From NCBI GenBank assembly GCA_964384105.1, contig CAYLJV010000001.1, positions 348,900 through 412,899 of the forward strand: a DNA stretch of 64,000 nt, read 5' to 3'. The notes under the pieces are model-generated. The model had not been told where the DNA came from, searched no databases, and saw only the letters and a program-made list of their open reading frames with translations. The DNA comes from Candidatus Hadarchaeota archaeon (lineage in GTDB: Archaea > Hadarchaeota > Hadarchaeia > Hadarchaeales > JAGGTB01). Below, piece after piece: positions 1 through 64,000 of the stretch; position 1 is the stretch's first letter, and each line of letters opens with the position of its first letter. A program made the position numbers and the translations under genes.

Positions 1-2
1 AG

Positions 3-1334
3 GTTGAGGGTATCGAGATTATGAGAAATTCTGCAGCTATTGGTGGCGTGGCTTTCTTCTTTGGGTTGGATCTCGAGATAGTCGCCGATCTCATGAAACA
101 GTTTTACGGTGGAAAATCGGAGAAGAACGTTACTCTTGCTGAAAAAGGTTATGAATATGCGAAAGAAAATTTTGAGGGAGTTAGAAAGTTAGAAAAACAG
201 GATAGAAAGGAACTTCCATTACTTACAGGAAACCAAGCAATCTCTCTTGGAGCCGCAAAGGCAGGCTTGGATGTTTACTTTGCCTATCCTATGACACCTT
301 CAACTTCGATTCTACACTTTACTGCAGCATATCAGGATGAATTGGACTTAACGGTAGTTCAGCCTGAGAATGAAATTGGTGTCATTAATATGGCCTTAGG
401 TTCCGCTTATGCAGGTGCTAGAACGATGGTCGCGAGTTCGGGCGGAGGCTATGCTCTGATGCAGGAGGCATTAAGTTTAGCTGGGATGAGTGAAAGTCCG
501 ATATTAGTAGTGGAATGTCAGAGAGCTGGTCCTAGCACGGGAGTGCCTACTTACACGGGGCAGGCTGATCTCGATTTTGCTTTAAATTCAGGCCATGGAG
601 AGTTTCCCAGGATAGTCTTGGCTCCGGGAGATCCAGCTGAGGCGTTCTATAGGGCGGGGGAAGCCTTGAATCTCGCGTGGAAATATCAGACTCTTGTTGT
701 TCTTCTTTCTGATAAACATCTCTCGGAGAGTTATATGACATCGCCTTTAGATACCGGAAAAGTCAATATGGAGAAACAGAAACTCGCTCAGAATCCTGGC
801 AAGGATTACGAGAGGTATAAATTTACAGAAGATGGTATTTCTCCTTTAGCTTTCCCAGGAACATCCGAGGCAGTGATTAAGACCACGAGTTATGAGCATA
901 CAGAATTTGGATATACTACTGAGAAACCAGAGGAAATAGCAGCAATGCAGGAGAAGAGAAGGAAGAAATTAGATGCTATCGAAAAGGATGTTTTGAACAG
1001 AGATCCTGTAAATGTGTTTGGCGATGAGGACTCCGATAATATGATTTTGGCGTGGGGCTCTACGAAAGGTGCTGTTTTGGAGACCATGAAGATTTTAGAT
1101 GAGCCACTAAAGTTCGTTCAACCTATTTATCTCAGACCTTTCCCCTCGGATGAAGTCTTGAAACATATGAAAAGTGCGAAGAAGGTAATCGATGTTGAGG
1201 TAAATTCTACTGGTCAATTGGCTGGGCTTATAAAAAAGGAGACTTTGATGACTGTCGATGAGAAAATCTTGAAGTATGATAGTCGTCCGTTCAATCCACC
1301 GGATCTTGCAAAGAGGATAAGTGAGGTGTTGTGA
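3..1334 (+). CDS. korA: 2-oxoacid:ferredoxin oxidoreductase alpha subunit (5'-truncated by window edge)
   Basis: Frame is open from base 3 (VEGIEIM...). Motifs [27 protein letters not shown] and WGST. Adjacent to the beta subunit. Confidence 0.93.
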
Positions 1335-1335
1335 T

Positions 1336-2184
1336 ATGGCACTGGATTTAGATACGCCCGTTGAAAATACATGGTGTCCCGGTTGTGGCAATTTCAGTCT
1401 GTTGCAATCGGTAAAAATGGCCTTTAATGATTTGGTTGATTCGGGAGATAGAAAGTTGGAGAATATAGTAATTTCTTCTGGTATAGGTTGTCATGCTAAA
1501 ATATTTGATTATATCAAGGTCAATGGATTTTATTCTATTCATGGAAGAGTTCCTGCAACGATTTCAGGTATAAAAATCGCGAATCCCGAGCTCGAAGTTA
1601 TAGGTTTTGCGGGAGACGGAGATGCTTACAACGAGGGGGTTAGTCACTTGATCCACGCTGCTAGGAGAAATGTTGATATCACTATGGTGATTCACAACAA
1701 CAGCGTCTATGGTCTTACAACCGGCCAGTTCACCCCTACTAGTCCGAAGGGGTTCAGAGGAAAATCGACTCCTAAGGGTAGCGTTGAGGAACCTATGAAT
1801 CCTCTTCACCTAATACTCGCAAATAAAGCTTCTTTCGTGGCAAGAGGATTTGCCGGAGAAATCAATCATCTTAAAGAATTGATTAAAAGCGCTGTTCTTC
1901 ACAAGGGTTTTTCAATGATCGATGTTTTACAGCCTTGTGTCACTTTCTATAACACTTGGAAGCATTACAAACAGAACGTCTACAAGCTCGAAGAGACAGA
2001 TCACGACACTGGCGGTTTTGATGCGGCGTGGGATATGGCCAAGAAAAAGGACGAAAAGATTCCGATTGGTTTGTTTTACAAGGAAGGGAGAGATACTTTC
2101 GACGATTTAATTTTGAATGGGAAAGTACCGGTGAAAAGAGAGATAGCTCCCGATATTGATTCTGTAATTAAAAACTACATCTGA
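1336..2184 (+). CDS. korB: 2-oxoacid:ferredoxin oxidoreductase beta subunit
   Basis: WCPGCGN, SGIGC, HGR, GDGD...NN TPP motif and QPCVTF. ATG at 1336 follows GAGGTG (1323-1328), so it is preferred over the ORF-track start at 1321. Confidence 0.94.
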
Positions 2185-2210
2185 AATATTCGGGGAAATT
2201 ATACGAATAA

Positions 2211-2226
2211 AAGCAGAATTTATATT
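2211..2226 (+). promoter_or_regulatory. BRE/TATA promoter of the tRNA gene
   Basis: Purine-rich AAGCAGAA followed by TTTATA (2219-2224), about 30 nt upstream of the tRNA 5' end. Confidence 0.6.
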
Positions 2227-2251
2227 TGTTATTTTCAACATCTTGATGTTA

Positions 2252-2347
2252 GGGCCCGTAGCTTAGTCCGGTTAGAGCGCCCGACCAATAGAAATTGGGG
2301 CGAAGCTCATAACCGGGTGGTCGAGGGTTCGAATCCCTCCGGGCCCA
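2252..2347 (+). tRNA. trnI: tRNA-Ile2 (anticodon CAU, agmatidine type) with a 21-nt intron between positions 30 and 31
   Basis: Acceptor stem GGGCCCG/CGGGCCC, D stem GCTT/GAGC, T arm GAGGG-TTCGAAT-CCCTC. Removing 2284-2304 gives anticodon arm CCCGG-CTCATAA-CCGGG. The body closely resembles archaeal Ile2 tRNAs as I recall them (elongator Met begins GCC). CCA is not encoded. Confidence 0.93.
2284..2304 (+). other. Archaeal tRNA intron with strict hBHBh' motif
   Basis: h: GAG 2275-77 with CTC 2306-08. H: CGCC 2278-81 with GGCG 2299-2302. Bulges CG/A and AA/G. h': CCAAT/ATTGG closing an AGAA loop. Confidence 0.9.
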
Positions 2348-2494
2348 CTAATTTTTCTGATTAGTTATATCTTCAGATATAAAATATTATTATCGAAGTA
2401 AGCTGTTGGTTTTTAAATTTTGAAGTATTTGTTACTATCAACAAAGCTGGGAAAGGTGTCATCTAGTCTTAAAGAGGTAAATGCGGGTGATACA

Positions 2495-3721
2495 TTGAAA
2501 AAAATTATTGGTATTGTGGTAATTGTTTTAATTGGATTCACTTTCGCTCTACAAACCCAATTCTGGAAAGATGACTCGACTTCGTCTGATATTCCTTCTG
2601 AAGAAACTTGGAACAATACTTATGGCACACGTGGTTGGGATGGATTAAATTCTATTATAGAAACTAGTGGTGGAGAATACGTTCTTGCGGGATATTCTAA
2701 CAGTAAAGCTTGGATACTAAAAACTGATAATCTTGGAAATGAAGTTTGGAGCAGATACTATTTCGGTGAGGGAATAAAGGATGATAAGGCAGTGTCTCTT
2801 ATTGAGACGGATGATGGAGGTTATGCTATAGCTGGGCAAACTTATGTTCCTGGTGATAGTAATACTGATTCTTGGTTAATGAAGGTAGATGTGACGGGTG
2901 AAAAGGTTTGGGAGAAAAGCTATTCGACTGAGGATAGGGATAAAGTCTGGTCACTTGTCCAAACTGGGGATGGTGGCTATGTATTTGCTGGACAAAAGGA
3001 GGTAAAGGGGAATGGTGGCATAGATGCATGGCTGGTAAGGACGGATAGTAAAGGGAATGAGTTGTGGAGTAATACATATGGTGGTCCAGATTATGACATT
3101 AGCGTCTGGGATGAAGCTTGGTCTGTTATCCAAACTGAAGATGGAGGATTTGTTCTTTGTGGTCAGAAGCAGAATCCAGATAAAGGGGATGTAGATGCAT
3201 GGCTGTTTAAGACTGATAGTTCTGGAAGGAAGGTTTGGAGTAAAACATATGATCTTCAAGGCTGGGATGAAGCTTGGCAGGTTGTTCAAACTTCTGACGG
3301 TGGGTTTGCTTTAGCTGGTCAGACTCATTTTTTTGAAGAGGGAATAATAGATTCTTGGTTACTTAAGACTGATAAGTCAGGCAATCAGCTTTGGATAAGA
3401 GATTATGGTACTGAAGGATGGGAGAAAATCTGGTCCCTCGTTCAGACTCAGGATGATGGCTTTGCTATGGCTGGTCAGAAACAGTATCTTGATAACGATA
3501 TTGTTGAAGCCTGGGTTCTAAGGACCGATGATTCTGGAAAGGAGTTATGGAGCAAAACTTTTAGAGGATCTCATTATGGTAGTGAAGTTTGGGATAAAGT
3601 CCAGATGATTATACAAACCAATGACGGTGGCTTTGGTATAGTGGGGGGGACGTCTACTACCGATAACAATCGCCTAGATGGTTGGTTTATAAAAACAGAT
3701 GAGGATGGTAGTGGCTTATAG
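2495..3721 (+). CDS. Secreted/membrane-anchored beta-propeller repeat protein
   Basis: TTG at 2495 after GGGTGA. N-terminal KK plus hydrophobic helix. Seven ~50-aa repeats of SxxQTxDGG(Y/F)xxAG...WLxKTDxxGxxxWxxxY. Confidence 0.75.
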   Translation: MKKIIGIVVIVLIGFTFALQTQFWKDDSTSSDIPSEETWNNTYGTRGWDGLNSIIETSGGEYVLAGYSNSKAWILKTDNLGNEVWSRYYFGEGIKDDKAVSLIETDDGGYAIAGQTYVPGDSNTDSWLMKVDVTGEKVWEKSYSTEDRDKVWSLVQTGDGGYVFAGQKEVKGNGGIDAWLVRTDSKGNELWSNTYGGPDYDISVWDEAWSVIQTEDGGFVLCGQKQNPDKGDVDAWLFKTDSSGRKVWSKTYDLQGWDEAWQVVQTSDGGFALAGQTHFFEEGIIDSWLLKTDKSGNQLWIRDYGTEGWEKIWSLVQTQDDGFAMAGQKQYLDNDIVEAWVLRTDDSGKELWSKTFRGSHYGSEVWDKVQMIIQTNDGGFGIVGGTSTTDNNRLDGWFIKTDEDGSGL

Positions 3722-3819
3722 CTTCTATTAGTTTTTTCTGCGCGTAGCTTGCTCTGTTGGTTTTGCTTTTAGAGAATTATAAAAGCTGTAGTTCCTACTT
3801 ATTAATTAAAAGATTTGTT

Positions 3820-4926
3820 ATGAAAATCAGAGATCGTATAATTTTGCATATTGATATGGATTCTTTTTTTGCTTCCGTAGAATCTAAAAGAAGGGGGATT
3901 ATCGATGAACCTATAGTAATATGCGTGTATTCTGGAAGATCTGAGGACTCCGGAGCAGTTTCGACCGCTAATTATCTGGCTAGAGAATACGGTATAAAAG
4001 CCGGAATGCCTATTAGACGAGCAAAAAAGATCGCCAAAGAGAATGAAGAGGAATTAGGTAAAAAATTTCATTTTATACCGGTTGATAAAGAGTACTACAA
4101 AAAGGTTTCAGAAGAGATAAGATCCAAGATACTTGAAAATTACGCTGATAGAATGGAACAGGCTTCTATAGATGAGTTTTATTTGGATATTTCTGATGAA
4201 GTAGATAATTGGGAGGAGGCTGGAGAGATAGGCGACAATATAAAAGAGAGTGTGAAGAAGAACTTTGATTTGTCGTGTTCGGTAGGTATTGGTCCAAATA
4301 AGTTAGTTGCGAAAATTGCTTCTGACAGAAACAAACCTGACGGCCTGACTTTGGTAAAGACGGAGAATGTTAAAGATTTCTTGTTTTCATTGGATCTTGA
4401 AGATATCCATGGAATTGGGAGTAAAACTGTGGAGCGCCTTTTTTCTTTAGGAATTTATTCCGTTAGAGACCTTTCAAAAGCGAATGTCAGGTCACTTATT
4501 GAAGAATTTGGTGAAAATTTAGGACCAAAACTAAAGATGAAGTCAAAGGGCATCGACGATTCGGAGGTAAAAGAAAGACGTCAGAAGCAGTTTTCTCGGA
4601 TTACTACTTTGAAGGAGAATAGTAATGATTTTGAATATATAAGTGGCTATCTTGAAGATTTAGCCAGTGAGCTTGAAAAAAGGTTAGGAAGAGAGAATCT
4701 TTTTGCTGAAAAGACAGCACTGATCACCATTGATACTAACCTAAAGATGAGAACTCGTTCAAAGAACTTTGACGTACCCTCCAGAAAAAGGGAAATAATC
4801 CTATCTGTTGGTTCGGAATTATTGAAAGAGTTTCTTAATGATTTTGACGGAGAGATAAGAAGAGTTGGTTTGAGAGTTATGGACTTAAAGGAATTGGATG
4901 GTCAGAAGAAATTGTTAGATTTTTGA
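3820..4926 (+). CDS. dinB: Y-family DNA polymerase IV (DinB/Dpo4)
   Basis: HIDMDSFFASVE, STANYxAR, SIDEFYLD, SVGIGPNKLVAKIASD, KPDG, and HhH motif IHGIG. ATG at 3820. Confidence 0.95.
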   Translation: MKIRDRIILHIDMDSFFASVESKRRGIIDEPIVICVYSGRSEDSGAVSTANYLAREYGIKAGMPIRRAKKIAKENEEELGKKFHFIPVDKEYYKKVSEEIRSKILENYADRMEQASIDEFYLDISDEVDNWEEAGEIGDNIKESVKKNFDLSCSVGIGPNKLVAKIASDRNKPDGLTLVKTENVKDFLFSLDLEDIHGIGSKTVERLFSLGIYSVRDLSKANVRSLIEEFGENLGPKLKMKSKGIDDSEVKERRQKQFSRITTLKENSNDFEYISGYLEDLASELEKRLGRENLFAEKTALITIDTNLKMRTRSKNFDVPSRKREIILSVGSELLKEFLNDFDGEIRRVGLRVMDLKELDGQKKLLDF

Positions 4927-4936
4927 AATACTTTTG

Positions 4937-5587
4937 TTATTCTGATTTTCGGGATGCGAAGAATATAACTATTAACAAGACTGTTATCGCGCTTCCTACT
5001 CCAACTATCAGATGGGGGAAAGGAATTCTAGAAAGGATTCCCGATAGAGATTCTCTAAATCTTAATGAAAAGAGACCAAAAAAGAAGGCTATTCCTCCCG
5101 AGGGAATAATTAGAGCTAAAAGATACTTGGATTGATTTGAAAATATCTCATAAATTCTTTTTTCGGAGACTTCCTTTTCTTCCATTTCTGAACCATTTTT
5201 TTTGAATTGATTTAAGCTATAGATCAATAGGTTTCCAATTATTACTAGAACCCCGATAGCTAGAGTTGCTTCTATGGAAAGATAGTTCTCTATATTTGCC
5301 CCAATTCTTAAGAGCAAATCTATTTGAGAAAAGGAGAGAGCGGAAGGGAGATAAAATAGTACCGATAATACGTGGATCACTAGAAGATTTTTCCATTTTC
5401 TGAACATGAGTAAATAGATTATGAGTACAAGGAGTCCGGGTAGGAAAATAATATATCCATATCTTGGGAGACTGAGTAGAATTGTTCCAAGATTTCTATA
5501 AAGGGAAGTTTGTGAGAACGAATAAATTGCTGCGCTGAAAGTTGAAAATGTGATTCCTAATTGGGGAAGGTAATAATAAGATTTCAT
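4937..5587 (-). CDS. Hypothetical multi-pass membrane protein (last gene of MoxR operon)
   Basis: Several hydrophobic helices; 4-nt overlap with the DUF58 gene. Confidence 0.7.
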   Translation of the reverse strand: MKSYYYLPQLGITFSTFSAAIYSFSQTSLYRNLGTILLSLPRYGYIIFLPGLLVLIIYLLMFRKWKNLLVIHVLSVLFYLPSALSFSQIDLLLRIGANIENYLSIEATLAIGVLVIIGNLLIYSLNQFKKNGSEMEEKEVSEKRIYEIFSNQSKYLLALIIPSGGIAFFFGLFSLRFRESLSGILSRIPFPHLIVGVGSAITVLLIVIFFASRKSE

Positions 5588-6987
5588 CTTCTCATTTTCC
5601 CCCTTAAAAGCGCCTGTGTGAAGCTTTCTTTTGATGGTTTCCAGTCAATCCATTTAACGTACTGTTTTAGATTTTTTACAGCCTGATCGTTTTTGACTTG
5701 TAGAATTTTTTGTAACGTTTGTTCTTTCCAAGTATTTTCTATAGAACCGTAATCCGCTACATTTACAATCATTATCGGTAGTTCTTTCTTCCTCGCTCGT
5801 ATATGCTTTGATATTTCTTTTATTCCATTTTTCTGAGCGTCTGTATTTTCTGTTGTAAACCGAGTTATGATTATAGAGAATATTTTATATCCGGACATAT
5901 ATTTTCTACACTTTGTAACGGCGTTCTGTAGATCCCCCTTAGCCGAGATCTTAGTGGTTCTGCTTTTCGGTCCGCGCTTTTTTATTCCTAGTGGTTCTGA
6001 TTCACTCACCATTTCCGATTTTCCTTTTCTCTCAACTTTTGGACTATCTCTAACAACTTTTAGGTCTAGAATTTCTCTCAGGATTTCGAGGTATTGTCTT
6101 TTCCCTGTTCCGGGCTTTACCATTTCTATTCCACCGTCATACGCACAGAAACCAACTTTATTTCCTTGACTCAGATAGAAGTATGATAGACTATTAGCAG
6201 CTTCAAGAGCATATTCGAAAACGTTTCCTACGGATGTTCCAAGAGCCATAGTTGAGGATTTATCCAGAAATATCCATACTAAAGCCTTCCCTTCTTTTTC
6301 GTAGTCATTTATCATTGGCCAGCATGTATTACCACTGATGTTCCTAGCAGTTGCTTTCCAGTTTATTCGGCTGAAAGGATCGCCTGGGGTATACTCCTGA
6401 AGCTCTTTTATTTCCATTGTGGGTATACCTATCTTTGGTCCGAAGGTGCTAGGAGTAGGAATCTTTGAAGAGCTTACTGTTCCCCTCACTCTTTTTGCAT
6501 CTAATAACCTGGGTTTTACAGTTATTTTACGTTCACAGTCTTTACCTTCTTCAATCGATCCGATACCGAGTGGGTGATAGGATTTCCACCTTACACCGTC
6601 TAATTCGTATACCCCTCTTTTGGTACATTTGTAAATGTAATTCAACTCATCTTCCACAGGGTCTTTCCCTTTCCAGATAACTTTGTAGTTATTTCCATCT
6701 ACTAATTCGAATTCTTCGGGTAGATCATCTATTATCTCAACTATTCCCCTTCCCCCATTGATCTTTACTTTAGTCTTGCTCGTGACTGTTTCATTCAGAT
6801 TTATGTTCTCTTTTTCGGGTTCTCTAATTATTTCGATCTTATGTGGTTGTTTTAAGATGAAGCTATGAAAAACGAGCAATAATGATACTAGTCCCATACT
6901 CACTAGAACGATATTGCCGAAGAGTAAACCAGAAAAAAAGAAGATTACGAAAAATATTATTAATCCAAGAGAAATTTTAGTTTTCAA
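5584..6987 (-). CDS. DUF58 family protein
   Basis: N-terminal TM pair, Ig-like region, ELQEYTPGDPFSRINWKATAR and IFLDKSSTM motifs; directly follows MoxR. Confidence 0.88.
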   Translation of the reverse strand: MKTKISLGLIIFFVIFFFSGLLFGNIVLVSMGLVSLLLVFHSFILKQPHKIEIIREPEKENINLNETVTSKTKVKINGGRGIVEIIDDLPEEFELVDGNNYKVIWKGKDPVEDELNYIYKCTKRGVYELDGVRWKSYHPLGIGSIEEGKDCERKITVKPRLLDAKRVRGTVSSSKIPTPSTFGPKIGIPTMEIKELQEYTPGDPFSRINWKATARNISGNTCWPMINDYEKEGKALVWIFLDKSSTMALGTSVGNVFEYALEAANSLSYFYLSQGNKVGFCAYDGGIEMVKPGTGKRQYLEILREILDLKVVRDSPKVERKGKSEMVSESEPLGIKKRGPKSRTTKISAKGDLQNAVTKCRKYMSGYKIFSIIITRFTTENTDAQKNGIKEISKHIRARKKELPIMIVNVADYGSIENTWKEQTLQKILQVKNDQAVKNLKQYVKWIDWKPSKESFTQALLRGKMRR

Positions 6988-6991
6988 TTCT

Positions 6992-7963
6992 TCACCTCGA
7001 TTTGTATTTCCTCGGAGCTTCCACGTTTTCGGTAATTTCTTTTAGTATATCATCTGCACGGATTCCTTCTAGCATGTGCTCGGACGATAGTATTACTCTG
7101 TGTGATAGGGCGTCTTTTACGAAAGTTTTTACATCTTCCGGAATTACAAAGTCTCTCCCCTCGATTAGGGCCATTGCCCTCGATAATCTTAGAAGGGCTA
7201 ATCCACCTCGCGGGCTTGCCCCCACTTCGATCTTTGGGTGTTCTCTCGTTTTCCTAACTATCCTGACTATATATTCAAGAATGTTATCGTGCACAAATAT
7301 CGAGTTTTCGACTTCTTCTTGAATTTCCCTGAAATTATCCTGCGTCATTACGTTTTTAACTTCTTCACTTGGGTCGTCAGCTTTCCAGTTTATTCTTCTC
7401 TTTAATATTCGGATTTCATCTTCTTGTTTATCCATGTACCCCAATGATAATTTTATCAAAAATCGATCTAGCTGTGCTTCGGGAAGAGGGTACGTGCCTT
7501 CTAATTCCAGTGGATTCTGGGTCGCCAATACAAAAAACGGTGATTTAAGCTTGTGGAGTGTTCCCTCAATTGTTACCTGTTTTTCTTCCATGGCTTCAAG
7601 GAGTGCTGCTTGTGTTTTGGGAGTTGCTCTGTTTATCTCATCTGCTAGGATGACATTACTGAATATCGGCCCCTTTTCCAATTTGAATTCAGCCTTACCA
7701 GGTTGCCAGACACGAGTCCCAATTATATCTGCGGGCATAAGATCTGGGGTGAATTGAATTCTTTTCCATTTACAGCCTATAGTTTTTGAGAGTAACTTGG
7801 TGAGAAGAGTTTTTCCTAGTCCAGGATAGTCCTCAAATAGAACATGACCATTAGCCAAGCTAGCACATAACACTTTTTTCACTGTATCTTGCTTTCCAAC
7901 GAAAATTTCTCCGATGGAATCTAGAATTTCTTCACATCTTTTTTTTGCCTTTTCAATTTTCAT
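6992..7963 (-). CDS. moxR: MoxR-family AAA+ ATPase
   Basis: EDYPGLGKT, RIQFTPDLMPADIIG, LADEINRATPKTQAALLEAM, ATQNPLE and LPEAQLDRF. Confidence 0.95.
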   Translation of the reverse strand: MKIEKAKKRCEEILDSIGEIFVGKQDTVKKVLCASLANGHVLFEDYPGLGKTLLTKLLSKTIGCKWKRIQFTPDLMPADIIGTRVWQPGKAEFKLEKGPIFSNVILADEINRATPKTQAALLEAMEEKQVTIEGTLHKLKSPFFVLATQNPLELEGTYPLPEAQLDRFLIKLSLGYMDKQEDEIRILKRRINWKADDPSEEVKNVMTQDNFREIQEEVENSIFVHDNILEYIVRIVRKTREHPKIEVGASPRGGLALLRLSRAMALIEGRDFVIPEDVKTFVKDALSHRVILSSEHMLEGIRADDILKEITENVEAPRKYKSR

Positions 7964-7967
7964 GGTG

Positions 7968-9077
7968 TTACTCTTCCTCTATTTTTTCAATTGTTTTTTC
8001 CAAGACGTCTTTTCTTCTTTTTTTGTTCTTTTTCTTTACTTTCTCCTTTGTCCAGCGACTGAGTATTGGTGATGGTTCTAGGTCTTCATATTCTAATAAT
8101 TCCTTTATTTGATAGAATATTTGAGTCCAGCTTTTTTCCTTTCGGCTCTCACGGAAGATCAAGTAAACTATTATTTTCTCTTTTGAGCCGTTCTCTAAGA
8201 ATTCTTCCATCGCTTTTAGTATCTCTTCTCTTTTTTTATCTTGGAGGACTCTTTCGACTTTTTGATGAGGGGTCCAGGATTCTTTTGTTTTTTCTCTGCT
8301 TCTTATATCTTGGAGTATCTTAAGGAATCCTACTATACCCAAACCAATTACTATTGACCATTCTAGTAAAAGAAGCCTTGAACCTATTGACCCCTCTAGA
8401 TAGGACCTTAGTCCAAATACATAGAAGCCGATGAAGCTACCTACAATAAAAGATAGGATGTGGAAGACATCTTTTTCCAATAAGGAATGGGGATTTTGCT
8501 TGTTTTTATAGAGAAATATGAATCCCCCGGCAACGAAAATGAGTCCCAGAAATACTGAATTTGCTATCATGGTGGCTAAGGATTCCCCAAAAATCTCGAT
8601 TTGATTTGGAAATAGAGCTAGGGAAAGATTTCTGGAAAAAAAACCAAGGACAACAATGGTTGTCGACTTTAAGGCGGTTGAGAGTGATTTGTTCTCTTCT
8701 ATTCCAGAAGAGAAGATGTAGTAGAGGGAAATGAGAATAGATAGGTATAGGATGGGTTGGGCAGCTGAATTTAGTAATGAAAGAAAGGGTGTATTATCTA
8801 TAAGCAAGAAAACGAAGAGTCCAATCATCAGGAAGTGCAATGAGACTTTTAGCGTCAAAATCAGATTTCCTTCAAAGATATATCCGATTATTTCCGAAAA
8901 AATGTATATTATTATTGCTGTTATTGCAGGTAGAACTATAAACGCAGCGTCGATCCCGTATATCAAATTAAATATCCCGTTTTCGCTGTAAAAGGAATAG
9001 ATGATTATTGCGAGTATTACTGAGAAAATCATTTTTTTGTAGCTTGTTTTGTCTTCGCCGCAATCTTCTTCTTTCAC
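7968..9077 (-). CDS. Hypothetical membrane protein
   Basis: About 7 hydrophobic segments then a charged C-terminal domain; overlaps the transglutaminase gene stop. Confidence 0.7.
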   Translation of the reverse strand: MKEEDCGEDKTSYKKMIFSVILAIIIYSFYSENGIFNLIYGIDAAFIVLPAITAIIIYIFSEIIGYIFEGNLILTLKVSLHFLMIGLFVFLLIDNTPFLSLLNSAAQPILYLSILISLYYIFSSGIEENKSLSTALKSTTIVVLGFFSRNLSLALFPNQIEIFGESLATMIANSVFLGLIFVAGGFIFLYKNKQNPHSLLEKDVFHILSFIVGSFIGFYVFGLRSYLEGSIGSRLLLLEWSIVIGLGIVGFLKILQDIRSREKTKESWTPHQKVERVLQDKKREEILKAMEEFLENGSKEKIIVYLIFRESRKEKSWTQIFYQIKELLEYEDLEPSPILSRWTKEKVKKKNKKRRKDVLEKTIEKIEEE

Positions 9078-11986
9078 TCTTCCCCTCCAACTATTTTATT
9101 GATAAAAGACCAAGATCGATAGAATTTGGTGTAATCTCCCCTTCCTACGTCATGTGAGCTGTATTTTGCGAATTCGAAGATATGAATTAAAGCTTCGAGT
9201 TCTCCTAGATTTGCACTTCCTATTTCGCTGATCTTTTTCCTAAGATCACTTGAGGTTGCTCCTGCTTTCAAGTCGTCGAAACTCTCCGATAATCGGTCAA
9301 ATATATAGTTGAAAAGGGTTTCTATTTCCTCTTTATATTCGACTATTCTGATATCTTGAGTTACTACAATGCTCTTTTCGTCTATTTGGGCATGTATTAC
9401 TATCTGATGTTTTTCTTTCTTCTTGAAAGTGTGAGTTAATTTTAGATCTTTCTTCGAACCCGATTTTCTTTTTTTATCATCTATGTATACTTTTATCTTG
9501 TTTTTCTCGGAAAACTCATTTTTTTCTTTATAACGGATTAGGATTTCTAAAGGTTCATTAACTTCCCAGACCTTTGGTAAATCCTTTTCTATTTGGGGGA
9601 ATTCTATTTTTATTGGATCTTCTTTATTATTTCTCTTTTCAAAAATCTCTTTATCGAATTTTTTTTCTTTACTAAATTCTTGAGGAGTTTTATTTTCTTC
9701 AGACTCCCTTCTCAAAGCGATACTTCCTATTGCAAGTACCACTATTATGATTCCTAAAATAGCCCAAGGTACGATTTTTTGTGAAGTAGTGGGTGAGCTA
9801 ACTAGGAAGTTTCCATCCGTTTCTGATGAGAGATGAAACCCTTGTTTTGGGAAAATCAGTTTGAATGAGAAGTTATTCTTTTCATATTCTTTAGGTAGAC
9901 TTATTTCGAAGGAAGCCTTTCCGCCTTCTTTAGTTACTTTGTTTATTTCGTTTTCTTGGTTGTAAGAGAGTAGAATTTTCTCTCCAGCTATAGGTTCTCC
10001 GAGCTTATTTGTAATTAAAGCATTTATCTCAAATTTCTCGCCTAGAGTAGCTTCTCCGTTTTTACTGTAGGTGATCCGTGTTTCCTCGTATACGAATATT
10101 TCTTCTGATTTAGAGAATCCCCTTTCCGATAATCTAAAGGTTATATCCTTCTTACCTAAACCTAGAGATTCGGGAACGGTAAATTCTACAAAAAACTCTC
10201 CATTTTCTTCGCTCCTTGTCGTCGCCACAACTTGATTTTCTAAAACGATCTCTAGTTTTTCGTTCTCTTTTACTGTTTGTCCAAAAATTCTGACTTCCTT
10301 TCCTTTTACGAAATAGTTTTCGATTCCGGAATCAATTCTAATTAGAGAGACTTCCGTAGAAAGACTGGCTTTGCTTTCTTCGTAAAATCCTGTACCATTA
10401 AACTCTGCTTCCAACTGATAATTTCCAGTTTTAGAGATTGATTCTTCGATTTCAAAATGGCCATCTAAGTATGTATTCAAAAACCAGTTTTTTTCTCCTA
10501 GAGAAAGTTCTATTGTTTGTAAACCTAATTTTTCTTCAGCTGGAATTTCTTTTAGTTTTCCTTTAATAGAAAATTTTTCACCTGCCAAAATTGAATCTGG
10601 AGCAGAGATTGAAATTTCAGTTTTTGAAAAGATTTTTACTTTAGAATTTTTTCCTGTATCAAGTAGCCCTTGTTTTATCGCTTCTTGTTCTAGTATGGTA
10701 TATCGAGTAAATGGTCTATAACTTCTGGAACTCTTGTAGATTCCGCTAGATAGCGACTGAGCTATTATCCAATGATAGCCCACGTCAATGTTTTCATCTA
10801 TTTTACACCTTATGTTAAAAGTCCCTTCGTTATCCGTAGTTCCCATTCTTATATCTATATCCTCTGATTCCCGTTTTTCCTTGAGGTAGATTCGTACCCT
10901 CATGTTTTTCAGAGGATTTCCGTTTCCGTCTTTAACACTTCCCTGGACTTTTATGTGTTCTCCTTTTATTCCGACATTATCGAACTCATCGATTACGGTG
11001 GAAGTTGATATTTTGTTTTCCGAATTGGGGGAGCTTGGAGTAGCGTCAAAAGATATCCAGCCAATATTTTCAAATGGTACTTCAGCTATTAGATGACTTT
11101 GATCTGAGTTAACGATTTGGTATTTCTCGTTAGGATCTAAACTGAAACCATATACTACTCTTGATGGGATTCCAACAGATCTTGACAAAATAACGAAAGC
11201 AGAATTAAAGTTTGCACAGACGCCTTTTTTTTCATTGAATAAGAACCAGTGAACGGGGTCACGATCCGGTGGGGCCCTCTCGTAACCTGAATCGTAGGTA
11301 TAAGTTTTCTTTAGATAGTTCTCAATTGCCTTCGCTTTTGCGTAAGGATTTTCTATTTTTTCTGTTATTTTTCGTGCAAGTTCTTTTGTGTTTTCCGTGA
11401 TGCTCTCGGATAATTGAAAATATTGCGGGTTTTTTGAGAGGTTTCCCGATTTTAATATTTCTTCACTGTGTGAGTAAACATCGTAATAAACCCTATACGA
11501 GTGTTTGAAGATCTCAGGTGTTGTGAATGTTTCTTTTTCGGAATGGTATCTTAGATTCTCCAGATTTTCTATCCGATAGGTTCTATAAAAAATTGGGACG
11601 AAATTACTAACAGGGATTAGTGGAGTGATGGTAGATATATGGGGCTCTGAAAAATCCTTATTTACTCTCGCTAGTTCGTTATTTTCGTAGTATAGTTCAC
11701 CTTCATCACTATTCTCTATTTTCCATGTTTGCCCATTGTATGTTTCGCCCACAGCTATTCGCATAAAGTTTCTTCCTGTAGGGCCACGAATTTCAAAGAG
11801 CGGAAAAGGGGAGGGGATACTCCCTTCAACGGAAATTTCACCTTCTGTAGAAATAGATTTCAGAGACAGATCCTTTTCTTCGTCTTCTGTATCAAAAGTG
11901 GCTATTATATCGAAGGTTGCAACAAGGCTGGAAGCTGCACCCAATATGATGATAATTGCAATTAAGCTTTTTATCCACTCTTTCAA
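9074..11986 (-). CDS. Transglutaminase-like (TgpA-type) surface protein with Ig-like repeats and C-terminal membrane anchor
   Basis: KGVCANFNSAFVILSRSVGIPSRVVYG (Cys), SHLIAEV (His) and WISFDATP (Asp). N-terminal and late TM helices. Confidence 0.85.
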   Translation of the reverse strand: MKEWIKSLIAIIIILGAASSLVATFDIIATFDTEDEEKDLSLKSISTEGEISVEGSIPSPFPLFEIRGPTGRNFMRIAVGETYNGQTWKIENSDEGELYYENNELARVNKDFSEPHISTITPLIPVSNFVPIFYRTYRIENLENLRYHSEKETFTTPEIFKHSYRVYYDVYSHSEEILKSGNLSKNPQYFQLSESITENTKELARKITEKIENPYAKAKAIENYLKKTYTYDSGYERAPPDRDPVHWFLFNEKKGVCANFNSAFVILSRSVGIPSRVVYGFSLDPNEKYQIVNSDQSHLIAEVPFENIGWISFDATPSSPNSENKISTSTVIDEFDNVGIKGEHIKVQGSVKDGNGNPLKNMRVRIYLKEKRESEDIDIRMGTTDNEGTFNIRCKIDENIDVGYHWIIAQSLSSGIYKSSRSYRPFTRYTILEQEAIKQGLLDTGKNSKVKIFSKTEISISAPDSILAGEKFSIKGKLKEIPAEEKLGLQTIELSLGEKNWFLNTYLDGHFEIEESISKTGNYQLEAEFNGTGFYEESKASLSTEVSLIRIDSGIENYFVKGKEVRIFGQTVKENEKLEIVLENQVVATTRSEENGEFFVEFTVPESLGLGKKDITFRLSERGFSKSEEIFVYEETRITYSKNGEATLGEKFEINALITNKLGEPIAGEKILLSYNQENEINKVTKEGGKASFEISLPKEYEKNNFSFKLIFPKQGFHLSSETDGNFLVSSPTTSQKIVPWAILGIIIVVLAIGSIALRRESEENKTPQEFSKEKKFDKEIFEKRNNKEDPIKIEFPQIEKDLPKVWEVNEPLEILIRYKEKNEFSEKNKIKVYIDDKKRKSGSKKDLKLTHTFKKKEKHQIVIHAQIDEKSIVVTQDIRIVEYKEEIETLFNYIFDRLSESFDDLKAGATSSDLRKKISEIGSANLGELEALIHIFEFAKYSSHDVGRGDYTKFYRSWSFINKIVGGEE

Positions 11987-12091
11987 GTAACTCCCCCCTC
12001 ACAAAAGGGCTTAGTTTTACTTACTTCTTAACGGACTAATATTACTTCTACTTTTAGTTGAGCTGATTGGAAGTGTGCTGAGTAACTGTAA

Positions 12092-12901
12092 TTAACTGTT
12101 TTTTGAGTTGATTTTATTCAAGAATTTCTTTAAGGATTCTATCCAGTCCTGAGGCACATATTGGCCGATTCCTTCCTCGTCGAGATAGTAAATCTGTCCG
12201 TTTTTCTTTCCGAAATTAGAATGTTTAAGGTCTATGCCGTGATAGCCTTTAGTGTAAGATTTTTCTACTAATTCTAGGATCTTCTTAAGATCATCTAATT
12301 TTATTTCAGATGCCTTCAGGGGCTTAATAAACTCGTAAAAGTTTACTACAATCTCTTTTCCGTTACTTTTAGTTATTAACATCCCGTAATATTTTGGAAG
12401 GAAGTCGAGTTGTTGGCGGAGTTCAATTTGATACTTTCGTCTTCTCTCAGCCTCTTTTATTCCTCCCCCTTTTATTTTTAAAACATAATCTTTAAATTTC
12501 CAAACCTCTGTAAAAGCGGATTTGAGGGACTCTTTTTTGCTTAAAATTTCGACTTCGTTATTCGGAGCATATTTTTTTGCTATTTTTGGGTCGGATAGTA
12601 TTTCATGATTTTTGAAAATCTCTTTGAGTAAGTTTCTTTTTTCCTCCTGATTCTCACAGGATCCATCCAAAAGCAGAATGGGGGTCTTTTTTCCCATACC
12701 TCCGATTTTATTAAATAATTCGATACCGTCCGTATTTTCGTTTTCGTATTCTGATATTATCACATCGTAATTGTTTTTATCGATTCTCTTCAGTCCTTCC
12801 TTGGGTGAATTGACAGTTTCTACGACTAAGCTCTCTTTTCTTTGTCCTATTTTATCTGGATCTATTAAGCTGCTGTTTCCGTCTATTAATAGGATCTTCA
12901 A
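12092..12901 (-). CDS. Receiver-like domain fused to an atypical protein-kinase-like domain
   Basis: MKILLIDG...YDVIISEY...DGIELF (REC-like). C-terminal YVLK, HGIDLKHSNF and IYYLDEEG. Confidence 0.65.
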   Translation of the reverse strand: MKILLIDGNSSLIDPDKIGQRKESLVVETVNSPKEGLKRIDKNNYDVIISEYENENTDGIELFNKIGGMGKKTPILLLDGSCENQEEKRNLLKEIFKNHEILSDPKIAKKYAPNNEVEILSKKESLKSAFTEVWKFKDYVLKIKGGGIKEAERRRKYQIELRQQLDFLPKYYGMLITKSNGKEIVVNFYEFIKPLKASEIKLDDLKKILELVEKSYTKGYHGIDLKHSNFGKKNGQIYYLDEEGIGQYVPQDWIESLKKFLNKINSKNS

Positions 12902-13059
12902 TTTACTCCCTCATTAGTTCTATGCTCATATCTACTTGTTGAAGCCTTTTGATGCTGGTTGTTGGCTTTTACTGTGGTCGCTAATTAAATTATGACAGAT
13001 GTTGCAACTGTTTTTGACTAGTTAGATCAATTTCTGTTCTGAAGCGGCTCCAAATAAAA

Positions 13060-14385
13060 CTAAATATAGTCCTTTCTTTTTTCTATTAGTCTTTCGGCGT
13101 TTGTCTGATGCTTATCAATTAATTGATCCAAGTTGAATGTTTTCAACTGTTTTTGTTCAACAATTATTTTTCCATCTACTATGACTGTTTCTACCGCACT
13201 TTCTGGAGCCACATAGACTAGATGTTGATACACGTTAGAGTGGTTTCCTGTGAATAATGGCCTTAAACTAGGGGTTCTTAAATCCAATAGAACGATGTCC
13301 GCTTTTTTCCCTTTTTCTAGGGAGCCTATTTGGTCTTCCATTCCTAGGGCTTTTGCTCCATTGATTGTTGCCATTTCAAAAACTTTTTGGGAGGGCATTT
13401 TTGAAGCATCTAGAAATTTTGCTTTCTGTGCCAATGACGCAAATTTCATAGTTTCGAACATATTTACATTATTATTACAAGGTGCATCATCCGGCCCAAG
13501 ACCTACATTTACTCCGAGTTTCAATAGTTCTGTCACTGGAGCAATTCCATTTCCCAGTTTCATATTTGAAACTGGACAATGTGCCACGTTTGTTCCTGTT
13601 TCTGCGTAAATTTTCTTTTCTGCGTCCGAGAGCCAGACGCAGTGTGCGGCGATAACGTCGGTTCCCAGTAATCCTAATTCGTGAGCTAGTTCTGTAGGTC
13701 TTTTCCCATGTTTTTTCAAGCAAGCTTCTACTTCGTCTTTTCCCTCGTTTAGATGTATATGGATGCCTGTATTATACTTGTCAGCTAATTCTCTAGTTTT
13801 TCTGATAAGCTCTTCGGAAGAAATAAGTATCCATTCATTTCCAAACCAGATTTTTATTCTCCCGTTCGACAGCCCATCTTTCTTCTTAAAGGCTCTTTCG
13901 TTATCTTCTAAGCTCTCTAAGTCTTTTACTAAATCGCCTATTGTGCTAGATAGAATTGCCCTTATGCCAATTTCTTCGGCAGCTTCTGCACAAGCTTCGA
14001 GTTTAATATACATATCGTTTGCAGTAGTGGTACCAGATAAAAGTGCCTCGGCATAGGCTATAGCAGCCGAATAATAAACGTCTTCATTTTCCATAGCTCT
14101 AAGCATTGGGTAATATATTTTTTCAAGCCACTCTTCAAGTCCCATATGTTCTCCTACGCCTCGTGACATGTTATCTGAATGGAAATGTAGACTGATTAAA
14201 CCGGGGATAATAAGCTTGTTTTTTGCGTTTATTCTAATGTCCGTGTTGTGTTTTTTCCTCATTTGTTCGGTTTTACCAATGTCAACGATTTTGTTTCCTT
14301 CTATGACTATGGTACCGTCTTTGAGAATTTCCCTTTCGGGATTCATTGTTACAATAATACCGTTTTCAATACTTTTTTTCTCCAA
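13060..14385 (-). CDS. Amidohydrolase, SAH/MTA deaminase-like (paralog 1)
   Basis: PGLISLHFH, SGTTT, HIHLNE, AHCVW, HCPVSNMKLG, GLGPD and GSLEKGKKAD. Confidence 0.9.
   Translation of the reverse strand: MEKKSIENGIIVTMNPEREILKDGTIVIEGNKIVDIGKTEQMRKKHNTDIRINAKNKLIIPGLISLHFHSDNMSRGVGEHMGLEEWLEKIYYPMLRAMENEDVYYSAAIAYAEALLSGTTTANDMYIKLEACAEAAEEIGIRAILSSTIGDLVKDLESLEDNERAFKKKDGLSNGRIKIWFGNEWILISSEELIRKTRELADKYNTGIHIHLNEGKDEVEACLKKHGKRPTELAHELGLLGTDVIAAHCVWLSDAEKKIYAETGTNVAHCPVSNMKLGNGIAPVTELLKLGVNVGLGPDDAPCNNNVNMFETMKFASLAQKAKFLDASKMPSQKVFEMATINGAKALGMEDQIGSLEKGKKADIVLLDLRTPSLRPLFTGNHSNVYQHLVYVAPESAVETVIVDGKIIVEQKQLKTFNLDQLIDKHQTNAERLIEKRKDYI
14212..14376. repeat. 165-bp block near-identical to 17553-17717 (5' ends of amidohydrolase paralogs 1 and 2)
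   Basis: Manual alignment at offset 3341: 4 mismatches in 165 nt. Confidence 0.9.
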
Positions 14386-14464
14386 TTTTATCCTCTACAA
14401 AAATTAACTAAGAAGTTAGAAAAATAAAAAAATAAAAAAGCAAGTTATTCATCCCGTACGATTC

Positions 14465-15535
14465 CTATTCTTCCCACGTGGTCTTGTTAGTGGGTTCTAC
14501 CGTCCCATCAATAATTTTCTCTCTTAAATCCTCGATGTATTCTTTTACTTCATCCGAAACCATGTTTCCCCAAGTAGGTACGTCCAATGACCTATCTTCT
14601 AGATTTAACATCATCTGAGCTTGTTCTTCTCTGAATTCTTCAAATCGTCCTTCTGTGATAGCGCTTAGAACTTCATCCAGTGGCTTCTCCCAATCCCATA
14701 TACCGCAACCAATTAGAGTTTCAGGATAAAACTCCACGATATCTCTGTATTGCATAATTGTGTACATACCTCTTGTTTCTGCTTCCTTTGTTGCTGCGTA
14801 ATCATCTTGGTTAACAAACACTATGTCAATTCCTTGTTCATCGAAACTAGCAACAGTATCTCTGCTTTTCATTGGATCAGAATATGCATCCATTACTACT
14901 TGAGTAACTTCAACATCCGGGTTTGCGTATTCCGCGCCACCTTTGAAAGCATTGGATACAACTCGGTAGCTTCTAGGTCCAGCTATGGCCAATAGAATTC
15001 CTAGCTTATTTGTTTCAGTTATTCTTCCGGCGGCTGCCCCAAGGAGATAGTTTATTTTGTAGGCATTAAGAGCGTTAAGTGCCACTACGTTTGAGGGGAA
15101 TTCATCTTCTTCCAATATGTCTGATTCCCATTCTTGTATAAAGTAGGTATCTGGGTAGTTGGGGGCAACTGTCTTTACGGCTTCGCTAAACTCATCAGTT
15201 TCAACGTAAACTATTTCGTATTTATCTGCTGCATTTCTAATGACTTGCTCAACATCTCTTAGACCAGTTTCTTCTATCCAATGTATTTCTAGATTATATT
15301 TACCTTGTAGTGACTCAATAGCATCAGCATGGCTAGGTGACCATACTCCTTCATCGTGGTGCCACCACATTACGACTCCGATTTCTAGAGGTCCAGATGG
15401 AGTACCGCCATTTCCTTCAGAGTCGGAAGGGGCGATCATATAACCAATTCCGGTACCAGCGGCGATTCCTACTACGAAGACTACTATCATTAGCACGGTA
15501 GTAGTACGGGCTATTCCTTTGTTTGTTTCGAAAAT
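14465..15535 (-). CDS. BMP/PnrA-family ABC substrate-binding protein, probably with class III signal peptide and ATT start
   Basis: BMP-like periplasmic-binding fold (GAAAGRITETNKLG, AFKGGAEYANP, GIDIVF). Frame is open upstream of GTG 15496 to ATT 15535, giving FETNKG/IARTTTVLMIVVFVVG. Confidence 0.82.
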   Translation of the reverse strand: MFETNKGIARTTTVLMIVVFVVGIAAGTGIGYMIAPSDSEGNGGTPSGPLEIGVVMWWHHDEGVWSPSHADAIESLQGKYNLEIHWIEETGLRDVEQVIRNAADKYEIVYVETDEFSEAVKTVAPNYPDTYFIQEWESDILEEDEFPSNVVALNALNAYKINYLLGAAAGRITETNKLGILLAIAGPRSYRVVSNAFKGGAEYANPDVEVTQVVMDAYSDPMKSRDTVASFDEQGIDIVFVNQDDYAATKEAETRGMYTIMQYRDIVEFYPETLIGCGIWDWEKPLDEVLSAITEGRFEEFREEQAQMMLNLEDRSLDVPTWGNMVSDEVKEYIEDLREKIIDGTVEPTNKTTWEE

Positions 15536-15730
15536 AGCTTATCCCCTTCTTTATATGATAATGTAACTTAAATAAAGTTTTTGTTAGCTTCTAAACTTTT
15601 ATTTTTAAATAAAAGGGTTTAAATCATTTCTAATAGTTATTTGGCCAATAGATTTATCTTAGGTCTATAAAGAAAGATTTAATTATCTTTATTATTTATA
15701 TATTCTTAAAATTGTTTTCAATAGCTGAGA

Positions 15731-16330
15731 GTGATTAAGATGGTTGTCAGCTCCGATATACAAAGTTTAATACAAGACTTTAGGAAATCAAAGTACTTTG
15801 AAGATGTCGTAGGTCAAAATTACGCATGTTTCGTGGTTTCATCAACGTTTAAAGAAAAGTTAATATATTTGGATGGAGCAGAATTTAAAGAAGAATTTAC
15901 GAGTTTACTTAATAATTATACAATGATTAGGCCAGAAATTTTTAAATCAGTATTTTCAGCTAATAAAACAGAAAAAATAAAGAAATTGGTCGCTCAAATT
16001 TCTACGGACGCTAAATCGCCAAAAGAAATTTTAAATCCCTTAGTAGAACTTGAGCAATCGAGCCTTCACTTTGGATCGTATCTTTTGTCTATTTTCACTG
16101 AGGGGGAGTTCATTGTATTTCATGAAGAGGTTTTCAAAGGTTTAAAGGAAATCTTCCCACGAATATGTGAACGGTGGTTGGGTATAGAAATGGCTAGAGA
16201 GGTCGATGATTATTTCATGTTTAATAATGTCTGCAAAAACATAATGTACATTTATGGATTCAAAACAATGTCCGAGGTTCACGAATTTCTTTTTCACGGA
16301 CAAGATACTGATTGGGATTTTAATAAATAA
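15731..16330 (+). CDS. Hypothetical protein (199 aa)
   Basis: Long ORF with protein-like composition, convergent with amidohydrolase 2; no motif recognised. Confidence 0.6.
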   Translation: MIKMVVSSDIQSLIQDFRKSKYFEDVVGQNYACFVVSSTFKEKLIYLDGAEFKEEFTSLLNNYTMIRPEIFKSVFSANKTEKIKKLVAQISTDAKSPKEILNPLVELEQSSLHFGSYLLSIFTEGEFIVFHEEVFKGLKEIFPRICERWLGIEMAREVDDYFMFNNVCKNIMYIYGFKTMSEVHEFLFHGQDTDWDFNK

Positions 16331-16388
16331 AATCTTACAATTTTTGATCCTTTTTTCTATCCTATAATGTTTTTAAGTTTGATTTTAT

Positions 16389-17726
16389 CTATAGCGGTAT
16401 TTCTTTAATGTAGTCTTTTCTTCTTTCTAGGATTTTTTTGGATTTGATTTGGTGTTCTTCTAGTGTGTTGTGGAGGTTTATTGTTTTCAAGGTTTTATTC
16501 TCGACTATGGTTTTGCCGTCTACAATTACGGTGTGGACTGCGTTTGTGGGTGAGGAGTATATTAGGTTTTGGTAAATGTTGGAGTAGTCCGATAGGTGTA
16601 TTGGTCTTAGGTTTGGTGTTTCTAGGTCGAGTAGGACGATGTCTGCTTTTTTTCCTTTTTCTAGGGAGCCTATTTGGCCTTCCATTCCTAGAGCTTTTGC
16701 TCCATTGATTGTTGCCATCTCAAAGACCTTTTCAGCCATCATTTGTTTTGCATCAAAGTGAATTGCTTTTTGCATAAGCGAGGCGAATTTCATTGTCTCG
16801 AACATGTGAAAGGTGTCGTTGCAGGCTGCGTCGTCCGTTCCTAGTCCAATATTCACTCCGAGTTTTGATAGGTCGGGGATTGAGGCGATTCCATTTCCAA
16901 ATTTTGCATTGGATACTGGGTTATGTGAGATATGCGTTCCGGTTTCTGCGTAAATTTTCTTTTCCGCGTCTGAAAGCCAAACGCAGTGTGCGGCGACAAC
17001 GTCGGTTCCCAGTAATCCTAATTCATGGGCTAGTTCGGTGGGTCTTTTCCCATGTTTTTTCAAGCAAGCTTTTACTTCTCCTGAAGATTCGTTAAGATGG
17101 ATATGAATACCTGTGTTGTGTTTGTCTGCGAGGTTTCTTGCTTTTATTAAAAATTCTCTGGAGCTGATTGGTAACCATTCGACTCCAAACCAGACTTTGA
17201 TCCTGTCACTGAATTTTTCGCATTTTTTTAAGGCTTTTTCATTATCTTCCAAAGTTGGTTGATCCTCGAGAGAATCGCTTGCCTCACTGGCGAGAACAGT
17301 TCTCATTCCTATATCCTCGGCTGCCTCGGCGAGTTTAACAATGTAATGATACATCCCATTTATCGTGGTCGTTCCAGTGAGGAGGGATTCTGCGTATGCT
17401 GTAACAGCTGATAGATAGGCATCTTTTGGTTCCATCGCAGAAAGATAGGGATAGAGTATGTTTTGGGCCCACTCTTCAAGACTCATATGCTCTCCGATTC
17501 CCCTAATCATGTTTCCAGGATGGAAATGAAGATTTACTAGACCTGGGATAACAAGCTTGTTTTTTGCATTTATTCTAATGTCCGTGTTGTGTTTTTTCCT
17601 CATTTGTTCGGTTTTACCAATGTCAATGATTTTGTTTCCTTCTATGACTATGGTACCGTCTTTGAGAATCTTCCTTTCGGGATTCATTGTTACAATAATA
17701 CCGTTTTCAATACTTTTGTTCTTCAA
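16389..17726 (-). CDS. Amidohydrolase, SAH/MTA deaminase-like (paralog 2)
   Basis: PGLVNLHFH, TGTTT, HIHLNE, AHCVW, HNPVSNAKFG and GLGTD. Confidence 0.9.
   Translation of the reverse strand: MKNKSIENGIIVTMNPERKILKDGTIVIEGNKIIDIGKTEQMRKKHNTDIRINAKNKLVIPGLVNLHFHPGNMIRGIGEHMSLEEWAQNILYPYLSAMEPKDAYLSAVTAYAESLLTGTTTINGMYHYIVKLAEAAEDIGMRTVLASEASDSLEDQPTLEDNEKALKKCEKFSDRIKVWFGVEWLPISSREFLIKARNLADKHNTGIHIHLNESSGEVKACLKKHGKRPTELAHELGLLGTDVVAAHCVWLSDAEKKIYAETGTHISHNPVSNAKFGNGIASIPDLSKLGVNIGLGTDDAACNDTFHMFETMKFASLMQKAIHFDAKQMMAEKVFEMATINGAKALGMEGQIGSLEKGKKADIVLLDLETPNLRPIHLSDYSNIYQNLIYSSPTNAVHTVIVDGKTIVENKTLKTINLHNTLEEHQIKSKKILERRKDYIKEIPL
17553..17717. repeat. Partner of the 14212-14376 near-identical block
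   Basis: 161/165 identical by manual alignment. Confidence 0.9.
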
Positions 17727-17978
17727 TTGATACCCTTGGTCTCTTATCCGTAACTAATACTAGATAAATGTATTTTTACAAAAAGAAATGATTTTTATAT
17801 TTCTCACTATCTTGTGTTAGTTTTTACTCAATTTTTAGAAAAGTAATCGTTTTGGATTTTATAAGTTATCAGATCTTACAGAAAAGATATTTATTAAAAA
17901 CAAATAAGTATTGTTAATCTTTTTAATACATTTAAGAACAACAAGTTGTATTAATCAACATTATTTTTTACGTAAAGT

Positions 17979-19115
17979 TTAGTTACCTTTTTCTAGAATG
18001 TTTTGTAAAATGTTTTTATAATCGTTCTTTGTAGTTTTTCTTGGATTTGAAGGTAGAATCGCAGCGCTTTCAACTATTTTATCTATGTTATCTTCATTTA
18101 CCCCAGTTATTTTGAGGTTTTTTGGGATTCCTAGTTCTATTTTTAGCTCTTCAATTGCTTCAATGGCCTTCCTTGCCGCGTCCATTATCGAGATATTTTC
18201 GGTTTTTTTCCCCATAACTTTGGCAATTTTCGCAAATTTTTCGGGTTTCTCCTTTGAATTAAATTCCATTACTTCGGGAAGTAATAAAGCGCACGTGAGT
18301 CCATGTGGTGTGTCGAAGTGTCCCCCAATTGAATGAGCTAGGGCATGAACATTTCCCAGCAATGCGTTTGTCATGGCTATACCCGCTAAGTTACTTGCCA
18401 TCAACATTTTGCTTCTTGCGTCTAGGTTGCTTCCATTACGAGTAACTAGAATTATATTTTTTGATATTAATCTAATAGCTTCTAAGGAAAAAAGATCTGT
18501 GTATGGGTCCGAGAAAGAAGAGACATATGCTTCTATGGCATGAGTTAATGCATCCAACCCTGTATGAGCTGTTATTTTCTTAGGTAGACTCAGCGTCAGT
18601 TTTGGATCTAGAATCGCTGTTTTTGCTGCAAAATGCCAGCTGAGGACAAGCATCTTGTAGTTTCTTTTTGTATCTGTTATTACTGCCCCTCTACTAACCT
18701 CACTACCTGTGCCCGCTGTGGTGGGGACCAGCATTATTGGAGAAGCAGGATATTTTATTTTCTCGATACCTTCGTATTGGTTTATTTTTCCTGGGTTCCT
18801 ACTCATCGCTGCTACGGCTTTTGCAGTATCCATTGAACTTCCCCCTCCTAGACCCACTACAGAATCGCAATTATTTTCTTTAAAAAATTTCAAACCTTTT
18901 GAGATTGTGGTGTCCTTGGGGTTTGGTTCTACTTTGTCGAAGACGGACGTATTAAAATTATTTTCTGTAAGCTCCAAAATTTGTTTCATTATTTCCGTTT
19001 TCGCAATACCTTTATCGGTAACTAGTAGTAGGTTGTGTGCACCAATTTCAGTAAGTTCCTTGTTAATTTCAGAGATTTTACCAGAACCGAATATCAGTTT
19101 CGTAGCGATCTTCAA
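17979..19115 (-). CDS. Iron-containing (group III) alcohol dehydrogenase
   Basis: GLGGGSSMDTAK, PTTAGTGSEV, GLDALTHAIEAY, GNVHALAH and HGLTCA. TTG start after GAGGTGA. Confidence 0.93.
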   Translation of the reverse strand: MKIATKLIFGSGKISEINKELTEIGAHNLLLVTDKGIAKTEIMKQILELTENNFNTSVFDKVEPNPKDTTISKGLKFFKENNCDSVVGLGGGSSMDTAKAVAAMSRNPGKINQYEGIEKIKYPASPIMLVPTTAGTGSEVSRGAVITDTKRNYKMLVLSWHFAAKTAILDPKLTLSLPKKITAHTGLDALTHAIEAYVSSFSDPYTDLFSLEAIRLISKNIILVTRNGSNLDARSKMLMASNLAGIAMTNALLGNVHALAHSIGGHFDTPHGLTCALLLPEVMEFNSKEKPEKFAKIAKVMGKKTENISIMDAARKAIEAIEELKIELGIPKNLKITGVNEDNIDKIVESAAILPSNPRKTTKNDYKNILQNILEKGN

Positions 19116-19292
19116 TTGGTCACCTCTATTTAAAATGGCTACTGTTCAAATATTTAAGGTCTTGCTATTGACTTAGATTTAATCAAGCGATTTAAGATAG
19201 CATTAAAGTAATTGAAAGATGATATTCTTAAAATCTATTCAGGATTAATTATTTCGACAATTATATTTCTTTTTTTCTAGGAAAATCTATAT

Positions 19293-20867
19293 TTACTGAT
19301 TTACTTCTTTTCCAATCATACATAGCCCTATTTCTTCTTTTTCAGTTTTCCTAGCATTGAGCACTGACACAATTTTACCTTCGTAGATAACTGCAATCCT
19401 GTCGCTTATCATCATTATTTCATCCAAGTCTTCGGATATCAACAGTATGCCTTTTCCTTTTTTCTTTTCATCCAGTAGAAGATTTCGAATATATTCTTGA
19501 GAACCGACGTCTAGTCCAGCCGTGGGTTTATCCACAAGAAGGAAGTCCGGATTATGAGAAAACTCTCTAGCTAACATGAGTCTCTGTATGTTGCCTCCCG
19601 ATAGCTTACCGGCCAGTTTGTCTAATGTGGGAGTTTGGATATCATACTGTTCTATTAGATTTTCTGCGTTTTCATTGACCTCTTTTTCGTTAACGAAAAA
19701 GTTTTTGTTCCAGGGTATTAACCAAGAATCTGCGAAAGGACAACGCCTGTGTAAACCAAGTATTAAATTTTCGGCTATAGAGCATTCGGGTACTATTCCA
19801 CTCACTCTTGCACTTTCTGGTAAATATCCAATACCTAATTCCCTTTTTTCTTTTGGTCCTTTGCTCGTAATGTCTTTGCCTTTGTATATTATCTGACCCT
19901 CCATAGGCTTCCTAAGACCCATAATAACTTCTACAAGTTCTTTCTGTCCATTTCCGCTCACACCGGCTATTCCAACGATCTCCCCCCTTCTAACTGATAA
20001 AGAAACTTCTTTCAAAGCTAGTGTATTTCTTTCGTTTAATGCTTTGACATTCTTTATCTCGAGGATTTTATCTCCTTTTTTGGAAGACGGATTTTTTAAT
20101 TTGAAAAGAACTTCTCTGCCAACCATCTTTTTAGCTATGTCTTTTTTACTTAGATTCTCATTTTTGAAAGTATCAATTACCTTACCTTTTCTGAGAACAG
20201 TAATTCGATCGCTTAATTCAATTACTTCCGGCAGTTTGTGTGTGATAAAAGGAACAGCTGACAACCCTTCTTGGGACATTTTTTGTAAAGTTTTGATTAG
20301 TTCTCTTTTTTCAATAGGACATAGGAAAGCGGTTGGTTCATCTAGAACAAGAATTTCCGCACCTCGGAATAGTGCTTTGATTATTTCTACTTTTTGTTTT
20401 TCACCGGTTGAGATTTGCCATGGTGTGGCTTCTAGATCGACCTTTAAATTGAATTTTTTTTGTATATCTAATATTCTCTCTTTAGCTTTTTCCATATCGA
20501 TAAAGGGACCATTAGTGGGTTCATAGCCAAGTACTATGTTTTCTATAACTTTCAGTGTTGGTACCAACATTATTGATTGGTGGACCATACCAATTCCAAG
20601 TTTTATTGCGTCTTGGGGTGATTTTATGTCTACTTTTTTTCCCCAAACTCTAATTTCGCCTTCATCCATTTGGTATAGTCCGTAGAGAATATTCATTAGA
20701 GTCGTTTTTCCGGAACCATTCTCTCCGAGAATGCTGTGAGTTTCTCCTTTTTTAAGGTTGAAATCTATTTTGTCGTTCGCTATCACACCAGGGAACTTTT
20801 TTATTATCCCCTTCATTTCTAGGATAACCTTTCCTGATTTGAAATCCTCCGAAATAGAATTGCTCAT
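19293..20867 (-). CDS. ABC transporter ATP-binding protein, CUT2/nucleoside (NupA-like), two ABC domains
   Basis: GENGSGKT, LVLDEPT, IAGVSGNGQ, LSGGNIQR and LLISEDLDE. Confidence 0.93.
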   Translation of the reverse strand: MSNSISEDFKSGKVILEMKGIIKKFPGVIANDKIDFNLKKGETHSILGENGSGKTTLMNILYGLYQMDEGEIRVWGKKVDIKSPQDAIKLGIGMVHQSIMLVPTLKVIENIVLGYEPTNGPFIDMEKAKERILDIQKKFNLKVDLEATPWQISTGEKQKVEIIKALFRGAEILVLDEPTAFLCPIEKRELIKTLQKMSQEGLSAVPFITHKLPEVIELSDRITVLRKGKVIDTFKNENLSKKDIAKKMVGREVLFKLKNPSSKKGDKILEIKNVKALNERNTLALKEVSLSVRRGEIVGIAGVSGNGQKELVEVIMGLRKPMEGQIIYKGKDITSKGPKEKRELGIGYLPESARVSGIVPECSIAENLILGLHRRCPFADSWLIPWNKNFFVNEKEVNENAENLIEQYDIQTPTLDKLAGKLSGGNIQRLMLAREFSHNPDFLLVDKPTAGLDVGSQEYIRNLLLDEKKKGKGILLISEDLDEIMMISDRIAVIYEGKIVSVLNARKTEKEEIGLCMIGKEVNQ

Positions 20868-21045
20868 CTTTACCCCTTAATATATGTCTTTCTTTTAAGA
20901 TAATAATATTGCTAGGCTTTTGTTCTTGATATACTTATAACTTATATGGAACTTCGACCGTATTTTACTAAGGACTTGGGGGGATGAAAAGATAGGAAAG
21001 GACTCAGAAACGCAGATAATTAGTTCTTTTATATATATCGGCATT

Positions 21046-22023
21046 TTGGTATTAGCTTTATTAGCATCTCTCTTGGTAGCGGGTATTTCAACTGAATTGG
21101 GTATACAAGAAACTTTTAGTATATTTTTTTCCTCAATATTTTCAGTATCTGGTTTTCTCGATGTTCTGAGGAGAACCACGCCTCTTTTAATTGCGGCCAT
21201 AGGTTTGGCGGTTGCCTTTAGAACTGGTTTTTGGAACATAGGTGGGGAAGGTCAGATAGTAATAGGTAGTTTAGTAGGTGTAGGAGTAAGCTTGTTCTTA
21301 GACGCTCCTGTTTTTCTTAAAATATTTCTAGCATTTTTTCTTAGTTTTCTGGCAGGTGGTGCTTTTGCCGGAGTTCCGGGTTTTATGAAAGCAAAATGGG
21401 ATGTCAATGATATTGTTAGTACGATGATGTTGAATTTTGTTGCTCTCGCCTTGCTAACTTATTTAATCGTTGGTCCTTGGCATTATGGGACGTTATATCC
21501 AAGAACAGAACCGATACCCGGAGGTATGCAGCTTCCATTTATATCCTATCCGTTGAGTGTGACTTTTTTTTTAGCATTGGCTTTGGCATTTGTCGTATAC
21601 CTACTTTTGAAAAAGACAACAATAGGATACGAAATGGAAATGGTTGGAAAGAACCCCACTGCGGCATATACATATGGGATTAGCACCACAAAAACTACCG
21701 TTTTAGCTGCAATAATAAGTGGCGGTGTATGTGCTTTAGCAGGGACTGCATTGGTTCTTGGTGAATTCTTTCGAGTTCAGGGCGGTATTTCTGGGAACTA
21801 TGGTTTTTATGCTATTGCGGTTGCTTTGCTAGCCAGAAATAAGGTAGAGTTTTTACTATTTGCCTCTTTGTTGGTTGCTATTATTATCACTGGTATGACA
21901 AGTTTGAGTGTTTCGGGTATGCCTAGTAGATTTGGTGAAGTTGTTGTGGGATTGATATTTATAATTGTATTTTTACCGGGGGTTTTGATTAAGAGCAAAT
22001 TTTTGAAGGGGTTGTTGACCTAA
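21046..22023 (+). CDS. ABC permease (NupB-like); true start may be ATG 20984 with a 1-nt frameshift
   Basis: FWNIGGEGQ, WDVNDIVSTMMLNF and GNYGFYAIAVALLA. In-frame TTG 21046 starts inside the first TM helix. Confidence 0.88.
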   Translation: MVLALLASLLVAGISTELGIQETFSIFFSSIFSVSGFLDVLRRTTPLLIAAIGLAVAFRTGFWNIGGEGQIVIGSLVGVGVSLFLDAPVFLKIFLAFFLSFLAGGAFAGVPGFMKAKWDVNDIVSTMMLNFVALALLTYLIVGPWHYGTLYPRTEPIPGGMQLPFISYPLSVTFFLALALAFVVYLLLKKTTIGYEMEMVGKNPTAAYTYGISTTKTTVLAAIISGGVCALAGTALVLGEFFRVQGGISGNYGFYAIAVALLARNKVEFLLFASLLVAIIITGMTSLSVSGMPSRFGEVVVGLIFIIVFLPGVLIKSKFLKGLLT

Positions 22024-22902
22024 ATGGATTGGCTAGGAATAATCAGTGGTATACTTTCATATTTTCCAGTAATTGGCCTTGCTGCTCTAGGTGAGCTCAT
22101 AAGTCAGAAAGCGGGTGTTTACAATATTGGGATAGAAGGGATTGTAGCATTTGGTACGTTCTCAGGAATTCTTGGATATTATCTTACCGGCTCACTTTGG
22201 TTGTCTTTGCTAATTGGTTTCGTTCTCGCTTCTATATTTGGTGTTCTTCTATCAGTTCTATCCGTAAGTTTAAACTTCGACCAGATAGTTATCGGGTTCG
22301 GTCTTTGGTTTTTGGCTGAAGGTTTGGCAGGATTTCTTTATGCCATCGCCGTCCCTGGTGAATTTAATGTACCAGAGAGATTCGGCGAAGTTATTTTCAA
22401 TTTGAATCCTTTGATTTTCATAACAATCGGGTTATTTGTATTTTTCTTTGTCTTACTTCGTTGGACAAAGGAGGGATTGGCAATAAGAGTTGTAGGAGAA
22501 AGACCAGAAGTAGCCGACACAGCAGGGATTAATGTTTCAAAAGTTAGATGGATTTGCTGCATAGTAGGGGCTGGGCTAATGGGGTTAGCTGGAGCGTATC
22601 TTGCAGTGCATGTTCTTCAAGGCTTTACATACAAGATGGTTGCAGGTTATGGTTGGATAGCTTTTGCTATTACATTATTTGGAAGATGGTCTCCTGGGGG
22701 TATTCTCTTTGGTTCGGTTTTTTTCTCTTCTTTAATAGGAATACAGACTCGCTTACAAGTTGCGAAGATATTGTTTATACCAAAAGAGTTTATGGTGGTA
22801 TTGCCCCATATTGGAGTAGTGGTATTGTTGGCAATATTGGGTATTTGGGGTAGAAAGACAGGTATGCCCGCAGCTCTAGGAAAACCCTATGAAAGGGAGT
22901 AG
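22024..22902 (+). CDS. ABC permease (NupC-like)
   Basis: GVYNIGIEG, GLAIRVVGERPEVADTAGINV, GYGWIAFA and PAALGKPY. Confidence 0.92.
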   Translation: MDWLGIISGILSYFPVIGLAALGELISQKAGVYNIGIEGIVAFGTFSGILGYYLTGSLWLSLLIGFVLASIFGVLLSVLSVSLNFDQIVIGFGLWFLAEGLAGFLYAIAVPGEFNVPERFGEVIFNLNPLIFITIGLFVFFFVLLRWTKEGLAIRVVGERPEVADTAGINVSKVRWICCIVGAGLMGLAGAYLAVHVLQGFTYKMVAGYGWIAFAITLFGRWSPGGILFGSVFFSSLIGIQTRLQVAKILFIPKEFMVVLPHIGVVVLLAILGIWGRKTGMPAALGKPYERE

Positions 22903-23000
22903 TTTCATTCTCTGGCTCTCTATCAACTTTTGTAGGTAGAATTTTTAAGTTGTTGTAACTTCGAAGAAAAATTTGTTAGAATTAAATTCTTATTAACTTA

Positions 23001-24743
23001 TCAATTCTTAGGCTTTCCATTATGTCCCCAGTTTCGAATTTTATAGTAATTATCTAGCATCTTCTCAAAATCTTTTCTACTAATTTCTCTCCCACTTGCA
23101 GGACCAGGTCCCGTAACGGGTTTTGTCATGAGTTTGGGTAAGTAATCATCTTTACGGCTGAAGCCTTCTTTTACGTTGAATTTTCTGGTCATGTTCCAAA
23201 CTTTTTCACCTAAGTTTTTCAATTCCTCCGTTGAATAATCATAACCTAGTAATTTCAACCATTCTTCTCCTAGGTCGTCGAGATAGGCGAACCTTCCAAA
23301 GTCACACAAGATATAGCACCAGAATAGTGAATTTCTATCCTGTCCTTCTTTTAGGATTTCCGCCTGGGCATCATAGTCCCATCTCGAATTTCCGAAAAAT
23401 GTTGTTGGTCCAACAACCCAAGCTCGCTTATGGCAGGCTCCTCGATCGCTTGTAGCGTATTCAAGTGCCATACCAACGGAGCCTCGCGGGTCATAGCCCG
23501 GATAATCCATACCTTTACACTCAGCGGCGAATTTTCTTCCACCATAAACGCTTGTTGCCTTTAGTATTCCTTGAGATAAAATTTCCCCTAATTCCCCTTC
23601 TCGGTGAGCAATTTTTTTCAGGACTTTAATGCTCTGTTTTGCATCACCAAATTTAATTGGGTAATCTATTATCCCTTCTTCGCTACACCTCATTAACCAA
23701 GCCAGAATGTTGCCAGTGGAAATTGTATCGATCCCATAATCGTTACAGAGATGATCAAGTTTAGCAACACTGCTTTTGTCCTTTATTCCACAGTTATACC
23801 CAAACATAGCTATTGTTTCGTATTCCGGTCCCTTTTGGGTAATGATATTAAATTCTCCATTTAAATCAAGAGAGTAACCACATGCTAGGGGGCAATTGTA
23901 GCAGGATTTTCTGCCCCTAATTGTTTTCTTAAAACTCTCTAGAGTTATAGAATCACAATTTTCACATTGGCTTTTTTTCCATCCTTCTGTAGGTAAAACC
24001 CCAACCCCATTAGAGGCTGCGATAGTATTCATAGTACCGGTATTAATGAAGGATTGGGTGGCGGGACTATTGCGGAGTTCTTTAGAATATTTAATAGATA
24101 ATTTTTTGATTTCTTCGGGAATATTAGGTCGATTTTTGTTTACGACTACACATTTCAGATTTTTCGAACCCATTACGGCTCCACTTCCTCCTCGCCCCGC
24201 ATGATGGGTTCCACGATCACATGAGATCGTCGCGTATCTAACTTTTTTTTCTCCAGCTAATCCGATTCCCGCAACTTCTGAATTTTTCCCAAATATATCG
24301 TATAGTTCATTGACACTTTTCCCTGAGAGATTTTTTGCATTTTTTAAGTTTATATTATTCTTGTCTATTTCCAAATAAACAAGTTCTTCTGCTTTTCCTT
24401 CGAAGACTATTCCTAAATAGTCAAATAAAGCAAACCTTAAATTAGCCGGAAAATTACCACCACAATAACAATCAAGAAAAGCCCCTGTTAGTGGAGATTT
24501 TGTTATAACTGCATAACGAGACGATGCCGGAGCGAGAGCCGTCATCGGCCCCCAAGCAAAAATAAGTATATTATCATGAGATATCGGATCGATCCCTGGT
24601 TTAAGCTCTTTCAATAGGTGATGAACGCCGAAACCTTTTCCACCTATGTATTCAAAATCATTAGGCAGAGTCTCTGTAGAAATCTCCTCGTTAGATAGAT
24701 CCACACGGAGAAATCTGTTCGGTTTAGAAATATTTTTTACCAT
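23001..24743 (-). CDS. aor: Aldehyde:ferredoxin oxidoreductase family (tungstopterin) protein 1
   Basis: KSPLTG, GGSGAVMGSKNLK, CxxCxxxC, GPEYET, YGIDTIS, DRGACH and YYKIRNW. Confidence 0.9.
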   Translation of the reverse strand: MVKNISKPNRFLRVDLSNEEISTETLPNDFEYIGGKGFGVHHLLKELKPGIDPISHDNILIFAWGPMTALAPASSRYAVITKSPLTGAFLDCYCGGNFPANLRFALFDYLGIVFEGKAEELVYLEIDKNNINLKNAKNLSGKSVNELYDIFGKNSEVAGIGLAGEKKVRYATISCDRGTHHAGRGGSGAVMGSKNLKCVVVNKNRPNIPEEIKKLSIKYSKELRNSPATQSFINTGTMNTIAASNGVGVLPTEGWKKSQCENCDSITLESFKKTIRGRKSCYNCPLACGYSLDLNGEFNIITQKGPEYETIAMFGYNCGIKDKSSVAKLDHLCNDYGIDTISTGNILAWLMRCSEEGIIDYPIKFGDAKQSIKVLKKIAHREGELGEILSQGILKATSVYGGRKFAAECKGMDYPGYDPRGSVGMALEYATSDRGACHKRAWVVGPTTFFGNSRWDYDAQAEILKEGQDRNSLFWCYILCDFGRFAYLDDLGEEWLKLLGYDYSTEELKNLGEKVWNMTRKFNVKEGFSRKDDYLPKLMTKPVTGPGPASGREISRKDFEKMLDNYYKIRNWGHNGKPKN

Positions 24744-25055
24744 ATTGTGCCTCTGACCGTTTATTATTGTTTATATCTATAATATTTAGTTTACGAAAAA
24801 TTTTCCTACGTACAATTTTTATTATTGTTTTGAAAGTGATAATTCCTATAAAATGATAGGAGAACTTTTTTAATATTTTTTAATCTCTTTTCTAGCTTCA
24901 ATTGCTTTCTATTTTATTATTAACGAAATTATTTCTGTTATTTCCAGAATCAATTGCCTAATATTTTTTACCTAAGGTTTAAAATAAAAATAAAGTTCTC
25001 TTTTTTTGAGTTAATTATTAACCTTTTTTCACTATAATTAAAGTAAGGATAAAAA

Positions 25056-26312
25056 ATGAAAAATAAGCAAATTTTATCAAAGGTAAGAGAAAACAGAGAG
25101 GAGCTTATAAATTTTGCTACTAAACTCATAAACTTCAAGACATCCAACCCTCCAGGTGAAAATTATCAAAGAGCTCAAAAATGGTTTGCAAAAAAGTTAC
25201 AAGAAATAGGTATGAAGGTTGAAACCTTCGAAATTTATCCTAATGAACCAAACGTGATTAGTTTATTGGAAGGATTAGGAAAAAAGACTTTGATTTTCAA
25301 TGGTCATATGGACGTTGCTCAGGTTAAGGAAAGTGAAAAATGGAACTTTGATCCTTTCAATGCCAAATATGACAAAGAATTTTTGTATGGAAGGGGTTCT
25401 ACCGATATGAAGGGAGGGTTGGCTGCAGTATACATTGCTATAAAAACACTTTGTGATAATGGATTCGATTTTAATCAAAATATAATGTTTCAATCTGTTG
25501 TGGGGGAGGAGGCAGGTGAACATGGCACCAAGATGGCCTTAGAAAAGGGATACACTGGAGATTTTGCTATTGTTCCAGAGCCCAACAACTTGAAAATACA
25601 AGGACAGGGAGGAGCAATTACTCTTTGGATTAAGCTGAAAAGCGACAGAGTATATCATGATGGTACGAGGAGAAAATTAATTCATGCAGGCGGTGGGATC
25701 GAAGGAGCTAGTATGATCGAAAAGGCTTGTAAAATCTTGATTGGTATGCAAGACTTAGAAAAATATTGGAGTGTGATGAAAAAGTATCCGGGCATGCCGC
25801 CGGGGGCAAATACGATAAATCCTTCCGTTATAAATGGCGGAAGAAATCCTGCATTTATTGCTGACGAATGCAAGGTTTGGTATAGTATACACTTCTTACC
25901 AAATGAAAAAGTAGAAGAAGTGAAAAAAGAAGTATCAACTCATATAGAAAAGGTTTCTGAATCGGATCCGTGGCTCAGAAATAATCCTCCAAAGTTGGAA
26001 TGGGGGGGAAATTCTTTATTTAAGGGAACTGGAGAAGTATTTCCGTCTGCCGAAATTGAAATAGAAAATTGTTTTGTTCAATCTTTCATAAAAAACTATG
26101 AAGATATTTTCGGAAAAAACCCTAAACCATCAATTTGGCCTTCAGTCAGTGATGCTGGTTGGTTTTCGGAGTTTGGGATACCTGTTGTCATATGTGGTCC
26201 TGGAAGAATAGAAGAAGCTCACTCCGTAAACGAAAAGGTAGAAATTGACCAACTTATTAAAGCTGCCGAGTTATATGCTAGTTACATTATTAACTTCTGT
26301 GAAGAAAGATAA
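25056..26312 (+). CDS. ylmB: M20 family hydrolase, YlmB-like N-formyl-aminomethylpyrimidine deformylase
   Basis: M20 motifs NGHMD, GRGSTDMKGG, GEE and AHSVNE. Segments I recall as typical of Bacillus YlmB: HDGTRRxxIHAGGG, GASxIEK, NTINPxVIxGGR, FIADEC, SDxWLR and WGGxS. Confidence 0.8.
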   Translation: MKNKQILSKVRENREELINFATKLINFKTSNPPGENYQRAQKWFAKKLQEIGMKVETFEIYPNEPNVISLLEGLGKKTLIFNGHMDVAQVKESEKWNFDPFNAKYDKEFLYGRGSTDMKGGLAAVYIAIKTLCDNGFDFNQNIMFQSVVGEEAGEHGTKMALEKGYTGDFAIVPEPNNLKIQGQGGAITLWIKLKSDRVYHDGTRRKLIHAGGGIEGASMIEKACKILIGMQDLEKYWSVMKKYPGMPPGANTINPSVINGGRNPAFIADECKVWYSIHFLPNEKVEEVKKEVSTHIEKVSESDPWLRNNPPKLEWGGNSLFKGTGEVFPSAEIEIENCFVQSFIKNYEDIFGKNPKPSIWPSVSDAGWFSEFGIPVVICGPGRIEEAHSVNEKVEIDQLIKAAELYASYIINFCEER

Positions 26313-26440
26313 GCTTTTAAGAATTAACAATACTACTATCGTACTATTTATTGTACTTGGGTTACTTGTAAACATTTTTTTATTAGTAAGCGGTATATTC
26401 TTTTAGTATTAATTAATTAGGTAAGTTATTGGTGTAATTT

Positions 26441-27466
26441 ATGAAATCAGTACGTTTTTATGGAAAAGATAAACCTCTCAAGGTTGAAGAGATAAAAGTT
26501 CCGGAAATAAGAAGCGAAGAAGTTTTAACTAAAGTTAAGGCTGCTGGTATTTGTCATACAGATTTACATTTTTTGGATGGAACTCTTGAGCCCTGGAAGG
26601 GCGAGTTACCATTGATCTTGGGTCATGAGGTTTCGGGTGAAGTTATAAGAACTGGCGAAGATGTCAAGAGTTTCAAAAAAGGCGATAGGGTAATCATTAA
26701 TAATAATCTGAACTGTGGTGAGTGTAAATATTGTAAATTTGGTCGCGAGAATCTCTGTTCGAATTTGGATCAATATGGTTTTACCGTGGATGGTGGGTAC
26801 GCGGAGATGATAAAAGTGAAGGAATCTAGTCTTTTGGAGTTGCCTGAGGAGATTCCTTTTGAAATAGGATCCATTTTACCTTGTTCTGTTGCATCAGTGT
26901 ACCATGGATTAGTCAAAATAGCGGATTTGAGAAAAAACGACACTTTGTTGATAAATGGGTTTGGTGGTTTAGGAAACAGTGCACTGCAAATAGCTAAGTA
27001 TTTGGAAGTTAGGACTTTGATAGTTGATGTTTCAGAGGAGAAGTTAAAGTCTGCTAGTGAAAATGGTGCTGACTTTGTAATAAACGCTGCTAAAGACAAT
27101 GTTATTGATAAAGTTATGGAATTTACAGAAGGGGAGGGATTAAATGCCGCTGTTGAATTTGTAGGCACAGCTACCTCGATGAAAAATGCTTTGGATTCTC
27201 TAGGAAAAATGGGTCGGTACTTAATTATTGGTTATACGAGTGATAAATTGGAGATTACTCCTTTGAATATGGTTGTCAATGAAATTGAAATATTGAGCTC
27301 AGTCGCTTATACCATGGAGGATTTGAAGGAGGTCGTCGAATTAGTGGCTGATGGGAAGATTGAACCAAAAATATCAAAGATAGTTAGTCTTGAGGAGATT
27401 CCCGCTACTTTAGAAGAATTGAGAAAAGGAAGAATAAAAGGAAGAGCCGTTGCTAAAATGGATTAG
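26441..27466 (+). CDS. Zn-dependent alcohol dehydrogenase (MDR)
   Basis: GICHTD, GHEVSG, structural Zn CGECKYC...C, and GFGGLG. Confidence 0.93.
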   Translation: MKSVRFYGKDKPLKVEEIKVPEIRSEEVLTKVKAAGICHTDLHFLDGTLEPWKGELPLILGHEVSGEVIRTGEDVKSFKKGDRVIINNNLNCGECKYCKFGRENLCSNLDQYGFTVDGGYAEMIKVKESSLLELPEEIPFEIGSILPCSVASVYHGLVKIADLRKNDTLLINGFGGLGNSALQIAKYLEVRTLIVDVSEEKLKSASENGADFVINAAKDNVIDKVMEFTEGEGLNAAVEFVGTATSMKNALDSLGKMGRYLIIGYTSDKLEITPLNMVVNEIEILSSVAYTMEDLKEVVELVADGKIEPKISKIVSLEEIPATLEELRKGRIKGRAVAKMD

Positions 27467-27566
27467 TTATTATTTTTTAATCAATTTTTTTGATATCGGG
27501 GAAAATAAAATAGATTCCACTATTTATAATAAAAATATAAATAGAAGTATCAAGGCTAATCAACTA

Positions 27567-29006
27567 ATGAAGACTGTTTTTGATGGGGGGAAGATTGTAA
27601 CGGGAGATGGAAATACTATCATCGAGAAAGGATATGTTGTCACTCATGATGGATTAATAACGGAGGTAGGAAAAGGCTCCTACTCTAAAACCCATAAGAG
27701 TGGTAGGATCATAGAAGCCAGTGACAAATTGATCATTCCTGGAATAATAAACCATCACGAACACTATCTAACATTTGGACCTGGAATTGTTGGGGAGTAT
27801 CCTTGGTACGAAGAGAAAGTTATAGAAAATTTAAATAAGCATATGCTTCAGGGTACTACCACCATACTCAATCAGGATGGGTTGATAACCCCAGAAGAGT
27901 TCGCTAAAACTAATTATTTACATCCGATAAATCTTAAGACCACAACCCTTCATATAAAACCGTATATTGAAGCGGCTGAGATAATCAGCGAATGTCCAGG
28001 ACTTTCGGAAGAACATAGGAAGCTTACGGTCGGTGAAATGGTGAATAATGGTGCTGTGGCTATTGGTGAAGTTGAAGAGTTGACAACACTATCTACTTTC
28101 TATTTTCCCAAAATTATCAAAAAAAGGACAGGATATTATATAACTTCTAAAGATGCTCGTCGACTACTAAGGGCCATACTCGGTAACGTTGATAACCCAC
28201 CGGATTTTGATCCTCAAAAAGTTAATAGTATCCTAGAGGATATTGACCTCGCAGAAAAATTAGACCCTGTTGAAATTAAAAATTTATTTGAAGAAACCAT
28301 CCTTAAACAACACAAGATTTGCAAGAAAGTTTATTCAGAAGCGGGAAGACTTGGTGCGAAATATAACATACCGGTTGTAGTACATTATAGTTTAGAATGC
28401 ATGAATTGGGTTGTTGAATTGGCTGAGAAATTTGCCAAAAAGGTTAATATTATAGCAGCTCATTGTGACTCAGTTACTTTTTCAGATGTTGAAGCTGCTA
28501 TAGAAACTACGAAGAAACTGAAGAAGATGGGGGTAATAGCCAATACTACTTCGTATATGAAAAATCACAATGAAATCACTGATATTTCGGCAAGGCTTTT
28601 CGAGGAAAATTTAGTCGATAACATATGCACTGATGGGATAATGGAACACGATTCTATACTATTCTTTATAGAGCGTCTTATGGAGGAAAATCTTGTGGGT
28701 TTATCGGAGGCGATAGCGATGGTTACTAGTAATGTGGTGGATGCGATTCCCAATCTTGCACCCCACAGGGGTCTGATAAAAGAAGGTAAAATAGCAGATT
28801 TGGTGCTTGTTGACGAGCAAGAAATCTCAAATGTAGAAAAAGTGATGATCGGTGGAGAAATTGTGGTTGAAAACGGTGCGAGGCCTAGAGAAGAAGTTCC
28901 CCTAATGGAGCCGTCCGTATATGATCCGGAAGGTAGGAATCCTGTAAGATCTTTATATACGAAATTACCAAGTAAGTTAACAAGAGAGAATAGTTGGTTG
29001 GTATAG
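27567..29006 (+). CDS. Divergent amidohydrolase-superfamily protein
   Basis: ATG 27567 (MKTVFDGGKIVTGDG) after TATA-like TTTATAAT. IIPGIINHHEH, GTTTI, ICTDG and GLIKEGKIADLV. Confidence 0.8.
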   Translation: MKTVFDGGKIVTGDGNTIIEKGYVVTHDGLITEVGKGSYSKTHKSGRIIEASDKLIIPGIINHHEHYLTFGPGIVGEYPWYEEKVIENLNKHMLQGTTTILNQDGLITPEEFAKTNYLHPINLKTTTLHIKPYIEAAEIISECPGLSEEHRKLTVGEMVNNGAVAIGEVEELTTLSTFYFPKIIKKRTGYYITSKDARRLLRAILGNVDNPPDFDPQKVNSILEDIDLAEKLDPVEIKNLFEETILKQHKICKKVYSEAGRLGAKYNIPVVVHYSLECMNWVVELAEKFAKKVNIIAAHCDSVTFSDVEAAIETTKKLKKMGVIANTTSYMKNHNEITDISARLFEENLVDNICTDGIMEHDSILFFIERLMEENLVGLSEAIAMVTSNVVDAIPNLAPHRGLIKEGKIADLVLVDEQEISNVEKVMIGGEIVVENGARPREEVPLMEPSVYDPEGRNPVRSLYTKLPSKLTRENSWLV

Positions 29007-29151
29007 TATTTCTGTAAAGAAGTTGTCTCATTTTTTAATTGCTTTTGATTTACGTAAGTTTGTTTAAATCCATACTAAAAAGGATTAAATTAATTGCTCT
29101 AGGTGCAAGAAATACTTATAGGATTTAAAATTCACTATTGTAACTCGTAGT

Positions 29152-29397
29152 ATGAAAATAATTACTGACTCTAATCTTTGTACTGGGTGCCGTACTTGTG
29201 AGGTTATCTGTACTTATCATCACGAGGGAGCTTTTGGAAGGAGTTCTTCAAGTATTGCAGTTGAGAGAAATGAAGAGAGGGGAGTATTCGAGATTAAGAT
29301 AGAGGAGAGGGGTGAACATGCTTGTGATTTATGTGGTGGAGATCCTCTCTGCGTAAAATACTGTGCAGTGGATGCAATAAAAATAAAGAAGAGTTGA
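29152..29397 (+). CDS. Small 4Fe-4S ferredoxin-like subunit preceding AOR 2
   Basis: CTGCRTCEVIC and CDLCGGDPLCVKYCAVDAI. Confidence 0.85.
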   Translation: MKIITDSNLCTGCRTCEVICTYHHEGAFGRSSSSIAVERNEERGVFEIKIEERGEHACDLCGGDPLCVKYCAVDAIKIKKS

Positions 29398-29403
29398 TTA
29401 GAC

Positions 29404-31338
29404 TTGGATGAAGAAGAGACGTTTGGATATTCTGGAAAAATACTTAGAGTAAACCTTACCAATGGAAAGATCCGTGAAGAACCAGTTATTAAATATGCGA
29501 AGAGATTGATTGGTGGGCGTGGTATAAATAGCTATTTACTTTTCACTGAAACACCCCCAAGAATAAATGCGTTTGATCCAGAAAATAGGTTAATATTTGG
29601 GACAGGTCCTCTAGTGGGTACCATGGTTCCAATGTCGTGTCGGTTTACAGTAACTGCTAAGTCGCCCCTGACAGGTGGACTTGGAGATGCTAATGCAGGT
29701 GGGCATTTTAGTCCAGAATTGAAATACGCAGGTTTTGATCACGTAGTAATTACTGGTAGAGCACCTAATCCTGTTTTCTTGCTCTTAGATAATGGAAACG
29801 CGGAGATTAGAGATGCTAACGAAATTTGGAATGCAACCACATTTGATACAGATACCCTGATAAGAGAGGAAGTGGGGGATTCGGATATTCAAGTAGCTAG
29901 TATAGGCCCTGCAGGTGAAAATCTAGTCAGATTTGCTAATATTATTTGTAATAGGAAAAGAGCTTGTGGGAGAACGGGAATGGGTGCAGTAATGGGGTCT
30001 AAGAATTTGAAAGCAGTAGCCGTGAGAGGTGATGGACTTTTAGAAGTAGCTGAACCGGAGAAATTCATGCAATTAGTTGATGAGAAACTACAAATCTTAT
30101 TGAATAATGAATCTCTGAAAGCCTTATCAAAACTCGGTGGAATGGGTTTAGTGAAAATCGTTCCGGGTTATGAGAATGATATTCTTAGAAATTTTCAGGG
30201 TGGGGATTTTAATCTCGATGATGTGAGTGGGGAGAAGTTGTTTAAGGATCATCATGTTCACTATCTTTCATGTTTTAATTGCCCGATACATTGCTATCAC
30301 TTCTTACGGATAGAGGATGGTGAATGGGCAGGGATTGAGGGCCCCGGAATGGAGTATAATGCGGTTATCGACTTCGGATACAAACTTGATATCCACGATC
30401 TTAGACCGATAATAAAGGCTCAAATATTTTGCAATCAACAAGGATTGGACATTGATGATTCGTCTGGCCTAATATCCTGGGCCATAGAGTGCTTTAAAAA
30501 AGGAATAATAAATCTAGATGATACTGATGGTTTGACATTGGATTGGGGGGATCCATCTTTGGTAATGAGCCTTCTGGAAAAAATAACTGTGAGGAAGGGA
30601 TTCGGTAATATTTTGGCGGAGGGTATCAAGAGAGCCTCGAATAGGGTTGGTAAGGAATCAGAGAAGTATGCGATTCATATTAAGGGTTTAACTGTGATGG
30701 ATGCTTTGAGAACTTTTAAGGGGTGGATGTTTGGTGAGGTTGTATCACCCAGGGGTGCGGAGCATTTGAGAGGGACGATTGGGGGAGTTGAAGAGGTGGC
30801 AATGAGTAGGGATGCTGGGGAAGAGTTTTTTGGTGTATCTACTGCGGGGGATCCTTCAGCGTATGAAGGTAAGGTAGAATTAGTAATATACTTTGAGCGT
30901 TTATCAGCTATAGTTAATGCTTTGAATATGTGTTATTTTACTAGCAAGTGGTCTTCTCCGTCTCTTTTGGATATTAAGGATTATGCAGAGCTATTCTCTG
31001 CGGCCACGGGTTGGGATTTTAGCGAGAATGATCTGGTAAAGGTTGCCGATCGAATAATAAACGTTGAAAAGGCTTTTAATGTTCGGGAAGGTTTGACTCG
31101 TAAGGATGATACATTGCCGGCTAGATTTTTTGAGGAACCAGTTCCTTCCGGTCCAATGAAGGGAGCTTACATAGAAGAGGGTATACTCAATGCTATGCTA
31201 GATAAGTACTATAAAATTCGGGGCTGGAGCGAGAGAGATGGATTACAAACAGAGGAAACCCTTAAGGAACTTGAACTTGGGGAGATTTCAGACAAACTCA
31301 AACTCGGCGTAAATATGATTAGTACTGACAATAAATGA
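29404..31338 (+). CDS. aor: Aldehyde:ferredoxin oxidoreductase family protein 2
   Basis: KSPLTG, GGHFSPELKYAGFD, GRTGMGAVMGSKNLKA, CFNCPIHC, GMEYN and ALNMCYF. Confidence 0.9.
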   Translation: MDEEETFGYSGKILRVNLTNGKIREEPVIKYAKRLIGGRGINSYLLFTETPPRINAFDPENRLIFGTGPLVGTMVPMSCRFTVTAKSPLTGGLGDANAGGHFSPELKYAGFDHVVITGRAPNPVFLLLDNGNAEIRDANEIWNATTFDTDTLIREEVGDSDIQVASIGPAGENLVRFANIICNRKRACGRTGMGAVMGSKNLKAVAVRGDGLLEVAEPEKFMQLVDEKLQILLNNESLKALSKLGGMGLVKIVPGYENDILRNFQGGDFNLDDVSGEKLFKDHHVHYLSCFNCPIHCYHFLRIEDGEWAGIEGPGMEYNAVIDFGYKLDIHDLRPIIKAQIFCNQQGLDIDDSSGLISWAIECFKKGIINLDDTDGLTLDWGDPSLVMSLLEKITVRKGFGNILAEGIKRASNRVGKESEKYAIHIKGLTVMDALRTFKGWMFGEVVSPRGAEHLRGTIGGVEEVAMSRDAGEEFFGVSTAGDPSAYEGKVELVIYFERLSAIVNALNMCYFTSKWSSPSLLDIKDYAELFSAATGWDFSENDLVKVADRIINVEKAFNVREGLTRKDDTLPARFFEEPVPSGPMKGAYIEEGILNAMLDKYYKIRGWSERDGLQTEETLKELELGEISDKLKLGVNMISTDNK

Positions 31339-31483
31339 TTTGTAGTTACTGTAGCCAAAAGCTTCGTTTATTTCTTTACTTGTTTTGTACCTGAAAGTAT
31401 ATTTGATTTCTTCTTGATAGATGGAGGGCTAATTTTATAGATACTCGAATTAGACAAAAGTAACGGTTACCTTCGAAGGTACG

Positions 31484-33520
31484 GTGAAGATATTATTGAC
31501 CACGGATATTATAAAAAAAGTTGAGGAAGGTTTAGCTGCGCCATCAACGATTGCAGTTAGGCGCTTAATTGATTTACTATCAAATCGTAGAAGAAAAAAC
31601 AAGGAAGAATTGGTTTTACTTAAAGAAACATTTTCTAAAATTAAGTCGGACATATCGCAACCAAGAGAAGACCTAATAAAACTGGCTGAAAAAAACCTTA
31701 GAAAAAATTGTTGTGAAGTTTATTATGCTAAGAATAAAATGGATATAGTTTCCATAATTAAAAATATTGTTTCTGAAGAAGCAACCATTGTGAAATCTAA
31801 ATCCAATACGATGAAGGAACTCGATATAAGAAGTAAGTTGGAGTCAGAAGGGTTTAGGATAGTTGAAACGGATTTTGGGGATAGAATAATACAGCTTTCT
31901 GGGGGAAGATCTGGACACCCTATTGTTCCAGCTACACATTTATCCGTCGAAGAAGTTGCCAAACTTTTTTCTGAAGAGACTGGTTTTGATATTGAAGCAA
32001 ATCCAAAAGAAATTGTTCAGAAGGGAAAGAAATCAATCAAAAAAGAGATAATTGAATCAGAAGCAGGATTGACTGGTGCAAATGCAATATCCGCTGATGA
32101 TGGAGCTATATGTATTATTGAAAATGAAGGGAATATTAGCCTCATTACGAGAATACCAAAAAAACATATAGTAATAGCTGGAATCGACAAAATTGTAAAA
32201 TCAATGGATGACGCACTGTTCCAGACTTTGGTTATTGAAAAATTCTCTCAGATTGATGGAACCTATATTTCCCTTATTAAGGGTCCGAGTAGAACAGCGG
32301 ACATTGGCTTAGAGGAAGTCTTAGGTGTCTACGGGGCAGAGGAGGTACATGTTATTTTAATTGATCAGTGGAGAAGTGCTGCTGCTGAGAAAGGATTCGA
32401 TGACATGTTGAAGTGTGTTAATTGTGGGGCTTGTTTGATATCTTGTCCTGTGATGTATTCTATAGGACTTGGATATGGAGAGGACTATCCGGGGGGTATG
32501 GGCATTCTTAAGTCCAGTTTTATAGATGGAATCGAAAAGACTATAAATAAAGGTCTTTGGCTTTGCCTTTCCTGTAGAAGATGTCAGGAGTTCTGTCCTT
32601 CTGATATTAATATACCCCAAATGCTCGAAGGATTAAGAGAAGAATCTTTTTACATGGGATGTAGGGTTCCTCAGAAGATTGCGGATTTTTTAAGAAATAT
32701 CAGAGATGTTGGTAATCCGTATCGTTACTCGAAAAAAAGTAGAGGTGATTGGACAGAGGATAGTTATCAGATAAGCACTAAGGATGACTACCTGTATTAT
32801 GTTGGATGCATTGGTTCTTATGATCCGAGAGGTCAGAAGATGGCTAGGTCTACTTTAAATTTGTTAAAAGAAGCTAATCTACAATTCGGAATTTTAGGCC
32901 CTCGTGAAGTCTGTGATGGTAATGATGTTAATAGAATCGGTGAAAGAGGACTTTTTGAAAGATTAGTAAAAGAAAATGTGGAGCAGTTAAATGGACTGAA
33001 TGTAGAGAAAATCATTACTTTGTCACCTCACGCTTATAATATTATGAAAAATGAGTATTCCAGTATTTGTAAAGAATTTGACTATGAAGTTGTTCACTAT
33101 ACTCAGATTTTAAGAGGTCTAATAAAAGCAGATAAGATCGATTTTTCGGGCTTAGAGGCTAAAATTACATTCCATGACCCTTGTTTTCTTGGCAGAATAA
33201 ATAACGAATACGAGGCTCCGAGAGATATACTCGAATCTATTCGAGGTATAGAATTAGTTGAGATGAAAGATAATAAAGAGGACTCATTTTGTTGTGGGGG
33301 TGGATATAATTTCTTCACTGACTTTTTAGGAAATAATGAATTTTGTCCCTCTAGAGTCAGGGTTAGGATGGCGCATGAGACGGGTGCAGACATTTTAGCA
33401 GTTGCCTGTCCAATATGCTTGTTAATGTTTGATGACGCTATAAAAGCTGAAAATCTTGGTGAGGAAATGGTTGTTAGAGATATTTCAGAAATAGTTAATG
33501 AAGCGAAAACTAATAACTGA
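31484..33520 (+). CDS. LUD-domain (LutB/LldF-like) + 4Fe-4S + CCG-domain fusion oxidoreductase
   Basis: ETDFGDRIIQL, HPIVPATH, GANAI, ENEGNI, GPSRTADI, two CxxCxxCxxxCP, YYVGC, FHDPC, CCGGG and ACPIC. Confidence 0.85.
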   Translation: MKILLTTDIIKKVEEGLAAPSTIAVRRLIDLLSNRRRKNKEELVLLKETFSKIKSDISQPREDLIKLAEKNLRKNCCEVYYAKNKMDIVSIIKNIVSEEATIVKSKSNTMKELDIRSKLESEGFRIVETDFGDRIIQLSGGRSGHPIVPATHLSVEEVAKLFSEETGFDIEANPKEIVQKGKKSIKKEIIESEAGLTGANAISADDGAICIIENEGNISLITRIPKKHIVIAGIDKIVKSMDDALFQTLVIEKFSQIDGTYISLIKGPSRTADIGLEEVLGVYGAEEVHVILIDQWRSAAAEKGFDDMLKCVNCGACLISCPVMYSIGLGYGEDYPGGMGILKSSFIDGIEKTINKGLWLCLSCRRCQEFCPSDINIPQMLEGLREESFYMGCRVPQKIADFLRNIRDVGNPYRYSKKSRGDWTEDSYQISTKDDYLYYVGCIGSYDPRGQKMARSTLNLLKEANLQFGILGPREVCDGNDVNRIGERGLFERLVKENVEQLNGLNVEKIITLSPHAYNIMKNEYSSICKEFDYEVVHYTQILRGLIKADKIDFSGLEAKITFHDPCFLGRINNEYEAPRDILESIRGIELVEMKDNKEDSFCCGGGYNFFTDFLGNNEFCPSRVRVRMAHETGADILAVACPICLLMFDDAIKAENLGEEMVVRDISEIVNEAKTNN

Positions 33521-33689
33521 ACAATTACTTCTGTAGGTACATCAGAAAAATTTTTAGGAGGCCAAAACCTTTTTTGTGTTATAAGATTCTTTGCATAGGG
33601 TATCTTAGGTTGGTAGTAAATACGAGGATAGATGTATATCTTTGATGGTACTCTTTTTGTTTCTTAACCATGGCCTAATCTTCTACCTT

Positions 33690-33824
33690 ATGGATGAGAA
33701 GGAAGAACCCGCGAAGTTCGAATTCTATGAATTGGGAGATTACTTACGAATTCAATTAGAAGAGTTGAAGGAAAATAACTGTGCGTATTTACCGGGTGGA
33801 AAAAGTTACGAGAAATCAAATTGA
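33690..33824 (+). CDS. Possible 44-aa small protein or gene remnant
   Basis: MDEKEEPAKFEFYELGDYLRIQLEEL... has coding-like composition within a 500-bp gap; no homology recognised. Confidence 0.25.
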   Translation: MDEKEEPAKFEFYELGDYLRIQLEELKENNCAYLPGGKSYEKSN

Positions 33825-34025
33825 GTAAGTAAAAAAAGAGATAGCGAGGGTTAGAAACTGTTTAACTTCTTCCGTAGAGAATAAATCAGAGTGTAACTAT
33901 TAGGGGCTTATTGTGATATGACCATAAGCTAGTTAAAATGTATAACGGTATCATCAGTGGTAGATGTTAATTGCTTCTTTACTAAAGCACTTACCCAAAA
34001 ATAGGTTTATAAAAGATGTATTATC

Positions 34026-34922
34026 CTACTTTTCAGTTCTTTCAAAAGGTTCCCCTAGAGCAGAGGGTATTACTTTACCAGCTCCGAAAAATGCCGAAAT
34101 GACTAATACTAATATAACTACAATATGGGGCAGTACACTCATAAACTCTTCAGGTAAAAAGGATATTCCAACCGCTTGTAATCTAAGCTGTAATCCCCCC
34201 ACAATAGAAAACAGGAAAGCACCGGGTAATAGATAATTAACATTCCATTTAGCGAACATAACTAAAACAAAACTTATCCAACCATATCCGGCTACCATAG
34301 TTCTGTATCCTTGCATAAAATTAATGAATAGATACGCTCCAGCTAACCCCATTAGGCCACAGCCTACTACGACACAAGCTAGTCTCACCCTATCTACTTG
34401 TATACCAACGGAATCGGCAGCCATCGGATCTTCCCCCACTGCGTTTATCCTTAGTCCCCATCCCGTCTTTTTTATTACGATAGCTAAGGCTAGCCAGATG
34501 GCTATAGATATATAAAAGATAGGGTCTAAAGAGAACAAAATTTTTCCAAAATTTTCGGTCGGTGGCGAACCGGAAAGATACAAGGTATAAATAAAAGCTG
34601 CTATACCTATACCTAAAAACCATAAACCAAATCCAACAACTACTTGATTAAGTTTTTCATATATTGATAGATATGAATTCATTATTCCAAATAAACACCC
34701 TCCGAAAAAACCCACAATCATAGAAGACCATATATTAGGCGTAACAAACCCGTAAAATACGATTGCCGTTATAGCACCAAAAGCCATGACCCCCTCTATT
34801 CCAATGTTATAAACTCCGCTTTTTTGACTCAACATTTCTCCAGTGGAAGCTATTAAATAGATAGGCATTATTGAAAGGGCGCCTAGAATAAGTTTTACCA
34901 ATGCATCTATCATAAATCCCAC
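34026..34922 (-). CDS. ABC permease (NupC-like)
   Basis: SGVYNIGIEG, GLRINAVGEDPMAADSVGI, GYGWISFV and PSALGEPF. Confidence 0.92.
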   Translation of the reverse strand: MGFMIDALVKLILGALSIMPIYLIASTGEMLSQKSGVYNIGIEGVMAFGAITAIVFYGFVTPNIWSSMIVGFFGGCLFGIMNSYLSIYEKLNQVVVGFGLWFLGIGIAAFIYTLYLSGSPPTENFGKILFSLDPIFYISIAIWLALAIVIKKTGWGLRINAVGEDPMAADSVGIQVDRVRLACVVVGCGLMGLAGAYLFINFMQGYRTMVAGYGWISFVLVMFAKWNVNYLLPGAFLFSIVGGLQLRLQAVGISFLPEEFMSVLPHIVVILVLVISAFFGAGKVIPSALGEPFERTEK

Positions 34923-35956
34923 CTTTTTTCAAGTATGTTTAAAATTAAAGTTGAAACAAATACAATTCCGATTGATAAATTTGCAAATGCAGAAGACAAA
35001 CCTAGAGATTTAAGAGCAGCTGCTCCCATAAGTATGCCCCCTACAAAAAAAGAAGTGAAGAGGGTAAGTTCGGGACGCAACCTTGCAATTAGTAAGCAAA
35101 CGATTGCATAAAATCCAAAGTTACCTGTAATTCCCCCCACTCCAAAGAAAAATTCACCAACCACAAGGGAGGTACCTGCTAACCCACAAATAGCTCCACT
35201 TAAAAACATTGCTAAAATTGTTATACGTCCCGAATTAATTCCTGCATATTCTGCAGCGTATGGATTCTTTCCGACTACATTTAACTTAAAACCGAAGCAT
35301 GTTTTATTCATTAACAGATATATAATTGGAATCAACGCAAGAGCAAATAGAAATATAGTGTTTAGTGGTTCGATTATGAATGGAAAACGAAGACTATTAG
35401 GTATAAAATCCGTTCTTGGATACGCTATTAGGCCGGCAGGATTCCAGGGACCAGCTATTAGGTAGCTGAGAAAAGCAAGCACTATAAAATTCTGCATTAG
35501 TGTAATGGGTATTTCGTGTATTTCCATTTTTGATTTTAAGAAGCCTGCGAATGAGCCCCAAATACCTCCTAAAAAGAAACTCAATGAAAATGCAAGGATG
35601 ATAATCAATATACTTGGAAGGTCGATAAATAAACAAACCCCCAAAGTTGCGATTACTCCAAGAGCAATTTGTCCTTCTCCACCTACATTCCAAAGCTTGG
35701 ATTTAAAAGCAATAAGTAAACCGAGCGATGTAATTAAAAGAGGAACAGTTTTTGTCATTGAATTTAAAATGCCGGATTTCGAAAAAAAGCTGCCATTAAA
35801 AAAAGCTTTTGAAACATCGAAAAAAGGAACATTTTCGAAAGACGATATAGCCAACAAGCCGAGACTAACTGCAGAAAAAACAATAACTAAAAAAAGGAGG
35901 GGTTTGCTCAATAGCCTAGCCAATTTTCCTGGAGATAAATTTATTTTTTTGGCCAT
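34910..35956 (-). CDS. ABC permease (NupB-like)
   Basis: LWNVGGEGQ, VVGKNPYAAEYAGIN and GNFGFYAIV. Confidence 0.92.
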   Translation of the reverse strand: MAKKINLSPGKLARLLSKPLLFLVIVFSAVSLGLLAISSFENVPFFDVSKAFFNGSFFSKSGILNSMTKTVPLLITSLGLLIAFKSKLWNVGGEGQIALGVIATLGVCLFIDLPSILIIILAFSLSFFLGGIWGSFAGFLKSKMEIHEIPITLMQNFIVLAFLSYLIAGPWNPAGLIAYPRTDFIPNSLRFPFIIEPLNTIFLFALALIPIIYLLMNKTCFGFKLNVVGKNPYAAEYAGINSGRITILAMFLSGAICGLAGTSLVVGEFFFGVGGITGNFGFYAIVCLLIARLRPELTLFTSFFVGGILMGAAALKSLGLSSAFANLSIGIVFVSTLILNILEKRWDL

Positions 35957-35963
35957 AGAAATC

Positions 35964-37475
35964 CTAGTTTCCTCCCATTATAAGTCCGATTTCTTCTTTT
36001 TTTGCTGAGGATGGAACTATATCTCTAATTCTCCCTTCGTAAATTATCGCTATTCTATCACTCATTAATTTTAGTTCTTCTAGACTCTCAGAAATTAAGA
36101 TAATAGAAGAACCAGCTTCTACTTCTTTTTTCAATAATTCCCTAATTTGCTCTATCGAGCCTACATCTAACCCCCTTGTTGGATAACAAGCTACCAAGAG
36201 TTTGGGATTTTTATACAACTCTCTTGCAATTAAAATCTTCTGAAGATTTCCACCAGAACAGCTTTTAGCTAGGTCTTTCTCAGTTGATACCTTAATATTA
36301 TATTCTTTAATCAGACGTTTTGCATAATCCCGTATTTTCTCATCGTTGAGAAAGCAATTGAAATTTCGTAAAAAAGGGATATTGAAGCTCATTCTAAAAT
36401 TTGCCTCGTTCTGATGTTTTAAAAATAAGTTATCACAAACAGGAATTTCATTTACAATTCCTACCTTTATTCTATCCTCAGGTATATATCCTATCCCGAG
36501 TTCCTTAATCTCTTTCGGAGATAGGGCAGTAATATCATTATTAAGGAAAACAACTTTCCCCTTTTCGGCTTTTCTCAACCCGGTTATTACTTCGGCTAAT
36601 TCCTTTTGTCCATTTCCAGATACTCCAGCTATACCCAGTATCTCTTTTTCCTTTAAATCGAAAGATACACCACTCAACTTCAAGAAACCTTCATCACCCC
36701 TAGCTTGAAGGTTTTGAACCGTTAGAACAGTTTTACCTTTTTCTATCTTTTTTCTCTTGACTTTGAATAAAACATCTCTTCCTACCATCGCTTTTGCTAA
36801 TTTTTTTTCTCCTACATTTTTTGTTTTAACACAATCGACAACTTTTCCTTTCCGAAGTATAGTAATTCTGTCGCTTATTTCGAGAACTTCACGAAGTTTG
36901 TGTGTAATGAAAATTACTGACATTCCCTTTTCTCTGACCGATTTCCTAACGAAATTCATTAGTTCCTTTGCTTCTTTTGGTGTTAACATAGCAGTGGGTT
37001 CGTCAAGAATAAGGATTTCCGCTCCCCAGTACAGAGTTTTTATTATTTCGACTCTTTGTTGTTCCCCAACAGAAAGATTTTTCACCTTGGCTTTGGGTGA
37101 AATTGAAAGTCCATTTTCACTTGAGAGTTCTGACAAAAGATTCGAAGTGGAGTTTAAATTTAATAATAAACCTTCTGGAGGCTTGCCTAAAGCTACGTTT
37201 TCAGTAACTGTAAGTGTAGGTATAAGCATAAAATGTTGGTGTACCATTCCGACTCCAAGTTTAAGTGCTTCCTTTGGCGAGTTTATAATGGTTTTCTCGC
37301 CTCGAATTAGTATTTCGCCTTCGTCTGATTGGTAAAGACCATATAATATTTTCATTAAGGTAGTTTTACCTGCACCATTCTCTCCAAGTAGTGCATGGAC
37401 TTCTCCAGGTTTCAAATCAAAGTTAATATCTTTGTTAGCTATGGTTCCTGGAAAAGTTTTTGTAATCCCTCGCAT
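35964..37475 (-). CDS. ABC transporter ATP-binding protein (NupA-like); true start may be ATG 37495 with a 1-nt frameshift
   Basis: GENGAGKT, LSVGEQQR, ILDEPT, SGGNLQK and ISESLEE. Confidence 0.92.
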   Translation of the reverse strand: MRGITKTFPGTIANKDINFDLKPGEVHALLGENGAGKTTLMKILYGLYQSDEGEILIRGEKTIINSPKEALKLGVGMVHQHFMLIPTLTVTENVALGKPPEGLLLNLNSTSNLLSELSSENGLSISPKAKVKNLSVGEQQRVEIIKTLYWGAEILILDEPTAMLTPKEAKELMNFVRKSVREKGMSVIFITHKLREVLEISDRITILRKGKVVDCVKTKNVGEKKLAKAMVGRDVLFKVKRKKIEKGKTVLTVQNLQARGDEGFLKLSGVSFDLKEKEILGIAGVSGNGQKELAEVITGLRKAEKGKVVFLNNDITALSPKEIKELGIGYIPEDRIKVGIVNEIPVCDNLFLKHQNEANFRMSFNIPFLRNFNCFLNDEKIRDYAKRLIKEYNIKVSTEKDLAKSCSGGNLQKILIARELYKNPKLLVACYPTRGLDVGSIEQIRELLKKEVEAGSSIILISESLEELKLMSDRIAIIYEGRIRDIVPSSAKKEEIGLIMGGN

Positions 37476-37828
37476 TTCTACTACTTTTTCCCCATTTTTA
37501 AAAATCAGAAAAAAAGTTCCCAGCCATATTTTAAGTTTATTATTATCTTTTTAAAGAACTTTTCGTATTACAATTTTAGATATGTCTCCTTAAATCGTCT
37601 TAGAAAATCCAAGTTCTGCGTTTTCATTTTTAAAGGATTTATTCTGATAGAGGTCTATAGTTTTGATTAATTGTCTCTGTAGTAGTATTTTATCTACATT
37701 ATTCTGTTTAGCAGTATTAGGTACATAATTTTATGACTTTATTGAATAAGCATCCTTAATTACAACTTCTTTTCTAAAATAGCCTTGATTTTTCAATCAA
37801 AACCGGCATTTGATAAAGCTAATTATGA

Positions 37829-38231
37829 CATAAAATCTATATAATACCAAGGCACCTATTATTAAACATATGTCTAAAACCTTGGAAAGTATATTGGGGG
37901 AGTACAAGGATAAAACTAGTGAATCAAAGAAAGTATGGGAAAGGCTCAGAAAGAGTATTGTCGATGGTGTAGGATGTGCGGGTAGATACTATAGACCCTA
38001 TCCCCTTGTTGTAGATAAAGCTGAAGGGTCTCGAATTTGGGATGTTGATGGTAATGAGTACATCGACTTTTACTTTGATTGGGGTCCACTGGTTTTAGGG
38101 CATTCCAACCCGAAGATTGTAAAAGCCCTTAAGGAGCAGGCTGAAAAGGGAACCATGTATGGTCTGCCTTACGAAAAACTAGCAGATTATGTTGAGGAGT
38201 TAAAGAAGCGTTATCCTGCTGATCTTTTTAG
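37829..38231 (+). repeat. 403-bp direct repeat, copy 1 (promoter plus 5' part of aminotransferase 1)
   Basis: No mismatch found on manual reading against 39685-40087 (offset 1856). Confidence 0.9.
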
Positions 38232-39213
38232 ATTGACAAACTCAGGTACTGAAGCAACATTGCATGCAATAAGGACTGCAAGAGGATATACGGGTAAGGA
38301 TAAGATAGTGAAGATGGAGGGGGGTTTCCACGGAATTCATAATGATGTACTCGTAAGCTTTTACCCACCGGTAAGTAAAGTTGGTCCCAGCTGGGCGCCT
38401 TCACCGTATTTGGACTCATCAGGGGTCCCCTCGGATACAAGGAAAAACACTTTGGTGGCTCCTTTTAATGATATAGCTGCTCTTGAGAGTCTTTTCAGGA
38501 AACATGAGGGTGAAATTGCTGCTGTGATAGTGGAGCCGGTAATGTTGTTTCATGGGGTGATTCCGCCAAAGGAAGGCTATCTGAAAAATGTCAGGAAGCT
38601 CACCGAGGAATACAATGTTGTTCTAATTTTTGATGAGGTTAAAACTGGGAGCAAAATTGCTTATGGTGGAGCCTGTAAATATTTTGATGTTGTCCCAGAC
38701 ATGTTAACTTTGGGTAAAGCTATTGGATGTGGCCTGCCAATTGCTGCTTTTGGTGGTAAGGAGGAGATAATGAACGAAGTTAGCCAGCAGGGATCAGGGG
38801 TACATATCGGAACTTACAATGGAAACCCACTTTCTATTAGTGGTGGCCTGGCGGGTCTTAGGAGTCTAACGAGAGATGTGTACAAAAAAATGGACAAGTT
38901 AAGTGAAATGTTAGGAGATGGAATTCAAGATTGTCTGGATGATGAGGGGTTAACTGGTCGTGTTCAACGCGTGTCGAGTATTGGGGCAGTATATTTAGGG
39001 ATAAGTGAAGAGATTAGAAACTTTAGAGAGGCTGCTCGGGTTAATATAGATTTAGGTTGGAGGTACTGGCTTTCCATGGTGAATGAGGGGATATTTTTCT
39101 CGCCGGGTACTGGTGCTGGTGGAAATTGGCATCTTTCGAGTGTACATACTAAGCGGGATATAGAAAAAGTTCTAGAAAAGAACAAAATGATAATTCAGGA
39201 ACTTAGTGATTAG
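37870..39213 (+). CDS. Class III PLP aminotransferase, GSA-aminomutase-like (paralog 1)
   Basis: WDVDGNEYID, NSGTEAT, GGFHG, LIFDEVKTG, GKAIGCGLP and GTYNGNP. Confidence 0.9.
   Translation: MSKTLESILGEYKDKTSESKKVWERLRKSIVDGVGCAGRYYRPYPLVVDKAEGSRIWDVDGNEYIDFYFDWGPLVLGHSNPKIVKALKEQAEKGTMYGLPYEKLADYVEELKKRYPADLFRLTNSGTEATLHAIRTARGYTGKDKIVKMEGGFHGIHNDVLVSFYPPVSKVGPSWAPSPYLDSSGVPSDTRKNTLVAPFNDIAALESLFRKHEGEIAAVIVEPVMLFHGVIPPKEGYLKNVRKLTEEYNVVLIFDEVKTGSKIAYGGACKYFDVVPDMLTLGKAIGCGLPIAAFGGKEEIMNEVSQQGSGVHIGTYNGNPLSISGGLAGLRSLTRDVYKKMDKLSEMLGDGIQDCLDDEGLTGRVQRVSSIGAVYLGISEEIRNFREAARVNIDLGWRYWLSMVNEGIFFSPGTGAGGNWHLSSVHTKRDIEKVLEKNKMIIQELSD
38854..38939 (+). repeat. 86-bp identical block shared with 40710-40795
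   Basis: Manual alignment at offset 1856. Confidence 0.85.
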
Positions 39214-39301
39214 TATTCTATCGCAATTATTACTCAACAGAAATGGGTAGTTAGTGCAGGGACTTAAATATACAAATATACAAAGTTAACAGTGTTATAA
39301 A

Positions 39302-39598
39302 ATGGTGAAGGTTAGGATAATACCAAAAGTGAAAAACTCCCCTAAAGAAACCGTAATCAAAGGTGAATCAGTAAAAGATGTTATATTGAAATTGCATGAA
39401 AAGCATAGCATCCCCAAGAAAATATATAATAAACATTTAAAGAAGATGATAAGTCCGTTTAGGGGTTTAATAGTACTCCTAAATGGGAAAGCAGTTGGAA
39501 ATTTTGCGGACAAAGAGTATGTCCCGCTATCTGGAGTCGACCAATCAGTTAAAGAAGAAGACGAAATTATTATTATTTTTCCTGCTGCTGGAGGATAA
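39302..39598 (+). CDS. MoaD/ThiS/SAMP ubiquitin-like protein
   Basis: beta-grasp size, VLLNG, and C-terminal IFPAAGG. Confidence 0.88.
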   Translation: MVKVRIIPKVKNSPKETVIKGESVKDVILKLHEKHSIPKKIYNKHLKKMISPFRGLIVLLNGKAVGNFADKEYVPLSGVDQSVKEEDEIIIIFPAAGG

Positions 39599-39684
39599 CT
39601 ACGGTAAATTCTATTAATAGAAACTACGAAGTTGGGTTACTGCAGTTATTCAATTTCTAAAATAATTTTTTGGAATTAAGTGAG

Positions 39685-40087
39685 CATAAAATCTATATAA
39701 TACCAAGGCACCTATTATTAAACATATGTCTAAAACCTTGGAAAGTATATTGGGGGAGTACAAGGATAAAACTAGTGAATCAAAGAAAGTATGGGAAAGG
39801 CTCAGAAAGAGTATTGTCGATGGTGTAGGATGTGCGGGTAGATACTATAGACCCTATCCCCTTGTTGTAGATAAAGCTGAAGGGTCTCGAATTTGGGATG
39901 TTGATGGTAATGAGTACATCGACTTTTACTTTGATTGGGGTCCACTGGTTTTAGGGCATTCCAACCCGAAGATTGTAAAAGCCCTTAAGGAGCAGGCTGA
40001 AAAGGGAACCATGTATGGTCTGCCTTACGAAAAACTAGCAGATTATGTTGAGGAGTTAAAGAAGCGTTATCCTGCTGATCTTTTTAG
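39685..40087 (+). repeat. 403-bp direct repeat, copy 2
   Basis: Matches 37829-38231. Confidence 0.9.
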
Positions 40088-41069
40088 GTTAACAAATTCT
40101 GGCACGGAGGCAACAATGCACGCTATAAGAACTGCAAGAGGCTATACTGGTAAAGATAAAATAGTAAAAATGGAGGGGTGCTTCCACGGTTCTCATAATG
40201 ATGTACTCGTAAGTATATTCCCACCATTGGGCAAGGCAGGTCCAAGCTGGGCTCCTTCTCAGCATTTGGCTTCTTCCGGTGTTCCAGCGAATATAAAGGA
40301 AAATACATTAATCGCGCCCTTTAATAATATAGAGTCTTTAGAGAATCTTTTTAAGAAACATCAGGGAGAAATTGCGGCTGTAATAATGGAGCCGGTTCCT
40401 ATGTTTATGGGAGTAGTTCCACCGATGGATGGTTATCTAGAAGCTGTTAGGGAGCTTACTGAGGAACATAATGTTGTTTTGATATTTGACGAGGTCAAGA
40501 CTGGATGTAAAATTGCTTACGGAGGCGCCTGTGAATATTTCGATATAGTTCCTGATATGATAGCTTTAGGTAAAGCTATAGGGTGTGGTTTACCAATTGG
40601 GGCTTTTGGAGGTAAGGAAGAGATAATGAGTGAAATTAGTCATGGAGGTTCTGGGAAACATATGGGAACTTATAATGCAAATCCACTTTCTATTAGCGGC
40701 GGCTTGGCAGGTCTTAGGAGTCTAACGAGAGATGTGTACAAAAAAATGGACAAGTTAAGTGAAATGTTAGGAGATGGAATTCAAGATTGTCTGGAAGACG
40801 AAGGTATAATCGGCCGTGTACAACGTGTATCCAGTATTGGGGCAATATATCTAGGTATAGATGAAGAAGTGACGAACCTTCGAGAGGCAGCTAGCGTTGA
40901 TATGGCTTTAGGTTGGAGGTACTGGCTTTCGATGCTTAATGAAGGAATTCTTTTCTCGACGGGTACTGGTGCTGGCGGGAATTGGCATCTTTCGAGTGTT
41001 CATACGAAGCAGGATATAGAAGAGGTTCTAGAAAAAAACAGGGTGGTATTACAACAGATTAAGGATTGA
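39726..41069 (+). CDS. Class III PLP aminotransferase, GSA-aminomutase-like (paralog 2)
   Basis: Same motifs as paralog 1; central part diverged (GCFHG, PMFMG, GTYNANP). Confidence 0.9.
   Translation: MSKTLESILGEYKDKTSESKKVWERLRKSIVDGVGCAGRYYRPYPLVVDKAEGSRIWDVDGNEYIDFYFDWGPLVLGHSNPKIVKALKEQAEKGTMYGLPYEKLADYVEELKKRYPADLFRLTNSGTEATMHAIRTARGYTGKDKIVKMEGCFHGSHNDVLVSIFPPLGKAGPSWAPSQHLASSGVPANIKENTLIAPFNNIESLENLFKKHQGEIAAVIMEPVPMFMGVVPPMDGYLEAVRELTEEHNVVLIFDEVKTGCKIAYGGACEYFDIVPDMIALGKAIGCGLPIGAFGGKEEIMSEISHGGSGKHMGTYNANPLSISGGLAGLRSLTRDVYKKMDKLSEMLGDGIQDCLEDEGIIGRVQRVSSIGAIYLGIDEEVTNLREAASVDMALGWRYWLSMLNEGILFSTGTGAGGNWHLSSVHTKQDIEEVLEKNRVVLQQIKD
40710..40795 (+). repeat. 86-bp identical block shared with 38854-38939
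   Basis: Manual alignment. Confidence 0.85.
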
Positions 41070-41247
41070 AATAGATTTAGTTGTGTTTTTATTTTTTTCG
41101 CATGTAGAAGCAAATATTACACTTCTATGATGAATTTGACTGATATTTAAGTTTTATTTCAAAATTAGTAATTTCTTATTGTATTCATTGATAATATTTA
41201 AAAATAGAAATAAATGAAAATTCTAAATCTGAATTCTATGAAAGGTT

Positions 41248-41778
41248 TCAGCAGGGGGTAATTTGTAGTCCTCCGTCTTCTCTTAATTTAAAATGATAGT
41301 TCTTACAGTGGATATCTAGAATATTCAAGTTTCCTGTATTTTTTAGATCGATATTTTTAATAAAATCAAATTCAATTAAAAATCGATTTGGAACAAATTC
41401 TTTGTGTTCGGGTTCATTTTTCCCGAAAATTTTGAATATTTCACTTAGAGAGCTTGGGTCTTTTTTACTTTCTCTAAATATTTTTAGAGCTTTCTTTTCC
41501 GAAATTTCTTTTCGTTCTGTTTTGAGATTACTATTTTTGTCAATGATCCCTAACAAAAGTTTGTCTTCAAGTCGGACTATCGAGGTCGAAAAGTCTCCGT
41601 GGTTATCGATAATCAGCTCAGATCCTTCTTTCTTAAGCTTATCGAGAAAATCCTGCTCGTCTTTATTTTCTATTTTTATGTTTGTAAATTCAATTAGGTT
41701 TTCATTGAAGAATTCATAGGTCCACGCAATATTTTTTATTTTATAGTCCAATTCTCGGGTTAAATCTACTTTCTTCAT
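41248..41778 (-). CDS. Hypothetical protein (176 aa)
   Basis: ATG-started ORF with Lys/Glu-rich composition in an otherwise plus-strand region; no motif recognised. Confidence 0.6.
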   Translation of the reverse strand: MKKVDLTRELDYKIKNIAWTYEFFNENLIEFTNIKIENKDEQDFLDKLKKEGSELIIDNHGDFSTSIVRLEDKLLLGIIDKNSNLKTERKEISEKKALKIFRESKKDPSSLSEIFKIFGKNEPEHKEFVPNRFLIEFDFIKNIDLKNTGNLNILDIHCKNYHFKLREDGGLQITPC

Positions 41779-41978
41779 AAAATTTTCACATCTTTATAAT
41801 GGGTTTATTTTTACAAAATTTTAAAGTATATAATTCTTTGGCATATTTGTTCAGTACTTTGTTCTTTTTACTTTATATCTAATATCTACATTGAAACCGT
41901 GCTCTCTTTGTGATATCAAACATATTCATTACTGGACCTTCAGTAAGCTATATATACAACCGTTTGAGACTTTTACAT

Positions 41979-42458
41979 ATGCTTTACTTAAGACCAGAAA
42001 AATGTGTTGGATGTAGGTCTTGTGAACTTGCTTGTTCGTTTGAACATTATAAAGAAAATAATCCGGCGAGGGCTTTAATTTATGTTGTAAAAGAGGAGGA
42101 GGGTATAGACTATCCAGTCATATGTCAACATTGTGACGATGCCCCCTGTATAGAGGTCTGCCCTAAAGACGCTATTATTAGGGATCCTGATACAAATGCA
42201 GTAAAAATTCTAAGAGATGAGTGTATCGGATGTAGAGCTTGTATTAATGTTTGTCCTTTTGGCGCTATATTTGTGGATCCCAAAACGGGTGATGTTTTTA
42301 AGTGTGACTTATGTGATGGGAATCCTAAGTGTGCCGAAATTTGTCCCGTTGATGCTATCATATTTGATTCGAGGAAGGATGTTGGACCACGATTGCTCAG
42401 TCGTTCTAAGTCCAGTGATATTGTTAAATATATAAGAAAAGATAGGAGTGAAAAGTGA
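41979..42458 (+). CDS. 4Fe-4S dicluster (DmsB/NrfC-like) subunit preceding AOR 3
   Basis: CVGCRSCELAC, CQHCDDAPCIEVCP, CIGCRACINVCP and CDLCDGNPKCAEICP. ATG at 41979. Confidence 0.9.
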   Translation: MLYLRPEKCVGCRSCELACSFEHYKENNPARALIYVVKEEEGIDYPVICQHCDDAPCIEVCPKDAIIRDPDTNAVKILRDECIGCRACINVCPFGAIFVDPKTGDVFKCDLCDGNPKCAEICPVDAIIFDSRKDVGPRLLSRSKSSDIVKYIRKDRSEK

Positions 42459-44370
42459 AATGTTTGGGTGGAACGATACAAATTTAAGAATAGACTTGGA
42501 TCGCCAGAAAATCGTAAAGGAACCCTTGAGCGAGGAACTTGCAATGAATTTTTTGGGAGGGGCGGGTATAAACGCAAAGATTTTGTACGATGAGACTGGT
42601 CCAGAAGTTGGACCGTTAGATCCAGGGAACAGATTAATTTTTGGAACTGGTCCTCTTTGTGGAACTTTAGCTCCGGGAAGTGCTCGATACGAGGCCACTG
42701 CTAAAGGACCATTAACGTTTGCTTTTAGCGATAGTAACTCGGGTGGTCATTTTGGTCCAGAGATTAAGTACGCAGGTTATGAGCATGTTATATTTCAGGG
42801 TAGGGCAAAAAACCCGGTATACTTATGGATTGATGATGATCATGTTGAGCTAAAAGACGCTAGCCAATTATGGGGTGAGGATGTCTGGGTGACCGATGAA
42901 GTGATAAAAGAAGAAATTGGGGATCCAGATTTGAAAATTGCTGCAATTGGCCCTCCTGGCGAAAATCTTGTTCGCTATGCTGCTGTGATAAATGATAGAG
43001 CTAGGGCTCTAGGTTGGAGTGGTACAGGGGCCGTTATGGGTTCAAAAAATCTCAAAGCTATTGCTGTTAGGGGAACGAAAGGAGTTCAGTTGGCTGATCC
43101 AGAGGAATTTGAAAGAATAAGTAAAAAGTGCCGAGAAATGGTTTTGAATTCTCAATTGATGGAGACTTATGGCTACTATGGAAAACCATATTTGAACTAT
43201 TTGAGAAATGAACTTCAAAAATCTAATCCAACAAAGAACTATAAACTACCTAGAGTTCCTTCTTCCGAATTCCCAAAGGTTGGAAATGAGGCCTTTGATG
43301 AATTAATAATAGGGTGGAAATCTTGCTTTAACTGTCCTCTTCATTGTGGACATATGCTTGAAGCAAAATCGGGTCCTTATTCAGGTTTGAAGGGGGAAGG
43401 ATTTGAATATAACCAGCAGATCGATGGGCAGATGATGGGAATATATGATCTGAATTTTGTTCTCAAGTGGACTGTAGAAACGAATCGATTAGGGTTTGAC
43501 TGTGATGGTCCAGCCTATGCTATTGCATGGGCTATGGAGCTATGGGAGAAGGGTTTGATTTCTGAGAAGGATACGGATGGAATAGAGCTAGTTTGGGGAA
43601 ATAAAGATGCTGCTCTTTCTATGCTAGATAAGATAGCTAAGCGCGAAGGCTTTGGAGATTTACTAGCGGAGGGTATAGAAGTTGCGGCCAAAAAGTTTGG
43701 GAAAAATTCAAGCGATTTTGCTTATCATATAAAGGGTGGTAGGATTGAAATAGATCCTCGGACTGGTTGGGCCACAGCACTATCACATGCTACATCTACT
43801 CGTGGGTCAGACCATCTTAAGGGCATGCCACTTAGCGATGCTTTTGGTGTTTGGAAAGGAATCCCATATGATTTTACTGATGATAGTGATACTGAGTATA
43901 AACATGAGGCAGTGATCTTCTTTGAAAATATGAATGCTGTTGTAGACTCGATAGGTTTGTGTAAAAATCCTACGTGGGTGCAGAGCGAAGAGTGCCCTGG
44001 CTTGAATGAATTTGCGGCTCTTCTTACTGCAGCTACTGGTCACGAGTTTACAGCTGAGAAACTTTTGTCGATTGGAGAGAGAATATATAATGTTGAAAGA
44101 GCGTATAATGCGAGAGAAGGGCTTACTCGAGAAGATGACACCCCTCCAAAAAAATTCTTTGAAGAACCTATAGATACTAAAATAAAAGTATTGGATAGAG
44201 AGACATTTGAAAAATTAAAGGACAAGTATTATGATGCGCGTGGTTGGGATGTTGATACAGGTAGACCTTTGAGAAAAAAATTGGAAGAGCTTGGATTGAC
44301 TTACATAGCAGATGATCTGGAAGACAGAAATGTTGAGGCGCGAAGTCGTGGGAGAAAGGTGGAGGTGTGA
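42448..44370 (+). CDS. aor: Aldehyde:ferredoxin oxidoreductase family protein 3
   Basis: GGHFGPEIKYAGY, GAVMGSKNLKA, CFNCPLHC, GFEYN, DSIGLC and YYDARGWD. Confidence 0.9.
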   Translation: MKSEMFGWNDTNLRIDLDRQKIVKEPLSEELAMNFLGGAGINAKILYDETGPEVGPLDPGNRLIFGTGPLCGTLAPGSARYEATAKGPLTFAFSDSNSGGHFGPEIKYAGYEHVIFQGRAKNPVYLWIDDDHVELKDASQLWGEDVWVTDEVIKEEIGDPDLKIAAIGPPGENLVRYAAVINDRARALGWSGTGAVMGSKNLKAIAVRGTKGVQLADPEEFERISKKCREMVLNSQLMETYGYYGKPYLNYLRNELQKSNPTKNYKLPRVPSSEFPKVGNEAFDELIIGWKSCFNCPLHCGHMLEAKSGPYSGLKGEGFEYNQQIDGQMMGIYDLNFVLKWTVETNRLGFDCDGPAYAIAWAMELWEKGLISEKDTDGIELVWGNKDAALSMLDKIAKREGFGDLLAEGIEVAAKKFGKNSSDFAYHIKGGRIEIDPRTGWATALSHATSTRGSDHLKGMPLSDAFGVWKGIPYDFTDDSDTEYKHEAVIFFENMNAVVDSIGLCKNPTWVQSEECPGLNEFAALLTAATGHEFTAEKLLSIGERIYNVERAYNAREGLTREDDTPPKKFFEEPIDTKIKVLDRETFEKLKDKYYDARGWDVDTGRPLRKKLEELGLTYIADDLEDRNVEARSRGRKVEV

Positions 44371-44483
44371 TTCTTGGCCAATATTATTTTCATAGATTCT
44401 TTCCAAGATTTTAAAACGGAAGATATAAGCTCGGAATACCAACAGCGCATTGCAAAAATTATACAAAATGGAACTGATTACTA

Positions 44484-45467
44484 ATGATAGTTGATATTCA
44501 TAGCCATATTATAACTGAGTCTTACTTGGATGAACTCTCTAGTAGGAAGAATGTTCCGAGAATAGAAAGTAAGGGCGACGGAGTCTATACTATTCATTGT
44601 AGCGATTTTCTTTCTTACGACTTTGATGAAAGAATGTATGATTTAGATAGAAAGTCTGAGGACATGAAAAAAGCGGGGGTTGATATGCAAATAATTAGTA
44701 TAGCAATGCCAGGAGTTAATAATTTAAAACCAAAAAATGCTGTCAATCTTGCACGATCAGTTAACAACGAAATTGCAGATATTGTGGAGAAAAGGCCGGA
44801 TACTTTTGATGGTGTGGCCACTCTTCCATTTATAGATACAGAAGAGGCTCTAAAAGAGTTGGATAGAGCAATAAATGATTTGGATTTGAAAGGTATTTCT
44901 GTTTCATCTAATATAGCTGGTAGAGGCTTAGATGATAAGGCCTTTTGGCCAGTTTATGAAAAAGTTTCTAATTTAAATATACCTATTTTGGTACATCCGA
45001 CTGTTCCTATCATGGGAGATAAGTTGACGAAGTACGGTCTGAATACAGTTGTCGGCTTTGTTTTTGATTCCACAGTAGCTACACTAAATATGGTTTTTGG
45101 TGGAGTCTTTGAACGCTTTCCAGACCTGAAGGTTGTGGTTCCTCACGCTGGTGGAACAATTCCTTATCTCATCAAGAGGATAGATCATCAATATACGATA
45201 AATCCGAATTGTCGAGAGAAAATCTCAAAAAAACCTAGTGAATATCTGAAATCAATTTACGTGGACACGGCTCAATCTACTTGTGATACTTCTATGAACT
45301 GCGTTAGATCGTTGATGGGAATTGACAAGGTTGTTTTTGGAAGTGATTATCCGTTTTGTTCGCTTGAGGATTCTGTGAATTCGATTAAAGAGATTGGCTT
45401 TTCCGACGAAGAGCTGAATGATATATTTGTGAAAACGGCAGAGAATATTTTTGACTTATCAGATTAG
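44484..45467 (+). CDS. Amidohydrolase_2 family, ACMSD/iso-orotate-decarboxylase-like
   Basis: DIHSH, ILVHPT, VPHAGGTIP and FGSDYPF. Confidence 0.85.
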   Translation: MIVDIHSHIITESYLDELSSRKNVPRIESKGDGVYTIHCSDFLSYDFDERMYDLDRKSEDMKKAGVDMQIISIAMPGVNNLKPKNAVNLARSVNNEIADIVEKRPDTFDGVATLPFIDTEEALKELDRAINDLDLKGISVSSNIAGRGLDDKAFWPVYEKVSNLNIPILVHPTVPIMGDKLTKYGLNTVVGFVFDSTVATLNMVFGGVFERFPDLKVVVPHAGGTIPYLIKRIDHQYTINPNCREKISKKPSEYLKSIYVDTAQSTCDTSMNCVRSLMGIDKVVFGSDYPFCSLEDSVNSIKEIGFSDEELNDIFVKTAENIFDLSD

Positions 45468-45516
45468 TTTTTCTGTATTTTTAATAGATGATATTTTTCT
45501 TAAAATTAACACCATG

Positions 45517-45538
45517 AAACGAAAGTTTTATTAACCAC
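45517..45538 (+). promoter_or_regulatory. BRE/TATA promoter, class A (thiolase operon)
   Basis: AAACGAAAGTTTTATTAACCAC; TATA starts 34 nt before the start codon; matches 49087 and 55469. Confidence 0.7.
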
Positions 45539-45560
45539 TGAAGGGAAATTAATCTAGCTC

Positions 45561-46733
45561 GTGGTGAAAAAAGTGCGTGATGTTGCAATAGTTGGAATAG
45601 GTATGACCGAGTTTGGTCGACTTGATGGTAATCTTACAGATATTGCATGCGATGCAGCGCTTCAAGCAATGCATGATGCAAATGCTGAAGAAAAAGAGTT
45701 TGATGCATTGTACTTTTCAAATATGGCTTCGGGTGCTTTCAATAGCCAAACCGCTGTAGCAAGTTCAATTGCCGATCGTTTAAGTTTACTTCCTGCCGAT
45801 GCGCATCGTATAGAAAATGGTCCCGCTTCTGGGGGTTCGGGAATAAGAAGCGCTTTGATGGGGGTTGCATCTGGATTTCAAGACCTGGTTTTGGTAGTTG
45901 GTGCTGAAAAAATGACTGATGTGAGCGGAGATGTAGCTACAGATATTCTTTCTTCTATGAACCATCCTGAGGCAGAGTATAAACATGGAGTTACGATGCC
46001 TGGCATGGGTGCTTTGTATACAAGGCTTTATATGAAGGAGTATGGGGTTACGGAGGATGAATTTGCTGCTGCTGCCGCAAAGAATCACATTAATGCTACT
46101 AAGAATCCCAAAGCGCAACTTAGACATAAGGAAGCTACTATTGAGGGAGTAAAGGATTCAATAATGGTTGCAGATCCTATTAGATTGTATCATACCTGCC
46201 CAGTGACAGATGGTGCTGCCGCATTAGTTTTATGTCCGTTGGATATGGTTGAAGAGTTTTCGAAGAAACCTGTTAGAATACTTGGCTCTGGACAGGCTAC
46301 AGATACGATGTCTCTAGAGGAACGCGATAATCCGTTGAGGCTTAAGAGTGTAGAAATTGCTTCGGATGAGGCCTTTAAGATGGCAGGTTTGAGTCGTAAG
46401 GATATTGATATAGCTGAGGTGCATGATGCATTTATAACACTAGAATTAGCTGAATTGGAAGCAGCTGGATTCTTCCCTGCAGGGAAGGCAGGTAAAGCTA
46501 CTCTAGAAGGAAAGACAAAATTAGATGGCGAATTTCCAGTAAACACTTCTGGTGGACTAAAAGCCAGAGGTCACCCAGTAGGAGCCACGGGAATTTCCCA
46601 AGCAGTTGAGTTGGTTACTCAGATTAGGGGGGAAGCAGGTGAAAGACAGGTTAAAAAAGCTAAAAATGGTTTCTGTTGCAACTTTGGTGGATTTGGTAAT
46701 AATACTGTAGTACATATTTTAGGAGGGATCTGA
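45561..46733 (+). CDS. Thiolase-superfamily (SCP-x type) protein lacking the nucleophilic Cys
   Basis: VAIVGIGMT, ENGPASGG (canonical ExACASG), AEVHDAF, NTSGGLKARGHPVGATG and CCNFGG. Confidence 0.85.
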   Translation: MVKKVRDVAIVGIGMTEFGRLDGNLTDIACDAALQAMHDANAEEKEFDALYFSNMASGAFNSQTAVASSIADRLSLLPADAHRIENGPASGGSGIRSALMGVASGFQDLVLVVGAEKMTDVSGDVATDILSSMNHPEAEYKHGVTMPGMGALYTRLYMKEYGVTEDEFAAAAAKNHINATKNPKAQLRHKEATIEGVKDSIMVADPIRLYHTCPVTDGAAALVLCPLDMVEEFSKKPVRILGSGQATDTMSLEERDNPLRLKSVEIASDEAFKMAGLSRKDIDIAEVHDAFITLELAELEAAGFFPAGKAGKATLEGKTKLDGEFPVNTSGGLKARGHPVGATGISQAVELVTQIRGEAGERQVKKAKNGFCCNFGGFGNNTVVHILGGI

Positions 46734-46735
46734 AA

Positions 46736-47107
46736 GTGGCGGGAAATGAGATTAAAGGTTACGAATGTAAAAATTGTGGGAGGCTAGGCCATATTGCTGG
46801 AAGAAGGTGCCTGAGCTGTAAAGGAACAGAATTTGAGGAAATTAAACTGGGTGATAAAGCTGTGCTTAGAACATATACGCAGATTTACAATATCCCTGCT
46901 GGCGTGAATGTTGACCCTCCTCTAATGATTGGCTTGTTGGAATTTGATAATGGTGTCAAGGTCGTAGGACAGTTGAACGTTGATGACCCTGAGGACTTGG
47001 GGGTTGGTAAGAAATTCGAACCCGAATGGTCAAAGCTTAGGGAGATTCAAGGTAAGGAAGTTTTTGGTTTTAGGTTCAAGCTCGTTGAAAGCTCAAAGGA
47101 GGGATAG
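46736..47107 (+). CDS. DUF35 Zn-ribbon/OB-fold protein (thiolase partner)
   Basis: CKNCG...CLSC followed by an OB-fold region; directly after the thiolase. Confidence 0.88.
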   Translation: MAGNEIKGYECKNCGRLGHIAGRRCLSCKGTEFEEIKLGDKAVLRTYTQIYNIPAGVNVDPPLMIGLLEFDNGVKVVGQLNVDDPEDLGVGKKFEPEWSKLREIQGKEVFGFRFKLVESSKEG

Positions 47108-47109
47108 AA

Positions 47110-47799
47110 ATGAAAGAAAAAACATATCGTGGAATAGAGAGTAAGAGGAAAGTGAAGGATTTAGGCTTCGAGTATCTGGGCGAAGATATTGATATGCCAG
47201 TTCGTGGAACTGATGCGGACTGGGAAGAAGTTATGAAGCCATATCCAACTAGGAAAATTGTTCTACCCAATGGAAAAGAAATGATAGTCGATAGTATGAG
47301 TAAGGATGAAGTAGAGGAGGTTGCTGAGGCACTGCAACCTAAAACTGTTCAACATAGACAACTGTTTGATTTGATCTCCTCTGAACTGGTCACTGAACTA
47401 TACTTATGGCGAGAAAATAGACCAATGTGGAGTTGTCCACCGGAAAGTCATTTCTGTTTAGTTGGAAGAGTTGATGGAACTATTGTTGGTTGTTCGAACG
47501 GTGTATTAAGCGATCCTAAGGTGGGGAACAGTCTTCATACAGTTGCTATAGAAGAAGGACAGCAAGTAGGCGCTCAATTGTGGGGATGTAAGCTAGAGCA
47601 TTATTTTGATGTTTTGGGAATTGAAGCATTGCACGCTGCTGCCGAGAGTTATAGAGGAAGTACGGAGTTATTCGATAGATTTGGATTTAAAGAACTACCT
47701 AGTAAGATAACACACTTTGGTACTGGCCCTGAGCAGTATTTGACGAAGGCCCAATGGAAGCGAATAAGACCCGGTAAAATAACTGGCAAGAGGATTTAA
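47110..47799 (+). CDS. Probable GNAT-fold acyltransferase
   Basis: CLVGRVDGTIVG strand, EGQQVGAQL (motif A-like) and ELFDRFGF (motif B-like). Confidence 0.6.
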   Translation: MKEKTYRGIESKRKVKDLGFEYLGEDIDMPVRGTDADWEEVMKPYPTRKIVLPNGKEMIVDSMSKDEVEEVAEALQPKTVQHRQLFDLISSELVTELYLWRENRPMWSCPPESHFCLVGRVDGTIVGCSNGVLSDPKVGNSLHTVAIEEGQQVGAQLWGCKLEHYFDVLGIEALHAAAESYRGSTELFDRFGFKELPSKITHFGTGPEQYLTKAQWKRIRPGKITGKRI

Positions 47800-47976
47800 T
47801 TTTTCGCTTAGTATCTGTACTAGGTAAATTTATTTTTGATTTTAATATTTTATCTCTAAAAATGAATAATGGTTATTTAATGTTCTAAGCTTAAGGAAAG
47901 GCCAAGAGTAGTTGATTTTCTTAAAATCCAGATAATTTAGCACAAACTTGGTTTTGATTAGGGGTTTTAAAGAATT

Positions 47977-48525
47977 CTATTCAAGATAAATTAATTTAGA
48001 AAATATGCTTTTTGAGTTCTCTCTAATTCTTTGCAGATCCTCTTCACTTGGGAGTCCTCTGATATCCCCCATTCTTCCTTTAGTACTAAGTTCTTTGGAC
48101 TCGTGATGTTCGCTTAGAATATACCATTTGCTAAGTACGGAAAATCCTAAGTGTTCGAAGAATTGAGCAATGTATTTTACTGCGGGAATTGCTTCATCTA
48201 TTCCAGTGTGTGGTCCAGAATATGTACAGAAAATTAGAACATTTTTTCCGGGTATTTTAGGAGCTTTTGGTTTTATTCTCCCCTCTTTTCTGTATTCTTT
48301 AAACTTGGTTCTTAGGAAGGAGTCTAAGGGTTCTGCCGGATGCCAGTTAATTGAGGGTGAGCCTATGCATATTAGATCAAAATCAAAAAAATCAATCTGA
48401 TTAGCCTTATCCGCCTTCTTAAGTAAGACATCTGCTCCTGCATCTTCCAGACCCATCTTTACAGCATAAGCTACTTTCTCTGTATTTCCGGTGCTAGACC
48501 AGTAGATAATTGCTACTTTATTCAT
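47977..48525 (-). CDS. Flavodoxin-family protein
   Basis: YWSSTGNTEKVA FMN loop, IGSP, and FCTYSG. Confidence 0.88.
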   Translation of the reverse strand: MNKVAIIYWSSTGNTEKVAYAVKMGLEDAGADVLLKKADKANQIDFFDFDLICIGSPSINWHPAEPLDSFLRTKFKEYRKEGRIKPKAPKIPGKNVLIFCTYSGPHTGIDEAIPAVKYIAQFFEHLGFSVLSKWYILSEHHESKELSTKGRMGDIRGLPSEEDLQRIRENSKSIFSKLIYLE

Positions 48526-48710
48526 TTAGCATTCATTCCTTTACTTTCAAAATAAAGGTCATAAATTCAATTGGTTTATCCTGTCAATAAATAAAAACTT
48601 CTGCATAAAACATCAATATTTTCTAGGGTATTAGCCATACAAATAAGTACTAAATTTGTGTGATAAAAACCAGAATAGATAGATCACCTTTTGAAATTAA
48701 AACATCGAAC

Positions 48711-48930
48711 ATGAAGGGGCCGGGAACGTTACCTCTTTCGCGGACAGGTTGTTGCCTATACTTTAAAAAACCGGCTTCCAGCCGATACAGAGCCTGTCGG
48801 AGCGCCCGACCCCCGTGCCCCCGTAGCTGTGCAAACAAGGAGGTGAGAAACTCCTGCGGGAACACTTAATCCGCTTGTGTTGTTGAACCAATTCAATGGT
48901 AGAGAATGCAACACGTGGCGGAAGCGTGAT
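48711..48930. ncRNA. Candidate structured RNA element of unknown class
   Basis: About 54% GC (119/220 counted) within AT-rich intergenic DNA, with many stems including overlapping alternatives; no family recognised. Confidence 0.4.
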
Positions 48931-48950
48931 AATTGAAGTAAAATTTAGGT

Positions 48951-48966
48951 CTTTTCAATTGAAAAG
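48951..48966. promoter_or_regulatory. Perfect 16-bp palindrome CTTTTCAATTGAAAAG, possible operator
   Basis: Loop-less inverted repeat between the structured element and the tenA promoter. Confidence 0.35.
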
Positions 48967-49086
48967 TTCTCGAGCTTCATCCCCCAACAGATTCACATAT
49001 AATTTTTTTCGACGGTCGTATAAAAATTTTTTTGTTTTAAGACTCGTAGAAGTTTTTCTTTTTAATATCTAATAATAAGGGTTATT

Positions 49087-49112
49087 AAACGAAAAGTTTA
49101 TTAACCACCGCT
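49087..49112 (+). promoter_or_regulatory. BRE/TATA promoter, class A (tenA)
   Basis: AAACGAAAAGTTTATTAACCACCGCT; 20/22 identical to 55469-55490. Confidence 0.7.
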
Positions 49113-49127
49113 TCAAAATTTACTACC

Positions 49128-49928
49128 GTGATGTCTTTGAGTTCTAAAAATACGAGAGAAGTATTGGTAGATGAATGGGAAAATAAATCTACTTTTGTTG
49201 ATCAATTGAGGGAGAAATACGATCATCTTTTCCAAAAAATTGCTGAACATCCATTTCTCCTAGAAATCGAGGAGGGAAAACTGCCGTTAGAGAAATTTTT
49301 ATTTTATGCTAAGCAAAATGAATATTACATATCTGAACTAAGATCAGCTGCTTCAGCTGGAGCTGCTCGGGCAACGACTGATTCTGAAAGAAGGATAATG
49401 ATGATGATTGTAAGCATGTTTCCACTGGAGTTATCTGAGTATTGTTTTGGAAAACTTTCTGTGGCAGCAGGTGTGCCGGATGAGGAGATTAAAGCCATAC
49501 TTGAAGATCCAGATTTCCCACTTCCAGCCACACGGGCATATACCGATTTTATGTACAAGGAGTTTGCGACCAAACCCGCGGGAGTAGCGACAGCGTCTTT
49601 CATAACTTGCCCCTGGACTTACAGCTCAGTGGATATTGGAGGTCTTTCGTGTGGTAAAACTTTTGCAAAAGCTCTGCATGACCATTATGGAGTCGACAAA
49701 AAGATCACTGAGGAATATATAGAACATTATGAAACAGACGAAGATTTTGCTATTGGTATAAAGGCTTTGAAAGATGCGGTGAATAAAGATGCGGAAGAGG
49801 GAAATGATAAAATGAGGAATATCCTAGAGTCTAATTTTAAAAGGGATGTAGAATACGAGTATATGTTTTGGGAGATGGCATACAAGCATAATCCTGGTAA
49901 GGAAAGGGAATTTGGTTCTTATTTCTAA
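49128..49928 (+). CDS. tenA: TenA-family protein (thiaminase II / aminopyrimidine aminohydrolase-like)
   Basis: HPFL, FLFYAKQNEYY, catalytic-type CPWTY, and EYMFWEMAY. Confidence 0.8.
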   Translation: MMSLSSKNTREVLVDEWENKSTFVDQLREKYDHLFQKIAEHPFLLEIEEGKLPLEKFLFYAKQNEYYISELRSAASAGAARATTDSERRIMMMIVSMFPLELSEYCFGKLSVAAGVPDEEIKAILEDPDFPLPATRAYTDFMYKEFATKPAGVATASFITCPWTYSSVDIGGLSCGKTFAKALHDHYGVDKKITEEYIEHYETDEDFAIGIKALKDAVNKDAEEGNDKMRNILESNFKRDVEYEYMFWEMAYKHNPGKEREFGSYF

Positions 49929-50053
49929 CAGATTATGAAAAATATTTTAGGAGAACCTCGAAATCTCGTTTTTATTTTTCTAGGTTTGACTTTTATTTGA
50001 TTTCTAACTTTCTAAAAAAATAAGAAATTTTTCAAATCTTCCTTGTCTTATCA

Positions 50054-50072
50054 AAATGTTTATATATGACTG
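50054..50072 (+). promoter_or_regulatory. BRE/TATA promoter, class B (amidohydrolase 3)
   Basis: AAATGTTTATATATGACTG, identical to 58421-58439. Confidence 0.7.
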
Positions 50073-50109
50073 TCTACTCATTTTCAAAAGACTAACAATA
50101 GGTGTTTAG

Positions 50110-51426
50110 ATGGGAAAAACTATTGCTATAGAAAATGGAATTGTTCTTACTATGAACTCAGATAGAGAAATTTTTAAAGAGGGATCTGTGGTTATAGAGG
50201 ATGACAGAATTTTGGAAGTTGGCGATAGTAGTGATGTGAAAAAGAATTATACGCCTGATATTTCTATTGATGCAAAAAATAAAATCGTAATTCCTGGCTT
50301 GATTAGTTTGCATCATCACTCTGATAATATGTCAAGGGGTGTGGGAGAACATATGGGGCTTCATGATTATTTAGAAAAGATATACTACCCAATGCTTTCA
50401 AAAGCAACTCCTGAAGAAACTAAGTTAACTGCACTATTGTCATATACTGAAGCTATTCTTTCGGGTACTACCACAGTAAACGAAATGTATGTTAATCTTG
50501 AAAGTTGTGCGGAGGCTGCCGAAGAGATTGGTATAAGGGCGGTCATGTCTAGTGAAGCTGCTGATTTAATAGAAGGATATGGTGAAAGCTTGGACCTAAA
50601 TGAAAAGGCCTTTAAGGAGTTAGATGGTTCTGCAGACGGAAGGATTAGAATATGGTTTGGGGCAGAGTGGGTGCCTGTTTGTTCCGAAGATTTTCTCATA
50701 AAAACGAGAGAATTAGCTGATAAGTATGAGACTGGGATTCACATACATCTTAATGAGTCGAAAGACGAAGTAGAACTTTGCAAAAAAGAACACGGCAAGG
50801 GCTCAGCTGAATATGTTAATGAATTAGGAGTTTTGGGGGATGATGTTGTATCTGCTCATAGCGTCTGGCTTTCAGAAAAAGAACAGAATATTTTTTCTGA
50901 AAGAGGCGTTAGCGTAGCTCATTGCCCGGTTTCAAATTTGAAATTGGGAAACGGAATAGCACCAATTCCTGAATTGATTGAAAAGGGTGTCAACGTTGGT
51001 CTTGGCCCTGACGGCGCTCCTTGTAACAATACAGTTAATATGTTTGAAACTATGAAATTTGCTTCCTTGGTACAAAAAGGGAGATTTTTAGATGCGTCTC
51101 AGATGCCATCAGAAAAGGTTTTAGAGATGGCTACTATAAACGGGGCAAAAGCTCTTGGACTAGAAGACGAAATTGGATCGTTAGAGAAAGGTAAAAAAGC
51201 CGATATAGTGTTGGTTGATCTCGATGTACCAAATCTACGCCCGATCTATTATGGTAAAAATCTTAATGCGTACTCACATTTGGTATACGCATCTCCAAAT
51301 GCTGTGGATACAGTGCTAATAGATGGGAAATTAATTGTAAGAGATGGTAAGATAGATACAGTTGATGAAGAGAAGCTTCTTAGAGATTTTCAGACTTCTG
51401 CTGATGGACTTATAGATCGAATATAA
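50110..51426 (+). CDS. Amidohydrolase, SAH/MTA deaminase-like (paralog 3)
   Basis: PGLISLHHH, SGTTT, HIHLNE, AHSVW, HCPVSNLKLG and GLGPD. Confidence 0.9.
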   Translation: MGKTIAIENGIVLTMNSDREIFKEGSVVIEDDRILEVGDSSDVKKNYTPDISIDAKNKIVIPGLISLHHHSDNMSRGVGEHMGLHDYLEKIYYPMLSKATPEETKLTALLSYTEAILSGTTTVNEMYVNLESCAEAAEEIGIRAVMSSEAADLIEGYGESLDLNEKAFKELDGSADGRIRIWFGAEWVPVCSEDFLIKTRELADKYETGIHIHLNESKDEVELCKKEHGKGSAEYVNELGVLGDDVVSAHSVWLSEKEQNIFSERGVSVAHCPVSNLKLGNGIAPIPELIEKGVNVGLGPDGAPCNNTVNMFETMKFASLVQKGRFLDASQMPSEKVLEMATINGAKALGLEDEIGSLEKGKKADIVLVDLDVPNLRPIYYGKNLNAYSHLVYASPNAVDTVLIDGKLIVRDGKIDTVDEEKLLRDFQTSADGLIDRI

Positions 51427-51542
51427 GCAGTTTAGGATTTTGATGGTTTCTTTTTCATGTATCTTGGGTGGTTTGTTTGGAATTTGTAAGAACGTAAAGT
51501 TTAAATACCTGCGTTGGGGTATTTACAGAGGTATAAAAACCC

Positions 51543-52583
51543 TTGGAAATTGTGGGAAAGATGTTAGGGCTAACTAATAGACAGTGGGCGACAACTTTCT
51601 CTTTCTTCGGCATTGTTATTGCAATACTAGCTGTAATATTTTTGGTTATAGGGGTTGCAATCGATATAGAAATGCAAAGTATATTCTCTGTTTTTTTTAA
51701 GACTACTTTGTTTTCTAGTAGCGGTCTTCTTAAAGTTCTACAGAGAACAACACCCCTTACAGTAGCGGGTCTGGGGTTAGCGGTAGCGTTTAATTCAAAG
51801 TTTTGGAACATTGGTGGAGAAGGCCAGATTGTGGTAGGGGCTTTAGTTGTTACTGGTATCTGTTTGTTTTTAGGATTACCAGCATTCATTTTGGTGCCAC
51901 TGGCTCTTATTTTGAGTTTTTTAATTGGTGGAGCTTATTCTGGATTTGCAGGAGTTATTAAAGCAAAGTGGAATGTAAATGAAATTCCAGTTACGATTAT
52001 GATGAATTTTTTAGCTTTTGCAATTTTAGGTTATTTAATCAATAACCCTTGGAATTGGGGAGAAGGTTTATACGCTCGGACGGCACTTATTCCTGCTGCA
52101 ACTAGGTTTCCTTTTATAATCAGACCGTTGAGCACGACTTTTCTACTGGCAATAATTTTAGTCTTAGTGATATATGTTTTAGTTAAAAAAACGATATTTG
52201 GTTACAAGATTAGAGTTGTGGGTAGCAACTACAGAGCTGCAATAACCCAGGGTATAAATGCCAATAAGATCATTAGCTTGAGTGCATTTATAAGCGGAGG
52301 TGTTTGTGCCCTCGCAGGAGCTTTTATCGTATTTGGTGGGCTTTTTAGGGCTCAAGATGGCCTTTCGGGCTTTTATGGCTTTTATGCAATAGTTGTCGCT
52401 CTTCTTGCGAACAATAAGCCGCAATATATAATTTTTGCGGCATTCTTTATGGCCTTCATTATACAGGGTGTGATCAGCATTGTAGTTCTTGGAGTTCCTC
52501 GCCAATTGGGGACGTTAGTGGTTGGTATAATGTTCGTCGTTGCAATTTCTTCAAAGTTAATTACTGAGAGGTTGCCATTATGA
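51543..52583 (+). CDS. ABC permease (NupB-like)
   Basis: FWNIGGEGQ, WNVNEIPVTIMMNF and GFYGFYAIVVALLA. Confidence 0.92.
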   Translation: MEIVGKMLGLTNRQWATTFSFFGIVIAILAVIFLVIGVAIDIEMQSIFSVFFKTTLFSSSGLLKVLQRTTPLTVAGLGLAVAFNSKFWNIGGEGQIVVGALVVTGICLFLGLPAFILVPLALILSFLIGGAYSGFAGVIKAKWNVNEIPVTIMMNFLAFAILGYLINNPWNWGEGLYARTALIPAATRFPFIIRPLSTTFLLAIILVLVIYVLVKKTIFGYKIRVVGSNYRAAITQGINANKIISLSAFISGGVCALAGAFIVFGGLFRAQDGLSGFYGFYAIVVALLANNKPQYIIFAAFFMAFIIQGVISIVVLGVPRQLGTLVVGIMFVVAISSKLITERLPL

Positions 52584-53455
52584 TCACTGATATAACTATT
52601 TCGATATTGACCCTTTTACCTATATTAGGTCTATCTTCTCTTGGAGGATTAATTACACACAAAAGTGGCGTTTATAACATAGCGATGGAAGGGATTATGG
52701 TTTTTGGAGCACTGGCTGCTACTTTTACTTATTTCCATATATTTAGTTCACCCTGGATTGCTCTATTTGGTGGGCTTTTGGGTGGAATTTTATTCGGAGC
52801 GATTTTAGCTGTTTTGGAAGTGAGATTGAAATTGAATCAGATAGTCGTTGGATTTGGTCTATGGTTTGTAGCAGAGGGATTGGCTGGAACAATCTATTTT
52901 ACAAGTGTCCCGAGTTTTACTATAGAAAATACATTTAGTTCGACTTTATTTTCTCTTAACCCAATTTTCTATCTTACAATAGGTTTGGCAGTTGTGCTTT
53001 ACATTCTTTTTAAGAGGACGAAACAAGGTCTAGCTATAAGAGTCGTGGGTGAAAATCCAAAAGTTGCCGATTCTACAGGAATAAATGTGTTTAGGGTTAG
53101 ATGGATATGTTGTTTGGTGGGTTCAGCCCTTGTTGGGGCGTCCGGTGCTTATGCGTCTATTCAGTTCTTACAGGGTTTTACATATAGTATGATAGCGGGA
53201 TATGGTTGGATCGCTTTTGCTACTATATTATTTGGGCGTTTTTCCTCAGAGGGGGTGTTTGGTGCTTCTCTGTTCTTTACTGCTTTAATAGCGATACAAA
53301 CTAGATTACAAGTTGCAGGAATGGTTTTCATACCCACTCAGTTTATGGTTGTGATACCTCATTTGGCGGTTATAGCAGCTCTCGCTTTGATGGGTATAAT
53401 GGGAAAAAGCTCTAATATGCCTTCTGGATTAGGTATTCCGTACGAAAGAAAATAG
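52580..53455 (+). CDS. ABC permease (NupC-like)
   Basis: SGVYNIAMEG, GLAIRVVGENPKVADSTGINV and GYGWIAFA. Confidence 0.92.
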   Translation: MITDITISILTLLPILGLSSLGGLITHKSGVYNIAMEGIMVFGALAATFTYFHIFSSPWIALFGGLLGGILFGAILAVLEVRLKLNQIVVGFGLWFVAEGLAGTIYFTSVPSFTIENTFSSTLFSLNPIFYLTIGLAVVLYILFKRTKQGLAIRVVGENPKVADSTGINVFRVRWICCLVGSALVGASGAYASIQFLQGFTYSMIAGYGWIAFATILFGRFSSEGVFGASLFFTALIAIQTRLQVAGMVFIPTQFMVVIPHLAVIAALALMGIMGKSSNMPSGLGIPYERK

Positions 53456-53456
53456 T

Positions 53457-54722
53457 TTGGTGAACAAATTGACTAATCAAATTAGAAAAAAAATTGGTGA
53501 GGCAAATAATGAAGTAGTTGAAAAAATTATGGAGTCCCACCCAGTGCTGGTGGACATAGCTCCAGCAATTGATGCTGTTCCAGGTATGGAAAGTGATATG
53601 CTTCTATATGGAGGCCCACCTAATTGTTGGGAAGACATGATAGATCCTGTAAAAGGAGCGGCAATTGGTGCTTCTATTTATGAAGGATGGACAAGTTCAG
53701 AGGATGAAGCTATTTCCTATATAGAGGATGGAAAGGTAAAATTTTCGCCAACAGCCGATCATTCTGCAGGTGCTCCGATGGCGGGAATTATTTCACCATC
53801 TATGCCTGTATTCGTGATTAAAAACAAGACTTATGGTAATTATACATTTTCAAACGTAAACGAGGGTTTGGGGAAGACTCTTCGTTACGGTGCTTATGAT
53901 AATGAGGTGATTACAACTCTTCGCTGGATAGAGAAAACGCTAATGCCTGTTTTAAAAGAGGTATTGGAGAAACATGGTGAAATAGACGTTAAAAGATTGA
54001 TAATCGGAGCGATACATAGGGGTGATGAATGTCATAATAGGAACAAGACAGCATCCAATCTATTATTGAAGCCACTTGCTTCAGCTCTTTTTAGAACAAG
54101 TGTAGATCGAGAAGAAGCGGCACAGGTGTTAGATTTCATAAATGGAAATCCACATTTCTTTTTAAACCTCTCTATAGCTTCTAGTATAGCTTGCTTAAAT
54201 GCAGCTCACGATGTTAAATACAGCACCATTGTTACCCGACTTTGTACAAATGGTTCTGATTTTGGCTTGAAACTGAGCGGTTTAAATGAAGAGTGGATAA
54301 CTGCTCCTTCCAAGCTAGCTGAGGGTAGCTATTTTGAAGGTTATGACGAAAAAGATGCTGCACCTGTTTTTGGTGACTCTTATAATTCCGAGCCAGCAGG
54401 TTTGGGTGGCTTTGCGATGGCAGCTGCTCCTGCTATTGGTAGCTTTATAGGAATTTCACCTGAAGAATGTATTGATTATACAAAAGAGATGTATAGAATA
54501 ACTGTAACGGAACATAAATACTACAAAATACCACATTTGGGCTATAGAGGTACTCCTCTAGGTATTGATATTCGGAAGGTAGTAAAGACAGGTATATTAC
54601 CAATAATAAATACTGGTATATCCCACAAAGATAGAGGAAAGGGACAAATAGGTGCAGGCATAGTTAGACCGCCTCTGGAACTTTTCAAAAAAGCTTGGAA
54701 GAAATTTGAAAATTTCTATTAA
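53457..54722 (+). CDS. DUF1116 protein (YlbE/AllG/YahG family)
   Basis: GGPP, NEGLGKTLRYGA, GDECHNRN, HFFLNL, GDS...GLGGF and INTGISH...GQIGAG. Confidence 0.85.
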   Translation: MVNKLTNQIRKKIGEANNEVVEKIMESHPVLVDIAPAIDAVPGMESDMLLYGGPPNCWEDMIDPVKGAAIGASIYEGWTSSEDEAISYIEDGKVKFSPTADHSAGAPMAGIISPSMPVFVIKNKTYGNYTFSNVNEGLGKTLRYGAYDNEVITTLRWIEKTLMPVLKEVLEKHGEIDVKRLIIGAIHRGDECHNRNKTASNLLLKPLASALFRTSVDREEAAQVLDFINGNPHFFLNLSIASSIACLNAAHDVKYSTIVTRLCTNGSDFGLKLSGLNEEWITAPSKLAEGSYFEGYDEKDAAPVFGDSYNSEPAGLGGFAMAAAPAIGSFIGISPEECIDYTKEMYRITVTEHKYYKIPHLGYRGTPLGIDIRKVVKTGILPIINTGISHKDRGKGQIGAGIVRPPLELFKKAWKKFENFY

Positions 54723-54807
54723 TACGTAGAAATTTTAGGGATTTGGAAATTCTGTCGGAAAGATATATATACAAGCTAAGAGCGAATTCTCAAAGAGGAG
54801 ATTAGTT

Positions 54808-55383
54808 ATGAATGAAAAGAAGGGATTTTTAAATGACGAGAGGCTCGAAAAGCTAGATATACCAGAAAATGTTGAGTCCGTAGCAGAGGAGATTTATCAG
54901 AAAGCTTCAGAAAAAGATGTTTTGTTGGGATATTCTTCGGAGGATACTATAGCGAGTGTTTTGTATACTTCTTGCAGAAAAGTTGGTGCTTATCGTCCTC
55001 TTGATGATTTTATTAAATTGTATGAAACGGATCGGAAGAGAGTAAGTCAAAGTTACAAGAAAATTGTTCGTGGTCTTGATCTAAGGATTCCTCCTTTTGA
55101 CATACTTAAATGTACGAACTACCTACTGAAAAAGTTGGATTTATTAGAAGAACTTGAAGAAACTGTGAGTGATATTTTTAAAAAAATTGATACAAAAAAC
55201 GTTGCGTACGGTAAAAATCCTTTTTCGATTTCAGCTGCTATTGTTTATTTGGCTTGTGACAAAGAAAACATTAGCATAACACAAAATATGGTTTCGGAGG
55301 CCGCGGGGGTTTCGAGTGTTACATTACGTTCGCGTTTAAAAGAGATAAAAAAAGAATTGGCAGATTCTAGTAATATACAATAA
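54808..55383 (+). CDS. TFB-like protein with only the two cyclin repeats (no Zn ribbon or B-reader)
   Basis: LYTSCR, GKNPFSISAAIVYLA and TQNMVSEAAGVSSVTLRSRLKE. No CxxC. Own TATA (TATATATA ~54762) and GAGGAG RBS. Confidence 0.85.
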   Translation: MNEKKGFLNDERLEKLDIPENVESVAEEIYQKASEKDVLLGYSSEDTIASVLYTSCRKVGAYRPLDDFIKLYETDRKRVSQSYKKIVRGLDLRIPPFDILKCTNYLLKKLDLLEELEETVSDIFKKIDTKNVAYGKNPFSISAAIVYLACDKENISITQNMVSEAAGVSSVTLRSRLKEIKKELADSSNIQ

Positions 55384-55468
55384 AAATTTCCTTTTAGCCT
55401 ACTAGTATTTTTTGTAAAATCCAGCTTTTGATAAGTTAATTGGTGGTATAAAAACTATATTAATTTTA

Positions 55469-55490
55469 GAAAGGTTTATTAACGACCGCT
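55469..55490 (+). promoter_or_regulatory. BRE/TATA promoter, class A (FAD oxidoreductase operon)
   Basis: GAAAGGTTTATTAACGACCGCT. Confidence 0.7.
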
Positions 55491-55510
55491 CACTACTAAC
55501 GTTTGGTTAT

Positions 55511-57088
55511 ATGAAGGAGATTAAGGCTACTAATAGGGTTATCCATATTCCGGAGAAATCCTCAAATCATGATGTTGTTTTCAAAGAATTGATTGATATT
55601 GTTGGAGAGGAATATGTTAGAGATGACCTTGGTACTAACTATGTTTATTCCAAAAATATGACGGAGTTTGAGCAGTATCTTCCTGAATATGTTGTTGCCC
55701 CAGGTTCTACTGAGGAGGTCAGCGAGATAATAAAATTAGCGAATGAGCATAAAGTCCCGATTCAGTGTCAAGTGAAGGGGCTAAACATGGGGGATTGTCA
55801 TATGTTGCTCGATGGTGGCTTGTTAATTGATTTAAGGAGAATGAGTTCTGTATTAGACGTTGATGAAGATTCTTCATATGCATTATGCGAGGCTGGAGTA
55901 AGCTTTGCGGATTTGAGAAAAGAGTTGAGAGAAAATCACCCTGATTTTATTGTAAATTATGGTTTTATGCCTGCAAGTTGCGGAATAGTGGCAAATGCTC
56001 TCGTTGAAGGGCATCTACAGTATTCAAATAAATACGGTTGTTCTTACCATAATCTCCTCTCGGCGGAGGTAGTACTTCCAACAGGCGAAATTGTAAAAGT
56101 CGGTGCAAGAGGACTAGTAAATTCTTGGAATCGTAGATCTGCGACTCCGGATTTATTGGGTCTGTTTTCGGGTGGATGGTATGGAACAACTGGAATCGTA
56201 ACGAAAGCTGCTATAAGGATAATTCCAAAGCCGAAATTTAGTGAAACCGTGTTTGTAACTACACCGAATATAAAGTCTGCTTGTGAAATGCCTAGAAGAT
56301 TGGCTGCTTCCCATTTGTGTGATGGTATAGGAAGTGTGGACTGGCGAATGTGTATGCTTGTTGGGGGTAGTAAGAAAGCCGAGGATGTTCCGAATGAGCG
56401 GCCTGAGGGATGGCCTGAAACTTCTATGGATGTGAGTTTTTCTTCATATGTGAGTGAAGAAGAATTCGAACTAAAAAGAAAAAATATTGAATCGATTGCA
56501 GAAGAGTTGGATGGCGAAGTATTACCTCTTGATGGATTTGGGTATGAAACAGAAAGATTCTGTAGCCTTCCGATGGTTGAAGGAGCTCCAGGAGGCGTAG
56601 GCCCATTTTTTGCAGGTGCTGGAAAGGGATCTGGTCTTTCATGGATCGGAGGATTGGGTGAGGATAAATATTATGAAGATTTGTATGAAGGTACACTGGA
56701 AATATTTGATAAATATCCTGATATTTTCCCACAAATTTGCATGTACGAAATGAGTCATGGTCACGTTGGTTGTTTTAGAGAAATAGTCTCTTTTGATAGA
56801 GCTGACCCAGATCAAGTAAACCAGGTTAGAAATGCACACAAAGAAGTCGTTAAAATGATGTATGATCATGGATACACCCTTTACAAAGCTCCGAAGTTTG
56901 CTACTGATATTTTGATGAAGGATTATGCTGACAGTGAATTCTTAAATTTAATGAAAAAAGTGAGAAAGACGCTAGATCCGAGTGGAATTATGGCGCCGAA
57001 GAGATGGAACCTTTCCGATGATGATGACGTTTATAAGTATTATGGTGGAAGTGAACCAGACTTAGATACAAAGGAAGGTGGTGAGTGA
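55511..57088 (+). CDS. FAD-binding oxidoreductase (VAO/PCMH/GlcD superfamily)
   Basis: PGSTEEVSEIIKLAN, LIDLRRM, EAGVSF, EVVLPTGEIV, GTTGIVTK and LDPSGIMAP. Confidence 0.88.
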   Translation: MKEIKATNRVIHIPEKSSNHDVVFKELIDIVGEEYVRDDLGTNYVYSKNMTEFEQYLPEYVVAPGSTEEVSEIIKLANEHKVPIQCQVKGLNMGDCHMLLDGGLLIDLRRMSSVLDVDEDSSYALCEAGVSFADLRKELRENHPDFIVNYGFMPASCGIVANALVEGHLQYSNKYGCSYHNLLSAEVVLPTGEIVKVGARGLVNSWNRRSATPDLLGLFSGGWYGTTGIVTKAAIRIIPKPKFSETVFVTTPNIKSACEMPRRLAASHLCDGIGSVDWRMCMLVGGSKKAEDVPNERPEGWPETSMDVSFSSYVSEEEFELKRKNIESIAEELDGEVLPLDGFGYETERFCSLPMVEGAPGGVGPFFAGAGKGSGLSWIGGLGEDKYYEDLYEGTLEIFDKYPDIFPQICMYEMSHGHVGCFREIVSFDRADPDQVNQVRNAHKEVVKMMYDHGYTLYKAPKFATDILMKDYADSEFLNLMKKVRKTLDPSGIMAPKRWNLSDDDDVYKYYGGSEPDLDTKEGGE

Positions 57089-58371
57089 AGTTGGAAGAGA
57101 GGATTAAGCAAGTGGAGGAGCATATAGAAAAGGTCAGAAGCAAAGAAAAGACCCCATTTAAGGAACTTGACGATTGGGTGTACAAATGTACAGGATGCTC
57201 GAGCTGTCAAGGTTTCTACAGGGAAAATCCACCATTACATCCCCCGATAGAGCATTGGAGGGGGGAACAAACGTATGATCAAACTTGCCCTATAATGTCT
57301 GGTAGTCGTTTTGAAGTTGAAACTCCTTCTGGTCTTCTCTGGTCTATTAAGGGTTATCTTGAAGGAATTATACCGATGAAAGAAGAAGCTCTCGAAAGAT
57401 TGTTTAAATGTACTAGTTGCGCAGCTTGTGAATATGAGTGCTATGGGGATCATGGTGAAAAAATTAGCAAGATTATTAGATCAGTTCGTGAGAACCAGAT
57501 AAAAGAGGGCAAAGTCCCGCCTAAGATTAGGGATTTTTTAGAGAATATTTATGTCACTAATAATCCGTGGGGGTCTCCGAAAAGTAGGAGAATGGAATGG
57601 TCAAAAGAACTTGATAATATTAAAGAGTATGATTCTGATGATGAATACTTGTACTATGTTGGCTGCGTGGGTTCTTATGATGAATATAGCCAAACAATGA
57701 CAAGTAATACATACACCCTATTGAATAAGGCTGGTATTTCATTTGGTATATTATCAGATGAAATCTGTGATGGTGCTGAAGTAAATCAGATCGGTGAAAC
57801 AGGGTTGTATGAGGAATTAGCAAGGCAGAATATTGAGAAATTCAAAAATTTAGGTGTTAAGAAGATAGTTGCTCTTTCACCTCATGCGTATGATGTTTTT
57901 AAGAACGAATACCCATTTGAAGAAAAATATCCGGAATTTGAAGAAGTTATACATTATACTCAATTGTTATCCGAGGTTATTCAAGAAGGAAAGTTAAACA
58001 CAGGCAATTATGAGGCTAAAGTTACTTATCATGATCCCTGTTATTTGGGCAGACACAACGATATATATGAGGAACCAAGAGATGTGCTAAAGTCAATAGA
58101 TGGGATTGAACTCATCGAAATGAGACGTACGAAAAACAGGTCTTTTTGTTGCGGTGGAGCAACTGGAAATTTCTATACGGATATGATAAGTTCGAGCGTA
58201 GGTAATGCAAGTCGAGATAGAATCATAGAGGCTTATGAAAATGATGCAGAAATTTTAGCAGTTTCTTGTCCAATATGCATGACCATGTTGAAAGACGCGG
58301 TGAAACAAGAAAATCTTGAAAAGGAACTGGCTGTAATGGACATTTCGGAGATAGTAATTAAATCACTATGA
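57085..58371 (+). CDS. (Fe-S)-binding CCG-domain protein (GlcF/HdrD-like)
   Basis: CTGCSSCQ...CP, CTSCAACEYEC, YYVGC, YHDPC, CCGG and SCPIC. Confidence 0.88.
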   Translation: MKLEERIKQVEEHIEKVRSKEKTPFKELDDWVYKCTGCSSCQGFYRENPPLHPPIEHWRGEQTYDQTCPIMSGSRFEVETPSGLLWSIKGYLEGIIPMKEEALERLFKCTSCAACEYECYGDHGEKISKIIRSVRENQIKEGKVPPKIRDFLENIYVTNNPWGSPKSRRMEWSKELDNIKEYDSDDEYLYYVGCVGSYDEYSQTMTSNTYTLLNKAGISFGILSDEICDGAEVNQIGETGLYEELARQNIEKFKNLGVKKIVALSPHAYDVFKNEYPFEEKYPEFEEVIHYTQLLSEVIQEGKLNTGNYEAKVTYHDPCYLGRHNDIYEEPRDVLKSIDGIELIEMRRTKNRSFCCGGATGNFYTDMISSSVGNASRDRIIEAYENDAEILAVSCPICMTMLKDAVKQENLEKELAVMDISEIVIKSL

Positions 58372-58420
58372 GATTCCTTGGAAACATAGTTTTGTATTTT
58401 TTACATTTTTTTGTTACGCG

Positions 58421-58439
58421 AAATGTTTATATATGACTG
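58421..58439 (+). promoter_or_regulatory. BRE/TATA promoter, class B (etf operon)
   Basis: Identical 19-mer to 50054-50072, 31 nt before the etfB start measured from the motif end. Confidence 0.7.
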
Positions 58440-58469
58440 GGTTAGAAGACTAGAATGTTGGTGTAATTT

Positions 58470-59270
58470 GTGAAAATTTGCGTTTGCGTGAAAAGGGTGC
58501 CTGCTTCTTTGGAGGACATTGAACTCACGGAAAGTGGGGAAATAGAAGAGAAATACTTGAGTTTCGGTATTAATGAGTACGATACTTATTCTCTCGAGGA
58601 AGCAGTGCAATTGAAGGAGAATATCGGTGGGGAAGTAATTGTCGTGATTTTGGGACCTGAAGAAGCAAATGAGATTGCAAAACAGTGTATCGCAAAGGGT
58701 GCAGATCGAGCTATAAGAATATTCGATCAATCGTTACATGAAAAACAGATAGAAGATGTTTACTGTAAATCGATGATCATGAAAAATGTTTTTGAAGACT
58801 TAAATCCCGATTTGATCTTTACTGGAGCACAGTCAAACGATGGATGCCACGCTCAGTTTGGAGTTACGTTGGCAGCTTTATTGGGTTTTCATTATGCATC
58901 GTTAGTTTCTGAATTAGATCTGAATTTCGATTCCAAAAAGGCTATAGTTCAAAGAGAACTTGAGGGAGGTATAGAAGAAAAAGTAGAAATAAGCTTACCA
59001 GCTGTTCTTACTGTCCAAACAGGTTTAAACGAACCCAGATATGCTTCTCTTATGGCGATAAGAAGGGTTAATGATTCAAATATTGAATTTAAGGATTTTG
59101 ATAGCATTGGATTAGATGCAAGGGATCTAGAAGAGACCTTTTTTATGACAGAAATAGAAAGGCTTTACAAGCCTCCAGAAACTGAAATGGCAGAAATTTT
59201 TGAAGGGTCTCCTGAAGAATCAGCTTCCAAATTGTTTGATAAATTGGATGAAGATGGCTTGGTGAATTAA
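58470..59270 (+). CDS. etfB: Electron transfer flavoprotein beta subunit
   Basis: VCVKRVP, INEYD..SLEEA, GADRA, GAQSND, RELEGG and LNEPRYASL. Confidence 0.95.
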   Translation: MKICVCVKRVPASLEDIELTESGEIEEKYLSFGINEYDTYSLEEAVQLKENIGGEVIVVILGPEEANEIAKQCIAKGADRAIRIFDQSLHEKQIEDVYCKSMIMKNVFEDLNPDLIFTGAQSNDGCHAQFGVTLAALLGFHYASLVSELDLNFDSKKAIVQRELEGGIEEKVEISLPAVLTVQTGLNEPRYASLMAIRRVNDSNIEFKDFDSIGLDARDLEETFFMTEIERLYKPPETEMAEIFEGSPEESASKLFDKLDEDGLVN

Positions 59271-59271
59271 A

Positions 59272-60237
59272 ATGGTTTTTGTTTTGGTCGAACATAGAGA
59301 TGGTGAAATAAGAGATATAACCTTTGAAATGTTGCGCTTAGCTTGGGACATTAAAAGTAAAGATGATAAGGAAAAGGTGACCGCAATATTGTTTGCAGAA
59401 GATACAGAGGGTTTATTTTCAGAATTGGATTCTTGGGCCGATGAAGTTTTAACATTTGCCGATCCTAAATTGAAAAATTTTAACGCCGATGTTTACAGAC
59501 AACTATTGGAGTCAGTCATTAAAGAGAGAAATCCGAAATTGATTATCTTGGGTCATACTGCTCAGGGGATTAATTTAGCTCCGGCGGTTTCAGCTGATCT
59601 TGGTATCCCTCTGGTGACCTCTGTGAGACACTTAGAGAGGTATGATGGTGGCCCTATAGTTATGCGAACTATGTATGGGGAAAAAATTAATTCAGATATT
59701 AAATTTAAAAAAAGAGATCAGTATATGATTACACTCCAAGCTGGATCTTTTGCTATCGATGAATCACCAGGTGCTACTACCGAAATGGTTGAGATGGACT
59801 TGTCTATTAATGATGACGATATTTTTCAGAAATTTTTGGGCTTTATAGAACCTGAAATAGGTGAAGTCGATATATCTTCATCTGAATTTCTTGTAGCCGT
59901 TGGACGAGGTATAGGTGAAAAAGCTAATATGGACATTATCGAGGAACTTGCGGATCTTTTAAATGCCGATATATGTTGCTCTAGACCGGTTATAGACAAT
60001 GGATGGCTTTCTAAAGATAGGCAAGTTGGGCAAAGTGGTAAGTACGTTAAGCCAAAGCTCTATGTGGCCGTAGGAATTAGTGGTGCTCTTCAACACACGA
60101 TTGGGATTAAGGGAGGTACAATAGTCGCAATTAATAAGGATGCCCAAGCTCCAATATTCAAATTTGCAGATTATGGAATTGTTGGAGATTTGTTTGATGT
60201 TGTACCTGCACTCGTCGATAAACTAAAAGAATCATAG
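59272..60237 (+). CDS. etfA: Electron transfer flavoprotein alpha subunit
   Basis: VAVGRGIG, CCSRPVID, QVGQSGK, GISGALQH and AINKDAQAPIF. Confidence 0.95.
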   Translation: MVFVLVEHRDGEIRDITFEMLRLAWDIKSKDDKEKVTAILFAEDTEGLFSELDSWADEVLTFADPKLKNFNADVYRQLLESVIKERNPKLIILGHTAQGINLAPAVSADLGIPLVTSVRHLERYDGGPIVMRTMYGEKINSDIKFKKRDQYMITLQAGSFAIDESPGATTEMVEMDLSINDDDIFQKFLGFIEPEIGEVDISSSEFLVAVGRGIGEKANMDIIEELADLLNADICCSRPVIDNGWLSKDRQVGQSGKYVKPKLYVAVGISGALQHTIGIKGGTIVAINKDAQAPIFKFADYGIVGDLFDVVPALVDKLKES

Positions 60238-60335
60238 TGAATACTGGTGGCGGTCCTCTTTATTGCTCTTTAATCATAATCCCCAATTTCTTCAACGTAA
60301 AGTTTATATATGGGTGAGGCGGAGTTAACCATAAC

Positions 60336-61475
60336 TTGGTGATTCTTTTGGAAAGTACAGTTCCCGATTCAGAGGAAAGAGATAGAATAAAGAGTTATTT
60401 CAAGGCTGACATAGATTTTTGCTACCAATGTGGTGGATGTACAGGAGTATGTCCTTGGGGTGAGCTGACAGATTTTAATCCCAGGAAACTCATTCGTATT
60501 GCTCAACTGGGTTTATCAAATCTGACTTCCGAGGATATATGGTATTGCACATCTTGCTCCGAGTGTGTTGATCATTGTCCTCACCAAATTCTAGTACCCG
60601 AGATTATGAGTAGTCTTAGAGCGTCTAATATTGAGAAGGGGAAATTACCAAAACCAGCCCAGGAGGCACTTGAAAGCTTATATAGCTTAGGAAACCCTTG
60701 GGGTGGCAGTAAAAGGAAAAGAATAGAATGGACTAAAGATCTGAATATAAGCGAATATGAAGACCAAGAGGTTCTTTGGTGGGTGGGTTGTACCCCTGCT
60801 TATGATGAAAGAAGTCAGGAAGTAGCGAAGGTTTTAACAAAAATTTTTGATGCGATAGACGTTGATTTCGGAATTCTTGGGCTGGAAGAGCAGTGTTGCG
60901 CAGAAATGGCTTTATGGTTGGGGGAGGTGGGACTTTTTGAAAGCTTTGTTGAGAAAAATTTAGAGATTTTTAAAAATTCGGGAGCAGAAAAGATAATCAC
61001 CACATCTCCGCACTGTTATGATGTTTTTAGGAATAGATATCCGGATATTGGAATTGACTTTTTGCATTATACACAGTATTTACATGAAAAGTTAGGTGAT
61101 TTTAGATTTTCAAATGAATTCAATTTCAACGTTATTTATCAGGATCCTTGCACTCTTGCTCGTCGTAACGAAGTCTACGAAGAACCACGGGTTCTTTTAC
61201 AGAAAGTGCCAGGTCTGAACTTATTGGAATTGGATAAAAACAGAGGGATGGCTCTGTGCTGTGGAGGTGGTGGTGGCAGAATTTTGATGGAAACCGATCC
61301 TGAAGAGAGATTCTCGAATATTATCCTCGAAAATGCTTTGAATAAAGGTGCTGAAGTTCTTGCTACGACATGTCCGTTTTGCCTGCTAAATTTTGAGGAT
61401 AGTGTAAAGACGCTTGGCGTTGAAGATCAAATTAGAATAATGGACATCTCGGAAATCTTGTTTAAAGCTCTTTGA
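60336..61475 (+). CDS. HdrD-like (Fe-S)-binding CCG-domain protein
   Basis: CYQCGGCTGVCP, CTSCSECVDHCP, WVGC, QCC, QDPC, CCGGGGG and TCPFC. Confidence 0.88.
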   Translation: MVILLESTVPDSEERDRIKSYFKADIDFCYQCGGCTGVCPWGELTDFNPRKLIRIAQLGLSNLTSEDIWYCTSCSECVDHCPHQILVPEIMSSLRASNIEKGKLPKPAQEALESLYSLGNPWGGSKRKRIEWTKDLNISEYEDQEVLWWVGCTPAYDERSQEVAKVLTKIFDAIDVDFGILGLEEQCCAEMALWLGEVGLFESFVEKNLEIFKNSGAEKIITTSPHCYDVFRNRYPDIGIDFLHYTQYLHEKLGDFRFSNEFNFNVIYQDPCTLARRNEVYEEPRVLLQKVPGLNLLELDKNRGMALCCGGGGGRILMETDPEERFSNIILENALNKGAEVLATTCPFCLLNFEDSVKTLGVEDQIRIMDISEILFKAL

Positions 61476-61485
61476 GGAGATAAAA

Positions 61486-63462
61486 TTGACGAATGATAAA
61501 GATGAAAGAATAGGAGTATATGTTTGCCATTGCGGGACAAATATAGCGGGGACTGTTGATGTTAAAGAAGTTGTCAAATTTGCTGCTAATTTAGACGGTG
61601 TAGTCGTTTCTAGGGATTATGAATTTATGTGTTCGGATCTTGGACAAAAGCTGATAGCAAAAGATATTGAAAAATTAGATTTGAATAGGGTAGTAGTCGC
61701 TGCTTGTTCTCCGACGCTCCATGAAGAGACTTTTATGCGAGTTATGGAGAATGCGGGGTTAAATAGATTTGAATTTTTACAAGCAAATATAAGGGAATTA
61801 TGTTCGTGGGTAACTATTGATGGGTTGAAGGCAACAGAAAAAGCAAAGAGATTAGTTAAGGCTGCAGTTAACAGAGTCATAGAGCATGACCCTATAGAAA
61901 TTCGCGAAATTGAAGTTACCCCTAAGGCTTTGGTGGTTGGAGGTGGCATTGCGGGTATAGAGGCTGCTTTGGATATTGCAGGTTCAGGTAAGGAAGTATA
62001 CCTGATTGAAAAATCTCCTAGTATTGGGGGTCATATGGCTAAGCTTGATAAGACCTTTCCGACACTTGACTGTTCTAGTTGTATTCTTACTCCTAAAATG
62101 GGTGAAGTTTTACATAGTCCTAAAATATCTCTGATGACTTACACCGAGGTAGAATCTGTCGATGGATTTCCTGGGAATTACAAGGTCAGATTAAGGAAGA
62201 ATGCTAGGTACGTTGATGAGGAGAAGTGCAATGGTTGTGGTATTTGTCAGGAGAAATGCCCGGCAAAGGTACCTAGTGAATTTAATGAAGGAATGAGTAA
62301 TAGAAAAGCTATATATATTCCGTTTCCGCAGGCGGTTCCTCAAGTTCCGGTTATAGATGAGGGAAACTGTATATACCTTGCTACTGGTAAGTGCCGAACT
62401 TGTCAATTAAATTGTCCTCGTGATGCGATAGATTTTGAGCAGAAAGATGAAATAGTTGAGATTGAGGTAGGGAATATAATTATTGCAACAGGTTACGAGC
62501 TTTTTGATCCTAGTGAGCTTGAACGCTATGGATATAGAAAATACGATAATGTGCTAACTTCTCTAGAAGCCGAAAGAATGATTGACTCAAGTGGACCTAC
62601 TGGAGGAAAAATTTTGCTCTCTGATGGAGGGGAACCAGAGAGCGTGGCTATAATACATTGTGTTGGTAGTAGAGACAAAAATTTTCATGAATATTGCTCT
62701 AAGGTTTGTTGCATGTATTCTATGAAATTGGCCCACCTTATTAGAGAGAAAACTGGGGCCAATATTTACGAATTTTATATGGATATTCGTGCTGGTGGTA
62801 AAGGGTATGAAGAATTTTACAATAGATTACAGGAGGAGGGAGTAGTGTTCGTCAGGGGAAAACCGGGGAATATAGAAATAATCAGTGAAGAGGATCAATT
62901 AGTTGTAAAATCGGAGGATACCTTACTGGGGCAGAGGATTAATGTTCCAGTTAATATGGTGATACTTAGTCCTGCAATGATACCTAGTACTGATTCTGAT
63001 AAGATTTCTAATGCATTTGCCATAAGTCGTGATAAGGATGGTTTTTTCATGGAGAGACATCCTAAGTTAGCACCGGTTAATACTTCAAGCGATGGTATAT
63101 TCTTGGCAGGTGCTTGTCAGGGACCAAAAGACATTCCTGAATCAGTAGCTCAAGGTGCCGCTTCTGCGGAGGAAGCTGTTAAGATGATTGATGCAGGTGT
63201 ACTAAGGCTTGAGCCTTATGTCTCCAAGATCGATGAGGATATTTGCGCAGGTTGTAAGATTTGTATAAGCGTTTGCCCCTTCGATGCTATAGAGTTTGAT
63301 GAGGAAAAGGGCGTGTCAAGAGTGGAGGAAACTCTTTGTAAGGGATGTGGCACTTGTGTTTCGGTTTGTCCTTCTGGAGCTGCTGATCAATTTGGATATA
63401 GGGACAAGCAGATTTTTGCGGAAGTTATATCGAATGCTGGTAGATTGGAGGAAAGGTTGTAA
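61486..63462 (+). CDS. hdrA: Heterodisulfide reductase subunit A (flavin/Fe-S)
   Basis: CHCG, VAACSP, GGGIAG, TFPTLDCSSC, two ferredoxin motifs, CVGSRD..CSKVCC and GACQGP. Confidence 0.95.
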   Translation: MTNDKDERIGVYVCHCGTNIAGTVDVKEVVKFAANLDGVVVSRDYEFMCSDLGQKLIAKDIEKLDLNRVVVAACSPTLHEETFMRVMENAGLNRFEFLQANIRELCSWVTIDGLKATEKAKRLVKAAVNRVIEHDPIEIREIEVTPKALVVGGGIAGIEAALDIAGSGKEVYLIEKSPSIGGHMAKLDKTFPTLDCSSCILTPKMGEVLHSPKISLMTYTEVESVDGFPGNYKVRLRKNARYVDEEKCNGCGICQEKCPAKVPSEFNEGMSNRKAIYIPFPQAVPQVPVIDEGNCIYLATGKCRTCQLNCPRDAIDFEQKDEIVEIEVGNIIIATGYELFDPSELERYGYRKYDNVLTSLEAERMIDSSGPTGGKILLSDGGEPESVAIIHCVGSRDKNFHEYCSKVCCMYSMKLAHLIREKTGANIYEFYMDIRAGGKGYEEFYNRLQEEGVVFVRGKPGNIEIISEEDQLVVKSEDTLLGQRINVPVNMVILSPAMIPSTDSDKISNAFAISRDKDGFFMERHPKLAPVNTSSDGIFLAGACQGPKDIPESVAQGAASAEEAVKMIDAGVLRLEPYVSKIDEDICAGCKICISVCPFDAIEFDEEKGVSRVEETLCKGCGTCVSVCPSGAADQFGYRDKQIFAEVISNAGRLEERL

Positions 63463-63464
63463 TT

Positions 63465-63884
63465 ATGAATGAGTTTGAACCCCGGATAGTAGCTCTTTTA
63501 TGTAGGTGGTGTACTTATCAAGCTGCTGATACTGCAGGTACGAGTAGGATGAAATATCCGTTTAATGTTACCTCTATTAGAGTACCATGCTCTGGTAGAG
63601 TTGATCCCACTTTTGTGCTAAAAGCTTTTGAGGAGGGCGCTGACGGAGTTTTTATCGGTGGATGCCACCCTGGAGAATGCCATTATAGAGAGGGCAACTA
63701 CAGCGCAATGGGTAGGATACCTATTTTGAAGAATTTACTTAGCCAATTTGGCATAGATAAAGAGAGAGTTAGGTTGGAATGGGTTTCTGCTTCCGAACCA
63801 AGTAAGTTTGTCTCAACTGTAACTGATTTTACTGAGGAAATAAGAAAACTTGGGCCTTTGGACTGGGATGAGGTGATACTGTGA
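63465..63884 (+). CDS. mvhD: MvhD [2Fe-2S] subunit
   Basis: CRWCTY, RVPCSGRV, GADGV..GGCHPGECHY and WVSASE. Confidence 0.95.
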   Translation: MNEFEPRIVALLCRWCTYQAADTAGTSRMKYPFNVTSIRVPCSGRVDPTFVLKAFEEGADGVFIGGCHPGECHYREGNYSAMGRIPILKNLLSQFGIDKERVRLEWVSASEPSKFVSTVTDFTEEIRKLGPLDWDEVIL

Positions 63885-64000
63885 GTGAAAAACTAAAGTT
63901 TGCTTTTTATTGGGCTGCGAGTTGTGGTGGTTGCGATGTAGTTGTTTTGGATATAGATGAGAAGATACTGGATATAATTGAGATAGCCGATATCGTTTTT
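63881..64000 (+). CDS. mvhG: MvhG hydrogenase small subunit (3'-truncated by window edge)
   Basis: GTG start overlapping the mvhD stop; translates MSEKLKFAFYWAASCGGCDVVVLDIDEKILDIIEIADIVF (not in the ORF track). Confidence 0.88.
   Translation, partial: MSEKLKFAFYWAASCGGCDVVVLDIDEKILDIIEIADIVF

Follow-up and report, generated by a model that had tools for sequence, protein, structure and literature searches.

Families of sibling trans-acting sRNAs include Qrr1-5 of Vibrio, LhrC1-5 of Listeria and the csRNAs of streptococci, and the Hgc RNAs of Methanocaldococcus and Pyrococcus (Rfam HgcC, HgcE, HgcF and HgcG) are GC islands in AT-rich archaeal genomes. The REP/BIME and ERIC sequences of bacteria are intercistronic palindromic repeats that fold in mRNA. 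To our knowledge, almost no regulatory or scaffold RNAs have been described in archaea beyond a few model species, and our literature search returned none for Hadarchaeota. Here, we analyzed a stretch of 64,000 nucleotides (the window) from a 1.6-Mb Hadarchaeota MAG, and focused on an element at ~48660–48996. With a probability of roughly 60%, this element belongs to a set of seven paralogous genes that encode a structured ncRNA of ~330 nt of a Hadarchaeota lineage, most probably transcribed from the minus strand of the window, and is not a riboswitch or attenuator of the neighboring flavodoxin or tenA gene. On the best reading, the seven loci are stand-alone genes for structured RNAs and form a family that is undescribed and restricted to this lineage. 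Among the three readings offered by the preliminary description of the locus, an sRNA gene comes nearest to this one; several paralogous intergenic loci with conserved sequence and structure, one mark of a multicopy trans-acting sRNA family, are found (seven loci with covarying helices). A riboswitch and an omega/HEARO-like RNA both fail.

The element stands out by its composition. Positions 48711–48930 have a GC content of 54.1%, compared with 26.5% and 27.9% in the flanks (48526–48710 and 48931–49127, respectively) and 37.7% in the entire window, in line with the preliminary description of a ~54% GC island in AT-rich intergenic DNA. Comparison of the paralogs shows that the conserved unit exceeds the 48711–48930 given there and extends over ~48660–48996. 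On the same strand as the proposed RNA and downstream of it lies a flavodoxin gene (47977–48525, minus strand; Pfam PF00258 and the ORF list), separated from a U5 run at the end of the element by 140 nt of AT-rich DNA, and on the other side a TenA-family gene (49128–49928, plus strand; Pfam PF03070 and the ORF list) is divergent from the proposed RNA. The best homolog of the flavodoxin, 72% identical, resides on a contig of only 878 bp, leaving no close relative for ortholog comparison, and the best match in same-genus genomes has only 41% identity, so that synteny is unusable.

BLAST, nhmmer and covariance-model searches identified six diverged paralogs of the window copy (c2), with 70–81% identity, in the same MAG, and the seven copies (c0–c6) are spread over three contigs. 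These six and one relative from another genome supply the homologs whose collection had been suggested beforehand. Covariance model R1 retrieves all 7 genomic copies with E values of 1e-44 to 1e-61. All-against-all BLAST of the copies shows that the shared unit comprises the core plus about −45 to +70, and flank alignments agree. All seven copies are intergenic, their neighbors are unrelated, and no flanking gene is common to them: the neighbors comprise the flavodoxin gene, a 129-aa ORF and, after it, a 490-aa ORF (judged from its sequence to be PEP carboxylase), TFB genes, and tRNA and SRP RNA genes. A co-oriented gene within 200 nt is present only at c1 and c2; for c0 and c3 the closest co-oriented genes, TFB genes, are 0.8–1.5 kb off, and c4, c5 and c6, all of which adjoin tRNA genes, have no co-oriented downstream gene. 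The region of c0 and c3 also holds, beside a tRNA-Leu, additional genes for TBP and TFB and one for a tyrosine integrase.

Outside this MAG, the sole match is to the 3′ domain (domain 3) alone, in the same-genus species G002, where it occupies the spacer between pstA and pstB and reads in the direction of both genes, i.e., in minus-sense orientation. The pstA–pstB spacer measures 174 nt in G002 versus 33 nt in this MAG, and domain 3 is followed there by CUCACCUCCU, which is complementary to AGGAGGUG directly upstream of pstB. In this MAG, domain 3 is never found alone but always as the 3′ part of the larger unit with its own flanking signals. Occurrence is patchy, with BLAST and two covariance models detecting the element in this genome and G002 only, among up to 66 genomes of the phylum. 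Degenerate-pattern scans recovered the G002 contig from genome_contigs, gave one chance match in GC-rich coding DNA from metagenome_contigs and nothing from viral_contigs, and BLAST against phage and plasmid collections yielded no match to the element. The Rfam search, likewise suggested beforehand, matched no family, neither for the window copy at E ≤ 10 nor for any of the seven loci at E ≤ 5 on both strands, and a search of the whole window at the gathering threshold returned nothing at the element. Identity with SRP RNA or RNase P RNA was rejected, as these have strong model matches elsewhere (C4:84332–84642 and C3:148469–148758, respectively) and the element matches neither model.

Read on the minus strand, to which all features below refer, c2 consists of a 5′ G-rich strand, a leader, domains 1, 2 and 3 and a 3′ tail, together a proposed RNA gene of ~330 nt (48660–48996) whose putative ends follow the limits of the BLAST unit. 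The 5′ G-rich strand CUGUUGGGGGAUGAAGC (48974–48990) is the proposed partner of a pyrimidine strand in domain 2, via a long-range helix or pseudoknot. The leader forms a hairpin from a perfect palindrome, CUUUUCAAUUGAAAAG (48951–48966), which is specific to c2 and unconserved in the alignment. Domain 1 (48871–48921) consists of helix P-a (CCGCCACGUGUUG / CAACACAAGCGG), which appears in the centroid fold, and an apical hairpin at 48886–48899; helix P-a is the long stem at 48871–48921 reported earlier. Domain 2 (48815–48865) is closed by helix P-b (GUGUUCCCG / CGGGGGCAC), the earlier 9-bp stem 48865–57/48823–15, and P-b encloses the hairpin AGGAG-UUUCUCAC-CUCCU (48838–48855), as had been described, as well as the pyrimidine strand UUUCUCACCUCCUUGUUUGCACAG (48827–48850). 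Domain 3 (48716–48814) is the most conserved module and the only part kept in G002. It contains helices P-c (48805–48814/48716–48724) and P-d (48793–48804/48740–48748) and hairpin P-e (48771–48785). The stems of this region that had been taken as mutually exclusive can be drawn, but the comparative data back nested P-c, P-d and P-e instead. On the 3′ side of domain 3, an unpaired bulge, GAAAGAGGUAACGUU (48725–48739), has the family consensus GAAAGGGUAACAUY; most of the columns of this 14–15-nt bulge are invariant over the seven copies, a close variant occurs in G002, and the C-GAAA-G motif of the preliminary description lies within it. The bulge is a candidate protein-binding or tertiary-contact site. 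A terminator scan matched P-e and the U6 run that follows (48765–48786), the AUCGGCU-GGA-AGCCGGU hairpin with U-run at 48786–48765 that had been noted previously. In alignment A3, the U6 run is present in c2 only; c0 and c4 lack the U-run, and c1, c3 and c5 lack the insert. P-e and U6 could truncate the c2 transcript. Lastly, the 3′ tail (48660–48715) carries the U5 run (48665–48669), a candidate archaeal termination signal.

Folded alone, c2 is no better than its shuffles (z −1.0 to −1.4); structure beyond chance emerges only when seven paralogs and one relative are compared. To this end, alignment A3, comprising the 7 copies and the G002 relative, was evaluated by RNAalifold and pair counts with shuffle and slid controls. 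In domain 3, 95.8% of cells across 27 pairs are paired, and both sides have changed in 12 of the 27, a count to be read with the shared descent of the paralogs in mind, since the basis is 7 paralogs plus one partial relative and the changes are not all independent. None of 500 shuffles was as good, and slid controls were only 37–51% paired. The seven copies all retain the outer CCGCC/GGCGG part of P-a, where one pair is compensatory and U.G wobbles occur, and P-b is kept via compensatory changes in c0, c4 and c6. These results show that compensatory substitutions have preserved all three hairpin domains (P-a; P-b; P-c/P-d/P-e), and bear out the earlier claim of a structured element, with homologs and covarying stems now at hand from the paralog alignment.

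The 5′ G-rich strand was likewise found to co-evolve with the domain 2 pyrimidine strand. When the 5′ strand and domain 2 are taken from the same copy, their duplex energy averages −18.8 kcal/mol, compared with −15.7 for cross-copy duplexes (permutation p = 0.0006), and no such own-against-cross signal was seen for nine other segment pairs, namely leader–tail, leader–bulge, leader–domain 1 loop, domain 1 loop–tail, domain 1 loop–linker, linker–tail, leader–linker, domain 1 loop–bulge and 5′ strand–tail. A 9-nt segment of the pyrimidine strand, UCACCUCCU, exactly matches the 3′ end of the 16S rRNA of the same genome (GATCACCTCCT, upstream of tRNA-Ala in the rRNA operon). The exact 16S-like 9-mer occurs in only two of the seven copies (c2 and c3) and is therefore not a conserved feature of the family, which, together with the pairing of this strand to the RNA's own 5′ end, weakens the idea of an anti-SD “seed”.

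The strand that carries the RNA was judged from substitutions, folding and genomic context. In helices with a Watson–Crick majority, the deviant cells read on the minus strand are G.U 23 times and A.C 4 times, which favors the minus-strand reading already preferred in the preliminary description. Each unpaired column has on average 0.76 C>U and 0.94 G>A changes, nearly the same frequency, indicating no mutational bias; at paired columns the C>U rate is little altered (0.66) and that of G>A drops to 0.26. Folding energies agree: the mean MFE over copies is −84.3 on the minus strand versus −76.3 on the plus strand (mean z −2.74 versus −1.48), the Alifold energy is −48.4 versus −41.0, and in six of the seven copies the minus strand gives the better fold. 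Together with the orientation of domain 3 in the pst operon, the substitution pattern and the folding point to the minus strand of the window as the most probable source of the RNA. By inspection, a possible minus-sense promoter is seen in a TATA-like box, UUUUUAUAC (49018–49026, minus strand), with an A-rich stretch before it, which would set the start near 48994–48996, and a similar AAAAATTTTTAAC block is found on the corresponding side of c1 and c3.

The strongest alternative, though unlikely, is that the same seven-copy family functions as a plus-strand transcript, which would start ~25 nt past a BRE/TATA-like motif (~48700–48705), pass domains 3, 2 and 1 in this order, and terminate at a T-run at ~49003–49009. 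U-run content and base composition argue for this strand. T≥4 runs number 12.3 per kb in the minus-sense reading, in which T≥5 runs occur in four of the seven copies, versus 3.7 per kb in the plus-sense reading, whose body is mostly free of T-runs; the 23S, 16S, SRP and RNase P RNAs of the same genome have 0–1 T≥4 runs per kb and no T≥5 run. These four RNAs and the plus-sense reading alike show a base bias of A>U and G>C, and T5–T7 runs follow the C-rich strand in c1, c2 and c6. On the plus-sense 5′ side, moreover, the BRE/TATA-like motif (CCGAAAAG-CATTTTAATT) is found at a fixed distance in most copies, resembling the tRNA promoters of the same genome; it sits in the segment of the 3′ tail (48660–48715) read on the plus strand, pointing into the element, and is weak in c2 yet clear in c0, c1, c3 and c5. 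However, a crude PWM built from 41 tRNA upstream regions of the genome scored neither flank above AT-rich background and does not tell the flanks apart; promoter and terminator signals are ambiguous on either side. On the plus strand, pair-breaking A.C would exceed tolerated G.U by 23 to 4 in the helices with unpaired columns unbiased, most copies would fold less well, the 5′ strand–domain 2 pairing would be weaker (own-pair mean −14.9 versus −18.8), and the G002 copy is minus-sense relative to the pst operon.

An RNA or repeat of mobile-element origin, either an orphan guide-type scaffold (omega/HEARO-like) acting in trans or an intergenic palindromic repeat of the MITE/ERIC/REP type that multiplies and affects mRNA stability, is improbable. 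The family is multicopy and patchy, c0 and c3 lie near the integrase, the extra TBP/TFB genes and tRNA-Leu, c4, c5 and c6 sit beside tRNA genes, domain 3 is an imperfect palindrome of ~100 nt, and with its lengthened spacer the G002 domain 3 looks inserted in the operon, all of which would fit such an origin. Against it, no IscB, TnpB, IS110 or RT gene is next to any copy, and no iscB/tnpB-type ORF was found within 3 kb of any of them. The genome has two PF07282 matches, of which the one at C3:6807–7001 (in a 393-aa frame) exceeds the cut-off and the one on C6 does not, and all seven copies are distant from both. HEARO and the remaining Rfam families are unmatched, and with no IscB/TnpB beside any copy the orphan HEARO/omega-like RNA suggested earlier was not borne out. 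Nor are there conserved terminal inverted repeats or target duplications, or any trace in phage, plasmid and viral-contig collections. The copies are old (20–30% diverged), yet compensatory changes have preserved their pairing, as would be expected if the RNA itself has a function. A MITE was rejected in particular, as the flanks hold only AT-rich chance inverted repeats, the unit ends are not shared inverted repeats and the copies are just 70–81% identical, and a retroelement RNA (a retron or group II intron fragment) was rejected with no PF00078 match in the ~90% complete genome.

Very improbable is a cis-acting leader, i.e., a riboswitch or attenuator that governs flavodoxin through alternative hairpins and the P-e/U-run terminator, a leader being one of the readings put forward in the preliminary description. 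It draws on the position of the element, upstream of flavodoxin and co-oriented with it, on the hairpin with U6 at 48786–48765, and on the G002 domain 3, which lies within an mRNA ahead of the CUCACCUCCU strand complementary to AGGAGGUG upstream of pstB. Yet the downstream genes vary among the copies, three of which (c4, c5 and c6) have none co-oriented, and the associated genes share no single pathway or ligand (flavodoxin, TFB, tRNA and SRP RNA; pstB in G002). The U6 run is confined to c2, the covarying helices are nested rather than alternative, and flavodoxin is set apart from the element by the U5 run and a further 140 nt of AT-rich sequence. No Rfam riboswitch family matches. With seven copies beside unrelated neighbors, this leader reading did not hold up, and varied neighbors, nested helices and the lack of any aptamer-class match argue that the element regulates neither flavodoxin nor tenA as a riboswitch or attenuator.

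It is hardly credible that the structure is selected in single-stranded minus-strand DNA, as a recombination or transposition site similar to integron attC or the ends of IS200/IS605. Folded ssDNA also tolerates G.T, so that strand asymmetry alone is no proof of RNA, and T-runs are irrelevant for DNA; however, a three-domain fold of ~330 nt with a long-range helix far exceeds known folded ssDNA sites, no HUH/TnpA-type gene or integron is beside the copies, and the G002 copy is inside a transcribed operon. Least credible of all is a small basic protein from the plus-sense ORF MLPFRGQV... (36–37 aa in c1, c3 and c5, where the ORFs share an (A/U)UG start, a UGA stop and a similar length, with a longer ORF in c0), as the ORF is missing from c2, c4 and c6, indels shift the frame among copies such that homology is lost in the central part of the peptide, and synonymous changes are absent from codons 1–8 of every copy, indicating nucleotide and not protein constraint; with frame, length, start and presence all varying between copies, a coding reading was rejected.

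For the preferred reading, that of stand-alone minus-strand RNA genes, the following course may be proposed. Each copy would be transcribed independently, with the AT-rich TATA-like box that precedes the G-rich strand as its promoter, and the transcript would end at the U-run after domain 3. The RNA would act in trans and not on its neighbors, most likely as a protein-binding or regulatory scaffold with the domain 3 bulge as its contact surface, and the variable peripheral helices would tell the paralogs apart. It is the anatomy of the RNA that suggests this trans-acting, protein-binding role. A bolder version, which we regard as quite unlikely, is that the family represents a class of archaeal RNA that is new, large and pseudoknotted, in which domain 3 (P-c/P-d/P-e and the nearly invariant GAAAGGGUAAC bulge) is an autonomous sensor or protein-docking module, used in trans in the seven siblings and in cis in the pst (phosphate transport) operon of G002, where an anti-SD strand follows it; this would make it a new riboswitch-like or RNP regulatory module.

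The analysis yields a covariation-backed structured RNA of ~330 nt with seven siblings, absent from Rfam, one domain of which is reused in an operon of a relative. If transcribed as proposed, it would define a new RNA family open to covariance modeling, its conserved 14–15-nt bulge would be usable as bait for a protein partner, and the locus would be a worked case of strand assignment by G.U versus A.C asymmetry, checked on unpaired columns, in place of expression data. Its practical weight is limited, the family being represented by a single MAG and by part of the unit in one relative.

Several known systems invite comparison. Like the HEARO/omega RNAs of IscB/TnpB (IS200/IS605), which are 200–300 nt long and sometimes orphan, the element is large, pseudoknotted and multicopy; unlike them, it has no Rfam HEARO match, IscB/TnpB is beside none of the seven copies, the one clear TnpB-type match of the genome has no element copy, and neither end shows an obvious variable guide segment. 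The G002 domain 3, an imperfect palindrome of ~100 nt placed in sense orientation between two genes of one operon, is reminiscent of REP/BIME and ERIC. Those repeats differ from the element, whose copy number is low, whose helices covary rather than being near-identical, and whose domain 3 lies always within a larger unit in this MAG. With the Hgc RNAs, some of which are multicopy, the element shares the character of a structured orphan forming a GC-rich island in AT-rich archaeal intergenic DNA, whereas no Rfam Hgc model matches at E ≤ 5, and its size, architecture and lineage (Hadarchaeota) are different. From Qrr1-5, LhrC1-5 and the csRNAs, the element departs in being archaeal and, at ~330 nt, 3–4 times longer, in its three covarying domains and long-range helix, and in an anti-SD-like 9-mer that is exact in two of seven copies and paired within the molecule. 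What it has in common with these sibling sRNAs is several diverged paralogs per genome, each intergenic with its own putative promoter and U-run, blocks conserved among the paralogs, and a C/U-rich strand resembling the anti-Shine-Dalgarno sequence.

The GC-rich intergenic element (window 48711-48930; 54.1% GC versus 26.5% and 27.9% in the intergenic flanks) lies between a flavodoxin gene (PF00258; 47977-48525, minus strand) and a TenA-family gene (PF03070; 49128-49928, plus strand). All stems listed in the preliminary description are present in the window sequence, and single-sequence folding of this copy is no better than dinucleotide shuffles on either strand (z -1.0 to -1.4); structure is therefore not proven by the window alone. 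BLAST with the element against its own genome (1.6 Mb, 12 contigs, ~90% complete) revealed four further copies, and nhmmer together with the element covariance model R1 brought the total to seven, sharing 70-81% identity and located on contigs C1, C3 and C4, so that homologs do exist. In all-against-all BLAST of 4-kb regions, the unit common to the copies reaches just ~45 nt and ~70 nt past the GC-rich core, and comparison of the seven neighbourhoods found no flanking protein gene common to the copies.

Together the copies make up a structured RNA family in which base pairing is selectively maintained. Alignment of the copies defines, on the window minus strand, domain 1 (helix P-a; 48871-48921), domain 2 (helix P-b, enclosing a small hairpin and a C/U-rich strand; 48815-48865) and domain 3 (helices P-c, P-d and P-e; 48716-48814), the last with a bulge of 14-15 unpaired nt on its 3' side (consensus GAAAGGGUAACAUY) that is near-invariant in all copies. 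When the seven copies are aligned with domain 3 of the same-genus relative G002, the 27 domain-3 pairs are 95.8% paired and 12 of them have changed on both sides; these values were matched in none of 500 column shuffles, and sliding the partners by 1-3 columns reduced pairing to 37-51%. Compensatory changes are also observed in P-a and P-b, and the covariation raised as a check in the preliminary description is thus present. A G-rich strand upstream of domain 1 (48974-48990, minus strand) is predicted to base-pair with 48827-48850, the C/U-rich strand of domain 2: own-copy pairs are more stable than cross-copy pairs (-18.8 versus -15.7 kcal/mol; permutation p = 0.0006), an effect not found for nine other segment combinations. 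This copy-specific pairing argues for a unit of ~330 nt, probably with a long-range helix or pseudoknot.

The evidence on the functional strand is conflicting, and we favour the window minus strand at a probability of roughly three in four. In helices with a Watson-Crick majority, the deviant cells read on the minus strand are G.U in 23 cases and A.C in four, which favours minus. Unpaired columns, serving as an internal control, show similar C>U and G>A changes (0.76 and 0.94 per column), indicating no mutational strand bias, whereas in paired columns G>A drops to 0.26 and C>U still stands at 0.66; such suppression of G>A is the pattern expected for pairing selected in a minus-sense RNA. The minus strand also folds better in six of the seven copies, with a mean MFE of -84.3 versus -76.3, a mean z of -2.74 versus -1.48 and an alifold energy of -48.4 versus -41.0 for the plus strand. 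The rival reading, in which the functional RNA is a plus-strand transcript, draws on a BRE/TATA-like motif that resembles own-genome tRNA promoters and is found in most copies at a fixed distance, and on composition: U-runs are frequent in the minus-sense body (12.3 per kb at T>=4) and scarce in the 23S, 16S, SRP and RNase P RNAs, which show 0-1 per kb at that length, never reach T>=5 and, like the plus sense, are A>U and G>C. Scored with a PWM derived from 41 regions upstream of tRNA genes, neither element flank exceeds AT-rich background; resemblance to promoters therefore does not discriminate between the strands. Transcription of both strands is possible.

Matches to R1 and to R2, the covariance model of domain 3, are confined to the own genome and G002 among 66 genomes of the phylum. 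With a degenerate pattern, the G002 contig was the sole match among 185,579 species genomes; a metagenome collection yielded one chance match in GC-rich coding DNA and nothing else, viral contigs yielded none, and the element had no match in phage and plasmid collections. The genus is deep (PstB 66% identical between the own genome and G002; closest flavodoxin homolog anywhere at most 72% identical), so absence elsewhere may reflect divergence as well as loss. G002 holds domain 3 alone, between pstA and pstB (CAYNPN010000102.1, 2416-2591) and sense to them; this is the minus-sense orientation and counts for the minus strand. The pstA-pstB spacer measures 174 nt in G002 versus 33 nt in the own genome. 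Domain 3 is followed there by CUCACCUCCU, complementary to AGGAGGUG just upstream of pstB, an arrangement in which domain 3 may serve as a portable module for sensing or docking. A tyrosine integrase gene lies 1.4 kb from this spacer.

tRNA genes adjoin three of the seven copies. One of these, copy c4, comes after the SRP RNA and tRNA-Ser genes, in an ncRNA gene cluster (C4 ~84.3-85.15 kb) of SRP RNA (190 bits), tRNA-Ser and then c4, convergent on the opposite strand. Copies c0 and c3 share one C3 region with a TBP gene, two TFB genes and a tyrosine integrase gene next to tRNA-Leu. This region (C3 ~111.7-123.5 kb) comprises tRNA-Leu, a small ORF whose N-terminus is similar to that of the integrase, TBP, two paralogous TFB genes, c3, c0, a wHTH gene and the tyrosine integrase gene, and may be an integrated element with extra basal transcription factors. 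It also contains a 60-nt direct repeat, 87% identical and 5.3 kb apart (C3:117029-117088 and C3:122333-122392), the second copy immediately preceding the integrase gene; each resembles two small hairpins with differing loops, and the repeat could represent att sites or another small RNA. Counting a third TFB paralog (C1:143839-144771), whose N-terminus closely resembles that of the TFB at C3:118572-119507, the own genome carries three or more TFB genes alongside one or more TBP genes. Within the window, a tRNA gene of 96-97 nt (2252-2348; Rfam 55 bits), to which ARAGORN assigned an odd four-base anticodon, 'atag', and type '???', probably carries an intron.

The riboswitch or attenuator with mutually exclusive stems put forward in the preliminary description is rejected: the genes downstream vary from copy to copy and are lacking in three, the helices that covary nest within one another instead of being alternatives, and the terminator-like hairpin with U6 (48786-48765), present in the window copy, occurs in no other. 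A protein-coding reading is likewise rejected: a plus-sense ORF (MLPFRGQV...) is found in four copies, with no synonymous change in its first eight codons; it is absent from three, and its frame shifts between copies. Resemblance to the anti-SD is probably incidental: UCACCUCCU of the window copy exactly reproduces the 16S rRNA 3' end, yet only two of the seven copies show a perfect match and this strand has a partner within the RNA itself, making one side of a helix more likely than an mRNA-binding seed. The suggested HEARO/omega-like mobile-element RNA, or a retroelement, fails because none of the copies has an IscB, TnpB or RT gene nearby; the own genome has one clear and one sub-threshold TnpB-type match, both away from the copies, and no RT was detected in its ~90% complete sequence. 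A MITE is dismissed by the lack of conserved terminal repeats and the 20-30% divergence of the copies.

We infer that each copy is a stand-alone gene, read in the minus sense. In the window copy, transcription would start from an AT-rich TATA-like box (49018-49026) and end at a U-run (48665-48669), and the internal U6 could cut the transcript short. The RNA would function in trans, as a scaffold for protein binding or regulation, with domain 3 as its putative conserved functional core, given the near-invariant bulge and the survival of domain 3 alone in G002. Against Rfam 15, the window copy is unmatched at E<=10 and all seven loci at E<=5 on both strands, so the riboswitch and HEARO/omega families proposed earlier find no counterpart at any copy; SRP RNA (C4) and RNase P RNA (C3:148469-148758) score strongly at loci other than the element. 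The element represents a lineage-restricted RNA family that is undescribed and belongs to a well-known general type, that of orphan, multicopy, structured non-coding RNA genes.
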